64,000 bases of DNA from positions 6,391-70,390 of the forward strand of contig JAWODY010000074.1 in the NCBI GenBank assembly GCA_046483045.1, read 5' to 3'. The notes beneath the pieces were generated by a model. It searched no databases. It was not told the DNA's origin and saw only the letters and a list, made by a program, of their open reading frames with translations. Shown one piece after another: positions 1-64,000 of this stretch (within the stretch, counting starts at the first letter, position 1; each line of letters opens with the position of its first letter). Both the position numbers and the translations under genes were made by a program. The DNA is from Anaerolineales bacterium (GTDB taxonomy: Bacteria > Chloroflexota > Anaerolineae > Anaerolineales > UBA11858).

Positions 1-639
1 ATCGCCAAACAGCAGGCCTATGGGATCGTGGGCCTGGACGGCTTAGCCGGTCCCACGGAAACCATGGTCATCGCCGATGAGAGCGCCAACCCTGAATGGG
101 TAGCCAGCGACCTGCTGGCCCAGGCGGAACACGACGTGCTGGCCAGCGCCATCCTCCTCACTCCCTCCCGGAAGCTGGCCCTGACTGTGCAGCGGGAAGT
201 GGCCCAGCAGGTCGAGACCCTGTCCCGGGCTGAGATCATCCTCCAATCCCTGGAAAACAAAGGCGGAGCGGTGATCACGCCTGACCTAGAGACCGCCGCA
301 AAGCTGGCGGATGACTATGCCACTGAACACCTCTGCCTGGCGGTGAAAGACCCCGTTGGTCTGGCGGAAAAGATCAACAACGCAGGAGGATTTTTCCTGG
401 GCGACCACTCCTTCGAGGTCCTGGGAGATTACGTGGCCGGCCCCAGCCACATCATGCCCACGGGAGGGACCGCTCGCTTTGCTTCTCCGCTGAACGTGAT
501 GGATTTCGTCAAAATCAGCAGCATGGTGACCCTAGATCCGGACACCGGGAAAGATCTCAGCCCCACCGCAGCCCGAATTGCCCGGATGGAATCCCTCACC
601 GCACACGCTGCCAGCGCAGATTTCAGGAGTGAATCATGA
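1..639 (+). CDS. hisD: Histidinol dehydrogenase, C-terminal part (5' end outside window)
   Basis: The frame is open from base 1 ([27 protein letters not shown]...DLLAQAEHD), matching the conserved HisD 'GPSE...ADxxAxP..vA.DLLsQAEH' region. The TGA stop overlaps the hisC ATG (ATGA at 636-639). Confidence 0.9.
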
Positions 640-1733
640 ACACATTCAATCCCCGCACCCTGCTCCGGGACCACATCCAGGATATGCCGCCCTACCAGCC
701 TATTCACCCTTTTGACGTCCTTTCCGAACGCCTGGGGATCCCAGAAGACAAACTGACCAAATTGGATGCCAATGAGAACCCATACGGCCCCCTTCCCCAG
801 GCAAAAAAGGCCTTGAACGATCTTTCCTCCCTCCATATTTACCCTGATCCGGAATCACGCTATCTGCGCCAGGACCTGTCCCGGGTCCACAATATCCCGG
901 CGGAGAGGATCCTGGCCGGAGCCGGGGCGGACGAATTGATTGATCTCATCCTTCGCGTGACGCTTGATCCGGATGATCTCATCCTGGACTGCCCCCCCAC
1001 CTTCAGCATGTATGCCTTTGACGCGGACGTCAACGCTGCCCGCACCCTGAAGGTGTCCAGAAACAAGGACTTCTCCCTTGACCTTCCGGCCATTGAAGAC
1101 TCAGTCCACGCCTACCATCCCAAACTGCTCTTCCTGGCCTCTCCTAACAACCCCGATGGCGGCCTGCTGTCCCGGGTTGCATTGGAGCGCCTTCTGGAGC
1201 TACCCCTGCTTGTCGTGGTTGATGAAGCCTACATCGCTTTCGCGCCTGAAGGGACAAGCGCCATACCTTTGACCGAGTCTTATAAAAACCTGATCGTGCT
1301 GCGCACCTTCAGCAAGTGGGGCGGCCTGGCCGGACTCCGGGTTGGTTACGGGATCTTCCCGGCATGGATCACCCCGGCCATCTGGAAAATCAAACAGCCG
1401 TATAATGTTAATGCTGCTGGCGCTGCAGCAGCCAGGGCCACATTAGGGCACCGGGACCAGCTCAAGGAACAAACCCAGGCAATCATTGCTGAACGGGAAA
1501 GGCTGGACAAGAATCTGCGGGAGGTGCCCTGGCTGGACCCCTACCCCTCCCGGGCAAATTTTATCCTCTGCCGCGTGAAAGGACGGAATGCCGCTCGGGT
1601 CAAAGAACGCTTGTCCCAGCAGGGGATCCTGATCCGGTATTTCAATAAACCTGGGTTGGATGACCATATCCGGATCAGCGTCGGTAAACCATCTGATACC
1701 GAGGCCCTGATCCAAGCCCTGCGGAAACTATAA
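636..1733 (+). CDS. hisC: Histidinol-phosphate aminotransferase
   Basis: 365 aa class-II aminotransferase. It has '[11 protein letters not shown]', a PLP-lysine context '[17 protein letters not shown]', and his operon context. Confidence 0.9.
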
Positions 1734-1759
1734 CCAGAAAACGAAAAAGTGAGGTGCCC

Positions 1760-2347
1760 ATGCGAAAAACAACCATTCAACGTAAGACCGAGGAGACTGA
1801 AATCAACCTCAAGCTTAATCTGGACGGAAATGGACAGGCAGAGATCGATACCGGGATAGGTTTCCTGGACCACATGCTCCTCCACCTGACGGTGCACGGA
1901 AACTTCGACCTCGAACTGACCGCCCGCGGTGATCTTGAAGTCGACGAACACCACACCGTGGAAGACTGCGCCCTGGCTCTTGGCCAGGCCTTCGATCAGG
2001 CCCTGGAAGAGCGGATAGGGATCACCCGCATGGGGTCGGCGCTTGTCCCCATGGATGAGGCCCTGGTCCAGATTGCAGTAGACCTCTCCGGGCGCCCCTA
2101 CAGCGTGATCCAGATCGATTGGAACGGACCACAAGTGGGTGGAATTGCCACCACCCTCTTCCCTCATTTTCTGGAATCCTTTGCGGTCACTGCCCGCTGC
2201 AATCTGCACGCCCGCATGTTATATGGACAAGACGACCATCACAAAGCAGAAGCGTTATTCAAAGGTTTAGGACGAGCCCTGGATTCAGCCTGCCGACCTG
2301 ACGAGCGGCGGGGGGGACAAGTTCCAAGCACAAAGGGTACTATATAG
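1760..2347 (+). CDS. hisB: Imidazoleglycerol-phosphate dehydratase (monofunctional, no phosphatase domain)
   Basis: Contains '[16 protein letters not shown]...GIGFLDHML...[17 protein letters not shown]'. The ORF track starts at GTG 1754, but ATG 1760 sits 5 nt after a GAGG. At about 195 aa it has only the IGPD domain. Confidence 0.9.
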
Positions 2348-2356
2348 GAGTTGAGG

Positions 2357-2965
2357 ATGAAGATTGCCTTGATCGATCACGGCGTGGGAAACCTGCGCTC
2401 GGTGGAAAAGGCCCTCACAGCGGCGGGGGCAGATGTGAACCTGACCAGGGATCCCAATAACATAAGGCAGGCAAATAAGTTGGTCCTGCCCGGTGTAGGG
2501 GCGTTCGCAGACGCCATGCATGGTCTGCTGAGCAGGAATCTGGAAAACCCACTGATGGAAGCAGTGGAGGCTGGCGTGCCGCTGCTGGGGATCTGTGTCG
2601 GCATGCAAATGCTTTTTGATGTTAGCGAGGAACACGGAGAACACCCCGGGCTGGGCTTGCTCCCCGGACGGGTTGTCCGTTTTCCTGAAAGGGAGCTGAC
2701 GGTCCCTCATACCGGTTGGAACCAGATCCAACCTCTCCGGGAAAGCGAGTTCCTGGGGGATATCCCCGCTGGAAGTTATACATATTTCAACCACACCTAT
2801 TTCTGCGCCCCCACTCGCGAAGAGGATGTTCTGGCGGTCACAGAGTACGGGGACCATTATGCATCCATCGTCCAGCGCGGGAACCTGTACGGGGTCCAGT
2901 TTCACCCTGAAAAAAGCCAGCATGTAGGCCTGGCAATGCTGAAAAACTTCGTCCAGCGTTGCTGA
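2357..2965 (+). CDS. hisH: Imidazole glycerol phosphate synthase, glutamine amidotransferase subunit
   Basis: Contains 'KIALIDHGVGNLRSV', 'LPGVGAF', the catalytic 'GICVGMQ' and 'GVQFHPEKS'. An alternative TTG start lies at 2351. Confidence 0.9.
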   Translation: MKIALIDHGVGNLRSVEKALTAAGADVNLTRDPNNIRQANKLVLPGVGAFADAMHGLLSRNLENPLMEAVEAGVPLLGICVGMQMLFDVSEEHGEHPGLGLLPGRVVRFPERELTVPHTGWNQIQPLRESEFLGDIPAGSYTYFNHTYFCAPTREEDVLAVTEYGDHYASIVQRGNLYGVQFHPEKSQHVGLAMLKNFVQRC

Positions 2966-2986
2966 GTGAACGTAAAAGGAGAACCG

Positions 2987-3733
2987 GTGACAGATTTTGA
3001 CGTATTCCCGGCCATTGACCTGCGCGGCGGTCAGGTGGTGCGCCTGCGGCAGGGAGACCCTGGCCACCAGACCACCTATGATAACCATCCGGGCATTGTT
3101 GCCCGACAATGGTTAAAACAAGGCGCTCAGTGTCTTCACGTGGTCAACCTGGACGGGGCTTTCGGGGAGGAAGACAACCCGAATCAGGACGGTATACAAG
3201 AGATCGTCGAGGAAGCGCACCAGGCTGGAGCCAAAGTCCAACTGGGCGGAGGGATTCGCTCCCGGGAGGACATTGACAGACTGCTTTCCTTGGGGATCCG
3301 GAGAGTGATCCTAGGCACGGCTGCCACCCAAAACCCAGAACTGGTTGAACGGGCCCTAATTCATTATGGAAGCGACCGGATTGTGGTCGGGGTGGATGCC
3401 CGGGGAGGAAAAGTACGGGTGCAAGGCTGGACGGAAGGCACCGAACTTGAGCCTCTGGGATTCGGCCGGATGCTGCGGAAAAGAGGGCTGCAATGGTCCG
3501 TGTACACCGACATCACCCGGGACGGGGTAGGAAAGGGCCTGAATGTAGAAGCGGCTCGTATTTTCCAGGAAGAAACCGGGGTGAAAGTCATCGCGGCCGG
3601 CGGCGTTGCTTCCCTGGATGACATCCGCGCTGCGCGAGACGCTGGGCTGTGGGGCGTGATCATTGGCCGGGCCCTGTATGAAAAGGAGCTGGATTTGGCC
3701 AGGGCACTAAAGTTCAATCGAGGAGGGCATTAA
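2987..3733 (+). CDS. hisA: ProFAR isomerase (1-(5-phosphoribosyl)-5-[(5-phosphoribosylamino)methylideneamino]imidazole-4-carboxamide isomerase)
   Basis: Contains 'VFPAIDLRGGQVVRLRQGD', 'LHVVNLDGA' and 'GGGIRS'. The ORF opens at GTG 2966, but GTG 2987 follows 'aaaaggaga', so the exact start is uncertain. Confidence 0.88.
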   Translation: MTDFDVFPAIDLRGGQVVRLRQGDPGHQTTYDNHPGIVARQWLKQGAQCLHVVNLDGAFGEEDNPNQDGIQEIVEEAHQAGAKVQLGGGIRSREDIDRLLSLGIRRVILGTAATQNPELVERALIHYGSDRIVVGVDARGGKVRVQGWTEGTELEPLGFGRMLRKRGLQWSVYTDITRDGVGKGLNVEAARIFQEETGVKVIAAGGVASLDDIRAARDAGLWGVIIGRALYEKELDLARALKFNRGGH

Positions 3734-4537
3734 ATGTTAGCCAAACGGATTATCCCCTGCCTGGATATCGATCAGGGCCGGGTGGTCAAAGGGGTCAATT
3801 TCGTAAATATCCGGGATGCCGGTGACCCGGTAGAACAAGCCAGGATATATGATCAAATGGGAGCGGACGAACTGGTCTTTCTGGACATCACCGCCAGCCA
3901 TGAAAAGCGAGACATCGTGGCCGGGATGGTGAGGCAGGTCGCCGATCAGGTCTTCCTGCCCCTGACGGTAGGCGGCGGCATCCGGGGAGCGGATGATATG
4001 CGCGTCATCCTCCGGGCGGGCGCGGATAAAATCAGCATCAACTCCGCGGCGGTCAAAGACCCCACGATACTCAGTGATGGCGCCTGGCGCTTTGGCAGCC
4101 AGTGTGTGGTGCTGGCCATAGATGCCAAAGGTAAGGACGATGGATCCTGGGAGGTATATATTTACGGCGGCCGGCAGGCGACAGGCTTGGACGCGGTGGA
4201 ATGGGCCCAGCGCGGGGTAGAACACGGCGCCGGCGAGATTTTGCTCACCAGCATGGACCGTGACGGCACTCTCGCGGGATACGACCTGGAGCTGACCCGG
4301 ACCATGGCTGCAGCTGTCGATGTCCCTATCATCGCCAGCGGAGGAGCGGGAAATGTGGAACACTTTGCCGAAGCTGTGACGACCGGCGAGGCTGACGCTG
4401 CCCTGGCAGCATCGCTCTTCCACGATAATGTTCTGACCATCGGTGAGGTAAAACGGCACTTGATTTCTCAGAGAATCTCCATCCGACCGGTTGGGATAAA
4501 TATGAGACGTGAACAAATTGAGGAGCTTCAATCATGA
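3734..4537 (+). CDS. hisF: Imidazole glycerol phosphate synthase, cyclase subunit
   Basis: Contains '[20 protein letters not shown]', '[12 protein letters not shown]', 'GGGIR' and '[15 protein letters not shown]'. The stop overlaps the purH start (ATGA 4534-4537). Confidence 0.92.
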
Positions 4538-6048
4538 AAACAGCCTTATTATCCGTGTGGGACAAGCGAGAATTGCTCCCGCTGGGACACCGTTTGCACG
4601 AAGAAGATTGGCAGTTGATCGCCAGCGGCGGCACTGCACAGGAACTCGAAAAAGACGGGCTGCAGGTCGTTCCTGTCCAGGAGATCACCGGTGAACGGGA
4701 ACTTTTTGGAGGACGGGTAAAAACCCTCCATCCCGCGATCCACGCTGGTATCCTGGCCCCGGACACCAAAAATGCATTGGGACAGCTCAAGGAGCGTGGA
4801 TGGCCGAGACTCGACCTGGTTGTGGTTAACCTCTACCCGTTTCAAGAGATGATCGACCAGGCCGATCTCTCGCAGGATGAAATCCTGGAGTTCATCGACA
4901 TCGGCGGAGCAGCTCTGCTGCGTGCCGCAGCAAAAAATTACACCCGTGTGACCGTCCTCAGCGACCCGGATGATTACCCTACCGACCTTTCCGTCCTAGA
5001 CAAGAAGGGTTACCGGCTGGAGATGGCCTACAAAGCCTTTGCGACCACTGCTGCTTACGACCAGGCCATTTCCCGTTACTTTACAAAACATACGGCAGCT
5101 CCGAGGGAAAAAATTCATATCCTTCACCCAGTCCAAAGACTTCGATATGGTGAAAACCCCCACCAAGAAGCGACTTTTTATGCCCGGAAACCGGGAGGAA
5201 AACCATTTCACGGGACTTTACTGCAGGGAAAAGCCCTCTCTTATAACAATTTGTTAGATCTGGAAGGGGCCTGGCGCTGCGTGCGGCGCTTTGAAGGCCC
5301 TGCGGCTGCAGTCGTCAAACATACCAGCCCGTGCGGTGTGGCTGAAGCTGATTCACTAGCAGAAGCCCTGCGCCTGGCCCTTGCCAGCGATCCCACCTCC
5401 GCCTTTGGCAGCGTGATCGCCAGCAACCGGACCATCACACCTGCCTTTGTGGATACGTTGGGTGATATGTTCCTGGAATGCTTGATCGCGCCCGACTTCT
5501 CTCCTCCAACACTCCAACAGCTTTCCCAACAGGGAAGCCTGCGGCTGATCAAAGCCCCGCTGGAGAAACCCCTTCCCGGCCGGGAACTGCGCACGATACC
5601 AGGTGGATACCTTGAGCAGGAAGGTGATACCGGAGACCCCGAGGAATCACCACGCTGGACAGTTATGACGGAGCGAGACCCTACACCTCAGGAATTGGCC
5701 GCTCTCAAATTTGGTTGGCAGGCAGTGATGGATGTCAAATCCAATGCTGTACTCCTGGCCAGGGTCGAAGGCAGCAAGCGGTTCACGGTGGGGATTGGAG
5801 GCGGCCAGCCCAATCGCGCGGACTGCGTGCGCATGGCTGGGCTGCGTGCGGGTGATCGAGCCCAGGGAGCGGTTTTAGCCAGCGATGCATTCTTCCCTTT
5901 CCCCGACGGCATCCAGCTGGCACATGAATCGGGCGTGACCGCTGTCGTCCAACCGGGAGGGTCCATCCGGGACCCGGACGTGATCGCTGAAGCAGACGCC
6001 CGGGGTTTAGCGATGCTCTTCACCCATACCCGCCACTTCCGACATTAA
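4534..6048 (+). CDS. purH: Bifunctional AICAR transformylase / IMP cyclohydrolase
   Basis: 504 aa. The N-terminal MGS-like domain has '[11 protein letters not shown]...GGTA..L...G' and '[16 protein letters not shown]'. The C-terminal part has 'LRYGENPHQ' and 'GIGGGQPNR'. Confidence 0.92.
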
Positions 6049-6058
6049 GGAGAACACA

Positions 6059-6394
6059 ATGGCCGAGATTCAGCTCAACTACAACCCCAAAGGTCTCATC
6101 CCGGCAATGCTCCAGGATGCTGAGACACAGCAGGTCCTGATGTTCGCCTGGATGAATGAGGAAGCCTTTCAGCGCACACTAGAAACAGGCCAGGCCCACT
6201 TCTGGAGCCGGAGCCGGGAGGAACTGTGGCATAAAGGGAAAACATCAGGGAACTTCATGGATGTCCGGGAGATCAAGGTGGACTGTGACGCAGACACCCT
6301 GCTGGTCCTGGTCGATCCCCATGGGCCGGCCTGCCATACAGGCGCCACATCCTGTTTTTATCGATCTTTCCAGGGCTTAGACCCCAAAACATAA
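6059..6394 (+). CDS. hisI: Phosphoribosyl-AMP cyclohydrolase
   Basis: 111 aa with '[25 protein letters not shown]', '[18 protein letters not shown]' and 'DCDADTLLV...GPACHTG'. Confidence 0.9.
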
Positions 6395-6410
6395 CCGAGG
6401 GAGAAGTTAA

Positions 6411-6692
6411 ATGATCGAAAAGCTATTCCAAATCATCCAGGACCGCAAAGCGGTTCAACCCCAGGGTTCTTACACCGCTTTCCTTCTTCAGGAAGGAAAA
6501 GAGGCGATCCTGAAAAAAATCGGCGAAGAGACGGTGGAGGTCATCCTGGCCGCCACGGGAGAGGGGAGACAGCGGGTAGTGGAAGAGACAGCTGATCTTT
6601 TTTATCATTCTCTGGTTCTGCTCTCTGCCATGGACCTCACCCTGGATGATGTTCAAGACGAACTCCGTAAGCGCCATATCGAGAAAGGATAA
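6411..6692 (+). CDS. hisE: Phosphoribosyl-ATP pyrophosphohydrolase
   Basis: 93 aa MazG-like protein with 'SYTAFLL..G...ILKKIGEE..E' and 'E.ADLFYH.LVLL'. It is a separate gene from hisI, not a fusion. Confidence 0.88.
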   Translation: MIEKLFQIIQDRKAVQPQGSYTAFLLQEGKEAILKKIGEETVEVILAATGEGRQRVVEETADLFYHSLVLLSAMDLTLDDVQDELRKRHIEKG

Positions 6693-6699
6693 ATAAGAG

Positions 6700-7833
6700 A
6701 TGAAGAACATTCTGCTTTTTGATATGGACGGCGTCCTGCTCGAACCGCGCGGCTATCACAGGGCTCTGCAGGAAACAGTTCAAACCATTGGAGAGTCGCT
6801 GGGTTTCAAAAACCCACAACTCAGCCAGAAGGAAATTTACGCTTTTGAGGCCGCCGGGATCACCAGCGAATGGGATTCAGCCGCCATTATTCTGGGTCTG
6901 ATGATGAGGGAAATCTGGCAAACCCAACCAGAGATGAACCCGCCGGATACACTCCCCCCAACGCCAACAGGGAGCCGGACCCGACAACCACCTCAATGGC
7001 GCGCCTTCCTGACCAAGCTGGGGAAGCAGGAGGAAACCCAGAGGACCCCCCGCGAACGGGCCGCTGAATTCCTGAAAAAAGACCTTTCCAGCGACAAACA
7101 GGAAATGATTGAGAATCTGGTTGCAGGCGCGCATGAAGCCCGCCGCTCAATCACGCACCGCACCTTCCAAGAATTCGTGCTGGGAAGCGAGAGATTTCAA
7201 AAGGTATATCAGCTGCGGCCCCAATTCAACTGCCGCAGCTACTTGGAACAATATGACCGGCCCCTTCTCTCCTCCCATTCCAGCAAAAAGCTCTCAGATT
7301 GGCTCAACAATGAGGGCCAATCGAGTGCAATTCTCACCAATCGCCCTTCCCAACCTCTGGAGGACCACTTTGGCACCCCTGAGGCTGAAATGGGTGCGGC
7401 ATTGGTCGGTCTGGAAGACCTTCCGATCATCGGCCACGGTGAGATTGCCTGGCTGGCTGAAGAACGGGAGCAACCTTTGGGGCATGTCCGAAAACCCAGC
7501 CCAGTCCATACCCTAGCAGCTCTTCTTGTCAGCCTTGGAACCCCAAAGCTGCATGCTCTACAGGCCAGTGATGAATTTGTCCATGACAAACAAGCTGGTG
7601 AGATTTGGCAGAATCTTCACCAGAACACGGTTTACGTATTTGAAGACACACCGCCTGGATTCCAAAGTGCTCGATCCGCTCAAGAGATTCTGGACACAGC
7701 GGGATTTAACCTGGATCTGAGGCTGATTGGGATCGCTGTGGATGAGGAAAAAGGGGGCGTATTGAGAAATTGGGGCGGGAAGGTTTATCCAAACATTGAC
7801 CTCGCACTGCGGGAACAGATTTTAACATTATAA
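6700..7833 (+). CDS. HAD-superfamily hydrolase with an unusually large cap insertion, last gene of the his operon
   Basis: HAD motif I 'LLFDMDGVLLEP', motif II-like 'SAILTNRP' and motif IV-like 'VYVFEDTPPG'. About 200 aa lie between motifs I and II, including a Pro-rich 'NPPDTLPPTPTGSRTRQPPQW' segment. It starts 7 nt after hisE. Confidence 0.7.
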   Translation: MKNILLFDMDGVLLEPRGYHRALQETVQTIGESLGFKNPQLSQKEIYAFEAAGITSEWDSAAIILGLMMREIWQTQPEMNPPDTLPPTPTGSRTRQPPQWRAFLTKLGKQEETQRTPRERAAEFLKKDLSSDKQEMIENLVAGAHEARRSITHRTFQEFVLGSERFQKVYQLRPQFNCRSYLEQYDRPLLSSHSSKKLSDWLNNEGQSSAILTNRPSQPLEDHFGTPEAEMGAALVGLEDLPIIGHGEIAWLAEEREQPLGHVRKPSPVHTLAALLVSLGTPKLHALQASDEFVHDKQAGEIWQNLHQNTVYVFEDTPPGFQSARSAQEILDTAGFNLDLRLIGIAVDEEKGGVLRNWGGKVYPNIDLALREQILTL

Positions 7834-7938
7834 GGAGCTTTCCTTTCCCATTTTGAAGTTTGAACACTCCAATCTGGGAAACAAAACCGTACAAATCGCG
7901 TATACTATAAATAGAAATATGAGAACAAGGAGGATATC

Positions 7939-8316
7939 ATGAGTTTTCTAGGCAACATCATCTGGTTTATCTTCGGTGGTTTTCTGGCAGCTTTAGGGTA
8001 TTTAATCGGGGGAGCTATCTTGTGTCTGACGATCATCGGCATCCCTTTTGGCGTGCAGGCTATAAAGATCGGTATCGCTACCCTGACCCCTTTTGGGGAA
8101 GAAATCACACTGAAACCTAATGCCCACAACACGATGAACACCATTTTCAACTTGATCTGGCTGGTTCTCTTTGGCTGGGAGATCGCTATCGCCCACCTGG
8201 TCAATGGGCTCATCCTGTACATTACCATCCTCGGGATCCCTTTCGGCAAACAGCATTTCAAACTTATACCCTTGGCTTTGTTTCCCTTCGGCAGAGAATT
8301 CACCAAAATGAACTGA
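7939..8316 (+). CDS. yccF: YccF-family inner membrane protein (DUF307)
   Basis: 125 aa with two copies of the 'NIIWFIFGG...IGIPFG' type repeat characteristic of YccF. 'aaggagg' lies upstream. Confidence 0.8.
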   Translation: MSFLGNIIWFIFGGFLAALGYLIGGAILCLTIIGIPFGVQAIKIGIATLTPFGEEITLKPNAHNTMNTIFNLIWLVLFGWEIAIAHLVNGLILYITILGIPFGKQHFKLIPLALFPFGREFTKMN

Positions 8317-8358
8317 TCCTCATAAAAAGCTCCGTACCCTGTTAAAAAAATATAGGCA

Positions 8359-8396
8359 TAAAAAAGAAAACTCCCCTTGGAAATATCCAGGGGGAG
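8359..8396 (-). terminator. Intrinsic terminator oriented for minus-strand transcription
   Basis: A 10-bp stem ctccccttgg / ccagggggag (one G-U pair) with a 6-nt loop. The A-rich run 8359-8370 on plus becomes a U-tract on the minus strand. It may also serve as a weak stop for yccF. Confidence 0.5.
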
Positions 8397-8597
8397 TCAT
8401 TTGATTCCGGTTATTTGCAGTAGATTACCTCATTTCACCCATCCTGTGATGATGACTTTCTTGACCAGCTTTCAACATAAATTTATCACAATGCTTCTTT
8501 TTCATCGTCTTCAGGATTGTATCGAAAGAAGTTCAGCGTGATCTGGATGCTATCCTGACTTAGTACGAACGCTTCTTGGGCAGGTATTTGTTGATAT

Positions 8598-8732
8598 TTA
8601 CCCATCGACATACATGGCCCTGATGACCACGACCCGTGAAGCCAAATCGTTCACTGTCAGGGCATACTCCGTCATGAATTGCTTTCTCCACCCCCCAAGC
8701 CCCCTCTGAAACGGGGTCCTCCTAAGGAACAC
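8598..8732 (-). pseudogene. Possible RelE/ParE-family toxin fragment (C-terminal half only)
   Basis: The minus-frame translation '..FQRGLGGWRKQFMTEYALTVNDLASRVVVIRAMYVDG*' resembles the C-terminal 'L.G.l.G.wR.r.gdYRiiY.i.d....v.vl.v.HR' core of RelE/ParE toxins. The frame is closed by TAA/TAG about 40 codons upstream, so the N-terminal half is missing. Confidence 0.3.
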
Positions 8733-8744
8733 CTCTCCAGCATT

Positions 8745-8780
8745 AATAAAGAAAAGCCCCCCTAAAGGAGGCTTCTTTAT
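8745..8780 (-). terminator. Probable intrinsic terminator of the 8809..9531 gene
   Basis: An imperfect hairpin aagccccc/gggaggctt (8754-8774). On the minus strand it is followed by a 'ttttctttatt' U-rich run, and it lies 30 nt after the stop codon. Confidence 0.5.
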
Positions 8781-8808
8781 TATTTAACGCTAAAGACAAA
8801 CTACGGAC

Positions 8809-9531
8809 TTACGGACTGGCAAAGAGGGTATTTTCCAACGAACCCAGTTTAGAAGACAGCACCTCCAGATCAGATCGGGCGGAAAATCGGTCCTCTTCAA
8901 GTTCTTCCATGATCAATTCATGCCTCTGCTGCATGTTGATCACCACCTCAACCTGGTCCTCGTTAAGCATGGTCTCCAATGTGTCTAAGGTATTCCCAAC
9001 TTTATCTAATTCCAACTTCGCTTCCGCAAGATTACCCTCCGAAAGAGCCAAAAGAGCGTCTGACACAGAGGATCGGGCACTGAGAAGGGTGATATGAACC
9101 TTTGTCTGTTTGATTTCCGCTTCCAATTCCTGGTTTCGTTCTTCAAAAGCAGACAAACGCTCCACTTCCCCTTCTAAATTGGCAACCTCAGCTTCAGCAT
9201 CCTCTAAAGCCTGTGTCGTCTGAGCTGCTTTCTTCATCGCTGGTTGGTAAAGGGCATAGTATGTCGTCCCTACTCCTGCACCGAAAGCGATGACCACAAT
9301 CACCAGCCATACCAACACCTTCCGAAAGAAACGGGCAACCTTACTTCGTTCTCTGCCTTCCTCTTTTGGTTCTGTGACGGGTTCTTCAAGCACCTCGTCC
9401 CCTTCTTTGGTAATGTCCGTTTGACCTTTTCCCAATTCTTCTTCCGGGGTCATTGGTTCCTGATCCTCGACTTGTTCTGCTTCTTCGTATTGTTCCTCGG
9501 CTGACTCCTCTTCTTTTTTCTTCCACTTCAT
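8809..9531 (-). CDS. Hypothetical single-pass membrane protein with acidic N-terminus and coiled-coil ectodomain
   Basis: A GGAGG lies 8 nt before ATG 9531 (MKWKKKEEES...). The TM segment is 'VLVWLVIVVIAFGAGVGTTYYALY', followed by heptad-like E/L-rich sequence. The ORF track start at 9561 lacks an RBS. Confidence 0.6.
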   Translation of the reverse strand: MKWKKKEEESAEEQYEEAEQVEDQEPMTPEEELGKGQTDITKEGDEVLEEPVTEPKEEGRERSKVARFFRKVLVWLVIVVIAFGAGVGTTYYALYQPAMKKAAQTTQALEDAEAEVANLEGEVERLSAFEERNQELEAEIKQTKVHITLLSARSSVSDALLALSEGNLAEAKLELDKVGNTLDTLETMLNEDQVEVVINMQQRHELIMEELEEDRFSARSDLEVLSSKLGSLENTLFASP

Positions 9532-9667
9532 AATATTTCCTCCTTCATAACCATCACTCATTGCCCAACTATATTATACCTGACACAAACCTGTTTGGAA
9601 TGCTCAACCTCAGAAGGAACCTAAAACATCCATTCTGAAGAAGATCAAACAGAAATATTCCTGCCAT

Positions 9668-9699
9668 AAAAAAAGCTGGGCTTCTGCCCAGCTTTTTTT
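9668..9699. terminator. Bidirectional intrinsic terminator (serves hsp20 on the minus strand)
   Basis: An 8-bp stem agctgggc-ttct-gcccagct is flanked by A7 on the left and T7 on the right. Confidence 0.8.
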
Positions 9700-9719
9700 C
9701 ATCAAGGATCACGTTCAAA

Positions 9720-10115
9720 TTAGCTAGTTCGAACTTCAATGGTGCGAGGAAGTGCTTCCTCAGCGACCGGCACCCGAAGGGTCAGGATTCCCTGCTCGAG
9801 ATTGGCTTCTGATTGATCCACTTCCATCATCTTGGGAATCTTTATCACACGTCGGAACTTTCCTAAAGGAATTTCCTCACGCAAGTATTGCACATCCTCT
9901 TCAGGTTTACTGAACTCACCTTGAATTTCAATCCTATTCTTCAGGATCTCAATATCTAAGTCATCCGGCTTCAACCCCGGAACGATCATTTCGACAAGGT
10001 ACATATCGTCCTCTACTCTGACATTGAGAGGTACCTGAACCTCGCGCTCCACAGATTCTGGGGACCGTTGGATTTTAGATCTCTGTCCCCGATACGGTCT
10101 GATATACATAGCCAT
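9720..10115 (-). CDS. Hsp20/alpha-crystallin family small heat-shock protein
   Basis: 131 aa with the alpha-crystallin core 'YLVEMIVPGLKPDDLDIEILKNRIEIQGE' and 'GILTLRVPV'. A visibly AT-rich upstream region spans 10116-10260. Confidence 0.88.
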   Translation of the reverse strand: MAMYIRPYRGQRSKIQRSPESVEREVQVPLNVRVEDDMYLVEMIVPGLKPDDLDIEILKNRIEIQGEFSKPEEDVQYLREEIPLGKFRRVIKIPKMMEVDQSEANLEQGILTLRVPVAEEALPRTIEVRTS

Positions 10116-10311
10116 TTTATTCTCCTATTTGAAACGGATAACGAATATCTTTTTCTTTTGTGCTGTTTATGATAAGAAACGAGTATAAGAAAAATAAAAA
10201 CGAAATATAAGATGATTCCTAATAAGATGTACACAGATTATTAACACCCACAACCTACTGACAGCAGAAGCGGGAAAGGAGGCCTCCTATTCACGATTTT
10301 GGTATTCCCTT

Positions 10312-11118
10312 TCAGTGTTGACCCAAGATGATCAGATAGGGACTTTCTTTTGTGAAAGATGATTTATGGAAATTCCCAAACGTTTGAATTGAAAATCCGT
10401 ACCTCCTCAATTCGGAAAGGTACATATCCACCGGCGTATCGTAATGAAGGTTGCTGACTGTTTGGCGTTCCACTTTCCCGTCCGGCATAAGATGGTCGTA
10501 ATGCCAGGTCCATCTCACCCCATTCGGGGCAGATTCCACCCAACTGCTGATCTGAACAGGGTTTCGTGTAACAGGATGCTGTATGATCTCTTCCAAGACA
10601 GAGTTTTTACCCCCTTCTCTCTCCTCCCCATCCTGCATCCAATTCAGCAGTTGATGGGGGTTAGGTACACTGAAAGAAAACAACCCGTGAGGTTTTAAGT
10701 GTTTAACAACGCATTCCAGGATAGAAATCCGGCCCTCCTCCGGAAATAAGCTGTATGTATTACAAGGAGAAAGCAGGATATCAAAGTCACGACTCAAGTG
10801 GAAAGACCTCATATCCATAGCTAAAAAGCAAACCCTATCCTGAACCGCTTGAGAGCGCTTTCTCAATTCCGCCCTGGCAAACTCCAGCTGATCCCGATCA
10901 TGATCCAGACCCCACACGACACGGCCCTTTTCTCCAAGAGCGATCGTCACCCGCCCTGTCCCACACCCCAACTCCAAAGCCCCATCACACCCTTTAGTGA
11001 TATCGGACCAAAATGGGATATCTTCCTGATATAAGTGGTGGTGAAATTGATATAACTGACTCCGCATAAAAAAATAAACCCGGAAACGAAGGGAACCCGT
11101 CATCCTTGACGCTGACAT
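10312..11118 (-). CDS. Class I SAM-dependent methyltransferase
   Basis: SAM-binding motif I 'ALELGCGTGRVTIALGEKG' with post-I 'GLDHD'. The substrate is unknown. An alternative start lies at M18. Confidence 0.75.
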   Translation of the reverse strand: MSASRMTGSLRFRVYFFMRSQLYQFHHHLYQEDIPFWSDITKGCDGALELGCGTGRVTIALGEKGRVVWGLDHDRDQLEFARAELRKRSQAVQDRVCFLAMDMRSFHLSRDFDILLSPCNTYSLFPEEGRISILECVVKHLKPHGLFSFSVPNPHQLLNWMQDGEEREGGKNSVLEEIIQHPVTRNPVQISSWVESAPNGVRWTWHYDHLMPDGKVERQTVSNLHYDTPVDMYLSELRRYGFSIQTFGNFHKSSFTKESPYLIILGQH

Positions 11119-11155
11119 CCATTAAGATTATACTGCTTTGCGGGAAGGTGGACCC

Positions 11156-11228
11156 CGGGGTGTAGCGCAGAGGGCAGCGCGCCGCGTTTGGGACGCGGAG
11201 GTCGACGGTTCAAGTCCGTCCACCCCGA
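11156..11228 (+). tRNA. tRNA-Pro (anticodon UGG)
   Basis: Hand-folded cloverleaf of 73 nt: acceptor cggggtg/caccccg, D-arm gcgc-agagggca-gcgc, anticodon arm ccgcg-tt TGG ga-cgcgg (G37), variable aggtc, T-arm gacgg-ttcaagt-ccgtc, discriminator A. No CCA is encoded. Confidence 0.93.
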
Positions 11229-11636
11229 CTGCCTATCATGCAAACTGGTGTCACTGTCAAAGGATGACTCAAACAGCGCTGTTCAAGCGAAAAATAAACG
11301 GGGGTCACAAAAGCTGTTCGGTACACGGCGGAAGGATTCATAGATTAAGTCCGATTATATGAACGCAGAGACACGGCATATTTCGATGTCCTCATTTCAG
11401 ATCGGGAGGAATTATTGAAACACCATAAGGTGGGGAAATTAATCAATACCGGAGTGCGAAAGCATTAGCAGGAAATCGCGTTTAATAAGTAGTTAATCAC
11501 CAGGAAAATCAGTGGGAAGAATAACTACTTTTCCGAAGGATTGGATCCGGAAAAGGGCCAGTCAGAAAACACACCCTTAGTTTACTAAGATCAATCAGAA
11601 TGAATGGACCAGTCAGGCTGTCTTTGCAGCTTGGTT

Positions 11637-11666
11637 TTGATTTTTAACCTATTTGACTGGTATAAT
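11637..11666 (+). promoter_or_regulatory. Candidate sigma-70-type promoter (TTGATT-N18-TATAAT with extended TG)
   Basis: -35 ttgatt at 11637-11642 and 'tgg tataat' with -10 at 11661-11666, about 35 nt upstream of ATG 11701. Confidence 0.4.
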
Positions 11667-11700
11667 CCACATAAATCCATTATCTATTCTGAGCACACTT

Positions 11701-12492
11701 ATGAAAACGATTGATCTCACCCCCTATAAAAACGATTCACCCGTTCTCTCAACGCTAAAAACCCTCCAGGGCATCATCGTACAGGGTTGGTCTTGGTACC
11801 AATCCAGGAAAAGTCAACAGAAACTGATTTCGATCTTGGATGATATTTTAAGTGACGAGTGTGTCCTGCTCAGAAATGTCAACCTTCCCAAAGCAGGAAA
11901 ACCTATCCCTCTTGTCTTGGTCGCCCCTTCGGGAACAACGGTGATCAACCCGAAGGATAAAAAAGGGTTTTTCAGAGCAGAAGGAAAGAAATGGGAGGTC
12001 ATGGGTCAGGGGGAAGAATATAAACCTGCATTCAATAATCTCATTCATGAAACGTGGGTTTATCAGAAAACCATAGAAGGTTATTTAAAAAGACATAACT
12101 TTAAAGCACCCAACCTAAACGGCGCTCTGATTTTTGTTTCCACGGAAACCCATATCGAATCCATCTCCCCCATTGTCAAAGTAATCCGCGCGGACGGGAT
12201 TAAAAACTTCGCCCGCAGGTTGGCGATTTCCAAACCTGAATTCACAGATTTGGACTTCAGAAACCTGATTAAACTCTTGACCAAACCTGCCCTTCCAGAA
12301 AAGAAGCAAGAACCAGCCCAAAAGGAAGTGTCTTCCCCCAAAGCTGAACCCTTTAGATTTGAAGAAAAACTCAACAACCTCGTGGATGTGGTTAATTTCA
12401 CGAGGCAAGAATGGATTATCATCGGCATCTTGATCATCTTCGTCATCCTGGTTCTAATCGCTTTGATCACTCTGGTCCTCCTCACCCAATAA
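11701..12492 (+). CDS. NERD-like domain membrane-anchored protein (catalytic residues apparently degenerate)
   Basis: 'VLLRNVNLPKAGKPIPLVLVAPSGTTVINPKDKKGFFRAEGKKWEV' resembles the NERD core but lacks the usual acidic/E.K positions. The C-terminal TM is 'WIIIGILIIFVILVLIALITLVLL'. The ORF track TTG 11653 overlaps the predicted promoter. Confidence 0.45.
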   Translation: MKTIDLTPYKNDSPVLSTLKTLQGIIVQGWSWYQSRKSQQKLISILDDILSDECVLLRNVNLPKAGKPIPLVLVAPSGTTVINPKDKKGFFRAEGKKWEVMGQGEEYKPAFNNLIHETWVYQKTIEGYLKRHNFKAPNLNGALIFVSTETHIESISPIVKVIRADGIKNFARRLAISKPEFTDLDFRNLIKLLTKPALPEKKQEPAQKEVSSPKAEPFRFEEKLNNLVDVVNFTRQEWIIIGILIIFVILVLIALITLVLLTQ

Positions 12493-12516
12493 CACAAATC
12501 CCCAACGGATCTCATC

Positions 12517-13242
12517 GTGGATAACCCCTTTCTCTCTCTGATCATTCCTGCGTACAATGAAGAAAAACGCTTGCCCTCCACTCTTAATCAAGTCATCAGC
12601 TTCCTAGAAAAACAATCCTATTCACATGAAATTGTCGTCGTTGATAATGCCAGCACAGATGAAACTGGAAACATCATCGATGCTCATGCCCGGGAGCAAG
12701 CCAGTTTGAGGAAGCTTTATGAAGGTCAACCCGGGAAAGGAGCAGCGATCCGGAGGGGAATGTTGGCTGTAACCGGACAATACCGGTTCATGTGCGACGC
12801 AGATTTATCCATGCCCATCGGGGAATTAAACCGGTTTCTCCCCCCCGCATTAGAACAATTTGATCTGGCGATCGCCTCCCGTGAGACCGAGGGTTCCATT
12901 CGCTATCACGAACCTATCTATCGGCATCTGGGTGGACGGTTGATCAACTTTATCATCCAGCTTTCCCTTCTCCCCGGCATGCAGGATACACAATGTGGTT
13001 TCAAATGTTTCAGAGGGCCTGTAGCGGAAGACATTTTCAAGCATCTTACCCTCCATGGCTGGGCATTTGACATTGAAATTTTGACCATAGCAAAAATGCG
13101 CGGCTACAGGATCAGAGAAGTCCCCATTCCCTGGTATTTCGATTCGGAAAGCAAAGTAAACGCATTCCAAGATGCACTACGAATGTTAAACGACATCTTA
13201 ACCATCCGGCGCAACAAACGCCGAGGTGTATATGAGAAGTAG
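12517..13242 (+). CDS. Family 2 glycosyltransferase (dolichyl/polyprenyl-phosphate hexosyltransferase-like)
   Basis: Contains 'LSLIIPAYNEEKRL', 'VVDNASTDET', the DxD-like 'CDADLS' and 'QCGFKCF'. Confidence 0.8.
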   Translation: MDNPFLSLIIPAYNEEKRLPSTLNQVISFLEKQSYSHEIVVVDNASTDETGNIIDAHAREQASLRKLYEGQPGKGAAIRRGMLAVTGQYRFMCDADLSMPIGELNRFLPPALEQFDLAIASRETEGSIRYHEPIYRHLGGRLINFIIQLSLLPGMQDTQCGFKCFRGPVAEDIFKHLTLHGWAFDIEILTIAKMRGYRIREVPIPWYFDSESKVNAFQDALRMLNDILTIRRNKRRGVYEK

Positions 13243-13888
13243 ACTGGACCCCTGTTTTATCCCTCCTAAACCGAATCTGGATTTTGAATCAGCCTTCTGG
13301 AAAGCCCATATTCCCTATATAGCTGGCATCGATGAGGCAGGGAGAGGCGCTCTAGCTGGACCTGTAGCGGTAGGTGCTGTCATCCTTCCACCCAATCCAG
13401 ATATCGAAGAGACATTATCAGAAGTGCGGGATTCCAAAGAATTGACCCCAACAGAAAGGGAGTCTATCAAAGGCCGCATACAGGCAGAAGCCTTGGGATG
13501 GAACGTCGCCTTTGCAACCTCCCATGAGATTGACATGTGGGGGATCATTCCAGCCATACGATTGGCAGCTCAACGCGCCATAGACAACATTCGTCCCTTC
13601 CCCAAACACCTTCTCCTGGATTATTTGCAGCTCCCGGATAATCCCATTCCTCAAACATGGCTGATCAAAGGAGATGCGCGATCCTTAAGCATTGCAGCTG
13701 CTTCCATCCTGGCAAAAACAATCCGTGATAAACACCTTGTAGAGTTGGAAAAACAATATCCTTCGTATCAGCTCTTTCAAAATAAAGGATACGGCACCAA
13801 GGCTCACCGGAAAGCGATCGCTGAAAAAGGACCTACTCCTATCCACCGGATGTCCTTTGCACCCATGCGGCACATGCAGGAGGGTTAA
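13226..13888 (+). CDS. rnhB: Ribonuclease HII
   Basis: Contains 'IAGIDEAGRGALAGPVAVGAV', 'DSKELT', 'LLDY' and 'GDARSLSIAAASILAK'. Confidence 0.9.
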   Translation: MYMRSRLDPCFIPPKPNLDFESAFWKAHIPYIAGIDEAGRGALAGPVAVGAVILPPNPDIEETLSEVRDSKELTPTERESIKGRIQAEALGWNVAFATSHEIDMWGIIPAIRLAAQRAIDNIRPFPKHLLLDYLQLPDNPIPQTWLIKGDARSLSIAAASILAKTIRDKHLVELEKQYPSYQLFQNKGYGTKAHRKAIAEKGPTPIHRMSFAPMRHMQEG

Positions 13889-13911
13889 AAGGAAAAGAAT
13901 CTTGAGTTCCA

Positions 13912-15837
13912 ATGAGCACAAGAAGTTCTGAAGAGGAGACAATCATGATCGAAAAAAGCCAAAAACCGCACGGAACATGGACCAGTCCCATTTCGCCTCA
14001 GGATATCAGTCAGGGTTTAAGTTTCAGCGACGTGGCCTGGAACAAAGATGGGACCTTGGTTTGGCGTGAGCGGTACGCCGGTCGAGGAAGGTTGATCGCC
14101 TTACCTCCGGGAGGGGAAACCTTTCGAGTCATGAACAACGATTTCGCGGTTAAGGGCGGCGTGGGCTATGGGGGTGGCTCCTTCACCGTTGGCGATGATC
14201 ATGTCTATTTCGTGGAATCGGATTCCAAGCGTATCTACAAACAGCCCCTCAAATCAGGAAAGGCCCAACCGATCACACCTGAATACGGAGCCGCTGCATC
14301 CCCGCAAGTATCCCTGGAGGGGGACTTTCTGCTTTATGTACACACTTATGAAGAAAAGGATAACCTAGTCATTGTGGATACCGAAGGGCGCTTCTGGCCG
14401 CGTAAGATTGTCAGCGGTGATGACTTTTACATGCACCCCCGCTGGCACCCAGATGGGGAAAAAATCGCCTGGATTTGCTGGGACCAACCAAACATGCCCT
14501 GGGATGGGACGAAGTTGAAAATTGGCACTTTGAGATCGTACGACCGGGGTCTTCCCCAACTAGAAGAGCAGACAACCATCGCTGGAGATGATCATACCTC
14601 AATCTTTCAAGTTGAATTTTCACCGCACGGTCGTTATCTGGCCTATGCATCTGACCAAAGCGGTTGGTGGCAGCTCTATCTGTTTGACATCCAAGAAGGC
14701 AGCCACACGCAGTTGACCTCAGAACCCGCTGAACACGGAAAACCTGCCTGGGGACAAGAAATGCGCACTTTTGGATTCAGCGCCGATGGCCGTCACCTAT
14801 ACTTCATTCGCAACCAGGAGGGGGTCGCGACGCTGTGGTCTGTGGAGATTTCCTCGGGGGAACGAATCCGCTGGACACTGGAAGAGGCCTATACCTGGCT
14901 TGAACAGATAGCCGTCTCCCCCTCTAGGGATCAGGTAGCCCTGATCGCTTCTGGAGGAAAGATCCCTCATAGGGTACTCACCCTCCAAAACGGGGAAAAG
15001 GAGTATGTGGTGCGGCGCTCAACATCTGAGGAGCTCCCTCCCGCGGCGTACAGTGAGCCGCAGCACATGCAGTGGCGGGGAATGGATGACGGGGATGTAT
15101 ACGGCATGTATTACCCCCCTCTCGACAAGGCGGAAGTGGAGAATGAACTCCCTCCCCTTCTCGTCCTCATCCACGGCGGACCTACCAGCCAGCGGGTGGC
15201 GGATTTTCAGATCAAAGTCCAATTTTTCACCAGCAGAGGATATGCCGTTCTCCAGCCCAATTACAGAGGCAGCACAGGCTACGGTCGGGCCTACCGGAAG
15301 GCGCTCCAGGGGAAGTGGGGGATCTATGATGTGGAGGATGCTATCAGCGGGGCCCAGCATCTATCCAGCACAGGAAAGGTGGACGAAGACAAAATGGTGA
15401 TCATGGGGGGAAGCGCGGGAGGATTCACGACCCTTAAAGCTCTGGTGGATTATCCAGGTGTCTTTAAGGCCGGGATATGCCTTTACGGCGTGACCAATCA
15501 GTTCTCGCTGGTCGCGGACACCCATAAGTTTGAACAGCATTACTCCGATTCGCTGCTGGGGCCTCTGCCCGGCGCCAAAGCCCGCTACCGGGAGCGGTCG
15601 CCCCTCTTCTTCGCTGATAAGATTCAAGACGCCCTGGCCATCTTCCAGGGCGGTGAGGACAAGGTCGTCGTCCCCGAACAAGCGGAAGCCATCGTGCAGG
15701 CGTTGAAGGAAAATGACGTTCCCCACGAATACCATCTTTATCCGGAGGAAGGTCACGGTTTCCGGCAGCCGGAAAACATTAAGCATTTCTACCGAACGGT
15801 GGAAACCTTCCTGAAGAAACACGTCGTGTACGCCTGA
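13912..15837 (+). CDS. S9-family serine peptidase (prolyl oligopeptidase / acylaminoacyl-peptidase type)
   Basis: An N-terminal beta-propeller-like region is followed by a C-terminal alpha/beta hydrolase with the nucleophile elbow 'IMGGSAGGFTT' and 'HGGP', 'D...V', 'EGHGF' triad contexts. Confidence 0.85.
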   Translation: MSTRSSEEETIMIEKSQKPHGTWTSPISPQDISQGLSFSDVAWNKDGTLVWRERYAGRGRLIALPPGGETFRVMNNDFAVKGGVGYGGGSFTVGDDHVYFVESDSKRIYKQPLKSGKAQPITPEYGAAASPQVSLEGDFLLYVHTYEEKDNLVIVDTEGRFWPRKIVSGDDFYMHPRWHPDGEKIAWICWDQPNMPWDGTKLKIGTLRSYDRGLPQLEEQTTIAGDDHTSIFQVEFSPHGRYLAYASDQSGWWQLYLFDIQEGSHTQLTSEPAEHGKPAWGQEMRTFGFSADGRHLYFIRNQEGVATLWSVEISSGERIRWTLEEAYTWLEQIAVSPSRDQVALIASGGKIPHRVLTLQNGEKEYVVRRSTSEELPPAAYSEPQHMQWRGMDDGDVYGMYYPPLDKAEVENELPPLLVLIHGGPTSQRVADFQIKVQFFTSRGYAVLQPNYRGSTGYGRAYRKALQGKWGIYDVEDAISGAQHLSSTGKVDEDKMVIMGGSAGGFTTLKALVDYPGVFKAGICLYGVTNQFSLVADTHKFEQHYSDSLLGPLPGAKARYRERSPLFFADKIQDALAIFQGGEDKVVVPEQAEAIVQALKENDVPHEYHLYPEEGHGFRQPENIKHFYRTVETFLKKHVVYA

Positions 15838-15882
15838 GGTCCACGGGCTGCTCCCGGAAAGCACCAGACGGAGTTGATATAT

Positions 15883-15914
15883 AAAAAACCCCACAGCAGA
15901 CTGTGGGGTTTTTT
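15883..15914. terminator. Bidirectional intrinsic terminator between convergent genes
   Basis: aaaaaa-ccccacag-caga-ctgtgggg-tttttt, a perfect 8-bp GC-rich stem with A- and T-tracts on both sides. Confidence 0.9.
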
Positions 15915-15943
15915 CTCTCCAAGTGGCGCTATGATCGGGAAGG

Positions 15944-18772
15944 TCAGGCTTTCTCCTGCTGCTTTTTATCCCTCCGGGGTGTGGACACGGCTTTGAATAG
16001 TTCCGCGAAAATCGCCGGGATAATCAAGAGGGGAAGGATGTACATCCACTGCTGCCACATCAAGGGTACGGTTTTAAAGACCCGCTGCAGGAACGGCACG
16101 TAAATGACGATCAGGAGCAGGAAAAGGGAGGAGAGCACCGCCAGATTCATATATTTGCTGTTAAATACCCCCATCTTCAACACAGGATAGCGCTCAGAAC
16201 GGGCAGTGAAGGCCCGCAGCAGTTCCGAGACAGAAAGGGTAACGAAGGCCATGGTCTGGGCCATCTCGGGGTAGTTCCGCAGGCCAATCCAGTAAGCAAA
16301 CAATGTCACACCGGCAATGGCCACGGTCTGGATGGCGATCCCCTGCTGCATATAGCGGTTGAGGATTGGTTCCCCGGGGTCGCGCGGGGGACGGTCCATC
16401 AGGTCCGGTTCCCCTTTTTCTAACCCCAAGGCCAATGCCGGGGCCCCATCCGAAATCAGGTTCAGCCACAACAGCTGGATGGCTTTCAGCGGAGAGTTCC
16501 AGCCGAACATGATGGCCAGGAAAATGGTCATGATCTCGGCGATGTTGCAGGAGAGTAGGAAGTACACGAACTTGCGGATATTGCTGTAAATCACCCTGCC
16601 CTGCTCCACGGCAGCTACGATGCTGGCGTAGTTGTCGTCAGTCAGCACCATATCCGCGGTTTCTTTGGCGACGTCTGTGCCGGTGATCCCCATGGCAATG
16701 CCAATGTCCGCTTTCTTGATCGAAGGGGCATCGTTGACCCCATCACCGGTCATGGCCACGATCTGATTGTTGGCTTTGAAGGCGTCCACGATGCGCACTT
16801 TATGCTCCGGAGAAACCCGGGCGTAGACATCCGTTCGGTTGACTTCCTCCTTAAGCTGGTCATCAGAGATCTCGTCCAGCTCCCGTCCAGTGAGCACCTT
16901 ATGGCCTTCCTGCATCAAACCGATCTCGCTGGCGATGGCTTCCGCTGTGTTGGGGTAATCCCCGGTGATCATGGCTGTGCGGATCCCTGCCTGGCGGGCT
17001 TTATTGAGAGCCGGGACCACCTCAGGGCGGGCCGGATCGATCATCCCCAACAGGCCAACAAAGATCAACTTCTCCTCCACATCATGATCCAGCTCCCCGT
17101 TTTGCCGGAATTGATCCAGGTCTTCCACTACCCGGTAAGCCACCCCCAGCACCCGCAGGGCGTTGCTTGTCATGCGGTCATTGGCTGCCAAAATCCGACG
17201 CCGCTGTTCATCCGTCAGGGGCACAGCTTCATCATCCCGGGATTGATAATGGGTACAGCCCTCAAGGACCACATCCGGAGCTCCTTTCTGGGTGACAACG
17301 TACCAGGCTTTGTGCTGCGTTTCATCATAAAACGGGGACACATCCTGGGCATTGGGCGTCTCAATGGCATGTACGGTGACCATGCGCTTGCGCTCGGAGT
17401 CAAAGGGGATTTCTTCCACGCGGGGATAGGCCTGAGCCAGCGGGGCAGGCGTTGCACCCGCCTTGGCCGCCGCCACCAGGAGTGCGCCTTCCGTTGGATC
17501 CCCTACCATGCGGTACGTCTTACGGCCCTGTTCATCATAATCGGTCTCCAGCGCGGCGTCGTTATTGAGGGCCGCAATCCACAGCGCGGTGAGGATGCCG
17601 GGATATTCATCGGAGAGGTTGACTTCCTCTCCATCACAGAGGAACTTCCCCTCGGGTTGATAGCCGGAGCCGGTGACATCCAGAAACTCGCCGTCCACAG
17701 CCACCCTGGTTACAGTCATTTCGTTCTGGGTGAGGGTTCCCGTCTTGTCGGAGCAGATGATCGTGGTTGACCCCAGGGTCTCCACCGAGGAAAGTCGGCG
17801 GATGAGGGCGTTGCGCTCGATCATTTCCTGCATGCCTAAGGCCAGGGTGATGGTGACCACAGCTGGCAGACCTTCCGGGACTGCGGCGATAGCCAAACTG
17901 ACAGCGATGATGAACATATCCAGAGGTTCTGTCCCTGTGATGATCCCCTCCACAAAAATCACCCCGCTGATGGCCAGAGCAGCCCAGCCCAGGGTGCGGC
18001 CAAAGCTGTCCAAGCGCTTCTGAAGCGGGGTCTCCTCCTCCTCCACCCCCTGCAGCATCTCAGCGATCTGACCGATTTCGCTTGACATCCCGGTGCTGAC
18101 TACCACACCCACTCCGCGGCCGTAGGTAACCATGGTCCCCGTGTAGGCCATGGTTTTCCGGTCCCCCAGAGCGGCTTCCTCGGAAAGCCGCATCTCGGCA
18201 GTTTTCGAAACGGGGACGGACTCCCCGGTCAGGGCAGCTTCATCGATGCGCAGATTAGCGGTCTCCAGCAAGCGCAGGTCTGCCGGGACGAAGTTTCCCG
18301 CCTCTAAAAAGACGATATCCCCCGGTACCACCTCACGGGCTGGAACATCCTGACGGTGACCCTCCCGGAGCACATCGGCGTCCGGCGAGGCCATCTTCTT
18401 CAAGGCCTCCAGGGCCTCTTCAGCCCGGCGCTCCTGGACGACGCCCAGGACTGCATTGAGGACCACGATGGTCATAATCGCCCCGGATTCAATCCAATCG
18501 CCCAGCAGGGCGGAGATCACTGCAGCGACCAATAAGAGGATGACCAGAAAGTCTGAAAGCTGGGCCAGGATCATCTCCCAAATCGTAGTCTTTTCCCCTT
18601 CTTTTAGTTCGTTGTAACCGAATTTCTCAACTCTGCGCTCGACCTCAGAAGTGGGAAGACCTTCTTCACGCGTCACCCCCAGGTGATCTTTTACCTCTTC
18701 CCCACTCGTTGCATGCCAGGATTCGATGGCTTGCACATCTGCTATAGCTTGATTTTGCTTTGTTTCATTCAC
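15944..18772 (-). CDS. P-type ATPase, P2A (SERCA-like) cation/Ca2+ transporter
   Basis: 942 aa with 'TGES', the phosphorylation site 'ICSDKTGTLTQNEM', 'PEGLPAVVTITLALG', 'MITGDYPNTA' and 'TGDGVNDAPSIKKADIGIAMG'. Confidence 0.9.
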   Translation of the reverse strand: MNETKQNQAIADVQAIESWHATSGEEVKDHLGVTREEGLPTSEVERRVEKFGYNELKEGEKTTIWEMILAQLSDFLVILLLVAAVISALLGDWIESGAIMTIVVLNAVLGVVQERRAEEALEALKKMASPDADVLREGHRQDVPAREVVPGDIVFLEAGNFVPADLRLLETANLRIDEAALTGESVPVSKTAEMRLSEEAALGDRKTMAYTGTMVTYGRGVGVVVSTGMSSEIGQIAEMLQGVEEEETPLQKRLDSFGRTLGWAALAISGVIFVEGIITGTEPLDMFIIAVSLAIAAVPEGLPAVVTITLALGMQEMIERNALIRRLSSVETLGSTTIICSDKTGTLTQNEMTVTRVAVDGEFLDVTGSGYQPEGKFLCDGEEVNLSDEYPGILTALWIAALNNDAALETDYDEQGRKTYRMVGDPTEGALLVAAAKAGATPAPLAQAYPRVEEIPFDSERKRMVTVHAIETPNAQDVSPFYDETQHKAWYVVTQKGAPDVVLEGCTHYQSRDDEAVPLTDEQRRRILAANDRMTSNALRVLGVAYRVVEDLDQFRQNGELDHDVEEKLIFVGLLGMIDPARPEVVPALNKARQAGIRTAMITGDYPNTAEAIASEIGLMQEGHKVLTGRELDEISDDQLKEEVNRTDVYARVSPEHKVRIVDAFKANNQIVAMTGDGVNDAPSIKKADIGIAMGITGTDVAKETADMVLTDDNYASIVAAVEQGRVIYSNIRKFVYFLLSCNIAEIMTIFLAIMFGWNSPLKAIQLLWLNLISDGAPALALGLEKGEPDLMDRPPRDPGEPILNRYMQQGIAIQTVAIAGVTLFAYWIGLRNYPEMAQTMAFVTLSVSELLRAFTARSERYPVLKMGVFNSKYMNLAVLSSLFLLLIVIYVPFLQRVFKTVPLMWQQWMYILPLLIIPAIFAELFKAVSTPRRDKKQQEKA

Positions 18773-18849
18773 AATGATTACTCCAAAAAATAAATATAAA
18801 TTTTCATTACCTAATCGATTTCATAATCGGATCAGGAGTCGACACCATG

Positions 18850-20562
18850 CTATTCGAGCGGAGTTCCAGAAGGAGATTGACCTCCGGGAACCTCTGAGAA
18901 AATATACCAGTCAGTGACCGTTTTCAAACGATCGGAAGGTTTGAAAACAGGTCCAATTCGTACGCCCTTCACATCCTCTGATACCCCGTAGGTGTACATC
19001 GGGTAGAAAAGGGGCAAAGCCGGCATCTGGTCAACAAAACGGACTTGAAAATTCCTATACAGCCGAGCTCGTTCATCGGGATTATCAAATGTAATCCTCG
19101 CCTGCTCGATATATTTGCTGGCCTGACGATCATCCCACATCGAATAATTTTGTCCGCCAGTTGTTTGAGTCTGATGCCAAAAAGGATAAGGGTCAGGATC
19201 GGGGTTATGAGAAAGATTGAAATCGATCAACACAGCCTCGTAAACCCGGTTTTCCAGGTATTCTGCCCTCAATTCCTGATACGAGTGGGCTTCCAGATTC
19301 ACATCAAAACCAAGTGTTGACCAATCTTCCTGGATGGCTTCCGCCAGGGCTTCATGCCGCGGATCATCCGGGTAAAGGAGCGTGAACTCCAATCTGACTT
19401 CCTCCTCGTTAACACGAACCTCTCCCCCCTCAGCAGGGATAGTGTATCCCAGTTCGCGGAGAGTTTCGAGCGCTTCTTCTGGTTCATAATTATAATGGGT
19501 GATCCCCTCATAATAGGCCCATGTTTTGGGGAAAATCGGACCGTCTGCGATGACGGCTTGGCCTTCGAGAACATGATCGACCATCCACTGTCGATTAAGT
19601 CCCCTTAGCATGGCCCGCCGCAGGTCCACTTCCTGGAAAAAGGGGACTTCAGGATTGTCCAAGTTGAGAAGGACAAGGGATATTTCAGGGAGCCGAGATG
19701 TGTACAAATTGAAATCAGGTTTGTCCATTGCGGGGGTCAATATCCCCTCAGGGATCCGACCGATACCCAGAATTTCACCTTTTTCATAGGCTTCCCATGC
19801 TTCTTGGTAGGAGTCAAAATAAATAATTACAAACTCATCCAGAAAAGCTTGATCCTGATAATAATCCTCAAATTTTTTCAGAACCACACCAGATATTTGA
19901 TCGCCTTCGCCTAAAAAGCGGTCAAACTTATACGGGCCTGTCCCGATGGGGTCGAGATTGAATTCAGCGTCAACGATCTCATCGGGGGATATATCCTCCA
20001 AGATGTGGGCAGGAAGAATCCCAAAATTCAGGTAACTCAAAAAGGGAGCAAATGGTTCGGGAAGGCGAAACTGGAGGGTTTGTTCGTCCATTGCCTCCAC
20101 CTCAATATCCTTCCAGAACAATTCCACATCCCGAGGTGTGGGAAACTCCTCCTCCTTCAAGAGGTTGACCGTGAAAACGACGTCTTCACTGGTCACAGGT
20201 TGGCCATCATGCCACACAGCATCCGTTCTCAGCGAGAAGTTATAAACTTCCCCATTTCTTGAAATACCCCAGGAATTGGCAAGATCAGGTTGTGGATAGC
20301 CCTTGCTGTCATATTGAACAAGACCTGTGAACAGCAGACTGGTCACATCCTGGTCTACTGGATTATATCTAGCGAGGAGAGGGTTCAAGCGTCTTAAGGA
20401 ACCGACAAGCCCTTCCTTGTATACACCCCCTCCGGTTGGCTCCGGAGACTCAACTACAACAGGTTCCGCCTGTTGTCCCCAGAGGATAGCCGCGATGACA
20501 ATTAAAGCTAAGAGGATAATCAGAAACTGCCACCGTAATTTTTTTATGAGGTCCATAGCCAA
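18850..20562 (-). CDS. ABC transporter substrate-binding protein, family 5 (peptide/nickel type), orphan
   Basis: 570 aa with an N-terminal TM/signal segment and cluster-C SBP-like sequence ('GTGPYKF', 'W..I'). No permease or ATPase gene is adjacent. Confidence 0.75.
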   Translation of the reverse strand: MAMDLIKKLRWQFLIILLALIVIAAILWGQQAEPVVVESPEPTGGGVYKEGLVGSLRRLNPLLARYNPVDQDVTSLLFTGLVQYDSKGYPQPDLANSWGISRNGEVYNFSLRTDAVWHDGQPVTSEDVVFTVNLLKEEEFPTPRDVELFWKDIEVEAMDEQTLQFRLPEPFAPFLSYLNFGILPAHILEDISPDEIVDAEFNLDPIGTGPYKFDRFLGEGDQISGVVLKKFEDYYQDQAFLDEFVIIYFDSYQEAWEAYEKGEILGIGRIPEGILTPAMDKPDFNLYTSRLPEISLVLLNLDNPEVPFFQEVDLRRAMLRGLNRQWMVDHVLEGQAVIADGPIFPKTWAYYEGITHYNYEPEEALETLRELGYTIPAEGGEVRVNEEEVRLEFTLLYPDDPRHEALAEAIQEDWSTLGFDVNLEAHSYQELRAEYLENRVYEAVLIDFNLSHNPDPDPYPFWHQTQTTGGQNYSMWDDRQASKYIEQARITFDNPDERARLYRNFQVRFVDQMPALPLFYPMYTYGVSEDVKGVRIGPVFKPSDRLKTVTDWYIFSEVPGGQSPSGTPLE

Positions 20563-20683
20563 AATCCAATTCTGAAGCAGATTCTACCAAAACTCACGTA
20601 TACACACATAACCGGAAAATATGGATGCCCCATATTTCCCGGTATTCGTTCATTATCTGAGTCTCATGTAAAGAGAATCTCGA

Positions 20684-20908
20684 TCAGCCTGAAACAATCA
20701 CAGTAGCAATGGCGAGGCCAAAAAATAGAAAACTTAATCCAATCGTAATCCGGAAAAGTGTCTTTTCAATACCCCTCCTCGCAGAAAACACACCGCCCAT
20801 ATCAGCTCCGGTCAGGCCGCCAAGCCCAGCACCTTTGCTCTGCAGAATTACACTGGCAATCAAAGCTACTGAGGTAATGATCAACCCGATATCAAGATAC
20901 GTTTCCAC
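20684..20908 (-). CDS. secG: Preprotein translocase subunit SecG
   Basis: 74 aa with two TM helices flanking the Gly-rich loop 'LQSKGAGLGGLTGADMGGVFSARRG'. Confidence 0.85.
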   Translation of the reverse strand: METYLDIGLIITSVALIASVILQSKGAGLGGLTGADMGGVFSARRGIEKTLFRITIGLSFLFFGLAIATVIVSG

Positions 20909-21120
20909 GCCTACCCTCCTAAGACTTCCATGAATATCCTATAATCTTCTATGGTGTATGTCAGACCTGCTCTAAATCAAACCATTTCATTGACACACAA
21001 GCAGAGCGATTATACCGTCATCCCAGCTTAGTAGTCAAGCGCCCCCTCTTTGAGGGCGTGATTTTTCCCTCCCTATGCGAATAATCCTTTCATATACAGA
21101 TCAAACCCCCAAAAGAAGCC

Positions 21121-22188
21121 ATGATGAATGAAATAACTGTCAACTTACACATCCACACCACCTATTCCGACGGTACCGGCAGCCACCAAGATCTCATCCA
21201 AGCCGCCCTGCAAACAAAGGTGGATGCCATCATCGCTACAGACCACAACGTGCGTGTAAAGGGACTGGAGGGCTATTACGGGGATGAGGAAAGATCGGTT
21301 CTGCTCTTAGTTGGGGAAGAAACCCACGACCGCACGCGAGACCCACAAAAAAATCATCTGCTGATCTTCGGTATGGATGAGACGATGGTTGACAAAGCGA
21401 AGGATCCCCAAACATTGATCGAGGCTGTGAGGAAAGGAGGAGGGTTGTCATTCATCGCTCATCCCATAGACCCAGCAGCTCCTGCTGTGGATCAACCCAA
21501 TATCTCCTGGGTGAACTGGGATGTAAACGGGTATACAGGGATCGAGTTATGGAACGCTTTTTCGGAATTTAAGTCCCTTTTAAAAAGTAAACTCCACGCC
21601 ATTTTTTATGCATATTGTCCCCAACGGATCGCCCGGGGACCTTTCCGGGAAACACTGAACCTCTGGGATTCTTTAACTTCCACCGGGAAAAGGATCGCAG
21701 CTGTGGGAGGATCGGATGCCCACGCTTTGCAGGCCAGTATGGGACCCTTGCATCGCACCGTATTCCCGTATCGTTTCCACTTCCAGGGAGTAAACACTCA
21801 CCTTCTCACTCCACACCCGCTTCGTGGTAATATACACCAGGACAAAGAGATGGTTTGGCAGGCATTTCGGGAAGGTCATGCGTTCATCGGTTACGATCTC
21901 CCAAGAACCAGTAAAGGGTTCCGATATAAAGCTCACGGAAAGAACGAAACGGTGATCATGGGAGATGAAATATCCGCAAAAAACGGAGTGACGCTGCAAA
22001 TCACACTGCCGAATCGGGCGGAATGTCACCTCATCAAAGATGGAAAACTGTTGAAACGTTGGCAAGATCGCAAGATTTCCTCCCATACCACCACGGAACC
22101 CGGCGTATATCGTGTGGAATCGTATTTATTTTACAAAGGTAAAAAGAGGGGCTGGATTTACAGCAACCCCATTTACGTTCGACCCTAA
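21121..22188 (+). CDS. PHP-domain metallohydrolase (CehA/McbA-like)
   Basis: Contains 'VNLHIHTTYSDGTGS', 'ATDHN', 'IAHP' and 'GGSDAH'. The C-terminal beta-rich extension is unassigned. Confidence 0.7.
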   Translation: MMNEITVNLHIHTTYSDGTGSHQDLIQAALQTKVDAIIATDHNVRVKGLEGYYGDEERSVLLLVGEETHDRTRDPQKNHLLIFGMDETMVDKAKDPQTLIEAVRKGGGLSFIAHPIDPAAPAVDQPNISWVNWDVNGYTGIELWNAFSEFKSLLKSKLHAIFYAYCPQRIARGPFRETLNLWDSLTSTGKRIAAVGGSDAHALQASMGPLHRTVFPYRFHFQGVNTHLLTPHPLRGNIHQDKEMVWQAFREGHAFIGYDLPRTSKGFRYKAHGKNETVIMGDEISAKNGVTLQITLPNRAECHLIKDGKLLKRWQDRKISSHTTTEPGVYRVESYLFYKGKKRGWIYSNPIYVRP

Positions 22189-22197
22189 ACGTGAATT

Positions 22198-24231
22198 ATG
22201 GCATTTAATCTAAAAGCTCCATTTAAACCTACCGGTGATCAACCCCAGGCGATTGAAAAAATCATTCGGGGCGTAGAAAACGGGAAAAATGACCAGGTGC
22301 TGTTAGGCGCTACGGGAACAGGCAAGACCTACACCATGGCCAATGTCATCGAGCACCTACAAATGCCGGCATTGGTGATCGCTCACAATAAAACCCTGGC
22401 TGCTCAACTTTATGCTGAGTTCAAATCCTTCTTCCCCGAGAATGCCGTGGAATACTTTGTCAGTTATTATGATTATTATCAGCCAGAAGCCTATGTCCCG
22501 CATCAAGACCTGTACATTGAAAAGGACACCGACATCAATGAAGAAATCGATCGGCTTCGATTAGCGGCCACCACGGCACTCATGTCCCGGAAGGACGTGA
22601 TCATCGTCGCTTCGGTATCCTGTATCTACGGGTTGGGAAGTCCTGACGCGTACGGAAAAGTGGTTATCGAGCTTCAACAAGGGGAAATCTACCGCCGCAA
22701 TGCCCTTCTGCGCCAGCTCATCGAAGGGCAGTACGAGCGGAATGAAGTGGAGTTGAAACCGGGCACGTTCCGCGTTCGCGGCGATACCCTTGAAATTGCT
22801 CCCGCTTATGAAAATGATTTTCTGTACCGGATCTCATTCTTTGGGGATGAGGTGGAACGCATCACCCGCATCCACCGCGTGACAGGAGAAATCCTGGAAT
22901 CTCCGGACACGGTAAACATCTATCCCGCCAAACATTACATCACTGAAGAGGAAAAGCTGCAAAGGGCGATCCAGAATATTGAAGAAGAGCTGGAAGATCA
23001 ACTGGCCTATTTTAAGTCCGTCGGGAAACTGTTAGAAGCTCAGCGCCTCGAGCAGCGCACGAAATACGACCTGGAAATGCTGCGGGAGGTGGGGTACTGT
23101 TCTGGGATTGAGAATTATTCCCGACACCTGGACCAACGGCCCCCAAATTCACCGCCCTGGACTTTGATGGATTACCTGCCCCAAGAATACCTCTTAATCA
23201 TCGACGAATCCCACATGACCATACCGCAGATCCGGGGCATGTTCAACGGCGACCGGTCTCGAAAGGCTACTTTGGTGGAACATGGATTCCGTCTTCCCTC
23301 TGCTCTGGACAACCGACCTCTGACCTTCGACGAATTCGAAGGGAAAATGGGATACACCGTGTACACTTCCGCGACACCCGGTCCCTATGAACTTGAAAAA
23401 GCGCCCGAGGTCATCGACCAGGTCATCCGCCCCACAGGTCTCGTGGATCCCCAGATCGACGTCCGACCCATAGAAGGCCAGGTGGATGACCTGATCGGGG
23501 AAATTTACCAGCGCACCGAGCGGGGTGAACGGGTTTTGGTGACCACATTAACCAAGCGGATGGCGGAAGACCTTGCGGACTACCTCCGGGACACCGGGAT
23601 CAAAGTCCATTATCTGCACTCTGAAATCGATACGATTGAAAGGGTAGGCATCCTGCGAGATTTGAGATTGGGGGTCTACGATGTGGTGGTAGGGATCAAC
23701 CTGCTCCGGGAAGGGCTTGACCTTCCCGAGGTCTCCCTTGTAGCCATTCTGGACGCCGATAAATCTGGGTTCCTACGCTCGGACACAGCACTCATTCAAA
23801 CCATTGGCCGAGCAGCGCGTCACGTGAATGGAAAAGTGGTTATGTATGCAGATGAGATCACACCTGCCATGCAAAACGCGATTGACGAGACCAATCGACG
23901 TCGAGAAATCCAAATCGCATTCAACGAAGAACACGATATCAAACCGGTCAGCATCAAGAAATCCATCAGTGACATTACAGATCGTGTCCCCATGAAAGCT
24001 GTCTCAGAAGCAGAGGGGGAATATGGCGCGGAGAGCGTACGCGGTATCCCAGAAGATGAGCTGCGGGATATCATCGCGGACTTGAAACAACAAATGCTGA
24101 CAACAGCTGACAATCTGGAGTTTGAAAAAGCGGCTGCTTTACGCGACCAAATTTTTGAACTGCGGGAGATCTTAGCCCTGGAAAGCGATATGAAACCCTG
24201 GGAGAAAATACAGCTCTTGGCTGGTGATTAA
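22198..24231 (+). CDS. uvrB: Excinuclease ABC subunit B
   Basis: 677 aa with 'GDQPQAI', the Walker A 'GATGTGKT', 'DESH', helicase motifs, and the C-terminal UVR motif '[13 protein letters not shown]'. Confidence 0.95.
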
Positions 24232-24250
24232 GGTTATTTGAGTTCCCCTC

Positions 24251-24760
24251 TTAAGATCCGGATTCTTCCTGAGAACGAATAAAGTGCTGGATGGTAAAAG
24301 GATGTTCGTTTGCCCCCTTCGCTTGATAGTGCCTCTCATCCTCTAACGTCCAAGATTTCAAATCAAACGCCGGGAAAAACGTATCCGCCTTCGCATCAGT
24401 GTGTACCCGGGTCAAATACAACTGGTCCGCCCAGGGCAGCGCTTCACGATATACAGATGCACCTCCAATGATAAACACCTCGCCTTCCCCTCGCGCTTCA
24501 GCCAGCGAGAGCGCTTCCAGAAGGGAATGAACCACAAGACATCCCGCAGCTCGAAAGTCTGGATTGCGAGTGAGGATGATCATCGTCCGCCCCGGCAATT
24601 TTTTCCCAATGGATTGAAAAGTTTTCCGCCCCATGATCAAATGGTGCCCCATGGTGACCTCTTTGAAATGCTGGAGATCCTGGGAGATATGCCAAGGAAG
24701 CTTACCCGCCTTTCCAATCCCTCCTTTTTCATCCATGGCCACAATCAAAGAGATGATCAT
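24251..24760 (-). CDS. folA: Dihydrofolate reductase
   Basis: Contains '[24 protein letters not shown]', 'MGRKTF.SI' and 'IIGGASVY'. It overlaps thyA by 4 nt. Confidence 0.9.
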
Positions 24761-25551
24761 ACGGAAACCTTGGCCTTGATATGGGGATGTGCTTGATATC
24801 CCCTGAGCAGGAAATCCTCATATTTAAAATCAAAAATTGAGTCCACTTCCGGGTTGATCTGTATTTCCGGTAAAGGATAAGGCTTCCTGCTTAACTGCAA
24901 ACGGGCTTGATCAAGATGGTTCAAGTAAAGGTGAGCATCCCCCAACGTATGGACAAAATCCCCTGGCTTGAGATCGCACACCTGCGCAACCATCAAGGTC
25001 AGAAGGGCATAGGAAGCGATATTAAATGGGACGCCCAAAAAGACATCTGCCGAACGTTGGTACAGCTGACATGATAACCGCTGATCCGCGACATAAAATT
25101 GGAACAACAGATGACAGGGGGGGAGGGCCATTTTGTCAATTTCTCCCACGTTCCAAGCGCTGACGATGATACGTCGGGAATCCGGGTTCTCCTTGAGTTG
25201 ATCAACAACCCTGCAGAGTTGATCAATCTTTTTACCATCTTTCGTTTCCCAAGACCGCCATTGAGCACCGTACACAGGACCCAACTCACCCTTTTCGTCG
25301 GCCCATTCATCCCAGATACTTACGCCGTGATCCTGGAGGAACCCTACATTTGAATCCCCCTTAATAAACCACAACAATTCATAGATGATGGATTTCAGGT
25401 GAAGCTTTTTAGTCGTTACCAGAGGAAACCCTTTTTGTAAATCAAAACGCATCTGGTAACCAAAAACAGAACGGGTACCGGTACCGGTCCGATCTCCCTT
25501 CTCCACTCCATGTTCAAGGATATGTTTTAATAAATCCAAATATTGTCGCAT
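24757..25551 (-). CDS. thyA: Thymidylate synthase (ThyA type)
   Basis: Contains '[13 protein letters not shown]....DRTGTGT.S.FG', 'LPPCH.LFQFYV' and '[12 protein letters not shown]'. Confidence 0.95.
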
Positions 25552-25767
25552 GGCAACCTCACAAGGAATTAATCCAGATCGGTAAATGCTTAAAAGAATG
25601 CTACCACAAAGAGTTCCTCCCTTCCTCCCCTCAGCACAGGAAACCTATCCAAATATCACACAACAGAGACAGCTCCGGAGAGGCCAGGTATACAAATTTC
25701 AAGAAAAGGAAATCCCTGGATCCATGAGTGGTTAGACCCCCTCCCTACCGAACAGATTGCCCTTTAC

Positions 25768-25803
25768 GAAAAAAAGATCGAATTCCATTGGGGACCTTCG
25801 ACC
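25768..25803 (-). terminator. Possible terminator downstream of pncB
   Basis: The minus strand has ggtcgaa-(14 nt)-ttcgatc followed by T7. The stem is only 7 bp with one G-U pair. Confidence 0.4.
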
Positions 25804-25848
25804 TTTTTAAATATATATTGCCGACCATCCACAATCACAATTGTTGGT

Positions 25849-27390
25849 TTATGCCAAACGCTCAATCAGGTCACGTTTCAAATCCCACAACCTTTCTGTG
25901 AGTGAGACATGGTAAATATGGGGATTCATCAAGCGGCAAACCCCGGGATCTAATTTTGAAACATCATCCAACCTTCGTTCCCGCAAACGTTCCAAGGGAG
26001 GAATCTCAATGACGACCTCCCCATCCACCCAAACTTCTTCCAGCAAAGGTTCGATATGATCCACATCAGACTGCTGTAAAATCCGAAAGACAGCGTGTTC
26101 CGCGAGGTGATGGAGTACCAACTCATCCATGTCCCGCGGATCTTCATCTTCCAGACTAAGGATGTCAACAGTAGCTCTTCCGCGCCGATCATAAGCCCGC
26201 CAGACATGCTTGTGACCTGGATTAGGGACCTTAGCAGGATTTTCGGAAATCTTGATTGCCGGAACCCATTCAGCGTTTTCACGAACGGCTACCAACTTGT
26301 ACACCCCGTCAAGCGCGGCGTGTCCTTGAGAGGTAATCAACCTTGTGCCGACGCCATACACCAAAGAGTCGATGACCCGATCTGGGTTCACAGCACAGCA
26401 TTCAGATTCCTTCTGGATTTGGGTCAGGATTTGCCACAAAACTAATTCATCCAATTGATTAGAAAGGACGATAATCGTATCCTCGAATCCTGCCTCATCC
26501 AGCATCTTCCGGGCCTGAATGCTTAAAAAAGCCAAATCCCCGGAATCCAAGCGAATACCAACAGGTTGATGGCCTTTTTGCTTCAATTCCTCAAATACCT
26601 TGATCGCATTGGGAATACCGCTTTCCAAGGTATCCACCGTGTCCACTAACAAAAGGCAGTCATCCGGATAAACATCCGCATAGGCCCGGAAAGCATCTAA
26701 TTCGCTCCCGCCCAGGGCAAGGAAAACCTGCACCATACTGTGGGCATGCGTTCCTTTCGGTTCAATACCGAGGATATGGGATGCACCGACGTTGGATGAG
26801 AAATCAGCTCCGCCAATCAGCGCGGCCCTGGTCCCGGCGTTTGCTCCTTTTTCGGGACCTCGCCGGAGTCCAAACTCCAACAAAAGGCCATTTCCCCCAC
26901 TATGATGTATCCGTGAGGCTTTGGTGGCAATCAGCGTTTGAAAATTCAGATGATTCAACAGAGAGGTCTCTAATATTTGGGCCCAGGCTAAAGGACCCTG
27001 AACAGTGGTGAGAGGGACATCAGGGTGCACAACCCTTCCTTCCGGAATCGCTTTCATTGTCAGATTCGCAAATGGGGGGGAAGATTTTAACCAGGAAAGG
27101 AAATCCTCATTGAAAACCGGTTCCCCCGTGTTTCCCGTCTGGCTTCTCAGGTATGAGATCTCTTCTTCCCCGACCTGAAGACCTTCCATCCAATCAAGCA
27201 GCCATTCCAGCCCCGCGTTGACGCAGTACCCCGCTTTGTGCTGCCCGTAATCCGGATAACTGCGGAAGAAATGATCAAACTGTGCCATTTTTTCATGCAT
27301 GCCCATCCGATAATAAAGTTGAGCCATGGTCAGCTGATATTGATCTGTCAACAATATGCCTTCTGCTATGGATCGCTCTCTGGAATTCAT
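25849..27390 (-). CDS. pncB: Nicotinate phosphoribosyltransferase
   Basis: 513 aa with '[15 protein letters not shown]', 'EFGLRR', 'GTHAHS' and 'GIRLDSGD'. Confidence 0.88.
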
Positions 27391-27623
27391 AGAATCCTTT
27401 TACTTACCTCTAATTTGTCGTGAAATGTCTTCTAGGAATCTCACAAGCCAAAAAATTTCTAGCCAGAATGTATGATATCACAGTCGGTTGGAGCGAAATT
27501 GTTTTTGACCTCCCATGTTTTCGATCTCATTATGTGGATTTGTTGATTCCATTGCTGAACCCAGACACTGGGTCTGAGAAACAGCAACCAGTAGTTTTAC
27601 CCAACATCCACCAATAGTCTCAA

Positions 27624-28175
27624 ATGGCTGTGTTAAAATCTCCCACACAGATCCTAATTTGCAGCCAATTCAGAGGTGACCCTGTGCCCACTAATAATGT
27701 CACTCGTTTTTTGGACAGCCGCAAGATCCCTTATAAGGCTTTTGCCCTCCCCGCTGAGAAACAGAGCGCTGAGGAAACGGCAGCATTTCTAGATGTCCCC
27801 CTGCCATTGATTTACAAAAGCATCGTAGTCACGAGAAAGAATGGTGGAAAAGAAATTCTTGCAGTGGTCCCAGGAGATAAAGAGGTGGATACCGGTGCTT
27901 TAGCCAAAGCCGTGGGAGAGAAAAAAGTCAAAGTCTCCTCTCAAAAAGAAGCGGAGCGCACCACTGGTTTGCAGGTGGGCGGGATTTCACCCCTGGTTTT
28001 AATTCAAAAAGGATTTGACATCATACTTGATGCTTCCGCTGAAGAACACGAAACCATTCACGTATCCGGAGGAGAATTGGGAGTCAACATACAGCTCCCC
28101 GTCGATGCCCTTATTGAATGCACCCATGCTCTCGTAGCACAGATCAGCCGGACCCCATCGACAGGTAGTCATTAA
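27624..28175 (+). CDS. ybaK: YbaK/EbsC-family aminoacyl-tRNA deacylase (Cys-tRNA(Pro) type)
   Basis: Contains 'VTRFLDSRKIPYKAF', 'IYKSIVV', 'LQVGGISPL' and 'VSGGELGVNIQL'. The true start may be the in-frame GTG at 27684, preceded by 'agaggtga'. Confidence 0.75.
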   Translation: MAVLKSPTQILICSQFRGDPVPTNNVTRFLDSRKIPYKAFALPAEKQSAEETAAFLDVPLPLIYKSIVVTRKNGGKEILAVVPGDKEVDTGALAKAVGEKKVKVSSQKEAERTTGLQVGGISPLVLIQKGFDIILDASAEEHETIHVSGGELGVNIQLPVDALIECTHALVAQISRTPSTGSH

Positions 28176-28180
28176 CATTA

Positions 28181-28222
28181 ACACCCACGAAGGTTCCTCT
28201 TCGTGGGTGTTTCGTTTGTTTG
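28181..28222. terminator. Intrinsic terminator between convergent ybaK and lipoprotein genes
   Basis: A perfect 12-bp stem acacccacgaag/cttcgtgggtgt with a 6-nt loop, followed by 'ttcgtttgtttg'. Confidence 0.8.
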
Positions 28223-28236
28223 TCTTATTGAGTTGC

Positions 28237-28743
28237 TTAATACTCCCCTACCTTTTCGCCATTTACCCAGAAAGAAATCCCCTCGTCCTTAAAGGATCCC
28301 AGAGGAATATTCACTTCAAACGGTTCAAGAACCTGGGCACACATCTGTTCGGGGTCTGTCAGGGAATAAATTTCGATGTCTACCCTCTGATCATCACCTT
28401 TTTCAGATATTTTAGCTCGCAATTGATGACAAGGCGTGGGCAGGTTACCTTCTACCTGAAGGGATATTTGCACAGGCCAGCTCTCCATGATCAGCAAATC
28501 AATCTTCTCGAGCTGAACGTCCCCTCGCTCAAGGTCCTGATCACCCGCCTGTGGTGCGAACGGTCGACCCTCTTCACTGTCCTCTGTTGCCTGATCATGA
28601 GAAGGGGAGACCGCTGTGGACGATTGTGTGTCGGGGGGAACATCCGTGGTCGATGGAGCTGAATCCATCCCACATGCGGTACTTAAAACCGTGACACTAA
28701 TAACCAGCACAGAGAGCAAAATCCAATAAATTTGTTTCTTCAT
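28237..28743 (-). CDS. Hypothetical exported protein / probable lipoprotein
   Basis: Signal peptide 'MKKQIYWILLSVLVISVTVLSTAC', a low-complexity linker, and a C-terminal domain of about 100 aa with two Cys. I could not assign a family. Confidence 0.6.
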   Translation of the reverse strand: MKKQIYWILLSVLVISVTVLSTACGMDSAPSTTDVPPDTQSSTAVSPSHDQATEDSEEGRPFAPQAGDQDLERGDVQLEKIDLLIMESWPVQISLQVEGNLPTPCHQLRAKISEKGDDQRVDIEIYSLTDPEQMCAQVLEPFEVNIPLGSFKDEGISFWVNGEKVGEY

Positions 28744-28809
28744 TTCTTAACCTCCTGTCCACTTATCTTGCTTACAAGGTTAAGACGCAAATCATCCCCA
28801 AATTGTTCC

Positions 28810-30261
28810 CTATCCTTTGACAACTGCTAAGGGGGTCAATAAGGCGACTTTATCCGCTATCCCCGCACTATCCACAGCATTCACAACAGCATCCACGTCT
28901 TTGTAGGCAAGCGGGGCTTCCTCCGCTAACCCGGCCATAGACTTGGCCCTGATGTGAATCCCTTCTCTTTCCAGATCCTCTTTGAGATCCTCACCCCAGA
29001 CCTCGTGCTTAGCTTGAGTGCGGCTCATCGTCCTCCCCGCTCCGTGGCATGTCGAGCCAAATGAGCGTTCCATGCTGGCTGCAGTCCCTTTCAATACCCA
29101 GGAGGCGGTGCCCATGCTCCCTGGCACCAAGACCGGTTGGCCAATACGTTTATATTCCGGCGGCAGATCTTCAGAGCCGGGCGGGAATGCACGGGTGGCT
29201 CCCTTACGATGGACGCATACTTTCATCGCCTCCCCGTCTATCATATGGGTTTCAATTTTACCCATGTTATGGGCCACATCATACACCTGTTTGAGATGCC
29301 AATCCTCGACCTCACCGGCCAGCACATTTTCAAATGCCCGCCGGGAATAATACGCCAGCAGCTGTCGATTCGCAAAAGCGAAGTTTGCTGCACAACGCAT
29401 GGCTGCCAGATAGTTTTTCCCATCCGGGGTATTCATGGGCGCACAGACCAACTCCCGATCGGGGAGTTCGATTCCGTAGCGGTTGACTGCACTCTGGAAG
29501 CTCTGCACATAATCCGTGCAAACCTGATGCCCAAACCCGCGAGATCCGGTATGGATCTGAAGGGCAATGTTCCCTTCCCGCAATCCCATCACTTCCGCTG
29601 CATCCTCGTCAAAAACTTTGGCGATTAAATCCACCTCCAGGAAATGGTTGCCGGAACCCAACGTTCCAACCTGGCTTTTCCCGCGGTTCAGCGCTCGTTG
29701 GCTGACCTTATCGGGATCGGCCCCATCTAACCTTCCTCCTTCCTCAGTTCGGCGCACATCCTGACCGGTGGCATAGCCTTCTTTCTTCGACCACTGGCTG
29801 CCCTCTCTCAATAATCGGCGCATCTCATCTTTACCCAGACGCAAATGTCCGCTCACACCGACGCCACTTGGACACTGGCGGTGCAGTTCCGTGGCCAGAT
29901 CGCTCAAAAAGGGCTTCACTTCATCATGCAGCATATTCGTGGACATCAGCCTCACCCCACAGTTGATGTCATATCCAATGGCACCCGGCGAGATCACGCC
30001 ATCTGGATATCGGGTTGCCGCGACCCCGCCAATAGGAAAACCATATCCCTGGTGCATATCCGGCATGACGACCACATTTCCTACCAATCCGGGCAAACAA
30101 GCTGTGTTCACAGCCTGATCTAAGGATTTGTCCCGGGTGACCTCTTCTATAAGCTCTTCTGAAGCTATAATCCTTACAGAAACGTTCATATCATCCCGGT
30201 AGGTCTTGGGGATCTCCCACTCGTTTTCTGCTATCCGATTTAAATCTCGTAGATCAACCAT
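28810..30261 (-). CDS. rtcB: RNA 3'-phosphate/2',3'-cyclic phosphate ligase RtcB
   Basis: 483 aa with '[15 protein letters not shown]', 'DINCGVRL', '[10 protein letters not shown]', '[11 protein letters not shown]' and 'HGAGR'. Confidence 0.93.
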
Positions 30262-30287
30262 AGTAGATACCTCACAACGTCTAAAAA

Positions 30288-30710
30288 CTAGATATCAAAT
30301 ACGATCCTTACCTGCCATCCTGTGTCCAGCTCTTGAATCTCAAGGTTGTGGAAGGTTACAGCTTTAATATCTCTGTTTAGATCCTTGACAATCGTACCTT
30401 CCAGCTGGGCTTGAAGGCGACCCTTCCCTTGAAACTCCAAATCAAATTCTTGAAAAACAATACGTTCCGTCTCCAGATAAAAGAGGACTTCATTTAAGTA
30501 CGCCACCAAAAGGCTCTCTGTGTCCATTCCCTTCACGGAAAAGGATCGCGATCTGGTTGATTGCTTATTTTCCTCCTTCCGAATTTGGGAGAGATGATAC
30601 ATCCCTTTTGCTGCCTGTATGAACAAAGCGTTCAGATCATCCCCCCACACCTTGATCTCCACATCCGCCGTGTGCTCAATTTCCTGGAAACCAGCTTCCT
30701 TTTCGCTCAT
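30288..30710 (-). CDS. Archease (RtcB activator family)
   Basis: From ATG 30710: '[37 protein letters not shown]' and the C-terminal '[11 protein letters not shown]'. It lies 26 nt downstream of rtcB. The longer ORF-track start (30782) adds non-conserved residues. Confidence 0.8.
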
Positions 30711-30959
30711 ATCTAAGTACAGTATAACAAAGCTTAAAGAAAACCGGTCACAAGACGATATATCTTCCGATCTAGTTTTCACTCCAAATCACGAAGAATC
30801 GCAGCCTGATTCTGGCTGCTAATACCGCACCTATCACATCCCTCTCTTGTCCATTCCCGTAGATTCTTCTATAATTCGATTGACAGGCAGCATTAAAGCC
30901 AGAACACAAATTATGCCAACGTTGTTCTTATAATCAACTTTTCCCCCAAAGGAAAGAAA

Positions 30960-31826
30960 ATGAACAAACCTCCCGATTTCGCTGTGATAGGGGGTTCGGG
31001 TTTATATGACATCCCCGGATTATCAGACACACAAGAACATGACCTGGAAACCCCCTTTGGGAAACCCAGCGCTCCCGTCATGACGGGGGTCCTCCGGAAT
31101 CAAAAAATAGCCTTCTTGTCCCGTCATGGAATAGGCCATCAATTGAGCCCCAGTGAAGTGAATTACCGGGCAAACATTTACGCCCTGAAAATGCTGGGAG
31201 TGCAGCGGGTGATCAGTGTTAATGCCTGTGGGTCCTTAAGGGAAGACTACCAACCCGGGGATCTGGTCGTTCCCCACCAGTTGTTTGATTTTACGAAGAA
31301 CAGGATCAATACATTTTTTGAGGGAGGATTAGCAGCTCATATTGGTACTGCGGATCCTTTTTGTAAGGACCTTTCAACCCACCTCCTCGAAGCCTTGAAC
31401 TCAACGGGCGCTACCGTCCACAACCAGGGGGCTTTCATCACCATTGAAGGACCCCGATTTTCAACGCGGTTGGAGTCCAACACATTCCGGACCTGGGGGA
31501 TGTCCATTATCGGCATGACCACAGCTCCCGAGGCATTTTTAGCCCGGGAAGCGGAGCTCTGTTACGCCTCTTTAGCTCACATTACAGATTACGATGTCTG
31601 GCACACGAGCGAAGAACCTGTTACCGTGGAGATGGTTTTGAGCATCATTCAGCAAAATACAGAAAACGTCAAAGAAACCATTCAGCATTTAGCGGCGAAT
31701 CCTATGCCGTCTGAAACATCCTGCACCTGCTCTCAGGCCTTGAAAAACGCTGTGATCACAGATCCTGAAGCCATTCCTGAGAAAACCCGTTCAAAACTTG
31801 AGTTGTTAATTTCCAAATATCTCTAA
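30960..31826 (+). CDS. mtnP: S-methyl-5'-thioadenosine phosphorylase
   Basis: Contains 'FAVIGGSGLYD', 'FLSRHG.GH...PSEVNYRANI.ALK.LGV', 'ACGSL' and 'IGMT..PEA.LAREAE.CYA'. Confidence 0.9.
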   Translation: MNKPPDFAVIGGSGLYDIPGLSDTQEHDLETPFGKPSAPVMTGVLRNQKIAFLSRHGIGHQLSPSEVNYRANIYALKMLGVQRVISVNACGSLREDYQPGDLVVPHQLFDFTKNRINTFFEGGLAAHIGTADPFCKDLSTHLLEALNSTGATVHNQGAFITIEGPRFSTRLESNTFRTWGMSIIGMTTAPEAFLAREAELCYASLAHITDYDVWHTSEEPVTVEMVLSIIQQNTENVKETIQHLAANPMPSETSCTCSQALKNAVITDPEAIPEKTRSKLELLISKYL

Positions 31827-31859
31827 GCCAGGTTAACATTTGTGAACTAACCCATTCCC

Positions 31860-32216
31860 ATGGAACCAGATGTTATCCGTGAATTAAAAACAGGAGACAC
31901 CGCCAACTTTGCGGGGGTATTTGCTGCCAATCGAGAGGCTGTGCATACCTGAATGGTCGATACCTTCAATGATAAGTTGAGGAAACCCAAAGGGGAGGCA
32001 CAGGAAGCGGTCGCTGTCAGACCAAAGACAAGCATTTGGAAAGAACCTTATCAGAGGAAAGTCATGCTCCATTTTGACCTGCGGGGTGTGATCGGCAAAG
32101 GGGGATTAGGATCCCAGACCCTCCAGTCCTGTCTAGATATACCCGCAGCCTATTTCCACACTATGGGCGAGGTAGTTGATCGCCGAATCTGTGGAGAAGG
32201 TACTGGATGTTTATAA
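31860..32216 (+). other. Interrupted reading frame (in-frame TGA at 31950-31952), possible decayed gene
   Basis: ATG 31860 gives 30 codons (MEPDVIRELKTGDTANFAGVFAANREAVHT), then TGA, then the same frame continues from ATG 31953 for 87 codons. See findings. Confidence 0.3.
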
Positions 32217-32367
32217 ATTAGATTTTGGCGTGTCTGAAGCCATCCAAGTCCTCCATGTCAAAGATTTACCCGCTGTGGTGACTATGTACGCTCATGGGAA
32301 CAGCATTCACGATGAAGTAGAAGCGAAATCGAAAGCCAAGCTGCAGGACCTGATAAAATACTCATAA
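32176..32367 (+). CDS. Small hypothetical protein (63 aa) or 3' part of a frameshifted gene
   Basis: A TTG-start ORF in the +1 frame relative to 31860..32216, overlapping it by 41 nt. It is followed 27 nt later by a strong plus-strand terminator. Confidence 0.35.
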   Translation: MIAESVEKVLDVYKLDFGVSEAIQVLHVKDLPAVVTMYAHGNSIHDEVEAKSKAKLQDLIKYS

Positions 32368-32394
32368 CCTAGAGGATGATTATGACTATTTTTA

Positions 32395-32428
32395 GAGATG
32401 TGAGATGTATTCACATCTCCTTTTTTTT
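32395..32428 (+). terminator. Intrinsic terminator
   Basis: gagatgtga-gatgtat-tcacatctc, a 9-bp stem followed by T8. Confidence 0.85.
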
Positions 32429-32634
32429 CTGGCCATCAGAAAACATACTATGGAGCTTAACGAATCCGATCACTAAAATAAATAAAAATGGTCCTATCAA
32501 TCATCACAATTAAGAATTTGTTAACCAGGCAAGTGCCTTTTTAGGATAAGATGTAGATGCTGTAGTTGAAGAAAAGGTCTTTTCCCTTCAACAGTATCAA
32601 AACTACGTACCTCACATCATCTAGGTCGTAAATA

Positions 32635-33183
32635 ATGTCTTCAAAAGAGAAAAATTTATTACAGCGAGCCCGAAAGCTTGACAGCAAAGCCCTGGGAATT
32701 ATCTACGACACTTACAGTGACAAATTGTACGCATACGCTGTCAGAAGGGTGGGAAACGCTCAACAAGCGGAGGACTTCGTCGCTGAAACGTTTTCAAGAT
32801 TTTTGCAGGCATTAAAAAGCGGTGGAGGACCAAAAGACCACTTACAGGCCTACCTTTATAGAATCACCCACAACCTGATAACAGATCATTACCGCAGGGA
32901 ACCTCCCCCTCCCCTGGAATTGGATGAAGACAGATACAGTGAGGACCTTGGTCAACCCGCAGACATCTTAACGCAACAAATAAAAGCTGAAAGGCTCCAG
33001 AAAGCCCTCCAGCATCTAACCCCCGGGCAGCAGCAGGTTATCATGCTTAAATACATAGAAGGATTCAGCAATCAGGAAATTGCGGAAACGATGGAAAAAT
33101 CACCAGGTGCTGTAAGGTCACAAGCCCACCGCGCTCTTGCTTCTCTTGAAAGGATTCTGGTCGATGAGGAAGATGAATCATGA
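32635..33183 (+). CDS. ECF-type RNA polymerase sigma-70 factor
   Basis: 182 aa. Region 2 reads 'ALGIIYDTYSDKLYAYAVRRVGNAQQAEDFVAETFSRFL...YLYRITHNLITDHYRR'. Region 4 HTH reads 'LTPGQQQVIMLKYIEGFSNQEIAETMEKSPGAVRSQAHRAL'. Confidence 0.9.
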   Translation: MSSKEKNLLQRARKLDSKALGIIYDTYSDKLYAYAVRRVGNAQQAEDFVAETFSRFLQALKSGGGPKDHLQAYLYRITHNLITDHYRREPPPPLELDEDRYSEDLGQPADILTQQIKAERLQKALQHLTPGQQQVIMLKYIEGFSNQEIAETMEKSPGAVRSQAHRALASLERILVDEEDES

Positions 33184-34163
33184 CCAATCACAATATACAA
33201 CCTGAATTAAATGAATATCTCAAAGCTCTCAAAGAAAAAGTGCCGCAGCGCGACCCAGAAATGGCAGCCAAGGGGCGGGCTAATTTTCTTTCGGAAGTGA
33301 AAGAACTCCAAGCGAAGAAATCAACCCCCTGGTTGGCTGAAATTTTTGCAGCGATCTTCTCTTTGCCGATTCAGGCCAACCGGCGTCTGGCAACCGCTGT
33401 CGCCAGCATTCTCACCGCGATCGTTCTTACTTTCGGGGCAGTGGGGGGAACGGTGTATGCCTCTCAGGACAGCCTGCCAAAACAAACACTTTACGCTGTA
33501 AAAACACTCACCGAAGATATCAGGCTCAGATTTTCAAAACAACCGGAAGAAAAAATTAGATTACTGGAAAAGTTTGCCAATCGAAGGGTAGAAGAACTAT
33601 CCGCGCTTTCAGAGAAAGAAGAAGAATTTCCCGAGGAGACGATTACTCGCCTGGAGCAGCATACAGAAACCATACTTAAGATAGCTTCTAAACAGGAAGG
33701 AAAAGAGTTGACCCAATCATTGAAAAAAATCCGGAAGTCTCTCCAAGCACAGGAAGAGATCATATCCAAACTGGCAAACATGGAGCATGGAAATGCTGAC
33801 AAGAAACTAACGCAGGTGCAGAAAAAACTACGGGAAAAAATCCATCTTGCTGAGGAAGGCCTGGACAATCCAGCTGCTTTTCGAAAGAAAATGAAGAGCA
33901 CAACACCTTTCACCCCGGTAGAGACCCTAAAACCCGGGAAACCAGAAGAAACTAGGACGCCTGAAAATAAGCGGAAACCGGTTGACCGCGGCACCCCAAT
34001 TTGGAAAGGAAAACCTGACCAGGTTGGCACGCCAGATCATAAAGGGAAACCGGGAGAGGCTGGACAACAGGAGAACAAGGGGAAACCAAACGAGCCAGGC
34101 TCACCAGATGACAAAGGGAAACCTGAAGATCCGGGTCCGCCGGATGATAAAAGAGGACCATGA
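33180..34163 (+). CDS. Single-pass membrane protein, DUF5667-like ectodomain, putative anti-sigma/sensor partner, with GKP-repeat tail
   Basis: ATGA overlap with the sigma gene. It has a cytoplasmic N-terminus of about 70 aa, TM 'LATAVASILTAIVLTFGAVGG', 'SQDSLPKQTLYAVKTLTEDIRLRF' and a helical region. The C-terminal tail carries four 12-aa repeats starting GKP. Confidence 0.65.
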   Translation: MTNHNIQPELNEYLKALKEKVPQRDPEMAAKGRANFLSEVKELQAKKSTPWLAEIFAAIFSLPIQANRRLATAVASILTAIVLTFGAVGGTVYASQDSLPKQTLYAVKTLTEDIRLRFSKQPEEKIRLLEKFANRRVEELSALSEKEEEFPEETITRLEQHTETILKIASKQEGKELTQSLKKIRKSLQAQEEIISKLANMEHGNADKKLTQVQKKLREKIHLAEEGLDNPAAFRKKMKSTTPFTPVETLKPGKPEETRTPENKRKPVDRGTPIWKGKPDQVGTPDHKGKPGEAGQQENKGKPNEPGSPDDKGKPEDPGPPDDKRGP

Positions 34164-34501
34164 GAAGAGAACGACCATAATTTTAAGCAAATTTACGAAA
34201 TTCATATTAGACATATAACCTCTCAGCCTACAAACTACCCCATCTATTCCATCCTCCTATAACCTCCTCAGAATCAGGAAGATTCTCCTGAGGGTGAATG
34301 GCAGCGTTACCTCAAAATGCTTCCTGGCTCCACGCCTATCCTTTGATAACCAAATATTCGCCTTCTCCTCAAAACCACCATCTCAACCTTAAAAAATTCA
34401 GATATTTAACAAACACCCGTAACAATCTGGTCTTTTTCGCGTCATATAGAGTGAAAGAAAGTCAGAAAAAAGGGAATTTAAGTCCAAAACCAGGAAAAAT
34501 A

Positions 34502-35446
34502 ATGGCTGAAGAAAGGAAATACCCGATATTAAATGAATATTTTGAGGCTCTAAAAGAAAAAGCTCCTCAGCGTGATGCAGAGCAAGCCGCTAAAGGGCGG
34601 ACCCATTTCCTGGCGGAAGCGAAGAGCCTGCAAAAACCCCAATCGACATCCTGGTTAGCGGACTTCCGAAAGACGCTTGCTTCCCTACAAATCAGGGGCA
34701 ATCGCCGTTTAGCCACCGCTGTCGCCAGCGTTTTGATTGCTCTAATCATCACCCTGGGGTCCGTTGGAGGAACTGTATACGCTTCCCAAGACAGCTTGCC
34801 AACTCAAACCCTTTACGCTGTAAAGACATTAACTGAGGATATACAACTGCGATTTGCAGATCAGGCCCAGGAGAAAATTGACCTCCTGGAAAAATTCACG
34901 AACCGCCGCGTTGATGAAGTGACCGCATTGGCCGAACGGGGCGAGGATATCCCCCAAGATACGATCTCTCGTTTTGAACAGCACACAGAGACCATGCTGC
35001 AGCTCTCCGCGGAATTAGAGGATGAAGATCAAGCCCAAACGCTTTCCCATATTCGCAACGCGCTGCAAGTTCATGAAGAAGTCATTCAAAAGCTCGCCGA
35101 GCGAGAATCGGGGAAAGCGGGAGAAGCGCTGCGTATGGTCCAGGGAAGGTTGCAGTCACAGATACAACGCATCGAAGAAGGAATGCTGGACCCAACCACT
35201 TTTCAAGAGAACAATCAAGATCAGAATCCCTTCAAGCCATTCGAAACCCCTCCGTCCGGAAAGCCTGAAAATATTGGACCGCCCGAAGAAAAAGGGAAGC
35301 CGGATGGGGTTGGCACACCGGACCACAAAGGCAAACCGGAGGACGCCGGCACACCAGAGAGCAAAAAGGGTCCAGAAAGTGACCCCCCTGATGGCAATGG
35401 ACCTCCCGATGAGGTTGATCCTCCAGCCGGCGGAGGAAAACCATAA
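34502..35446 (+). CDS. Paralog of 33180..34163 (DUF5667-like membrane protein with GKP-repeat tail)
   Basis: From ATG 34502 (MAEERKYPILNEYFEALKEKAPQRD...) it is collinear with the upstream paralog. Shared runs include 'NRRLATAVAS', 'GGTVYASQDSLP', 'QTLYAVKTLTEDI' and 'EQHTET'. Confidence 0.65.
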   Translation: MAEERKYPILNEYFEALKEKAPQRDAEQAAKGRTHFLAEAKSLQKPQSTSWLADFRKTLASLQIRGNRRLATAVASVLIALIITLGSVGGTVYASQDSLPTQTLYAVKTLTEDIQLRFADQAQEKIDLLEKFTNRRVDEVTALAERGEDIPQDTISRFEQHTETMLQLSAELEDEDQAQTLSHIRNALQVHEEVIQKLAERESGKAGEALRMVQGRLQSQIQRIEEGMLDPTTFQENNQDQNPFKPFETPPSGKPENIGPPEEKGKPDGVGTPDHKGKPEDAGTPESKKGPESDPPDGNGPPDEVDPPAGGGKP

Positions 35447-35533
35447 ATGAACGTCCAAGACCATACTGCCTATGATGAAGAACAACCTCAGTAATTATTT
35501 AGTCTTTCGATCACCGAAAGAAAGGAGAAAGAT

Positions 35534-36313
35534 ATGAAACACAATAGGCACATTCTCACCAGTTTTATGCTCATCTTAACCCTACTGCTCACAGGGTTCA
35601 CCAGCCGGGCCGTTCAAGCGGAAACCCCGGATGAGTACGAATTTTCGGGCATCGTGGAAACGGTAAGCGAAGATGGCTTCACCTTCCTGACTGAAGACGA
35701 CATTCTGATCTCCGTGAGTGCGATAGAAGAGGATGAAGGAAACTTCTTCTTCACGCTCACCGTGGGAGAGGAAGACCCCCTCACCATCTCTGTAGATGAA
35801 GATTTCGATTTTGGCGTCATCGAAGAGGGTGGCGAATTCGAACTCGAGGTCAAGTACAACAAAGAGACCGAGGAATGGACTGTATACAAACAAAAATTCC
35901 AGGAGCGGGAACGCGAAGAAGACGGGTACTTCTGCTCCGAGGACACTGAAGAGCAACATCCAGTAGCTTTAGCCATCGCCGAGAGCTATGACACGGATTA
36001 TGAATCCGTGATCGGAATGTTCTGCGAAGGACAGGGTGAAGAGGGCAGCGCCCGGACCGGATTCGGGCAGATCATGCTGGCCTACCAGACCGCGGGAGAG
36101 ACCGGGGGAACAGCTTCCGAGATCTTGAGTGAACGCGCGGAAGGCAAAGGTTGGGGGCAAATTTGGCAGGACCTGGATTTGATCGGGAAACCTGAAGACG
36201 CTGGAAAACCTGATCACGCCGGAAAACCTGACGATGTAGGGAAACCCGAAGGCGTAGGTAATGGAAAACCAGAAGGCGCCGGGCCCCCAGAAGAAGCGGG
36301 CCCGAAACACTAA
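35534..36313 (+). CDS. Exported acidic protein: beta-rich N-domain + shared about 60-aa domain + KP(D/E)xxG repeat tail
   Basis: Signal peptide 'MKHNRHILTSFMLILTLLLTGFTSRAVQA'. The central part is 'HPVALAIAESYDTDYESVIGMFCEG...GQIMLAYQTAG...GWGQIWQDLDLIG'. The tail is 'GKPEDAGKPDHAGKPDDVGKPEGVGNGKPEGAGPPEEAGPKH'. 'aaaggagaaag' lies upstream. Confidence 0.7.
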   Translation: MKHNRHILTSFMLILTLLLTGFTSRAVQAETPDEYEFSGIVETVSEDGFTFLTEDDILISVSAIEEDEGNFFFTLTVGEEDPLTISVDEDFDFGVIEEGGEFELEVKYNKETEEWTVYKQKFQEREREEDGYFCSEDTEEQHPVALAIAESYDTDYESVIGMFCEGQGEEGSARTGFGQIMLAYQTAGETGGTASEILSERAEGKGWGQIWQDLDLIGKPEDAGKPDHAGKPDDVGKPEGVGNGKPEGAGPPEEAGPKH

Positions 36314-36334
36314 TCAAGCATTGACGTAGATCTC

Positions 36335-36380
36335 TGTGAGAGGTGACGCTCTCTCGCCCATGGGGAGCGTTCCTCTCACA
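36335..36380 (+). promoter_or_regulatory. Long intergenic hairpin (possible attenuator or stabiliser) between two cluster genes
   Basis: The outer stem tgtgagagg/cctctcaca (9 bp) plus the inner acgctc/gagcgt (6 bp), with no U-tract. It starts 22 nt after the 35534..36313 stop. Confidence 0.4.
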
Positions 36381-36395
36381 ACACTTGAAACAACT

Positions 36396-36812
36396 ATGAA
36401 AAAGAAACTTTTCATTCTCGTTATCCTGATACTCATTGCGCTGACCGCTTGCGATAACTCACTCCAAAAAGCGACCCAGCAAGTCCTGGGCAAAGAGGAA
36501 CGCAACACACCGACTCCTCCTCCAACAGAGGAAGAAAATGAGGCAGAACAATCGGAAGAGGAAAAAAATACCTCTGCGTGCCCAGAAGAAGATCCACAAC
36601 CCATCGCTGTCAGTATATCCGAAAAATTTGACGTCTCTTATGAAAAAGTAATCGATTGGTATTGCGATGGTTACATTTTTGAAGATATCTTACTAGCTTT
36701 GCAAACGAGCAAAATGTCGGACGTGGAACCCGACACCTTGCTGAAAGAAATTGAGGCAAAAACCTGGGAAGAGATTTGGGATAACTTAGGGATCACGAAT
36801 CCTAAGGAATAA
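36396..36812 (+). CDS. Lipoprotein carrying the shared about 60-aa domain
   Basis: From ATG 36396: 'MKKKLFILVILILIALTAC' (lipobox), an acidic linker, then 'PIAVSISEKFDVSYEKVIDWYCDGYIFEDILLALQTSKMSDVEPDTLLKEIEAKTWEEIWDNLGI'. Confidence 0.7.
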   Translation: MKKKLFILVILILIALTACDNSLQKATQQVLGKEERNTPTPPPTEEENEAEQSEEEKNTSACPEEDPQPIAVSISEKFDVSYEKVIDWYCDGYIFEDILLALQTSKMSDVEPDTLLKEIEAKTWEEIWDNLGITNPKE

Positions 36813-36847
36813 TTAAACGAATCATAGATTAAAGGTAAAGGTGAAAT

Positions 36848-37051
36848 ATGAATGAGAAAGATACCCAAAAATACGAAGTGTCCCAACAAGAACTCATGGA
36901 ATGGTACAGCGGGGGAAGATCATTCCAAGACATCATGAAAGCCCTTCAAACCAGCCAGCTATCCAATATCCCGCCAAAAGAATTATTGACCCGCAGCATA
37001 AACCAGAGCTGGGAAGAGATTTGGAAAGAAATCGGGGTATTGCCCGCCTAG
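36848..37051 (+). CDS. Stand-alone copy of the shared about 60-aa domain (67 aa, no signal peptide)
   Basis: 'KYEVSQQELMEWYSGGRSFQDIMKALQTSQLSNIPPKELLTRSINQSWEEIWKEIGV'. 'aaaggtgaaat' lies upstream of the ATG. Confidence 0.6.
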   Translation: MNEKDTQKYEVSQQELMEWYSGGRSFQDIMKALQTSQLSNIPPKELLTRSINQSWEEIWKEIGVLPA

Positions 37052-37142
37052 ATTAATATCATAGAGGGGGGCAATAGAAATGTGTCTTGATTCTAATTTT
37101 CCAGATTCATCCCTCAGGTGTGAATACCTGAGGGTGATCACT

Positions 37143-37301
37143 TTAAGACCTGTCGTCAAGCATCTCCCGATACACAGAGATCTTTCTCTTCACGCGTCGG
37201 ATCCGGATAAAGAGTTGGAGTAAGTACCCCAAGATAAAACTAAAGATAACCGCATATCCAGCAATCATGTACTGATATGTATCCATGATTTCTAATCCCA
37301 T
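37143..37301 (-). CDS. ccmD: Heme exporter protein D-like small membrane protein (not in supplied ORF track)
   Basis: 52 aa: MGLEIMDTYQYMIAGYAVIFSFILGYLLQLFIRIRRVKRKISVYREMLDDRS. It has one TM helix followed by a basic stretch. 'aaaggagaagg' lies 5-15 nt upstream, and it starts 19 nt after the ccmC stop. Confidence 0.65.
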   Translation of the reverse strand: MGLEIMDTYQYMIAGYAVIFSFILGYLLQLFIRIRRVKRKISVYREMLDDRS

Positions 37302-37319
37302 GTAATCCTTCTCCTTTGT

Positions 37320-38018
37320 TCAACTCATCAATTCCAAGCGGAGTTTATTCATCATGGATTCTAGCTTTTCCAACCTGATCCGGTGCCAGAGCACATCCGA
37401 AAAGAGAACAGAAAACGTGAATAAACTGAAGAAAAATGTTATTTTCATAGACTCTGTCATGCTGAACCCTCCCCCCGCAGTCGGGTCACCAGCGCCGATC
37501 ACCACAGGGTGAATGGTGCGCAGCATCCGGATGGAAACAAATGTCAACGGCACACTGACAAAACAAAAGATCGCATATACCGCAGAGAATCGAGCCTTTT
37601 GTCGTGGTTCGTCAATAGCCTGACGCAGTAAAAAATAAGCCCCATAGATCAGCTCCACCACAGCTGCTGTGGTTAACCTGGGATCCCACGTCCACCACGT
37701 ATTCCAAATCGGCCTGGCCCAAATGGAGCCAGAAATAATGGCAATGAAAAAGAAAATAAAACTTATTTCAACACTAGAAAAACCAATCATGTCCCATATT
37801 TTTTCCCTGCTGAGAATATACATGACGCCCATGAGGGCTGAAACAAAGAACCCCAACATCCCCACCCATGCAGTAGAGACATGAAAATAAAACACTTTTT
37901 GGACAGCACCCATACTACGTTCCAACGGAGCATAGAAAAATACCAACAAAACAGCCGCCAAAAAACAAATAACGGTAATCCCATCCAACAGGGAAAGGAA
38001 ACGGGGTTTTTCTTCCAT
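37320..38018 (-). CDS. ccmC: Heme exporter protein C
   Basis: 232 aa polytopic protein with the Trp-rich motif 'WARPIWNTWWTWDPRLTT' and conserved His contexts. Confidence 0.9.
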   Translation of the reverse strand: MEEKPRFLSLLDGITVICFLAAVLLVFFYAPLERSMGAVQKVFYFHVSTAWVGMLGFFVSALMGVMYILSREKIWDMIGFSSVEISFIFFFIAIISGSIWARPIWNTWWTWDPRLTTAAVVELIYGAYFLLRQAIDEPRQKARFSAVYAIFCFVSVPLTFVSIRMLRTIHPVVIGAGDPTAGGGFSMTESMKITFFFSLFTFSVLFSDVLWHRIRLEKLESMMNKLRLELMS

Positions 38019-38699
38019 TTACGACCACTCCTCTACCACATATTCAAACAACATAACAGCGACTGCAGTAAATATCAGATCATAGACAATAATGACATTC
38101 AGCCAGGTCATGATCCATGGCCCTGGATATCCTTCTAAATAACCGATGCTCGCTTTCACCGCGGGGATCAGGATCGGGATCGTGAGAGGAAAAAGCAGGA
38201 TCGGAAGTAAGATATCGTGCGTTCGGGCCTGAACACTCATGGCAGCCAGAAGGGTCCCTACCGCAATATAGCCTATCGAACCCAATAACACCACCAGCAG
38301 GAAACCGGGGACTAACATGTTGACATTGAAAAGGACGCTGTAGATTGGGAGGACTATCACCTCAACTACCAGCAAAAATATTAAATTACCAAGCGCTTTC
38401 CCGACGTATAACGCGCTGCGATCTACAGGTGCCAATAATAAACCATCCAAGCATCCCCCCTCCCTTTCAGAAGCCATGGATCTATTTACACCCAATGTGC
38501 CGGCAAACGTAAATGTCACCCATAAAACCCCCGCTGTGACGGATTCTTGAGCCTGGACATCCAAATCCAGAGCAAAGTTAAATATGAGTATTACCAATAA
38601 AGAAAAAACCAGCATAGACGTAAGAATTTCCTTGTTCCGGGCCTCCCCAACCATATCCTTCCAAACCACCGTTATCACGGTCCTGAGGTAATTTCTCAC
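38019..38699 (-). CDS. ccmB: Heme exporter protein B
   Basis: 226 aa, six predicted TM helices, CcmB-like 'KD...E.R.KE' N-terminus. It abuts ccmC and overlaps ccmA by 4 nt. Confidence 0.85.
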   Translation of the reverse strand: MRNYLRTVITVVWKDMVGEARNKEILTSMLVFSLLVILIFNFALDLDVQAQESVTAGVLWVTFTFAGTLGVNRSMASEREGGCLDGLLLAPVDRSALYVGKALGNLIFLLVVEVIVLPIYSVLFNVNMLVPGFLLVVLLGSIGYIAVGTLLAAMSVQARTHDILLPILLFPLTIPILIPAVKASIGYLEGYPGPWIMTWLNVIIVYDLIFTAVAVMLFEYVVEEWS

Positions 38700-39412
38700 A
38701 ACCGCTCTCCCCCTCTCCTCCGGACAGCCTCCCGGTAAAACATCAGTAGTCGATCCATGTCTATTTTCTCTTCCTTTACAGAAGCCACGATCTTACCTCG
38801 AGAGAGGACATCAAACCGCGATGCCAGATTGGCAACCTGGGCTAAATCGTGAGAGGTGACAAGAACAATCCGGCCTTGTTCACTCATATGCAGAAGGACA
38901 TCGTTCAACATTCGCACGGAATCCTGGTCCAAGCCTGTGTGTGGTTCATCAAAAAGTAAAATTTGGGGTTCATGTAAGAGGGATCTACCCAGGGCTAAAC
39001 GCTGAACCATGCCCCGCGAAAATGTCCGCACTAGATCAGCGCCTCGGCGTTGCAAACCTACCATGTCCAAAACCTGTGTAGCCCTTTGTCGATAATCAGA
39101 CACGTTGTAAAGGCGGCCATAAAACCAGAGATTTTCCTCCGCTGTGAGATCGCCGTACAGCAGGGGTTGATGGGAGACAAACCCTAATCGTTCTCTAACC
39201 CAATCAGCCTCTTGGGGCAACTGAAAACCCGCGACACTCACCTCCCCCCCATCTGGACGGAAAAGCGACGACAGGATACGGAGGAAGGTTGTTTTACCAG
39301 ATCCATTTGGCCCCAAAAGGGCTACAAGTTCACCCTTCTCCACTTGAAAATCCAACCCGTTCAGGACACGTTTATGACCAAAACGCTTCCGGAGATTCCG
39401 CACTTCAATCAT
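38696..39412 (-). CDS. ccmA: Heme exporter ATP-binding protein A
   Basis: Walker A 'GPNGSGKTT', signature 'FSRGMVQRLALGR' and Walker B 'LLFDEP'. Supported by its position next to ccmB and ccmC. Confidence 0.85.
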   Translation of the reverse strand: MIEVRNLRKRFGHKRVLNGLDFQVEKGELVALLGPNGSGKTTFLRILSSLFRPDGGEVSVAGFQLPQEADWVRERLGFVSHQPLLYGDLTAEENLWFYGRLYNVSDYRQRATQVLDMVGLQRRGADLVRTFSRGMVQRLALGRSLLHEPQILLFDEPHTGLDQDSVRMLNDVLLHMSEQGRIVLVTSHDLAQVANLASRFDVLSRGKIVASVKEEKIDMDRLLMFYREAVRRRGGERL

Positions 39413-40757
39413 CCTGCATTTCCTTCTCTACAGACTCTCTCAGCCTGGCTTTTAATGTCTCCCGGCGGGAACGATACACGTTCTCCTGGATCTCGCCTTC
39501 AGCGTATAAATTATCTAAAGCGATGATCGCATCCGTAAGCTCTGCTTTGTCTTTGGAAACCTGATTTAAATCTGGATCAGGACCCTCATTTTCCAGCCGC
39601 TGATGATAAAACCACATTCCAATCAACAACAAGGCCCCACTTAAGACGCTGAAACCAATCAAAAAACTTTTCTGATCCTCAACCAAAACCAATTCTTTTC
39701 CTGGATCTGACTGTCCAGGAAGACCGGAAAGGGCAAAACGTATTTGTTCTCCGCGACGTACGTTTTCCGCCAAATACACATGTATGCCCCCCCCCTGGAC
39801 TTCCCGGATACCCATGTCCTGTAAAAAGGTTCCCTGGACATCCACGCCCTGGGCAGGCGTCATGATCTCCACTGAGCCTACAGGTAAATTCGTTTTCTGT
39901 GTAAATTCAAGATGGTTGTCCTTATATGGGATATCAAAAAACACGGTGGTTTGATACACACCGGACCCTGGAGGGACACTCATCGTATCACCAAAACCAT
40001 TCTCCGTGAACACATAACGTTCCCCCAAGGAACCCGACTCGAACTTTATATTCTGCGCTCCTTCCGGCAAAGGAAAGTCAAGGACAGGCTCTCCTTTTTT
40101 CTCAGAAACAACCGTTTTAGGGCCAAAATTTGAAACGATAAACATTTCCCCAAACTTAACTAGAGCTTGATCGGAAAAGTTCACAAAGATATGCAAACTT
40201 TCCACGGATAATGACCCCTGATCTGTGGTCGTTCCATAAACCTGTATTTGAAGGTCAAGCGTTTTGTTGTCTGATTTTAGTTGGACAACATCCGAACGAT
40301 ACGTCGCTCCTTGATACACAAGGGAGGCGAAATAATGTAACCCCGGTTTCAAAGGCACCGAAGGGAACGTGATCTTACCATCCTCTTTTAGCGGGAGAGA
40401 TTGAACATAGACCTGAGTCATATGGTCATAACCCTCTAATTTCACCCGCAGGTCTGGCGCCAGGTTTTCGTCTTCCCGTTGATCAACAACGGTAACCATC
40501 ACGTTTCCGAGCCACTCCTCTCGGGTCGGTTCGGGTGTGGATTCGGATAGTGGAATTGGCCTCTGGTTTGGAATCAGTGATCCTCTCTGTCCCTCCAGGT
40601 GACGAGAGGGGAATTCCACTAAAACTTTCCCTAAAGGAGACCTGGTATATTTTAAGAATGGTGTGGTCGTTGGGTAAGAGGAAAGCCCACCCCACATACC
40701 CATGTAGAGGGCATGTAATGAAATCAAGACGAACCACCCAGCCTTTGCCACATTCAT
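39405..40757 (-). CDS. Hypothetical bitopic membrane protein inside the ccm operon (large beta-rich ectodomain, cytoplasmic CcmI-like helix)
   Basis: The ATG at 40757 overlaps the upstream stop (ATGA). It has an N-terminal TM, a Thr/Val-rich domain of about 330 aa, a second TM 'FLIGFSVLSGALLLIGMWFY', then 'DKAELTDAIIALDNLYAEGEIQENVYRSRRETLKARL'. Confidence 0.6.
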   Translation of the reverse strand: MNVAKAGWFVLISLHALYMGMWGGLSSYPTTTPFLKYTRSPLGKVLVEFPSRHLEGQRGSLIPNQRPIPLSESTPEPTREEWLGNVMVTVVDQREDENLAPDLRVKLEGYDHMTQVYVQSLPLKEDGKITFPSVPLKPGLHYFASLVYQGATYRSDVVQLKSDNKTLDLQIQVYGTTTDQGSLSVESLHIFVNFSDQALVKFGEMFIVSNFGPKTVVSEKKGEPVLDFPLPEGAQNIKFESGSLGERYVFTENGFGDTMSVPPGSGVYQTTVFFDIPYKDNHLEFTQKTNLPVGSVEIMTPAQGVDVQGTFLQDMGIREVQGGGIHVYLAENVRRGEQIRFALSGLPGQSDPGKELVLVEDQKSFLIGFSVLSGALLLIGMWFYHQRLENEGPDPDLNQVSKDKAELTDAIIALDNLYAEGEIQENVYRSRRETLKARLRESVEKEMQDD

Positions 40758-41236
40758 GACGCCAATCTTTCTCCACACTGGACACAGTATTGATCAGAAG
40801 TTCCCACAACATGGCCGCAGTGAGGGCAAAATTTGTATTTCTTGCTGCCTAATTTGCGGCGCCGGGAAGCGATCAAGGTTTCAATCTCATCGACCTCCGT
40901 TCTGGGAGGGGATTTTTTGATCGCCTCACCAGATAGGGGTTTCCTTTCAATCTGCTGCTTTTCTTTTAACTCATCGATTTTTTTAACGATTAGGGCTGCT
41001 TTTTTTACCAAGGTTTGGCGGGCTCTTTGATAATCTTTGGGGGCAATTTTTTCCAGCTCGTAATCAAAATCTAACTCCTCAATACGTTTGTACATCCGCT
41101 CCCGTTCAGCCTGAAGCCTGGATAACTCACACTCCTCCTCTGACACATACGTCTCCTGATCAAAAAAGGGTTGGCTGACAAATACAGCTACCAACAACAT
41201 AATGCTGAGGAGGACTAAAATTGAACCGACATCCAT
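40754..41236 (-). CDS. Hypothetical membrane protein with CcmI-N-like helix and C-terminal zinc ribbon
   Basis: GAGGTG lies 8 nt before ATG 41236. The order is TM 'ILVLLSIMLLVAVFV', then 'RMYKRIEELDFDYELEKIAPKDYQRARQTLVKKA', then 'CPHCGHVVGTSDQYCVQCG'. Confidence 0.6.
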   Translation of the reverse strand: MDVGSILVLLSIMLLVAVFVSQPFFDQETYVSEEECELSRLQAERERMYKRIEELDFDYELEKIAPKDYQRARQTLVKKAALIVKKIDELKEKQQIERKPLSGEAIKKSPPRTEVDEIETLIASRRRKLGSKKYKFCPHCGHVVGTSDQYCVQCGERLAS

Positions 41237-41260
41237 TTCAAAGCACCTCAAATTCTGATC

Positions 41261-41776
41261 TCATTTTTTTTCCAGAAGAGGATCAAGAGTGGATTTGATA
41301 TCTTCCAGGGAACGAAACGGCCCGATCTGCCTGTGGTAGATTTCACCGTTCCGGTCGATGATGTAGGTTTCCGGGACGCCGCGAATGCGAAAGGCCTGAG
41401 AAATATCTGTGCGCCTGTCCGGGCCGTTTGGATATGTGATTTCAAATTGTTCAATGTACTCTCTTGCTGCAGGCTCAGTATCCACATAATCCACACCCAA
41501 GAAGATTACATCTTCTCGAGATCGATAATCCCGCCAAGCCTGCTCTAAATCCTTGGCTTCGGGCTTACATGATTCGCACCAGGAAGACCAGAAATTTACA
41601 ACTACCACCTTCCCTCCCAGCTCCTGCAAATGAAACGTTTCCCCAGAGAATGTTGTCAATTTGAAATCAGGCGCTTTCTCACCTACCCCGATCTGACCTT
41701 GCTGTGTCCTTATCAAACCAAGTGCAAGGATCGTCAAGAGCAGCACCAATCCTCCCCAAAGCAACCACTTTTTCAT
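41261..41776 (-). CDS. ccmG: Thiol:disulfide interchange protein (CcmG/DsbE/ResA-type thioredoxin)
   Basis: N-terminal membrane anchor and 'VVVVNFWSSWCESCKPE' CxxC thioredoxin fold, in ccm context. Confidence 0.85.
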   Translation of the reverse strand: MKKWLLWGGLVLLLTILALGLIRTQQGQIGVGEKAPDFKLTTFSGETFHLQELGGKVVVVNFWSSWCESCKPEAKDLEQAWRDYRSREDVIFLGVDYVDTEPAAREYIEQFEITYPNGPDRRTDISQAFRIRGVPETYIIDRNGEIYHRQIGPFRSLEDIKSTLDPLLEKK

Positions 41777-41795
41777 ACGGTTTCCCTTACCCCTT

Positions 41796-42296
41796 TCACC
41801 TATTTTCTAATTCCTTCTCCACGCGAGAGATATATTCTTCCTCAATCCCTACCTCATCTTCCTGGACTTCCCTGGAATCAGGACGAGAGGACCTTCCGCT
41901 GATCTGCCATTTAGTAAATCCGCGATAAAGGGCATAGGCTCCTGCTAAGAATGCCAGTGGTGGGACGAGATAAACTAACCAGTTGAACCCTCGCTTTGGG
42001 GGCTCAGCCAAAACACGATCGCCGTATTCCTCGACAAAATACCCCTTGATTTCTTCCTCCGTCCAACCCTGCTGAAGCTTGTCACGGATCAACCCCCGCC
42101 ACTGCTCGCAGGCAGAAGTTCGACAGGCATCCAGCGGCGTGTTTTCACAAACCGGGCAGTAAAGCTGTTTGGCAATCACATTTACCTCATCATCAGGAGG
42201 AGTTGGCTCTTGAGCGAAAGCAGGGCTTGGGTACAACATGACCAAAACAAGCAAAACCAGGAAAACCCAGGCCCCAAGATGAATATGTATCTTCAT
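41796..42296 (-). CDS. ccmH: Cytochrome c-type biogenesis protein CcmH/NrfF family
   Basis: Signal peptide, 'QLYCPVCENTPLDAC', 'EEIKGYFVEEYGDRVLAEPP' and a C-terminal TM. It is collinear with the E. coli CcmH N-domain. Confidence 0.85.
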   Translation of the reverse strand: MKIHIHLGAWVFLVLLVLVMLYPSPAFAQEPTPPDDEVNVIAKQLYCPVCENTPLDACRTSACEQWRGLIRDKLQQGWTEEEIKGYFVEEYGDRVLAEPPKRGFNWLVYLVPPLAFLAGAYALYRGFTKWQISGRSSRPDSREVQEDEVGIEEEYISRVEKELENR

Positions 42297-44341
42297 CGTT
42301 TCCTCTTTTGGAGTGGCGAGGACACTTTGTGAACTCGATCCAACTCATTTTCCGGCCAAGCGGCAACCAGGATTCCGGCGATAAAGACCCAGCCTCCAAT
42401 CCAGAGCCAATTTACCAGAGGATTATAATAAATCTTAAATGTGGCCCCTTGCTCGGATATCTCTCGCCAATCGACCAGGATGACATATAGATCACCGGCT
42501 AAAGTGCTTTTCACCCCTGGGATCGTCATTGGTTGATTGGCATCATAGAAGTAATCCCGCCTGGGATATATCTCCGCTAATTCCTCTCCACCACTGCTGA
42601 CACCCACAACTGCCCGGGTCACATTCCTACCATCATGGGTATCAAATGACACCAAATCTTTGTACGTGATGGAATATTCACTCAGGGAAAGGCTCCCCCC
42701 TTCTGGAATCGTTCCCTGGGTTTCTACCTGGTACATTTCAATGCCAATCACGCCCAGAGCCATAAATATCACACCAATATGCACAATATAACCACCATAT
42801 CGCCGGCGGTTTTTTTTCGCCAGGCTGTAGAATGCAGTGAACACATTTTCCCCATGTGCTTTTATGCGAGCTGCGGCTCCCCTCCAAAATTCATATGCCG
42901 TAACAGCGAACACAAACCCTACCAGCCAAAAACCCAGTACCCCTTGCCAGCGCGTGATACCAGCGATATAGAGGACAGGAAAAGTTAGCAAAGAAAAAAC
43001 CAAAGGTTTCCAAACCGCCCGGCCCCATTTTTTTAGGGAGGAATATGTCCACGCAGTGAGCGGAGCAATCCCCATCAATAAAAGCAAGCCAGCAAAAAGA
43101 GGCCCTGTCGCTCGCTCGTAGAATGGGGGTCCCACCGTGACTTTCTGACCAGTGACAATCTCAGAAATAAGCGGGAAGAGGATTCCCCATAAAGTGGTCA
43201 CAAAAATGCCTAAAAAAAGCAAGTTGTTAAGGAGAAACAACGCCTCCCGCGAGAAAAGCGAATGAAGCTCATTGTTTGATTCTAAATCCTTCCAACGAGA
43301 TAACAATAACCCCAAAGAAACAGTTAAAGTCAAGGCAATGAACACAAAGAAAAGAGGGCCTATCGCGCTTTGAGCAAATGCGTGTACAGAAGACAGTACC
43401 CCTGAACGCGTGAGGAACGTACCGAAGACCACCAGGTCAAAGGTAAGGATGATCAAGACCAAGTTCCACCGCTTAAACATGTCTTTCTTCTCCTGGATCA
43501 TGACAGAATGCAGAAAGGCCGTCCCAGTCAGCCACGGCATAAAAGCTGAGATCTCTACCGGGTCCCACCCCCAGTATCCTCCCCAACCAAGGACATCATA
43601 TGCCCAACGTGCCCCCAGGATCAACCCCAAAGAAAGGAACAGCCAAGCCCAAAGGGTCCAGCGCCTCGTCAGGCATATCCAACGATCATCCGTCCGCCCT
43701 GTGACCAAAGCGGCAATTGCAAACGCGTAAGGGATGATAAAGGACACAAATCCTAAATACAACATGGGAGGATGAATGATCATGCCCGGATGGCGAAGCA
43801 GGGGATTCAGACCCTGACCATCACGGGGCACAAAAGGGACAGCCCCTTCAGGTCGGGCAAATGCCCGAACGATCCCTGTAGAAGTTTGCCAATAGCGGGA
43901 GAATGGATTTTCAAAGAATACATTTACGATGAGGAAAAAAGACAGCGTGACCAGGATGACTATGATCACCCAGGGCAAGAACTCCCGATCTCGTCCCCAG
44001 TCGCGCAGCGCAATGGCCGTGGCAAAGGCAGCCAACAGCCAGGACCAAAACACAAGCGAACCAGATTGTCCGCCCCAGAGTGCGGTTAATTTTAAGTAAA
44101 AGGGCATGCTCCGGCTGGTAACCTCAGAAACATAAGCAACCTGGTAGTGATGGGTTACCAATAAATACAGAAGGCTGAGGACAGGTACGGTCAATAAGGG
44201 AAACATCAAAGCCATGGATTGACGCGCGCTGTTGATCCACTGCTCATGTTGTGACCTTTGACCGTTAACCGCTGCTGCGATCCCGTAAAGGGCGACAATA
44301 AGTGTAATCAACAAGGTGCCAAATCCGATGTTCGCTACCAC
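42293..44341 (-). CDS. ccmF: Cytochrome c heme lyase subunit CcmF
   Basis: 682 aa polytopic protein with a WWD-like 'GGYWGWDPVE' and GTG start. It overlaps ccmH by 4 nt. Confidence 0.9.
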   Translation of the reverse strand: MVANIGFGTLLITLIVALYGIAAAVNGQRSQHEQWINSARQSMALMFPLLTVPVLSLLYLLVTHHYQVAYVSEVTSRSMPFYLKLTALWGGQSGSLVFWSWLLAAFATAIALRDWGRDREFLPWVIIVILVTLSFFLIVNVFFENPFSRYWQTSTGIVRAFARPEGAVPFVPRDGQGLNPLLRHPGMIIHPPMLYLGFVSFIIPYAFAIAALVTGRTDDRWICLTRRWTLWAWLFLSLGLILGARWAYDVLGWGGYWGWDPVEISAFMPWLTGTAFLHSVMIQEKKDMFKRWNLVLIILTFDLVVFGTFLTRSGVLSSVHAFAQSAIGPLFFVFIALTLTVSLGLLLSRWKDLESNNELHSLFSREALFLLNNLLFLGIFVTTLWGILFPLISEIVTGQKVTVGPPFYERATGPLFAGLLLLMGIAPLTAWTYSSLKKWGRAVWKPLVFSLLTFPVLYIAGITRWQGVLGFWLVGFVFAVTAYEFWRGAAARIKAHGENVFTAFYSLAKKNRRRYGGYIVHIGVIFMALGVIGIEMYQVETQGTIPEGGSLSLSEYSITYKDLVSFDTHDGRNVTRAVVGVSSGGEELAEIYPRRDYFYDANQPMTIPGVKSTLAGDLYVILVDWREISEQGATFKIYYNPLVNWLWIGGWVFIAGILVAAWPENELDRVHKVSSPLQKRKR

Positions 44342-44399
44342 ACGAAAACTCCATAGACCGACTTGATTAATAAATTCCTATTACGATTCCCCAGATATC

Positions 44400-44918
44400 T
44401 CATCCAGATTTTTCAGGAGAGACTTCTTCATATTTGGTGGGGCATTTCAGGAGAACTTCATCCGCGTAGAATACACCATCTAAAGTCATCTTTCCTGTGA
44501 TGATGGCCTGGGCTTCATGCACCAATAAATCCGGTTTAGGACCCTCATACATGACATCCAATGTCTCCCGATCAGGGTCATTCACAGCTTGATGCAAGGC
44601 AGCGGCTACACCGCCCTCAGCATTGAGGGCTACCTTTTTCCCCGGAACATGAGCAATCGTGAAGGTCAAGTTTAAATTTTCCATATCATATGCGATGCTT
44701 TCGCCAATCACTGCCCCGGATACACGCACGTTCCGATCATTTAATTCCCCCTGCTCATATTTCAAGTTTGTTTCCTCTACGGTGAGATAATACTGCGTGT
44801 TGGCTTTCGCGGAGGAAGCAATCAAATAAATCACCGCTGTCACAATCAGGATCCCCCCCACGATGAACTTAATCCGACCCCGATTTTTCATTTCCTTCAC
44901 AGCCATTTCTTCACCCAT
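44400..44918 (-). CDS. ccmE: Heme chaperone CcmE, CxxxY variant
   Basis: Membrane anchor plus OB-fold 'VRVSGAV...F.I......L.V.Y.G..PDL'. The C-terminal 'EVLLKCPTKYEE' aligns with E. coli 'EVLAKHDENYTP'. Cys (codon 44442-44444) replaces the heme-binding His. Confidence 0.85.
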   Translation of the reverse strand: MGEEMAVKEMKNRGRIKFIVGGILIVTAVIYLIASSAKANTQYYLTVEETNLKYEQGELNDRNVRVSGAVIGESIAYDMENLNLTFTIAHVPGKKVALNAEGGVAAALHQAVNDPDRETLDVMYEGPKPDLLVHEAQAIITGKMTLDGVFYADEVLLKCPTKYEEVSPEKSG

Positions 44919-45087
44919 GCTGAAAGCCCCATGATTACTTTACGCAACTCACGTTTCCTTGCTTGTCAAAATTTTCACATATTGAGATTAATAGAATATG
45001 AAAATCAGACGAATGGTATATGAAATATCCTTTCAGACTGGAGATTAACTCTTAATACCGATCCTTATGGGCCGCTCCAGGTAAAGA

Positions 45088-45978
45088 CTAGAGTTTATGC
45101 CCACAGACTCTACAATAACGATCGTTTTCTGCTGTTTTGCTTCCACACTGCGGACAAGAGGAACTCAACTCAGAGAAAACTGGCTCATGTGGTTTCGGTT
45201 TGCTTTCCAGACTTTCAGGAGGATTTCGTTTTTCACCAAACCACCAATAAATTCCAACTGCACCCAGTATGAACAGAAAGCCTAAACTACCCAGCAGCCA
45301 GGGGAGAAGATTCCAGCCCTGGAAAGAAAAAGATAGTTGGGGTTCAATGGGTTTACGGGGTTGGACTGATTGTCCCCCCATACTCAATGAATCAGAGGAT
45401 TTATGATATTTAATCTGGATATTCTGGCTTTCAGTTTCCTTCAATTGGGCTTCGCTCATCCTGAAATATTTTAAGCCGTCACTTCCCTGATAAGATTCCC
45501 CAAAAGGTGGTGATATATCCAGGTCATAAGCACCCCGAGGTTCTTGAACCTGGAACACAACCGAATTCACAGAGTGATTGCCCGGCCATGTATAAGTAAA
45601 TGTGCGCAGATTTCCCTCTTTTTTTAGAAGAGGGTCATAGTATTCAAATTGAACTTCATGAAACGTAGCGATAAAAGAGATCTCAGCGAATTCCCCCTTT
45701 AACACACGTTCATATTTAACAGACATTAACTTGTTATCAGGATCGCGAACAGCTACAGCATTGGGTTGGCCTGCTTCAGCAGGAATTTGAAATGTAACCA
45801 AAGCAGGCAGGGACACCTGGGATGACAAGACTCCCCGATAAATGATCAGGACACGAGGATCGTCGTACTCTGGCCAAATGTCAACCACCAGTTCATCAAA
45901 GGTTACCCCTTCCTGACCCTGTACCGGAAGGGGGAAGAGCATCAGAAACAGCACAATGACCAAAACCGCTTTTTTCAA
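45088..45978 (-). CDS. Hypothetical exported/bitopic protein with cytoplasmic zinc ribbon, first gene of the ccm cluster
   Basis: Signal peptide 'MKKAVLVIVLFLMLFPLPVQG', a beta-rich ectodomain of about 200 aa, TM 'LLPWLLGSLGFLFILGAVGIYWWF', and the C-terminal 'CPQCGSKTAENDRYCRVCG'. Confidence 0.6.
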   Translation of the reverse strand: MKKAVLVIVLFLMLFPLPVQGQEGVTFDELVVDIWPEYDDPRVLIIYRGVLSSQVSLPALVTFQIPAEAGQPNAVAVRDPDNKLMSVKYERVLKGEFAEISFIATFHEVQFEYYDPLLKKEGNLRTFTYTWPGNHSVNSVVFQVQEPRGAYDLDISPPFGESYQGSDGLKYFRMSEAQLKETESQNIQIKYHKSSDSLSMGGQSVQPRKPIEPQLSFSFQGWNLLPWLLGSLGFLFILGAVGIYWWFGEKRNPPESLESKPKPHEPVFSELSSSCPQCGSKTAENDRYCRVCGHKL

Positions 45979-46030
45979 AGGGAAACCTCCTCAAGTAGTA
46001 TACCGGAATCTCCCTCAACCGTTGTTTATC

Positions 46031-46810
46031 TCAGCGTATCGCATCCCGCAACTGGTGCGTGAGTTCGATAAACCGGGTGGAATATCGAACTCCTTCTTCT
46101 CGGGGTCGGGGTAAATTCACCAAAAGATCCATCCGGAGGCGTCCGGGTTGGGGGCTGAACGCAAAAACACGATCTGCTAAGAAAACTGCTTCCGCTATAT
46201 CGTGGGTGACCATGACCACCGTCTTTTTACGAGCGCGCCAGATACGCAATAACTCATCTCCCATACGCTCCCGTGTCAATGCATCCAAGGAGCCAAAAGG
46301 TTCATCTAACAATAAAAGTTTAGGATCATGTACCAAACTGCGGGCAATGGCCACACGCTGAGCCATCCCACCGGACAGCTCCCGCGGCAGCCAGTCCTGA
46401 AATCCAGACAGGCCGACCAAATCAATCAACTCTTGTGACCGGTCTTCCATTTCGTTCCGGGATAGATTTGATGCTCGGTCCAATTCCAGAGGCAGAAGGA
46501 TATTTTCCAGCACCGTCCTCCAGGGCATAAGATTCGCATCCTGGAATACCATCCCCAGACCAGGACGGGGGCCCGTGACCCGTTCTCCTTCAAAAACCAC
46601 CTCGCCTATCGTGGGGGAAAGCAAACCCGCGATAATTCGCAGCAAAGTGCTTTTCCCACTCCCTGAGGGACCTACAATGCAAATGAACTCCTCAGGGAGG
46701 ACCCGGAAATGGATCTCGCGCAGGGCCTCCAAGGGTTCCTTCCCATCCAGAAAAGCTAAGCTGAGGTCATGGACCTCCAGTATCGGGTCTCTACTCTTTG
46801 ATGAATTCAT
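46031..46810 (-). CDS. ABC transporter ATP-binding protein (NitT/TauT family), riboflavin transporter candidate
   Basis: Walker A 'GPSGSGKST', signature 'LSGGMAQRVAIAR' and Walker B 'LLLDEP'. The start is probably ATG 46810, overlapping the SBP gene end. Confidence 0.85.
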   Translation of the reverse strand: MNSSKSRDPILEVHDLSLAFLDGKEPLEALREIHFRVLPEEFICIVGPSGSGKSTLLRIIAGLLSPTIGEVVFEGERVTGPRPGLGMVFQDANLMPWRTVLENILLPLELDRASNLSRNEMEDRSQELIDLVGLSGFQDWLPRELSGGMAQRVAIARSLVHDPKLLLLDEPFGSLDALTRERMGDELLRIWRARKKTVVMVTHDIAEAVFLADRVFAFSPQPGRLRMDLLVNLPRPREEGVRYSTRFIELTHQLRDAIR

Positions 46811-47783
46811 TTGTGTACATGGCTTCCACATTGATTGCGTCTTCGAGCAAACCCATATTTCTCAAGATCTCTACCATATTTTCCCAGGATTGATCTTCGC
46901 TCTTCCCATAAGGGTCTACCTGATAAAGATCTATGGATGTCCGCAGCACTTCCATTTGCACTTCCCGGTCAGCTTCCTCCAGCCCTTCCACATATCCATG
47001 AGTTATCTCGTACGCTTTTTCTGGGTTCTCTACTGTGAACTGGATGCCTTTCAAAGTCGCCTGCACCATATCGCGCACCAGATCTGGGTTTTCATTCAGG
47101 GTTTGCTGATTGGTAATCAATCCGTTCGAAACCAGCTGCACGTAATCAGCGACCGCGATGACATCAATATCGTAACCCTGGCTTCTGAGTTGGACTGGCT
47201 CATTCGCGAGATACCCGACGACAGCTTCAACTTGATCGCTGACCAAGGCTTCGACCTGATTGTAACCAATGGAATCCAGCCTAAGATCATTTTCCTTTAA
47301 CCCCACATAACCCAAGAGTGCGCGCAGACCAACGTAATTCGCGCCATATAATCCAGGCAAACCCACTGTGCGCCCTTCAAGGTCCTCCGGTTCCGTGATC
47401 CTCTGATCCTCACTGGCAATCACTGCGACCGGGTAATCCTTATACCAGGCCATCACGTAAACCACAGGGAGGTCTTTAGCCCTGGCCAGGGGAACCTGCT
47501 CACCTGAAACCACGGAAAAAGGGATCTCACCAGCTCCAACCAGGGCCAGGCCATCCGTTTCGCGTTTATAATCAAAGGTCACCTCAAGACCCACTTCCCG
47601 GTAATAACCTTTTTCCACAGCGACATAAAAAGGGGCAAACTGAATGTTGGGCACAAAACCCATAGGAAGCCTAATCTCCACCAATTCCGGTGAGGTTGGC
47701 TTGAATGCTTCTCGCTCAGCACATGCAGAAAGGACCAGAGTCATCATAAATATGACGATAACGACGTTCTTTTTCATATTCAT
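46791..47783 (-). CDS. ribY: NMT1/THI5-like substrate-binding lipoprotein (RibY-like)
   Basis: Lipobox 'LVLSAC' and 'LPMGFVPNIQFAPFYVAVEKGYYREVGLEV', typical of NMT1/THI5-type SBPs. It is under FMN riboswitch control. Confidence 0.75.
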   Translation of the reverse strand: MNMKKNVVIVIFMMTLVLSACAEREAFKPTSPELVEIRLPMGFVPNIQFAPFYVAVEKGYYREVGLEVTFDYKRETDGLALVGAGEIPFSVVSGEQVPLARAKDLPVVYVMAWYKDYPVAVIASEDQRITEPEDLEGRTVGLPGLYGANYVGLRALLGYVGLKENDLRLDSIGYNQVEALVSDQVEAVVGYLANEPVQLRSQGYDIDVIAVADYVQLVSNGLITNQQTLNENPDLVRDMVQATLKGIQFTVENPEKAYEITHGYVEGLEEADREVQMEVLRTSIDLYQVDPYGKSEDQSWENMVEILRNMGLLEDAINVEAMYTNEFIKE

Positions 47784-47799
47784 TCACTCCTTGGGTATC

Positions 47800-48612
47800 T
47801 TAAAAATGGCTTTCTGTCTTTTGCCATGAAAGAACATTTTTTTCTATTAATATAACTGCCCCATACAAAGCCAGGGCCATAAGTATTAACGCAAATACAG
47901 CCACAAAAACCAGGGATGTATCATACATTCCCCGGCCCACATTGACCAAGAATCCCAATCCCTGATCTGCCCCCACAAATTCCCCTACGACTGCTCCAAT
48001 AACCGAGAGGGTCGCTCCTACCCGCAGCCCACCCAAGAAAACAGGCAAAGCCGCTGGGATTTCCAGCAACCTCATTCGCTGCCAGGAATTAGCCTGCAGG
48101 GAATGCATCAAATCATAGAGTTCATCAGGGACAGAGCGGATCCCAACGATCGTGTTCACCAGGACCGGAAAAAATACGATCAAGGCGCTAATCAAAACTT
48201 TGGAAAACATGCCCGGACCCAGCCAGATCACCAACAGAGGGGCAATAGCTACGACAGGGATCGACTGACTGGCGACAATATAAGGTGCCAATATTCGTTC
48301 CACTACCCTCATTTTCGCCAGGGTATACCCGATAACAATCGCTGAACTTACGCCGATCAATAAGCCCATCAGAACTTCAGACAGAGTCACCCAGGCATGA
48401 AAGATCAAGCTGCCATCGGAAACAGAGATCAAAAAACGATCCCAAACCTGGCCTGGCGTGGGCAAAATAAAAGCGGGTACCTGGCTGTACTTCGTGAATG
48501 AAAACCACAAAGCTAAGGCAATCAAGCCAGAGGTAATAGTGAGAATAATCCTTCCCGCAGGCCTTACAAAGAAGGAGCGTTTGGATGACTGATAAAGGTT
48601 CTTTTGTTCCAT
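47800..48612 (-). CDS. ribX: ABC transporter permease (NitT/TauT family, RibX-like)
   Basis: 270 aa, six TM helices, with a BPD-type EAA-loop region 'SLQANSWQRMRLLEIPAALP'. It is the first gene after the FMN riboswitch. Confidence 0.8.
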   Translation of the reverse strand: MEQKNLYQSSKRSFFVRPAGRIILTITSGLIALALWFSFTKYSQVPAFILPTPGQVWDRFLISVSDGSLIFHAWVTLSEVLMGLLIGVSSAIVIGYTLAKMRVVERILAPYIVASQSIPVVAIAPLLVIWLGPGMFSKVLISALIVFFPVLVNTIVGIRSVPDELYDLMHSLQANSWQRMRLLEIPAALPVFLGGLRVGATLSVIGAVVGEFVGADQGLGFLVNVGRGMYDTSLVFVAVFALILMALALYGAVILIEKNVLSWQKTESHF

Positions 48613-48694
48613 AACAACCCTGTAAACGAATGAAGCCCTGCCGCATTAGATCGGGGCAGGGCGTTTGATTCTACTCACACAGGCAGGACCATCT

Positions 48695-48891
48695 AAATAA
48701 AAACCGAAAGCTGTACGCTTTCGGGGCAGATTCTCCCGCCATGACAAACACCAGGCAGAGGAAAACATGGTACCTTCTCCTGTCCGGACTATACCGTCGG
48801 CCCCGGAGTTTCACCGAATCCTGCGCCATTTCAGGCGCTCGCGGGCTTTACCGCCGATAGGGAATTGCTTTCGCTCACCCAACCCCGAAGG
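48695..48891 (-). promoter_or_regulatory. FMN riboswitch (RFN element) with terminator-type expression platform
   Basis: Minus-strand RNA: CCUUCGGGGUUGGGUGAGCGAAAGCAAUUCCCUAUCGGCGGUAAAGCCCGCGAGCGCCUGAAAUGGCGCAGGAUUCGGUGAAACUCCGGGGCCGACGGUAUAGUCCGGACAGGAGAAGG (48773-48891). This matches the RFN consensus blocks (CGGGG..GGGUG, CGGCGGUAAAGCCCGCGAGC, GAUUCGGUGAAA.UCCGG.GCCGACGGUAUAGUCCGGA..GAGAAGG). It is followed by hairpin CCGAAAGC-GUACA-GCUUUCGG plus UUUUUAUUU (48695-48726). Confidence 0.9.
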
Positions 48892-48916
48892 TTGAAAGTA
48901 TTCAATTTCCAAAAAA

Positions 48917-48945
48917 ATTATACTATGAACAAGAATCATCGTCAA
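48917..48945 (-). promoter_or_regulatory. Candidate promoter for the riboswitch-ribXY transcript (TTGACG-N17-TATAAT)
   Basis: The minus strand has -35 TTGACG (48940-48945), a 17-nt spacer and -10 TATAAT (48917-48922), about 25 nt upstream of the riboswitch P1 helix. Confidence 0.6.
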
Positions 48946-49014
48946 TAAACGGCATCTCCAGTGTTAGGGCAATAGGACATTTTAACTTTGCCTTGGCATA
49001 AACGGCATCTCCAG
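48945..49014. repeat. Two exact 17-nt direct repeats ATAAACGGCATCTCCAG, 53 nt apart start-to-start
   Basis: Copies lie at 48945-48961 and 48998-49014 in the divergent ribX / rpsB control region. The first copy abuts the -35 of the ribX promoter. Confidence 0.8.
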
Positions 49015-49118
49015 AATATTACAATGGACCGAGTGGCCGTCATCCTTATCATTCGTCCCATCTAAGTATTCAAAGTAAAAGCCCAACCAAGACATCACCC
49101 CTCAAAAGGGAGGCCACC

Positions 49119-49147
49119 TAGACGAATCATATCTCTCATGATATACT
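49119..49147 (+). promoter_or_regulatory. Candidate rpsB promoter (TAGACG-N17-TATACT with extended TG)
   Basis: -35 at 49119-49124 and 'tga tatact' with -10 at 49142-49147. This would give a leader of about 135 nt containing hairpin cccgcc-ttat-cggcggg (49158-49175). Confidence 0.35.
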
Positions 49148-49290
49148 TCTCACGTTCCCGCCTTATCGGCGGGACAAATGTTGAATCAACTAATTACACA
49201 CGTTTCCCGACCTGACGGTGCGTGCCAGCCTCAACCGCTGGTGCCGGGAAGGAAAGACGGAAACGGAGGCCTAACGCAAGGAGAAACCTC

Positions 49291-50322
49291 ATGTCCATTG
49301 TATCCATGAAAGAACTATTAGAAAGCGGCGTTCATTTTGGTCATCGAACATCAAAATGGAACCCGTATATGAAGCCTTACATCTTTACGGAAAGAAATGA
49401 CATTCACATCATTGACCTTCAACAAACCGTAGAGGGCCTTGAGGAATCATATGAAGTCATTCGCGACATCGTAGCAAAAGGCGGTGAAGTCCTTTTCGTA
49501 GGGACAAAACGCCAAGCCCAAGACATCATTAAAAAATACGCTGAAAAGGTCAACATGCCCTATGTGATCGGCCGCTGGCTTGGGGGCACTCTGACCAACT
49601 GGCAAACAATCCGGGAACGCATCCACGAATTGGAACGCCTAGAAGCCATGCGCGACCGGGGGGAGTTTGAACTTCGCCCCAAGAAGGAAGCCCTCGGCAT
49701 GCAGCGTCAAATCGAACGCCTGCTGGACCGATTGGGGGGCATCCGCGAGATGGATGGGCTTCCAGACATTCTTTTCGTTGTAGATGTCTTCCGGGAGGAA
49801 ATCCCTGTCCACGAAGCGAATCTTCTCAAAATTCCTGTCGTAGCTGTGGTGGACACAAACTGCAATCCAAAAAACATTGATTATGTCATCCCGGCTAATG
49901 ACGACGCCATTCGCGGCATTCAACTGATCGTGAGTAAAATCGCCCAAGCTGTACAGGAGGGCGTAAACATGCGCAAAGACCAGGAAGCTGAAATGGAAGC
50001 TGCGGAAGCAGAAGCCCAACTGCCGGAAGAACTTCGAGATGAATTGACGGATGAAGAACTCCTCGGAGAATCCACCTTGGAGAAGATGCAGGAAGAGCAG
50101 GAAAAAGAAACCCAAAAGAAAGAGGAAAAAGCCGAAGCTGAGGTTGAGACCGAATCTGAAGAAACAGAAGAGGAGATAGAAAGCCCCGAAGCAGACGCGG
50201 AACCTGAGGAAGAAGAAGCTGAAGAGTTGGATGAGCAAGAGGGTGACGAGGAAGAAGAAGCCGAAGAGTCGGATGAAGAAGAGAGTGAAGAGGAAAAAGA
50301 AACGGAAGACGATAAGGCCTAA
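49291..50322 (+). CDS. rpsB: 30S ribosomal protein S2 with a long acidic C-terminal extension
   Basis: AAGGAG lies 8 nt before ATG 49291. The sequence 'MSIVSMKELLESGVHFGHRTSKWNP.M..YIF..RN.IHIIDL' is canonical S2 up to about residue 230, followed by about 110 aa of E/D-rich sequence. Confidence 0.92.
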   Translation: MSIVSMKELLESGVHFGHRTSKWNPYMKPYIFTERNDIHIIDLQQTVEGLEESYEVIRDIVAKGGEVLFVGTKRQAQDIIKKYAEKVNMPYVIGRWLGGTLTNWQTIRERIHELERLEAMRDRGEFELRPKKEALGMQRQIERLLDRLGGIREMDGLPDILFVVDVFREEIPVHEANLLKIPVVAVVDTNCNPKNIDYVIPANDDAIRGIQLIVSKIAQAVQEGVNMRKDQEAEMEAAEAEAQLPEELRDELTDEELLGESTLEKMQEEQEKETQKKEEKAEAEVETESEETEEEIESPEADAEPEEEEAEELDEQEGDEEEEAEESDEEESEEEKETEDDKA

Positions 50323-50328
50323 ACAACT

Positions 50329-51742
<1,414 letters not shown>

Positions 51743-51763
51743 CAACTGATTAGAAAAAACTTG

Positions 51764-51797
51764 CCCCATCTGATTTCTGTTCCAGATGGGGTTTTTT
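51764..51797 (+). terminator. Intrinsic terminator after pyrH
   Basis: ccccatctg-(9 nt)-cagatgggg followed by T6. Confidence 0.85.
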
Positions 51798-51846
51798 CAT
51801 TTCCGGTTATCCTGCAGCGATTCAGGTCGAGTTTTAACATTTATGC

Positions 51847-51874
51847 TTGAATAGGTAGTAAAAAGGCCTATAAT
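51847..51874 (+). promoter_or_regulatory. Candidate frr promoter (TTGAAT-N16-TATAAT)
   Basis: -35 at 51847-51852 and -10 at 51869-51874, downstream of the pyrH terminator and about 135 nt before the frr ATG. Confidence 0.4.
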
Positions 51875-52010
51875 AAGACTATTCCAGAAGAGATGGATCC
51901 TGACCGTTTTCACCACATGCAGGTACGGGTTTGTACTGATCAACAACAGCAGTGTTTGTCCATGATCCAGTTGATTGTATAAGTAATCCATAATCACACC
52001 GGAGGTCCCA

Positions 52011-52568
52011 ATGCTAGATGATGTCTATAAGGAAACCGAAACCCGCATGAAAAAAGCAGTTGAAACATTCAAGCATGAACTCAACTCCATACGGACAGGG
52101 CGAGCGAACCCTTCCCTCATCGAAACCCTACCTGTGGAGTATTACGGTACGAAGACCCCCCTCCAAGAATTGGCCAGCATCAGTGTTCCAGAAGCCCGGA
52201 CGCTGTTGATCAGACCTTTTGATCCCACATCTTTAGAGAATATTGAACGGGCAATTTTGACATCAGATCTGGGCTTGATGCCCAATAACGATGGCGAAAA
52301 CATCCGCCTGAACCTTCCCACACCCACGGAAGAACGCCGGAAAGAATTGGTCAAGGTGGTCGGGGACAAGGCAGAAGAAGCCAGGATTGCTATACGCAAT
52401 ATCCGGCGGGAAAGCATCCGGAATTTGCGCGAATTCGAGGATGAAACCTTGATTACCGAAGATGATCTTCACCGCGGGCAAGAGAAAGTGCAGGAGATCA
52501 CGGATCACTTCAACGAAAAAGTTGACGCCCTGTGTGAACGGAAAGAAAAGGAGATCATGGCTGTTTAA
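52011..52568 (+). CDS. frr: Ribosome recycling factor
   Basis: 185 aa with 'RTGRANPSLIE...V.YYG..TPL.ELA.ISVPEAR.LLI.PFD' and 'IRNIRR'. Confidence 0.93.
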   Translation: MLDDVYKETETRMKKAVETFKHELNSIRTGRANPSLIETLPVEYYGTKTPLQELASISVPEARTLLIRPFDPTSLENIERAILTSDLGLMPNNDGENIRLNLPTPTEERRKELVKVVGDKAEEARIAIRNIRRESIRNLREFEDETLITEDDLHRGQEKVQEITDHFNEKVDALCERKEKEIMAV

Positions 52569-52663
52569 GGATCATGACCCTTTGCCCATTTCAAGTTTTC
52601 ATCCCGTCGATCAGGAGGAGTTGAGAAGAAAACCTCCTGCAAGGCTCACTTACAACCATAAAA

Positions 52664-53386
52664 ATGAATAACGAAACCTTAGAAATTCCCGAAAATACCC
52701 CCCAACATGTGGCCATCATCATGGATGGTAATGGGCGTTGGGCATCAGCCCGCGGCCTGCCCCGTTTAGCGGGCCATCGAGCAGGTACAGAAAACCTGAG
52801 GACAATTATTGAGACCGCTGTGGAATTCAACATCCAATATCTGACCATTTATGCCTTTTCCACAGAAAATTGGAAAAGGCCCGAACAAGAGGTCAAAGGC
52901 TTAATGAGGATCTTCCGAAACATGCTGGATCGGGAACTTAAAAATCTCCACGAAAACGGGGTCCAGCTCCGGCATCTAGGGCAATTGGATCCCATCAATC
53001 AGGAATTACAACGCAGAGTAAAAGAAGCCATCGAGCTCACGAAAGACAACACTCGACTAATCCTCAATGTAGCCTTCAACTACGGCGGCAGAGATGAAAT
53101 CCTCCACGCGGTGAAAAAAATCATCAAAGATGGCCTTGCCCCTGAGGAAATTGACGCGGACGTTTTCAGCCAGTATTTATATACCGCGGAATCTCCAGAT
53201 CCAGACTTAATTATCCGCACCTCCGGCGAATTCCGATGCAGTAATTTCCTTCTCTGGCAGGGAGCCTACTCAGAATGGTATTACACACCCGCATACTGGC
53301 CTGATTTTGACAGGGAGGAATTGCTAAAAGCACTGGTTGATTATGACCAACGAGATCGCCGGTTCGGCACCATCTCCCCCCAATAG
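52664..53386 (+). CDS. uppS: Undecaprenyl (isoprenyl) diphosphate synthase
   Basis: Contains 'PQHVAIIMDGNGRWA', 'LTIYAFSTENWKRP', 'RTSGE.R.SNFLLWQ.AYSE' and 'WPDF'. Confidence 0.93.
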   Translation: MNNETLEIPENTPQHVAIIMDGNGRWASARGLPRLAGHRAGTENLRTIIETAVEFNIQYLTIYAFSTENWKRPEQEVKGLMRIFRNMLDRELKNLHENGVQLRHLGQLDPINQELQRRVKEAIELTKDNTRLILNVAFNYGGRDEILHAVKKIIKDGLAPEEIDADVFSQYLYTAESPDPDLIIRTSGEFRCSNFLLWQGAYSEWYYTPAYWPDFDREELLKALVDYDQRDRRFGTISPQ

Positions 53387-53399
53387 TCGAAAGGGAATT

Positions 53400-54221
53400 A
53401 TGCTGCCTCAACGATCGTTAGTAGCCCTGATCCTTGCTCTTACAGCACTCTTTATCACCTATCTGGGAGGAATCTATTTCACAATCCTCATCACAGCTGT
53501 CCTGCTCCTGGCAGCCTGGGAATGTATGAAACTGATGAAAAAAATCGGTTATGAACCTGCCACACCTGTCATCTTGATGGGGGTTTTCCTGCTGCCCATG
53601 AGCGCGGGCTTCCATTACCAACACTTAACACCCTGGTTGATAAGCGGGCTCCTGCTTGTCTGCGCTGGATATTTCACCCTCCAGTTTGAACGGTCCCGCC
53701 CGCACCCTTTGAGAGATTTTGGGGGGACGCTGATCGTCACCCTCTACATCGGTTGGTTGGGATCCTACCTGATCATCATCCGCATGCTCACCGGAGGAAT
53801 GTGGTGGATGTTTCTAATCTTCTTCATTGTATGGATGACAGACACAGGAGCCTATTTCATCGGCACCCATTTTGGTTCTCATCAGCTCAGTCCCCGTCTT
53901 AGTCCCCATAAAACCTGGGAAGGGTATTTTGGGGGGATCCTTGTCGGCTCCCTTGCAGGAATCGGTTTCTCTTTCCTGCCCCAAAAGGTTGGAGCAGAAA
54001 TCTCGTTTTCCCCCTGGGCAAGCCTTCTTTTGGGTTTGACTCTGACCTGCGTGATTCCCTTGGGCGACCTCACTGGAAGCATGTTCAAAAGGATAGCCGG
54101 CGTAAAGGATTCCGGCAGCCTTTTCCCCGGGCACGGCGGCATGTTTGATCGCATCGACACCCTGTTATGGGCCATGCCCTTAAGTCACCTCTTCATCCAA
54201 TACATATATCCAACTCTATAA
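53400..54221 (+). CDS. cdsA: Phosphatidate cytidylyltransferase
   Basis: From ATG 53400. It is polytopic, with the signature 'SMFKRIAGVKDSGSLFPGHGGMFDRID'. The longer ORF-track start overlaps uppS. Confidence 0.9.
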   Translation: MLPQRSLVALILALTALFITYLGGIYFTILITAVLLLAAWECMKLMKKIGYEPATPVILMGVFLLPMSAGFHYQHLTPWLISGLLLVCAGYFTLQFERSRPHPLRDFGGTLIVTLYIGWLGSYLIIIRMLTGGMWWMFLIFFIVWMTDTGAYFIGTHFGSHQLSPRLSPHKTWEGYFGGILVGSLAGIGFSFLPQKVGAEISFSPWASLLLGLTLTCVIPLGDLTGSMFKRIAGVKDSGSLFPGHGGMFDRIDTLLWAMPLSHLFIQYIYPTL

Positions 54222-54225
54222 AACT

Positions 54226-55209
54226 ATGAACACAAAACCTACCCGAAACCTTGCTTTAGAACTTGTCCGTGTAACCGAAGCAGCTTCCCTTTCCGCAGGT
54301 CGATTCATGGGGAGGGGAAATAAAGAGGCTGCGGATAAAGCTGCAGTGGATGCCATGCGACTGGTTTTGAACTCCATAGACATGGATGCCGCCATCATCA
54401 TCGGTGAAGGTGAAAAAGACGAAGCTCCCATGCTCTTCAACGGAGAGAAGGTCGGCACAGGAGAATCCCCCGCTGTGGATATCGCAGTTGATCCCATCGA
54501 TGGTACTCGACCCCTGGCGAATGGTTTTTTGAACTCCATCGCCACGGTCGCCACCTCCCCAAGAGAAACCATGTTCGACCCCGGTCCCTTCGTGTATATG
54601 GATAAAATTGCCGTGGGTCCTCCGGCCAAAGGGCTGATTGACATCGAAGCGCCGGTCGCTGAAAACCTGAAAGTAATTGCCAAATCCGAAGACAAAAACA
54701 TCAAGGATGTGACCGTCGTCATCCTCAGCCGACCCCGTCACGAAGAGCTCATCAAGGAAGTTCGATCCGTTGGCGCTCGGATCCGTCTCATCCCGGATGG
54801 GGACGTAGCGGGTGCGTTGATGACCTGCCTCCCCGAATCAGGGATCGATGCCTTGTTGGGTATTGGGGGCACCCCCGAAGGTGTATTAGCTGCCTGTGCA
54901 ATCCGTGCAATGGGAGGGGAACTACAGGGGAAACTTTATGCCCGATCTGAGGAAGAAAAGAAAAGGGGGGAGCAATTAGGATATAACTTTGAAAAAGTCA
55001 TCACCATGGATGACCTGGTCTCTTCTGATGATGTCTTCTTCGCTGCCACTGGAATTACAGACGGTGAATTATTGGAGGGAGTCCGGTACATACCGCATGG
55101 GGCAGAGACGCATAGTCTGGTGATCAGAGGTATGACAGGCAGCGTGCGTTGGATCAGAGCGAAACACAATTTTGAGAAACTCAATCCCATCAGCGAAATC
55201 GAATATTAA
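54226..55209 (+). CDS. glpX: Fructose-1,6-bisphosphatase class II
   Basis: Contains 'LALELVRVTEAASLSAGRFMGRG.K..AD.AAVDAMR', 'DIAVDPIDGT' and 'GIGGTPEGVLAA'. Confidence 0.92.
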   Translation: MNTKPTRNLALELVRVTEAASLSAGRFMGRGNKEAADKAAVDAMRLVLNSIDMDAAIIIGEGEKDEAPMLFNGEKVGTGESPAVDIAVDPIDGTRPLANGFLNSIATVATSPRETMFDPGPFVYMDKIAVGPPAKGLIDIEAPVAENLKVIAKSEDKNIKDVTVVILSRPRHEELIKEVRSVGARIRLIPDGDVAGALMTCLPESGIDALLGIGGTPEGVLAACAIRAMGGELQGKLYARSEEEKKRGEQLGYNFEKVITMDDLVSSDDVFFAATGITDGELLEGVRYIPHGAETHSLVIRGMTGSVRWIRAKHNFEKLNPISEIEY

Positions 55210-55236
55210 CCCTTGCAGGCCTAAAAATCCCTATAT

Positions 55237-56892
55237 CTAAAGCTCTTTCACCAGATAATGTTTTCCTCGCTTAAACCCGCGTTCTAAGTAATACTTCCGG
55301 GTGCCAATTGCAGATATCACAGCGATTTTCGGATACCCGCGTTCTCGGGCGATTTGTTCAGACCATTCCAATAATGATGTGCCCAGCCCTGCATGCTGTG
55401 CCGCGCCTTCCCTTTCCCGTCCCACCTGCAAAGAAGGACCATAGACGTGAACTTCACGGATGACGGCGGCACCTTTGAGGTCATCCATCCCCGGATCTAA
55501 AATATCCTCCCCGGGCAATGACAGTCGCAGGAAACCTGCAAGCTCATCATCCGGTGTATTGAAAGAAAGGAAATGCTCTTCACTGCCGTGGATGGTGTAG
55601 GTTAAATCATCCAAGGTGAGGTCCTCCACTTCAACGTCTTTCCCCCTCACTTCCCGGCACCGGATACACAGGCACCTTTCGCCGCGTCTCTTCAGCTCCC
55701 TTTGGATGTCCTGACGCAAACTTGGCGTCTTATTTCCAGCCACAACGTTCGTAGAAGGGATATCACGCACGATACGATTCACCCGACAATAACGGGGAAT
55801 GCTTGGCTTTACATCTGCGATGAGTTCAATAAGTTCCTGCGTTGTGTAAGGATCATACTCCCCGCGTTTCCAGTACTCATAAAGCTCCGTACCCTCTAAA
55901 AGCTGCGTAGGATAAATCTTCAATTCATCAGGAGCCAAATACTTCCACAAGCGGGCAAAATCTTCTTTATCGGACTCCAGGGTCGCTCCCAGTAAATTAG
56001 GCATCCAATGGAGAACAATTTTGAACCCGGCAGCCCGCAGCCATGCCACCCCTCGGATGGTTTCCTCTCGGGTGTGACCGCGTTTGTTGAGCGCTCCAAT
56101 CCGATCATCGAGATTTTGCACACCCAATTGGACTTTGGTCACCCCCAAGCCGCGCATCTTTTTCATCTCCCGGGGAGAAATATAATCCGGACGCGTTTCA
56201 ATCACCATGCCCACGTTCTTATGGTCCGCTGTCTCATTCAGGGACTGCGCCTGCGCTAGGGTCTCCGCAACCTCATCGTTCATGGCATCCAGGCAGCGTT
56301 TGACAAACCATTCCTGGTAATCCGTCCGGTAAGCACTCCATGATCCGCCCAAGATTAAAAGTTCTATTTTGTCCGTGGGGTGGCCAATTTCATATAGCGC
56401 CTGAATGCGGGCTTTAACTTGGTCATAAGGATTAAATTGGTGGCGGAGAGCCCGCATAGCTCCAGGCTCATCCGGTAAGTAACTGACTGGCAGCTCATCA
56501 TAATCCGGGCAAAAAATACAATCCGCTGGACACGGGTAGGGTTTGGTGAGTACGGTGACCGTGGTCACGCCAGAAAGGCTCCTCATGGGCTTGAGCCTAA
56601 TCTTCGCCAACAATTCTCTGTCCGGCAAACGTTCCCCACTTTCCACCTGCTGTCGATAGGCTGTGACCAAAGCATGCTTACTGAGAAATCCAGCCCCATC
56701 AGGTAAAGGATGGGTCCGTATTGCGTCAAAGACTTCCTCACCCCGGACAATATCTTCCAGCGTTTCCCTTGCTAAGGCCAACTCCTCTGAGCTGTGTTCA
56801 CGGTGTTCTTCCATCCAACCATCTTTTTGTTTACTCATCTCAATTCCCATCACTACCTGAATAAAATGTCTTTCACTAACCGCGCTGCTCAA
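55237..56892 (-). CDS. elp3: Elp3-family radical SAM / GNAT acetyltransferase (bacterial Elongator subunit 3 homolog)
   Basis: Contains 'KPMRSLSGVTTVTVLTKPYPCPADCIFCP' (CxxxCxxC), 'EPGAMRALRHQFNPYDQV', 'KIELLILGGSW' and the C-terminal GNAT 'IREVHVYG...QHAGLGTSLL..E.IARE.GY.KIAVISAIGTRKYY'. The start is uncertain: TTG 56892, ATG 56850 or ATG 56838. Confidence 0.88.
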   Translation of the reverse strand: MSSAVSERHFIQVVMGIEMSKQKDGWMEEHREHSSEELALARETLEDIVRGEEVFDAIRTHPLPDGAGFLSKHALVTAYRQQVESGERLPDRELLAKIRLKPMRSLSGVTTVTVLTKPYPCPADCIFCPDYDELPVSYLPDEPGAMRALRHQFNPYDQVKARIQALYEIGHPTDKIELLILGGSWSAYRTDYQEWFVKRCLDAMNDEVAETLAQAQSLNETADHKNVGMVIETRPDYISPREMKKMRGLGVTKVQLGVQNLDDRIGALNKRGHTREETIRGVAWLRAAGFKIVLHWMPNLLGATLESDKEDFARLWKYLAPDELKIYPTQLLEGTELYEYWKRGEYDPYTTQELIELIADVKPSIPRYCRVNRIVRDIPSTNVVAGNKTPSLRQDIQRELKRRGERCLCIRCREVRGKDVEVEDLTLDDLTYTIHGSEEHFLSFNTPDDELAGFLRLSLPGEDILDPGMDDLKGAAVIREVHVYGPSLQVGREREGAAQHAGLGTSLLEWSEQIARERGYPKIAVISAIGTRKYYLERGFKRGKHYLVKEL

Positions 56893-56920
56893 GAAATGTA
56901 ATTTAACCTATAATGAATAT

Positions 56921-57643
56921 ATGGACTACAGTGTGGCCCAATACCTGATCAAACTCAATCATCAATTTTACCAAACGTTCTCCGGAGAGTTCTCAGAAAC
57001 CCGGCAGAGGATCCAACCAGGGGTAGACCAGATCCTGGATCAACTCAACTCCCAGATCCGGATTTTAGACCTTGGCTGCGGAAACGGGAAATTAGCCCGG
57101 GCCTTAGCCCAGAGGGATATAGCGTGTTCATATGTAGGAGCTGACTTCAGCAGCGACCTGTTGACCCATGCTCGAGAAAACCTGCCCGATGACTTCGCTG
57201 CCAGCTTTCTTGAATTGGATCTCATTCAGGATGACTGGGGGAAATCCCTTCCCCCTCTTCCGTTTGACACGATCTTCGCTTTCGCCACCCTACATCACAT
57301 CCCATCCCAAGCCCTCCGGCTGAATACACTGAGGGAGATTCGCCCCCGTATCAAGCCGGACGGGGTTTTCTACCTTTCCAATTGGCAGTTCTTAAACAGT
57401 CCTCGGCTCAAAAAGCGGGTTCAGCCCTGGGAGAAAGTGGGCCTTCGGAAAAAAGATGTGGAGGAAGGGGACTACCTCATGGATTGGCGACGGGGAGGTT
57501 ACGGACTGCGGTACGTGCATCATTTTACCCCATCGGAGTTGGCGGTATTGGCTGAAAAGAGCAGATTTCAAATTATAGACGATTTTTATTCCGACGGTAA
57601 GGAAGGCAACCTTGGATATTACCAAATCTGGAAGCCAAGTTAG
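56921..57643 (+). CDS. Trm9/ALKBH8-like class I SAM-dependent methyltransferase
   Basis: It is collinear with yeast Trm9 blocks: 'FYQTFSGEFSETRQRIQPGVDQIL' (VY..IA.HFS.TR...WP.V..FL), 'ILDLGCGNGK', 'FDTIFAFATLHHIPS', 'NWQFLN', 'GDYLMDW' and 'LRYVHHFTPSEL' (RYYH.F...EL). Confidence 0.65.
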   Translation: MDYSVAQYLIKLNHQFYQTFSGEFSETRQRIQPGVDQILDQLNSQIRILDLGCGNGKLARALAQRDIACSYVGADFSSDLLTHARENLPDDFAASFLELDLIQDDWGKSLPPLPFDTIFAFATLHHIPSQALRLNTLREIRPRIKPDGVFYLSNWQFLNSPRLKKRVQPWEKVGLRKKDVEEGDYLMDWRRGGYGLRYVHHFTPSELAVLAEKSRFQIIDDFYSDGKEGNLGYYQIWKPS

Positions 57644-57646
57644 CTT

Positions 57647-59341
57647 TCAATCACCATTCTCTGCAGCGATCTTCTCTGTTTCTCCGCCTTTCACACCTTC
57701 CACCAAGAATCCCATTTCCAGGAACACTTCCTTGATCCTCGGTTCACTCCCCTCTTGGATAATCACCGCTGTCGGACCAAGCGTTTCACGCAAATACCGC
57801 TCTGCGCGGGAACCTTTGAGGGCCTTTAACATGTCAGGAGAGCGAACGCGAAGCACTGTTTCTTGCTCCATAGAGGCTTGATTCCCTTGCTGATCCCAGC
57901 GCTGCAAAGCTTTTACCAAGTTCGGCGGCACGACCTCAGCATGGTTTTCCAATAAGGCCAATAAATGTTGAATCTGTAAATCTTGCCGTTTCGCCTCTTG
58001 CAAAGAACTGGGGCTCAGGGAGTACATATAGGAATCCCTCTTCATGGGCAGCCAATCACAAAACCGGGACAGCTGGTAGCGCACTTTTCTCTGCACCCCT
58101 TTCGAAACCCTGATCCAACCCTTGGAGCGAACGTGAACCGGATCCGGATCCAGCGGGGTTATATCAGGGACCTCATCTGCCAATAAGGCCTGACCCTGGG
58201 TGCAGATCCGGAACGCGGTCCAAGGGTGGCCGGGAACTTGACTTGCAGAAGCCAAGTCCATCACCCCCAACCAGTGAAGTGGGCCTGTGATCAGGTAACG
58301 GAGGAGAGCACCTTCCACTTCATCCCATTGTTCAAACCCTCGTAAGAAATCTCCTGTTTCATCATCCTTTATATACCAAGAGTCAAATTCCCCTGCAGAG
58401 CGAAGATAATTGGAATGATCTTGTCTCATGCGAGAGACAAAGGAAGATAAACTCAACCACGCATTCCCGGGAAGTTGAGAAATCAATTCGAGAACAGAGT
58501 TCCGAACATTGAGGGGTTTATAATCCCACGTTCCTTCAGGGCTTAATCCTGGCGTGAGATACAAATCATTGTGAGTCGAACTGTACCGCCAGGCCTTCCA
58601 CAGATCCAGCCACCCTTTATCTCTAGGCAGGTCAAAAAAATCGCGAATGTGTTCCGGTTCTGGAACGCCTTTCGGATCTAACAAGTTCATGGTTTGCAGC
58701 AGTCGCTGATAAAATTGGCGTTCTCCTTCTGTGACGTCCGGCAAATGAATCCCGGGGTCCACGCCCATGCGAAGAGCCGCAAGCACAGTGCAGGTATGCT
58801 GGATCACCTCAATGGAGGCAAATAATTTTTCCTTCCGCTCCTCGGGAGTTGCCTTCCTGGCAATCAGAACCTGATTCGGGGTTTTTTCTCCCTCGTGAGT
58901 TGGATAGACCGATTCGGGCAAATATTCTTTTAGATCATCAGGCACGTAAGCAAATTCCTTTGGACCGGTTTCAGAGTCAAAAAAACCCCGCCCCAAAAAC
59001 GCACGATACCAGAGAACTTCCGCAGGGGAAATAGGATCGAGATCCGGGCGTTCTCGATCACGTTTCCCAGGTCCCATCTCCCTGACTTCCCCAAAACGGC
59101 GGGTAAACAAATCCCAGGGGACCCGCCCATTCTGATCTCCCAACCACTTTAAAGCATCCAAGGTCTCCACCGGCAGCGCAGAGACCATCTCCTCCACCAG
59201 TTCAGGCTGGGTCAGTTTTTCCACTAAAAGCGGGATGCCGTGCCGCACATCAGGCGCCTCCAGGGTGAGTCCCCATTTATCAGCAATGTGTCTCAGGTGC
59301 ATGAGATCAGCACCCTGTAAACTGTGTTTCAAATCAGGCAT
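57647..59341 (-). CDS. Hypothetical protein (564 aa), family not recognised
   Basis: A long uninterrupted ORF with coding-like composition, 14 nt downstream of the lipid kinase gene. It has no TM segments and is Trp- and Leu-rich and helical-looking. Confidence 0.6.
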   Translation of the reverse strand: MPDLKHSLQGADLMHLRHIADKWGLTLEAPDVRHGIPLLVEKLTQPELVEEMVSALPVETLDALKWLGDQNGRVPWDLFTRRFGEVREMGPGKRDRERPDLDPISPAEVLWYRAFLGRGFFDSETGPKEFAYVPDDLKEYLPESVYPTHEGEKTPNQVLIARKATPEERKEKLFASIEVIQHTCTVLAALRMGVDPGIHLPDVTEGERQFYQRLLQTMNLLDPKGVPEPEHIRDFFDLPRDKGWLDLWKAWRYSSTHNDLYLTPGLSPEGTWDYKPLNVRNSVLELISQLPGNAWLSLSSFVSRMRQDHSNYLRSAGEFDSWYIKDDETGDFLRGFEQWDEVEGALLRYLITGPLHWLGVMDLASASQVPGHPWTAFRICTQGQALLADEVPDITPLDPDPVHVRSKGWIRVSKGVQRKVRYQLSRFCDWLPMKRDSYMYSLSPSSLQEAKRQDLQIQHLLALLENHAEVVPPNLVKALQRWDQQGNQASMEQETVLRVRSPDMLKALKGSRAERYLRETLGPTAVIIQEGSEPRIKEVFLEMGFLVEGVKGGETEKIAAENGD

Positions 59342-59355
59342 AACATCGATTGAGG

Positions 59356-60276
59356 TCAGGCGACAACTTGGATGGCTTTGGGGTACTGCTCCACTTTTAA
59401 GTACCGCAAATTGGATGAGAACCCTGAAAAGATCTCCCCATCCATATGAATGTACATGGATTGATCAGATTTGATTTCCAGCTGATGGAACGGATGCAGG
59501 GATATTTGCGGAAAGCGGAGATGAGCCCCGCGCATGAATTCCGGTATTAACCGCAGCATCATCGGACGGGAAACGCTTTTGACAGCCACATATTCAAAGC
59601 GACCATCATCCATAATAGAATCCGGAGAAATTTCAAACCCACCACCCTCGCGCGGACCGTTGCAAAGGGTCAACATTAACAACTGGTCTTCCCAGTCATG
59701 CTCCCCATCCACAGTCACATTTAAATTCAAGGGTTGATGGTTTAAGAATACGGTTTTCATAACCGCAATTAAATACATAAAAAAACCTCTTACCAGAGGT
59801 AAATTATGGGAGTAAATTGTAACGATGGCATCAAAGCCGATGCCCACCGTGTTTTGCCAAAATTCTTGACGTCCCCGGTCATCCTCTACGTAACCAAGAT
59901 CGATTTCCCTCGGCGTACCGGAAAATATTTGGCGTAAAGCCTCCCAAGGTTCTTCCGGCATTCCAATGCCATGCGCGAAATCGTTCCCAGAACCCAAGGG
60001 TACCACGCCCAATTTAGGGCGATCCTCAATCGGGAATTCCATCAGCCCATTGATAATTTCATGAACCGTCCCATCACCTCCCCCTGCAATGATCATTTCA
60101 TACCCCTCATGAACCGCCTGCCGGGCGAGTTCAACTGCATGCGTGGGAAACACCGATCCTGCCCAATCCGCCCCACCATATTCATCCATCACTGGACGCA
60201 AATCTGCAGCAAGACGCCAAGCTTTCCCCATATTGGCGTTGGGATTCATAATAAATTTCACATCATGGTTTCGCAT
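59356..60276 (-). CDS. Diacylglycerol kinase-family lipid kinase (YegS/BmrU type)
   Basis: Contains 'FIMNPNAN', 'IIAGGGDGTVHEIINGL' and 'GVVPLGSGNDFA'. Confidence 0.85.
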   Translation of the reverse strand: MRNHDVKFIMNPNANMGKAWRLAADLRPVMDEYGGADWAGSVFPTHAVELARQAVHEGYEMIIAGGGDGTVHEIINGLMEFPIEDRPKLGVVPLGSGNDFAHGIGMPEEPWEALRQIFSGTPREIDLGYVEDDRGRQEFWQNTVGIGFDAIVTIYSHNLPLVRGFFMYLIAVMKTVFLNHQPLNLNVTVDGEHDWEDQLLMLTLCNGPREGGGFEISPDSIMDDGRFEYVAVKSVSRPMMLRLIPEFMRGAHLRFPQISLHPFHQLEIKSDQSMYIHMDGEIFSGFSSNLRYLKVEQYPKAIQVVA

Positions 60277-60387
60277 TTACATATCCTCGCGATCAGATCA
60301 GGGAAGGAGGGCAGCCGGGTCATTGATTTGGAAGCTCTGGTCAACAGAAAGACATTTAGAATTCTTCTTCAACAGAATGTATCCGCT

Positions 60388-61158
60388 TCATCGATAAGTA
60401 TCCGCCAGGTCCCCCACGGGGAGGATTATTTCGCCCTCCTTACGATCACCTATTCTGGTAACTGCTTCTTCTTCTTTTGCAGCCATCCACGCGGTATACG
60501 CAGCTACCAACGCATCCAATTCTTCCACCGAATGCAAGCGATCCAGCGGCAGCACTCCCTGCAAAATACGGTACCGGGTGATTTCTTCAAATATCCTCAT
60601 GGGGTCCGGCACATCCATCGCCAAAGAGTGCAGCACCAACTGACGCTGCAGACGACCTTCTAGGCTGTGTTTAGAGAATGGGATCCGCTCTAAAAGCACC
60701 GTGAAAGAAGCATGAGGATAAACTTCCAGCGTTTGCTGTTTCGATCCCTTAGTGGGGAATTCCTGATATCCAAACTCCTTCAAGCGCTTGAAAAGTTTAA
60801 AAGATACTTGCATCCACGTGGGGCAAACATCCTCATCAGCCGCTGTTCTCGGGATACGGATGTTCTTCTGGAAGAGATAATATTCAGCTGCCCGAAAACT
60901 CGTCCACCGTCCCGGGTTTGGCTGGGGATTGAGTTCCTGGCGGAATTCTTCAGAAAGCATCAATTTTTGATTGGGACGCCGGGGACCGTTAATGCCGACA
61001 AAAGCCGCCTTTTGTCCCCCTGAGTAAGCCAAGACAGCGTTCATATCCCCTTTCGACAACGCCAGCAATTTCAGATCGTGATCGATGGCAGCATACGTCA
61101 TAGGACGTTCACCTGCAGTTGGATCAATCCCAATGAAAACAGCGTTATTAAATAGCAT
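60388..61158 (-). CDS. DUF429-like protein (predicted RNase H-fold nuclease)
   Basis: Contains 'VFIGIDPTAG', 'EVYPHASFTVLL', 'K.S.EGR.QR' and 'EELDALVAAYTAW'. This resembles the DUF429 pattern, recalled from memory and not searched. Confidence 0.45.
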   Translation of the reverse strand: MLFNNAVFIGIDPTAGERPMTYAAIDHDLKLLALSKGDMNAVLAYSGGQKAAFVGINGPRRPNQKLMLSEEFRQELNPQPNPGRWTSFRAAEYYLFQKNIRIPRTAADEDVCPTWMQVSFKLFKRLKEFGYQEFPTKGSKQQTLEVYPHASFTVLLERIPFSKHSLEGRLQRQLVLHSLAMDVPDPMRIFEEITRYRILQGVLPLDRLHSVEELDALVAAYTAWMAAKEEEAVTRIGDRKEGEIILPVGDLADTYR

Positions 61159-61253
61159 ATTTGAATTACCCGTTTTCGATGATCACATGTGTATTGAGTG
61201 TAGCCTAAAACCCCCTTTATGACAACATGGAAAAAACACAACCACCGCTCGCC

Positions 61254-61289
61254 AAAAAAAATTTGGTGAGGGGTGATCCCTCACCAAAT
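61254..61289 (-). terminator. Intrinsic terminator of clpC
   Basis: A 12-bp perfect stem atttggtgaggg/ccctcaccaaat with loop gtgat. The A8 on plus (61253-61260) becomes U8 on the minus strand. Confidence 0.88.
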
Positions 61290-61322
61290 ATTCATAAATT
61301 CCTTGTTTGTTTCTCTGTGAAC

Positions 61323-63773
61323 TCAGCCTTCGTTGGCATGAGAGAATTTCAACCCTTCCTCATCTTCCTCATTCACATCAACGATCACTACATCACCCTT
61401 CTTAAATTCACCTTTGAGGAGTTTTTTCGAGAGGGGGCTCTCCAGATATTTCTGAAGGATCCGCGTCAAAGGGCGAGCACCAAAGTCAGGATTATATCCT
61501 TTCTCAGCCAACCACTCCCGGGCTTCCAGGGTTAATTCCACTTCCAGTCCATTCTCCCGAAGCCGCTCCTCCACTTCAGCCATCTGCAAATCCACAATCT
61601 CCACCATTTGTTCTCTGCTCAGCGGGGAGAACGTGATAATTTCATCAATCCTGTTCAAGAATTCCGGCCGAAAATTATCCTTCAGGGCCTTTTCGATCTT
61701 CGCCTGTTCTTCCCGTTTCCCGTCTTGCCCTCCCCCATTTAAGAATCCCAAACTGCCTGACCTACTTACAAACTCTGTCCCCAGATTGCTGGTCATGATT
61801 AAAACTGTATTCCGGAAGTCAACCACATGCCCCTGACCGTCCGTGAGCCTGCCCTCATCCAGAATCTGCAATAGAGCATTCCAAACTTCAGGGTGGGCTT
61901 TTTCGATTTCGTCAAACAGCACCACGCGGTAAGGACGTCTGCGGACTGCTTCCGTCAATTGTCCTCCCTCTTCATATCCTACATATCCAGGAGGCGCTCC
62001 AAATAAACGGGAAGCGGTGTGCTGCTCTCGGTATTCACTCATATCCAAGCGCAGGAGAGCATCCTCATCATCAAACAGGAATTCCGCCAAAGCTTTCGCC
62101 AGTTCAGTCTTGCCAACGCCCGAAGGTCCAATAAATATGAACGAGCCTATGGGACGTTTCGGATCTTTCAGTCCAGATCTGGCCCTGCGGATAGCGTCAG
62201 AAATCACGGTGATGGCATCATCCTGGCCCACAATTCGCTCGTGGATGCGTTCTTCCATGTGGAGAAGTTTCTCAGCTTCCTTTTCCAACATCTGGGTCAT
62301 GGGGATGCCAGTCCATTGCGAAACGACTTCCGCTACATCATTCTCATCCACCACTTCGTCCAATTCATGCTCTGCTTCCCACTGGTCCCGTTTTTCGACG
62401 AATTCGTTTTTCAGCCGTAAGCGCTGGGTTTGCATGGTCGCCGCGCGCTCGTAATCCCGCTCCTGACCCGCAACCTCCTCCTCATTTTTTAGGTGCATGA
62501 TTTGGGATTGCATTTCTTTCAATTCAGAAGGTAATGAATACAAAGCGACACGGAGTTTTGCCGCCGCCTCATCCATGAGATCAATGGCCTTATCCGGCAG
62601 AAATCGGTCAGAAACATAACGGTCCGCCAGGTTAGCTGCAGCCAACAAAGCCTCCTCTGAAAAGCGCACTTTGTGATGAGCTTCATAACGGTCCCGCAGC
62701 CCTTCCAACATTTCAATCGTTTCCTCAACCGAGGGCTCTTCCACAAAGACGGGGGCAAATCGGCGCTCCAGCGCGCTGTCTTTTTCAATGTACTTGTGAT
62801 ATTCATCCAGGGTGGTGGCCCCCACACACTGCAGCTCTCCCCGTGCCAGTGCTGGTTTGAGCATGTTGGAAGCGTCCATCGCTCCCTGCGCTGCTCCAGC
62901 ACCAACCACAGTGTGCAATTCATCAATGAAAAGAATAACTTCCCCTTCCGCCTCTTTCACATCATCAATGGCTGCCTTTAGCCGCTCTTCAAACTCGCCC
63001 CGGTACCTTGAACCAGCAATCATGGAACCCATATCCAGGGAAACCACCTTTTTGCCAGCTAAAATTTCGGGGACATCATTGGAAGCGATCTTCTGCGCTA
63101 ATCCTTCAACAATGGCAGTTTTCCCAACCCCGGCTTCCCCAATTAACACCGGGTTGTTTTTAGTGCGTCGGGAAAGGATCTGGATGACCCGCAATATCTC
63201 CACATCGCGACCGATCACGGGATCTAACTTTCCTTCCCGGGCTAACTTGGTCATGTCCCGCGAAAATTTTTCCAGGGCCTGATAACGGCTTTCCGCTTTG
63301 GGATCCGTGACCCTTTTTCCACCTCGGATTTCATTGATAGCATCATACACCCGCTCTTTCGTCACCCCCTCCCCTTCTAATAAACGAGCTGCTGGCGTGT
63401 TCTTTTCATGCAGGATGGCCAAGAAAAGATGTTCGGTGGAGATGAATTCATCTTTCAACCGGTTCGCCTCTTGATTAGCGACATCCACAATCCTTTTCAC
63501 CCGGGGTGTGATAAATACCTGACCCGCACCTCTGCTCCCAAAAATGCTTGCTTTTTGGGTGTTTTTCAGGATGTAATCCAAACGATCAATCAGTTCAGCC
63601 CCACTCACATTGAGCTGATCCAGAATCTGGGAAATGGCACCTTCTTTCTGTTCAATGAGAGCCAAAAGGATATGTTCAGTATCAATTTGATTGTGCCCAT
63701 ACCGTTGAATGACCTCCGCGGCACGCTGGGCAGCCTCCTGTGCTCGTTCCGTAAAACGATCGAAACGCATCAT
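61323..63773 (-). CDS. clpC: Class I AAA+ Clp ATPase, ClpC-type
   Basis: Double Clp-N '[37 protein letters not shown]' and two Walker A sites ('GEAGVGKTA', 'GPSGVGKTE'). It has a short M-domain with the UVR-like '[11 protein letters not shown]' and an 'LGF' ClpP-docking-like loop before '[11 protein letters not shown]'. GAAGGAAGG precedes ATGATG at 63773. Confidence 0.85.
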
Positions 63774-64000
63774 AAGCTTACCTTCCTTCATATGGAAATT
63801 TCAAACAGGGTATTTTTCTCTACCCTTTACCAGTGCCATTATATCAAGATGACGTTAATAATTTGTATGAAAAAACCCTTCCTCAGCTGTAGAAACCATA
63901 GAAAAGAGGCATCCGGAACTGGTAAAAATATGTGCAATTATCGGACCACTATAGATCGACAGAGACAGGAATCCATTCAGCCAGAAAGGTTCGACCTGCA

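Follow-up and report, generated by a model that had tools for sequence, protein, structure and literature searches.

In the genome of an Anaerolineales bacterium from the phylum Chloroflexota, we identified two divergent genes, encoding Elp3 and a methyltransferase similar to Trm9, which probably comprise a two-step pathway for wobble modification of tRNA (cm5U to mcm5U) that operates without the other subunits of Elongator. We analyzed a stretch of 64,000 nucleotides (positions 6,391 to 70,390 of contig JAWODY010000074.1 in assembly GCA_046483045.1), which we will call the window. A first-pass annotation had reported both ORFs, and it had the coordinates and strands right. The features of the locus, numbered from the first nucleotide of the window, are:

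55237..56892, minus strand: the Elp3 gene, given as the longest ORF (551 amino acids from TTG 56892)
56851..56920, no strand: the divergent intergenic region, in which we place the promoters of both genes
56910..56915, plus strand: a TATAAT -10 box, which ends 5 nt before the ATG of the methyltransferase (a 6-nt gap to the A)
56921..57643, plus strand: the Trm9-like class I SAM-dependent methyltransferase (240 amino acids), predicted to convert cm5U34 to mcm5U34 by carboxyl O-methylation

To our knowledge, wobble modifications of the xcm5U type are considered a feature of eukaryotes and archaea, and the mcm5U type has so far been documented in no other organisms. As far as we know, Elp3 in bacteria has been viewed as an oddity of Dehalococcoides, and no step downstream of it has been described. 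We found no paper that describes a bacterial pathway with Elp3 and a Trm9-like protein.

The product of the minus-strand ORF is, by its sequence, beyond doubt a full-length Elp3, with the radical-SAM and GNAT domains that the first-pass annotation had described. Residues 92-551 match TIGR01211 from NCBIfam with 492.4 bits (the cutoff is 350). The Pfam domains are Radical_SAM, Radical_SAM_C, and Acetyltransf_1, with PF04055 at 5e-15 and PF16199 at 6e-23. The top match by sequence in PDB is the archaeal MinElp3 (6iaz, E = 9.8e-116), and DmcElp3 from Dehalococcoides is also a strong match (5l7j, E = 6.6e-112). All of the motifs that had been quoted for Elp3 are found: CPADCIFCP (residues 121-129), IREVHVYG, and KIAVISAIGTRKYY. 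The cysteines for the Fe-S cluster are C121, C125, and C128, within CPADCIFC (121-128), and have the Cx3Cx2C spacing of DmcElp3. The acetyl-CoA motif of the GNAT/KAT domain (QxxGxG) is present as QHAGLG at 499 (QHxGxG). The key residues of Elp3 are K77, K193, E386, and Y441 in the numbering of DmcElp3 (PMC6367351), and all four are conserved, as K175, K291, E480, and Y534. The protein also has an N-terminal extension of about 75-90 residues, which is conserved in its relatives and does not align to positions 1-48 of the TIGR01211 model.

The spacer between the two genes was originally given as 28 bp. This is correct for the longest ORF only (TTG 56892) and not for the likely starts of Elp3. 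The TTG at 56892 lacks a ribosome-binding site, and AGGTAGTG precedes ATG 56850. Judging from these signals, the true start of Elp3 is probably ATG 56850 (537 amino acids) or ATG 56838 (533 amino acids), so the intergenic region would be 70-82 bp. Using upstream regions that were aligned and then inspected by eye and with a script, we found an exact TATAAT before the start of the methyltransferase in 65 of 75 related loci, at a distance of 6 nt in 60 of them and 7 nt in the other 5. The start region of the methyltransferase has no Shine-Dalgarno sequence. A TATAAT close to the start codon is the pattern of leaderless genes (PMC3160421), and this TATAAT is probably a promoter of the leaderless-mRNA type, which would yield a leaderless transcript. 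A scan of the spacer for consensus promoters gave no match because the scanner demands a -35 hexamer, and the spacer has none. The earlier proposal that the two genes are under shared divergent control is at best tentative, as the methyltransferase has a conserved TATAAT of its own, 6 nt upstream of the ATG.

The family to which the methyltransferase belongs is represented in a minimum of 451 species-level genomes and by 1,172 clusters of proteins (50% identity, E ≤ 1e-30). NCBI and UniRef name it "class I SAM-dependent methyltransferase," while many of its relatives are named TRM9 by JGI's automatic (KO-based) annotation. Its matches in Pfam and NCBIfam are to generic class I methyltransferases only, so these databases and the sequence searches of PDB do not assign it to a family. 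We considered whether it might be CmoM, which it is not: it scores 21.9 bits against NF008264, which has a cutoff of 366. The remaining NCBIfam matches are all far under their cutoffs. In the sequence search of PDB, Trm9 ranks 16th with the single sequence as the query and 13th with the family profile. With the AF2 model of the methyltransferase (pLDDT 90.6) as the query, the first hit of Foldseek against PDB is Trm9 (5cm2_Z, E = 1.8e-14, TM 0.78), but the next hit is at 7.2e-14, and the margins between Trm9 and other small methyltransferases are below one order of magnitude. PDB searches by sequence and by fold thus give only a weak separation between Trm9 and the other class I methyltransferases.

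More specific comparisons indicate that the collinearity with Trm9, which the first-pass annotation had pointed out, is not due to chance. In hhalign, the family profile matches yeast Trm9 (without its eukaryote-specific insert) with a probability of 98.3% and E = 2.6e-14, almost end to end, across 190 columns. In contrast, a class I methyltransferase from the window that served as a control aligns to Trm9 over just the 101 columns of the Rossmann core (E = 1.6e-10). Also, we used phmmer to compare yeast Trm9 to 20,728 stop-to-stop ORFs from the window and 80 related loci. The window and 77 of the 80 loci each gave exactly one match, which was always this methyltransferase. (The yeast query matches Trm9 from Y. 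lipolytica, 5cm2_Z, with E = 4.5e-71, and it fits the published residue numbering.) Overall, these comparisons do not place the methyltransferase in a characterized family other than Trm9; its best fold match is Trm9, by a narrow margin, and it retains nine active-site residues of Trm9, which are given below.

All of the motifs quoted for the methyltransferase are present: FSETRQRIQPGVDQIL, LDLGCGNGK, LHHIPS, NWQ, DYLMDW, and RYVHHFTPSEL. The GxGxG motif (GCGNG at 52-56) is invariant, as is D75, which corresponds to the SAM-binding D72 of yeast Trm9 (ScTrm9). In an alignment of 24 members of the family, the other invariant residues include Y17, R28, H125, H126, W155, W189, R197, and Y198. R28, D75, H125, H126, and W155 align to R29, D72, H115, H116, and W145 of ScTrm9, and W189, R197, Y17, and Y198 align to W168, R241, Y18, and Y242. 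In ScTrm9, Y18 and R29 lie on the N-terminal helix and position the carboxylate; their equivalents, Y17 and R28, form an FSxTR motif that is invariant in 24/24 members, and both hhalign and MAFFT give this alignment. Mutagenesis of yeast Trm9 identified eight residues that are essential for activity, along with the roles of individual residues (PMC4678810). Six of these eight are invariant in the Anaerolineae family, as are the supporting residues Y18, H115, and Y242.

The Anaerolineae family departs from Trm9 at other positions. The position of Y243 is occupied by V (19 members), A (4), or I (1), which breaks the RYY motif. N271 of ScTrm9 is proposed to read O2/N3 of uracil (PMC4678810); the column that aligns to it contains K, E, or R, in a C-terminal region where the alignment is unreliable, and the nearby N229 is not conserved. 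Between W155 and W189, before the DYLxDW motif, the Anaerolineae proteins also have an additional basic segment of ~11 residues, and their C-terminus carries an invariant motif (SDG...YQxW) that differs from Trm9.

The gene pair is conserved. Elp3 lies directly upstream of the methyltransferase and divergent from it in 72 of 80 related loci. Three of the eight loci without the pair end at the edge of a contig, and if these are excluded, the pair is found in 72 of 77 informative loci. In the other five, the methyltransferase is unlinked from Elp3 and is found elsewhere in the genome. The flanking genes from the window are kept far less often: glpX is found in 17/80 loci and a gene encoding a 564-amino-acid protein is found in 25/80. 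About 14 loci have another gene between Elp3 and the methyltransferase. We asked if this gene might be a tRNA thiolase, but it is cysH, which encodes phosphoadenylyl-sulfate reductase.

The pairing recurs in a second class of Chloroflexota. In D. mccartyi (CP019867.1), a Trm9-like gene (L081:9283-9957) is divergent from Elp3 and 43 bp away. This neighbor appears to be unremarked in the literature that we examined. Three of the four other Elp3 loci of the Dehalococcoidia type (4/5 in all) also have a divergent Trm9-like neighbor. The Dehalococcoidia methyltransferase shares just 25% identity with the Anaerolineales protein. It has all eight of the essential residues of Trm9 (HH, VWN, VPW, RYYxL, SRN); in proteins of this type, RYY is kept and RN is invariant. 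In searches with the Dehalococcoidia-type protein, Trm9 ranks second by profile and fourth by Foldseek. By these sequence comparisons, the Dehalococcoidia methyltransferase is nearer to canonical Trm9 than the Anaerolineae one is. The D. mccartyi Elp3, from the same phylum, is 43% identical to the Anaerolineales Elp3 and shares its key residues, but it lacks the N-terminal extension. We consider the genomic context, namely the conserved pairing with Elp3, to be the decisive evidence for the predicted Trm9-like role of the methyltransferase.

Eukaryotic Trm9 requires Trm112. Using phmmer with E. coli YcaR and a regular expression for CPxC...GIP, we found no Trm112-like ORF in the window, and none in the 80 related loci up to 10 kb from the pair. 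Nor did we see a fusion to Trm112 in the longer members of the methyltransferase family. A small protein with four cysteines adjoins the Dehalococcoidia methyltransferase, but according to Pfam it is not Trm112, and we found no homolog of it in the Anaerolineae loci. The predicted mcm5U pathway is possibly independent of Trm112. Among the larger ORFs of the window, there is no MnmE, MnmG, or thiolation gene. According to a secondary source, the presence of Elp3 in bacteria coincides with the absence of MnmE/MnmG (PMC9433433).

The predicted pathway uses the same two enzyme families and the same chemistry (cm5U34 to mcm5U34) as eukaryotic Elongator with Trm9-Trm112 or ALKBH8-TRMT112. The domain architecture and catalytic residues of Elp3 are shared, and R29, D72, H115, H116, W145, W168, and R241 of Trm9 are kept. 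Unlike the eukaryotic system, the Anaerolineales pair has no Elp1/2/4/5/6 and no nearby Trm112 gene, and its two genes lie side by side in divergent orientation. The methyltransferase also lacks the long insert of eukaryotic Trm9, besides its substitutions at Y243, its doubtful equivalent of N271, and its extra basic segment. The most similar Elp3 is the stand-alone protein from the archaeon M. infernus (MinElp3, E = 1e-115). In Sulfolobus solfataricus, Elp3 and Trm9 are encoded in a gene cluster, and Trm9-Trm112 from H. volcanii (HVO_1032) has been validated experimentally (PMC6144793, PMC5372719). Proximity of the Elp3 and Trm9 genes had thus been noted before in an archaeon, but the host here is a bacterium; also, the H. 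volcanii Trm9 works in a complex with Trm112, while the Anaerolineales pair has no Trm112 nearby. CmoM is another class I methyltransferase that methyl-esterifies the carboxylate of a wobble-uridine side chain (cmo5U to mcmo5U), but its substrate is supplied by CmoA/CmoB instead of Elp3. The usual bacterial pathway for xm5U34, MnmE/MnmG, has the same target (C5 of U34) and the same role in decoding, but its enzymes and chemistry are unrelated.

From the sequences of the two proteins, we infer the substrates and product of the pair as follows. As in archaea, Elp3 would act alone: using its radical domain ([4Fe-4S]/SAM) and its KAT domain, which binds acetyl-CoA, it would carboxymethylate U34 at C5 in some of the tRNAs, which would yield cm5U34. 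The adjacent Trm9-like enzyme would bind SAM. Its N-terminal Arg28, together with the dyad of His125 and His126, would hold the carboxylate of cm5U, while the base would stack on Trp155 and Trp189. Transfer of the methyl group to the carboxylate would then give mcm5U34. The two genes would be transcribed divergently from the spacer of 70-82 bp, with the methyltransferase translated from a leaderless mRNA begun by the TATAAT.

We considered whether the pair might act on tRNA to form a product other than mcm5U. The methyltransferase could produce a bacterial-specific derivative of xcm5U, by acting on another Elp3-derived intermediate or at another atom, or after a prior step such as 2-thiolation. 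The loss of the Y243 equivalent in the Anaerolineae family, the lack of a clear N271 equivalent, the basic segment of ~11 residues, and the distinct SDG...YQxW motif would all fit a change of this kind. However, the residues that position the carboxylate (R28, H125/H126, and R197) do not vary, nor do the tryptophans on which the base stacks, and the Dehalococcoidia counterpart, at the same genomic position, keeps 8/8 of the Trm9 residues, which argues for an unchanged reaction. We consider a different product to be unlikely. It is also quite unlikely that the methyltransferase acts on something unrelated (for example a protein, a small molecule, or some other RNA) and lies beside Elp3 by a frozen accident, perhaps via overlapping divergent promoters. 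Such a role would be compatible with the generic matches and names from Pfam, NCBIfam, NCBI, and UniRef, the unspecific ranking in PDB, the gene's own promoter, and the five loci where it lies elsewhere in the genome. But the pair is present in 72/77 informative loci, as compared to 17-25 of 80 for the flanks, and it survives changes to both flanks. A second class has the pairing too, with a homolog that is 25% identical, and the conserved residues extend beyond the SAM site to the set expected for a cm5U carboxyl methyltransferase.

Another scenario is that Elp3 does not act on tRNA and is instead, for instance, a protein acetyltransferase, and that the methyltransferase serves that role. Histone or lysine acetyltransferase activity has been proposed for Elp3 in the past. 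Also, the N-terminal ~90 residues of the Anaerolineales Elp3 are net acidic (12 K/R vs. 17 D/E), whereas archaeal and eukaryotic Elp3 have a basic, tRNA-binding N-terminus, which is absent from DmcElp3 (PMC6367351). However, Elp3 from bacteria, archaea, and eukaryotes needs tRNA as a trigger to hydrolyze acetyl-CoA (PMC6367351), and the catalytic residues of the radical-SAM and KAT domains are all kept, so we view this scenario as very improbable.

The modification of the mcm5 type that the first-pass annotation had suggested is supported by the placement of the methyltransferase and by the conservation of the pair, in 72/77 Anaerolineae loci despite changing flanks and in Dehalococcoidia, including D. 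mccartyi. As of a 2020 review, there was no evidence of xcm5U34 derivatives in Dehalococcoides, and DmcElp3 had only weak activity in vitro (PMC7663514). We tentatively propose that Anaerolineae and Dehalococcoidia both make mcm5U-type tRNA by means of an Elp3 that acts alone and a Trm9 that does not need Trm112, instead of MnmE/MnmG, and that the Anaerolineae methyltransferase is a derived form in which the residues for uracil recognition have changed.

If so, the D. mccartyi Elp3, which is a structural model for this family, gains a candidate partner enzyme. Anaerolinea thermophila and D. mccartyi offer cultivable or recombinant systems for asking whether Trm9 can work without Trm112. The same systems could address how the mcm5U pathway moved between the domains of life, and how decoding works in bacteria that are reported to lack MnmE/MnmG. 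More broadly, the conserved pairing of Elp3 with a Trm9-like protein predicts that the mcm5U pathway is complete in a bacterial phylum that is large and abundant in the environment.

The Elp3 gene and the gene for the Trm9-like class I methyltransferase are neighbors in the window, which has a G+C content of ~49%:

54226-55209, glpX, which borders the pair on the Elp3 side
55237-56892, - strand, Elp3, divergent neighbor of the methyltransferase
56910-56915, TATAAT, before the methyltransferase start codon
56921-57643, + strand, Trm9-like methyltransferase, divergent neighbor of Elp3
Other border of the pair, a 564-amino-acid gene with a weak XPB-helicase-C-like match

All of the motifs quoted in the first-pass annotation were found in these two ORFs. 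The nearest public relative is the Anaerolineales MAG JAGXKM010000076, whose proteins are 91-99% identical across the pair's neighborhood. The 28-bp spacer that was originally described is correct for the longest Elp3 ORF, which starts at TTG 56892, but not for likelier starts. TTG 56892 lacks a ribosome-binding site, and a start at ATG 56850 (after AGGTAGTG) or at ATG 56838 is more plausible; the spacer would then be 70-82 bp.

Conservation of the pairing had been proposed as a check on the original claim, and the pairing is indeed conserved. We collected 80 Anaerolineae-type loci with the methyltransferase as the query, and we located Elp3 with tblastn. Elp3 is directly upstream of the methyltransferase, on the opposite strand, in 72 of the 80 loci; three of the other eight end at a contig end and five are true separations (L027, L039, L052, L055, and L080). 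The window's other neighbors are kept less often: glpX in 17/80 loci, the 564-amino-acid gene in 25/80, and frr/uppS/cdsA in 15/80. Thus, the pair persists despite reshuffled surroundings. In L054, cysH (phosphoadenylyl-sulfate reductase, NF002537, 253 bits; 9243-9971, - strand) lies between the two genes, on the Elp3 strand, and about 13 more loci have a similar gap of 650-1050 bp (such as L056, L063, L064, L069, L045, L062, L072, L074, L038, and L042). The insertion in these ~14 loci (identified as cysH in L054) has not separated the pair any further. As for the unlinked methyltransferases, both loci checked on the upstream side (L027 and L039) encode a LysM-domain protein there, and of three loci scanned on the downstream side, two (L027 and L080) encode a GT87 glycosyltransferase.

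The same arrangement occurs in Dehalococcoidia. Using the sequence of the Elp3 from Dehalococcoides mccartyi (DmcElp3, taken from the PDB alignment), we found Elp3 proteins from this class and examined their contigs. In D. mccartyi CP019867.1, Elp3 is divergent from a 224-amino-acid class I methyltransferase, with 43 bp between them, and three of four other Dehalococcoidia-type loci are arranged likewise. This methyltransferase is 25% identical to the window's and 29% identical to yeast Trm9. The Dehalococcoidia flanks (ruvB-queH-GNAT) have nothing in common with the Anaerolineae flanks, and the divergent pair alone is common to both classes. In the four Dehalococcoidia loci with the pair (L081, L082, L084, and L085), its neighbors are ruvB, a gene for a small GNAT acetyltransferase, and queH, whose product (epoxyqueuosine reductase) also acts in tRNA modification. 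A conserved protein of the zinc-ribbon type (70-75 amino acids, with four cysteines, CPxC...CWKC) is encoded immediately downstream of the Trm9-like gene:

L081, 8423-8650, - strand
L082, 8387-8605, - strand
L084, 2691-2909, - strand
L085, 3005-3217, - strand

This protein has no Pfam family and no match to Trm112, and the Anaerolineae loci lack it. A role as an accessory protein akin to Trm112 or Kti11 is conceivable but speculative.

The Elp3 from the window matches NCBIfam TIGR01211 with 492 bits (the cutoff is 350) and contains the Radical_SAM, Radical_SAM_C, and GNAT domains. It is similar to the solved Elp3 proteins from Methanocaldococcus infernus (E = 1e-115) and D. mccartyi (E = 7e-112, 43% identity). 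Its acetyl-CoA motif, QHAGLG, is retained, and so are its Fe-S cysteines (CPADCIFC, 121-128) and the four DmcElp3 residues that Lin et al. found to be important (PMC6367351): K77, K193, E386, and Y441 correspond to K175, K291, E480, and Y534. Unlike DmcElp3, the window's protein has an N-terminal extension of ~75-90 residues (about residues 15-92). The extension is kept in relatives. Its net charge is acidic, not basic, and the family model has no alignment to it.

Is the methyltransferase related to Trm9 in particular? Its matches in curated libraries (Pfam and NCBIfam) are to generic class I families only, and its ranking of PDB sequences is not specific to Trm9. The NCBIfam score for CmoM is far under its cutoff. 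We compared a profile of 24 members of the Anaerolineae family (mean identity 53%, with sharply conserved blocks) to yeast Trm9 with hhalign, which gave 98% probability. Without the eukaryote-specific insert of Trm9, the alignment spans 190 columns (E = 2.6e-14), versus just a 101-column core (E = 1.6e-10) for the window's other class I methyltransferase, our control. The Dehalococcoidia type links the two: hhalign gave 99.3% against the Anaerolineae family and 99.0% against Trm9. In the PDB, the Dehalococcoidia profile has Trm9 second, essentially tied for first, and as a near-full-length match. The top Foldseek match in the PDB for the AlphaFold model of the window's protein (pLDDT 90.6) is Trm9 from Y. 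lipolytica, by a narrow margin. Conversely, a search with yeast Trm9 against all 20,728 ORFs from the window and the 80 loci gave one match per source (in the window and 77 of the loci), which was always this methyltransferase.

Mutagenesis by Letoquart et al. showed that the activity of yeast Trm9 requires R29, D72, H116, W145, W168, R241, Y243, and N271 (PMC4678810). The Dehalococcoidia methyltransferase has all eight (in FRH, DFS, HH, VWN, VPW, RYYxL, and SRN). In the 24 Anaerolineae proteins, six of the eight are invariant (R28, D75, H126, W155, W189, and R197), as are Y17 (= Y18), H125 (= H115), and Y198 (= Y242). At the position of Y243 they have V, A, or I, and we could not identify an equivalent of N271 in the alignment to yeast Trm9. 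From W155 to W189, the Anaerolineae family also has an additional basic stretch that Trm9 lacks. These changes might mean that the base or the tRNA is held differently.

The family is large: we found 5,626 relatives by a word-indexed search, 1,172 clusters (at 50% identity) that match the family profile at E of 1e-30 or better, and at least 451 species-level genomes with a relative. The best 80 relatives are all from Chloroflexota, mostly Anaerolineales, except for two records titled Nitrosomonadaceae and Bacteroidetes, which may be binning errors. Among P0246, P0249, P0264, and P0260, three have DUF559 (a Vsr-like endonuclease) inserted mid-protein, around residues 93/94, and one has a C-terminal GNAT fusion. 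NCBI and UniRef name the relatives "class I SAM-dependent methyltransferase", and the NCBI name for the protein from D. mccartyi is "SAM-dependent methyltransferase". In the automatic annotation by JGI, many of the relatives, and most relatives of the Dehalococcoidia type, are called TRM9 ("tRNA (uracil-5-)-methyltransferase TRM9"). An Elp3-Trm9 pathway is already hinted at by automatic KO-based annotation.

Elsewhere in the window are a second class I methyltransferase (10312-11118, - strand), with a sub-threshold match to daptide-type RiPP methyltransferases; its divergent neighbor, tRNA-Pro(UGG) (11156-11229, + strand), the window's only tRNA gene; an RtcB RNA ligase (28810-30261, - strand; Pfam RtcB, E = 1.5e-170); and adjacent paralogs with a DUF5667 domain in each (33180-34163 and 34298-35446, + strand).

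The shared divergent control that the first-pass annotation proposed is not demonstrated. The methyltransferase has its own TATAAT, and the leader of Elp3 is of the conventional kind and includes an SD-like element. Of 75 loci, 65 have an exact TATAAT ahead of the methyltransferase's start codon (at 6 nt in 60 of them and at 7 nt in 5), as does the window, and there is no Shine-Dalgarno sequence. This combination, at this spacing, is a known signature of leaderless genes (PMC3160421), and the sequences indicate a conserved promoter of the leaderless-mRNA type. Because both predicted promoters are within ~70 bp of each other, regulatory coupling is possible.

All feasible computational tests support the Elongator-type interpretation, and we consider it likely that the pair forms a two-step pathway. 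Elp3 alone would form cm5U34, and the Trm9-like enzyme would then methyl-esterify its carboxylate to give mcm5U34. Archaeal Elp3 is established to make cm5U34 alone, and DmcElp3 shows tRNA-triggered acetyl-CoA hydrolysis (PMC6367351, PMC13315578). Near the pair (in the window and the 80 loci), we found no homolog of Trm112, and we saw no fusion to Trm112 in the longer family members. This makes it possible, but unproven, that the methyltransferase is independent of Trm112.

An Elp3-Trm9 gene cluster is known from Sulfolobus, and Trm9-Trm112 has been validated in H. volcanii (PMC6144793, PMC5372719). A 2026 paper mentions "numerous bacteria" with Elp3 (PMC13315578), and another states that its presence in bacteria coincides with the absence of MnmE/MnmG (PMC9433433). 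The literature that we searched held no account of Elp3 paired with Trm9 in bacteria, and no paper with both "Trm9" and a word starting with "Chloroflex". We view the pair as a known pathway that is extended to another domain of life and includes a derived enzyme variant, and not as a novel type of system. The prediction is clear, testable, and apparently unpublished, and it spans a large bacterial lineage as well as the model organism for bacterial Elp3.
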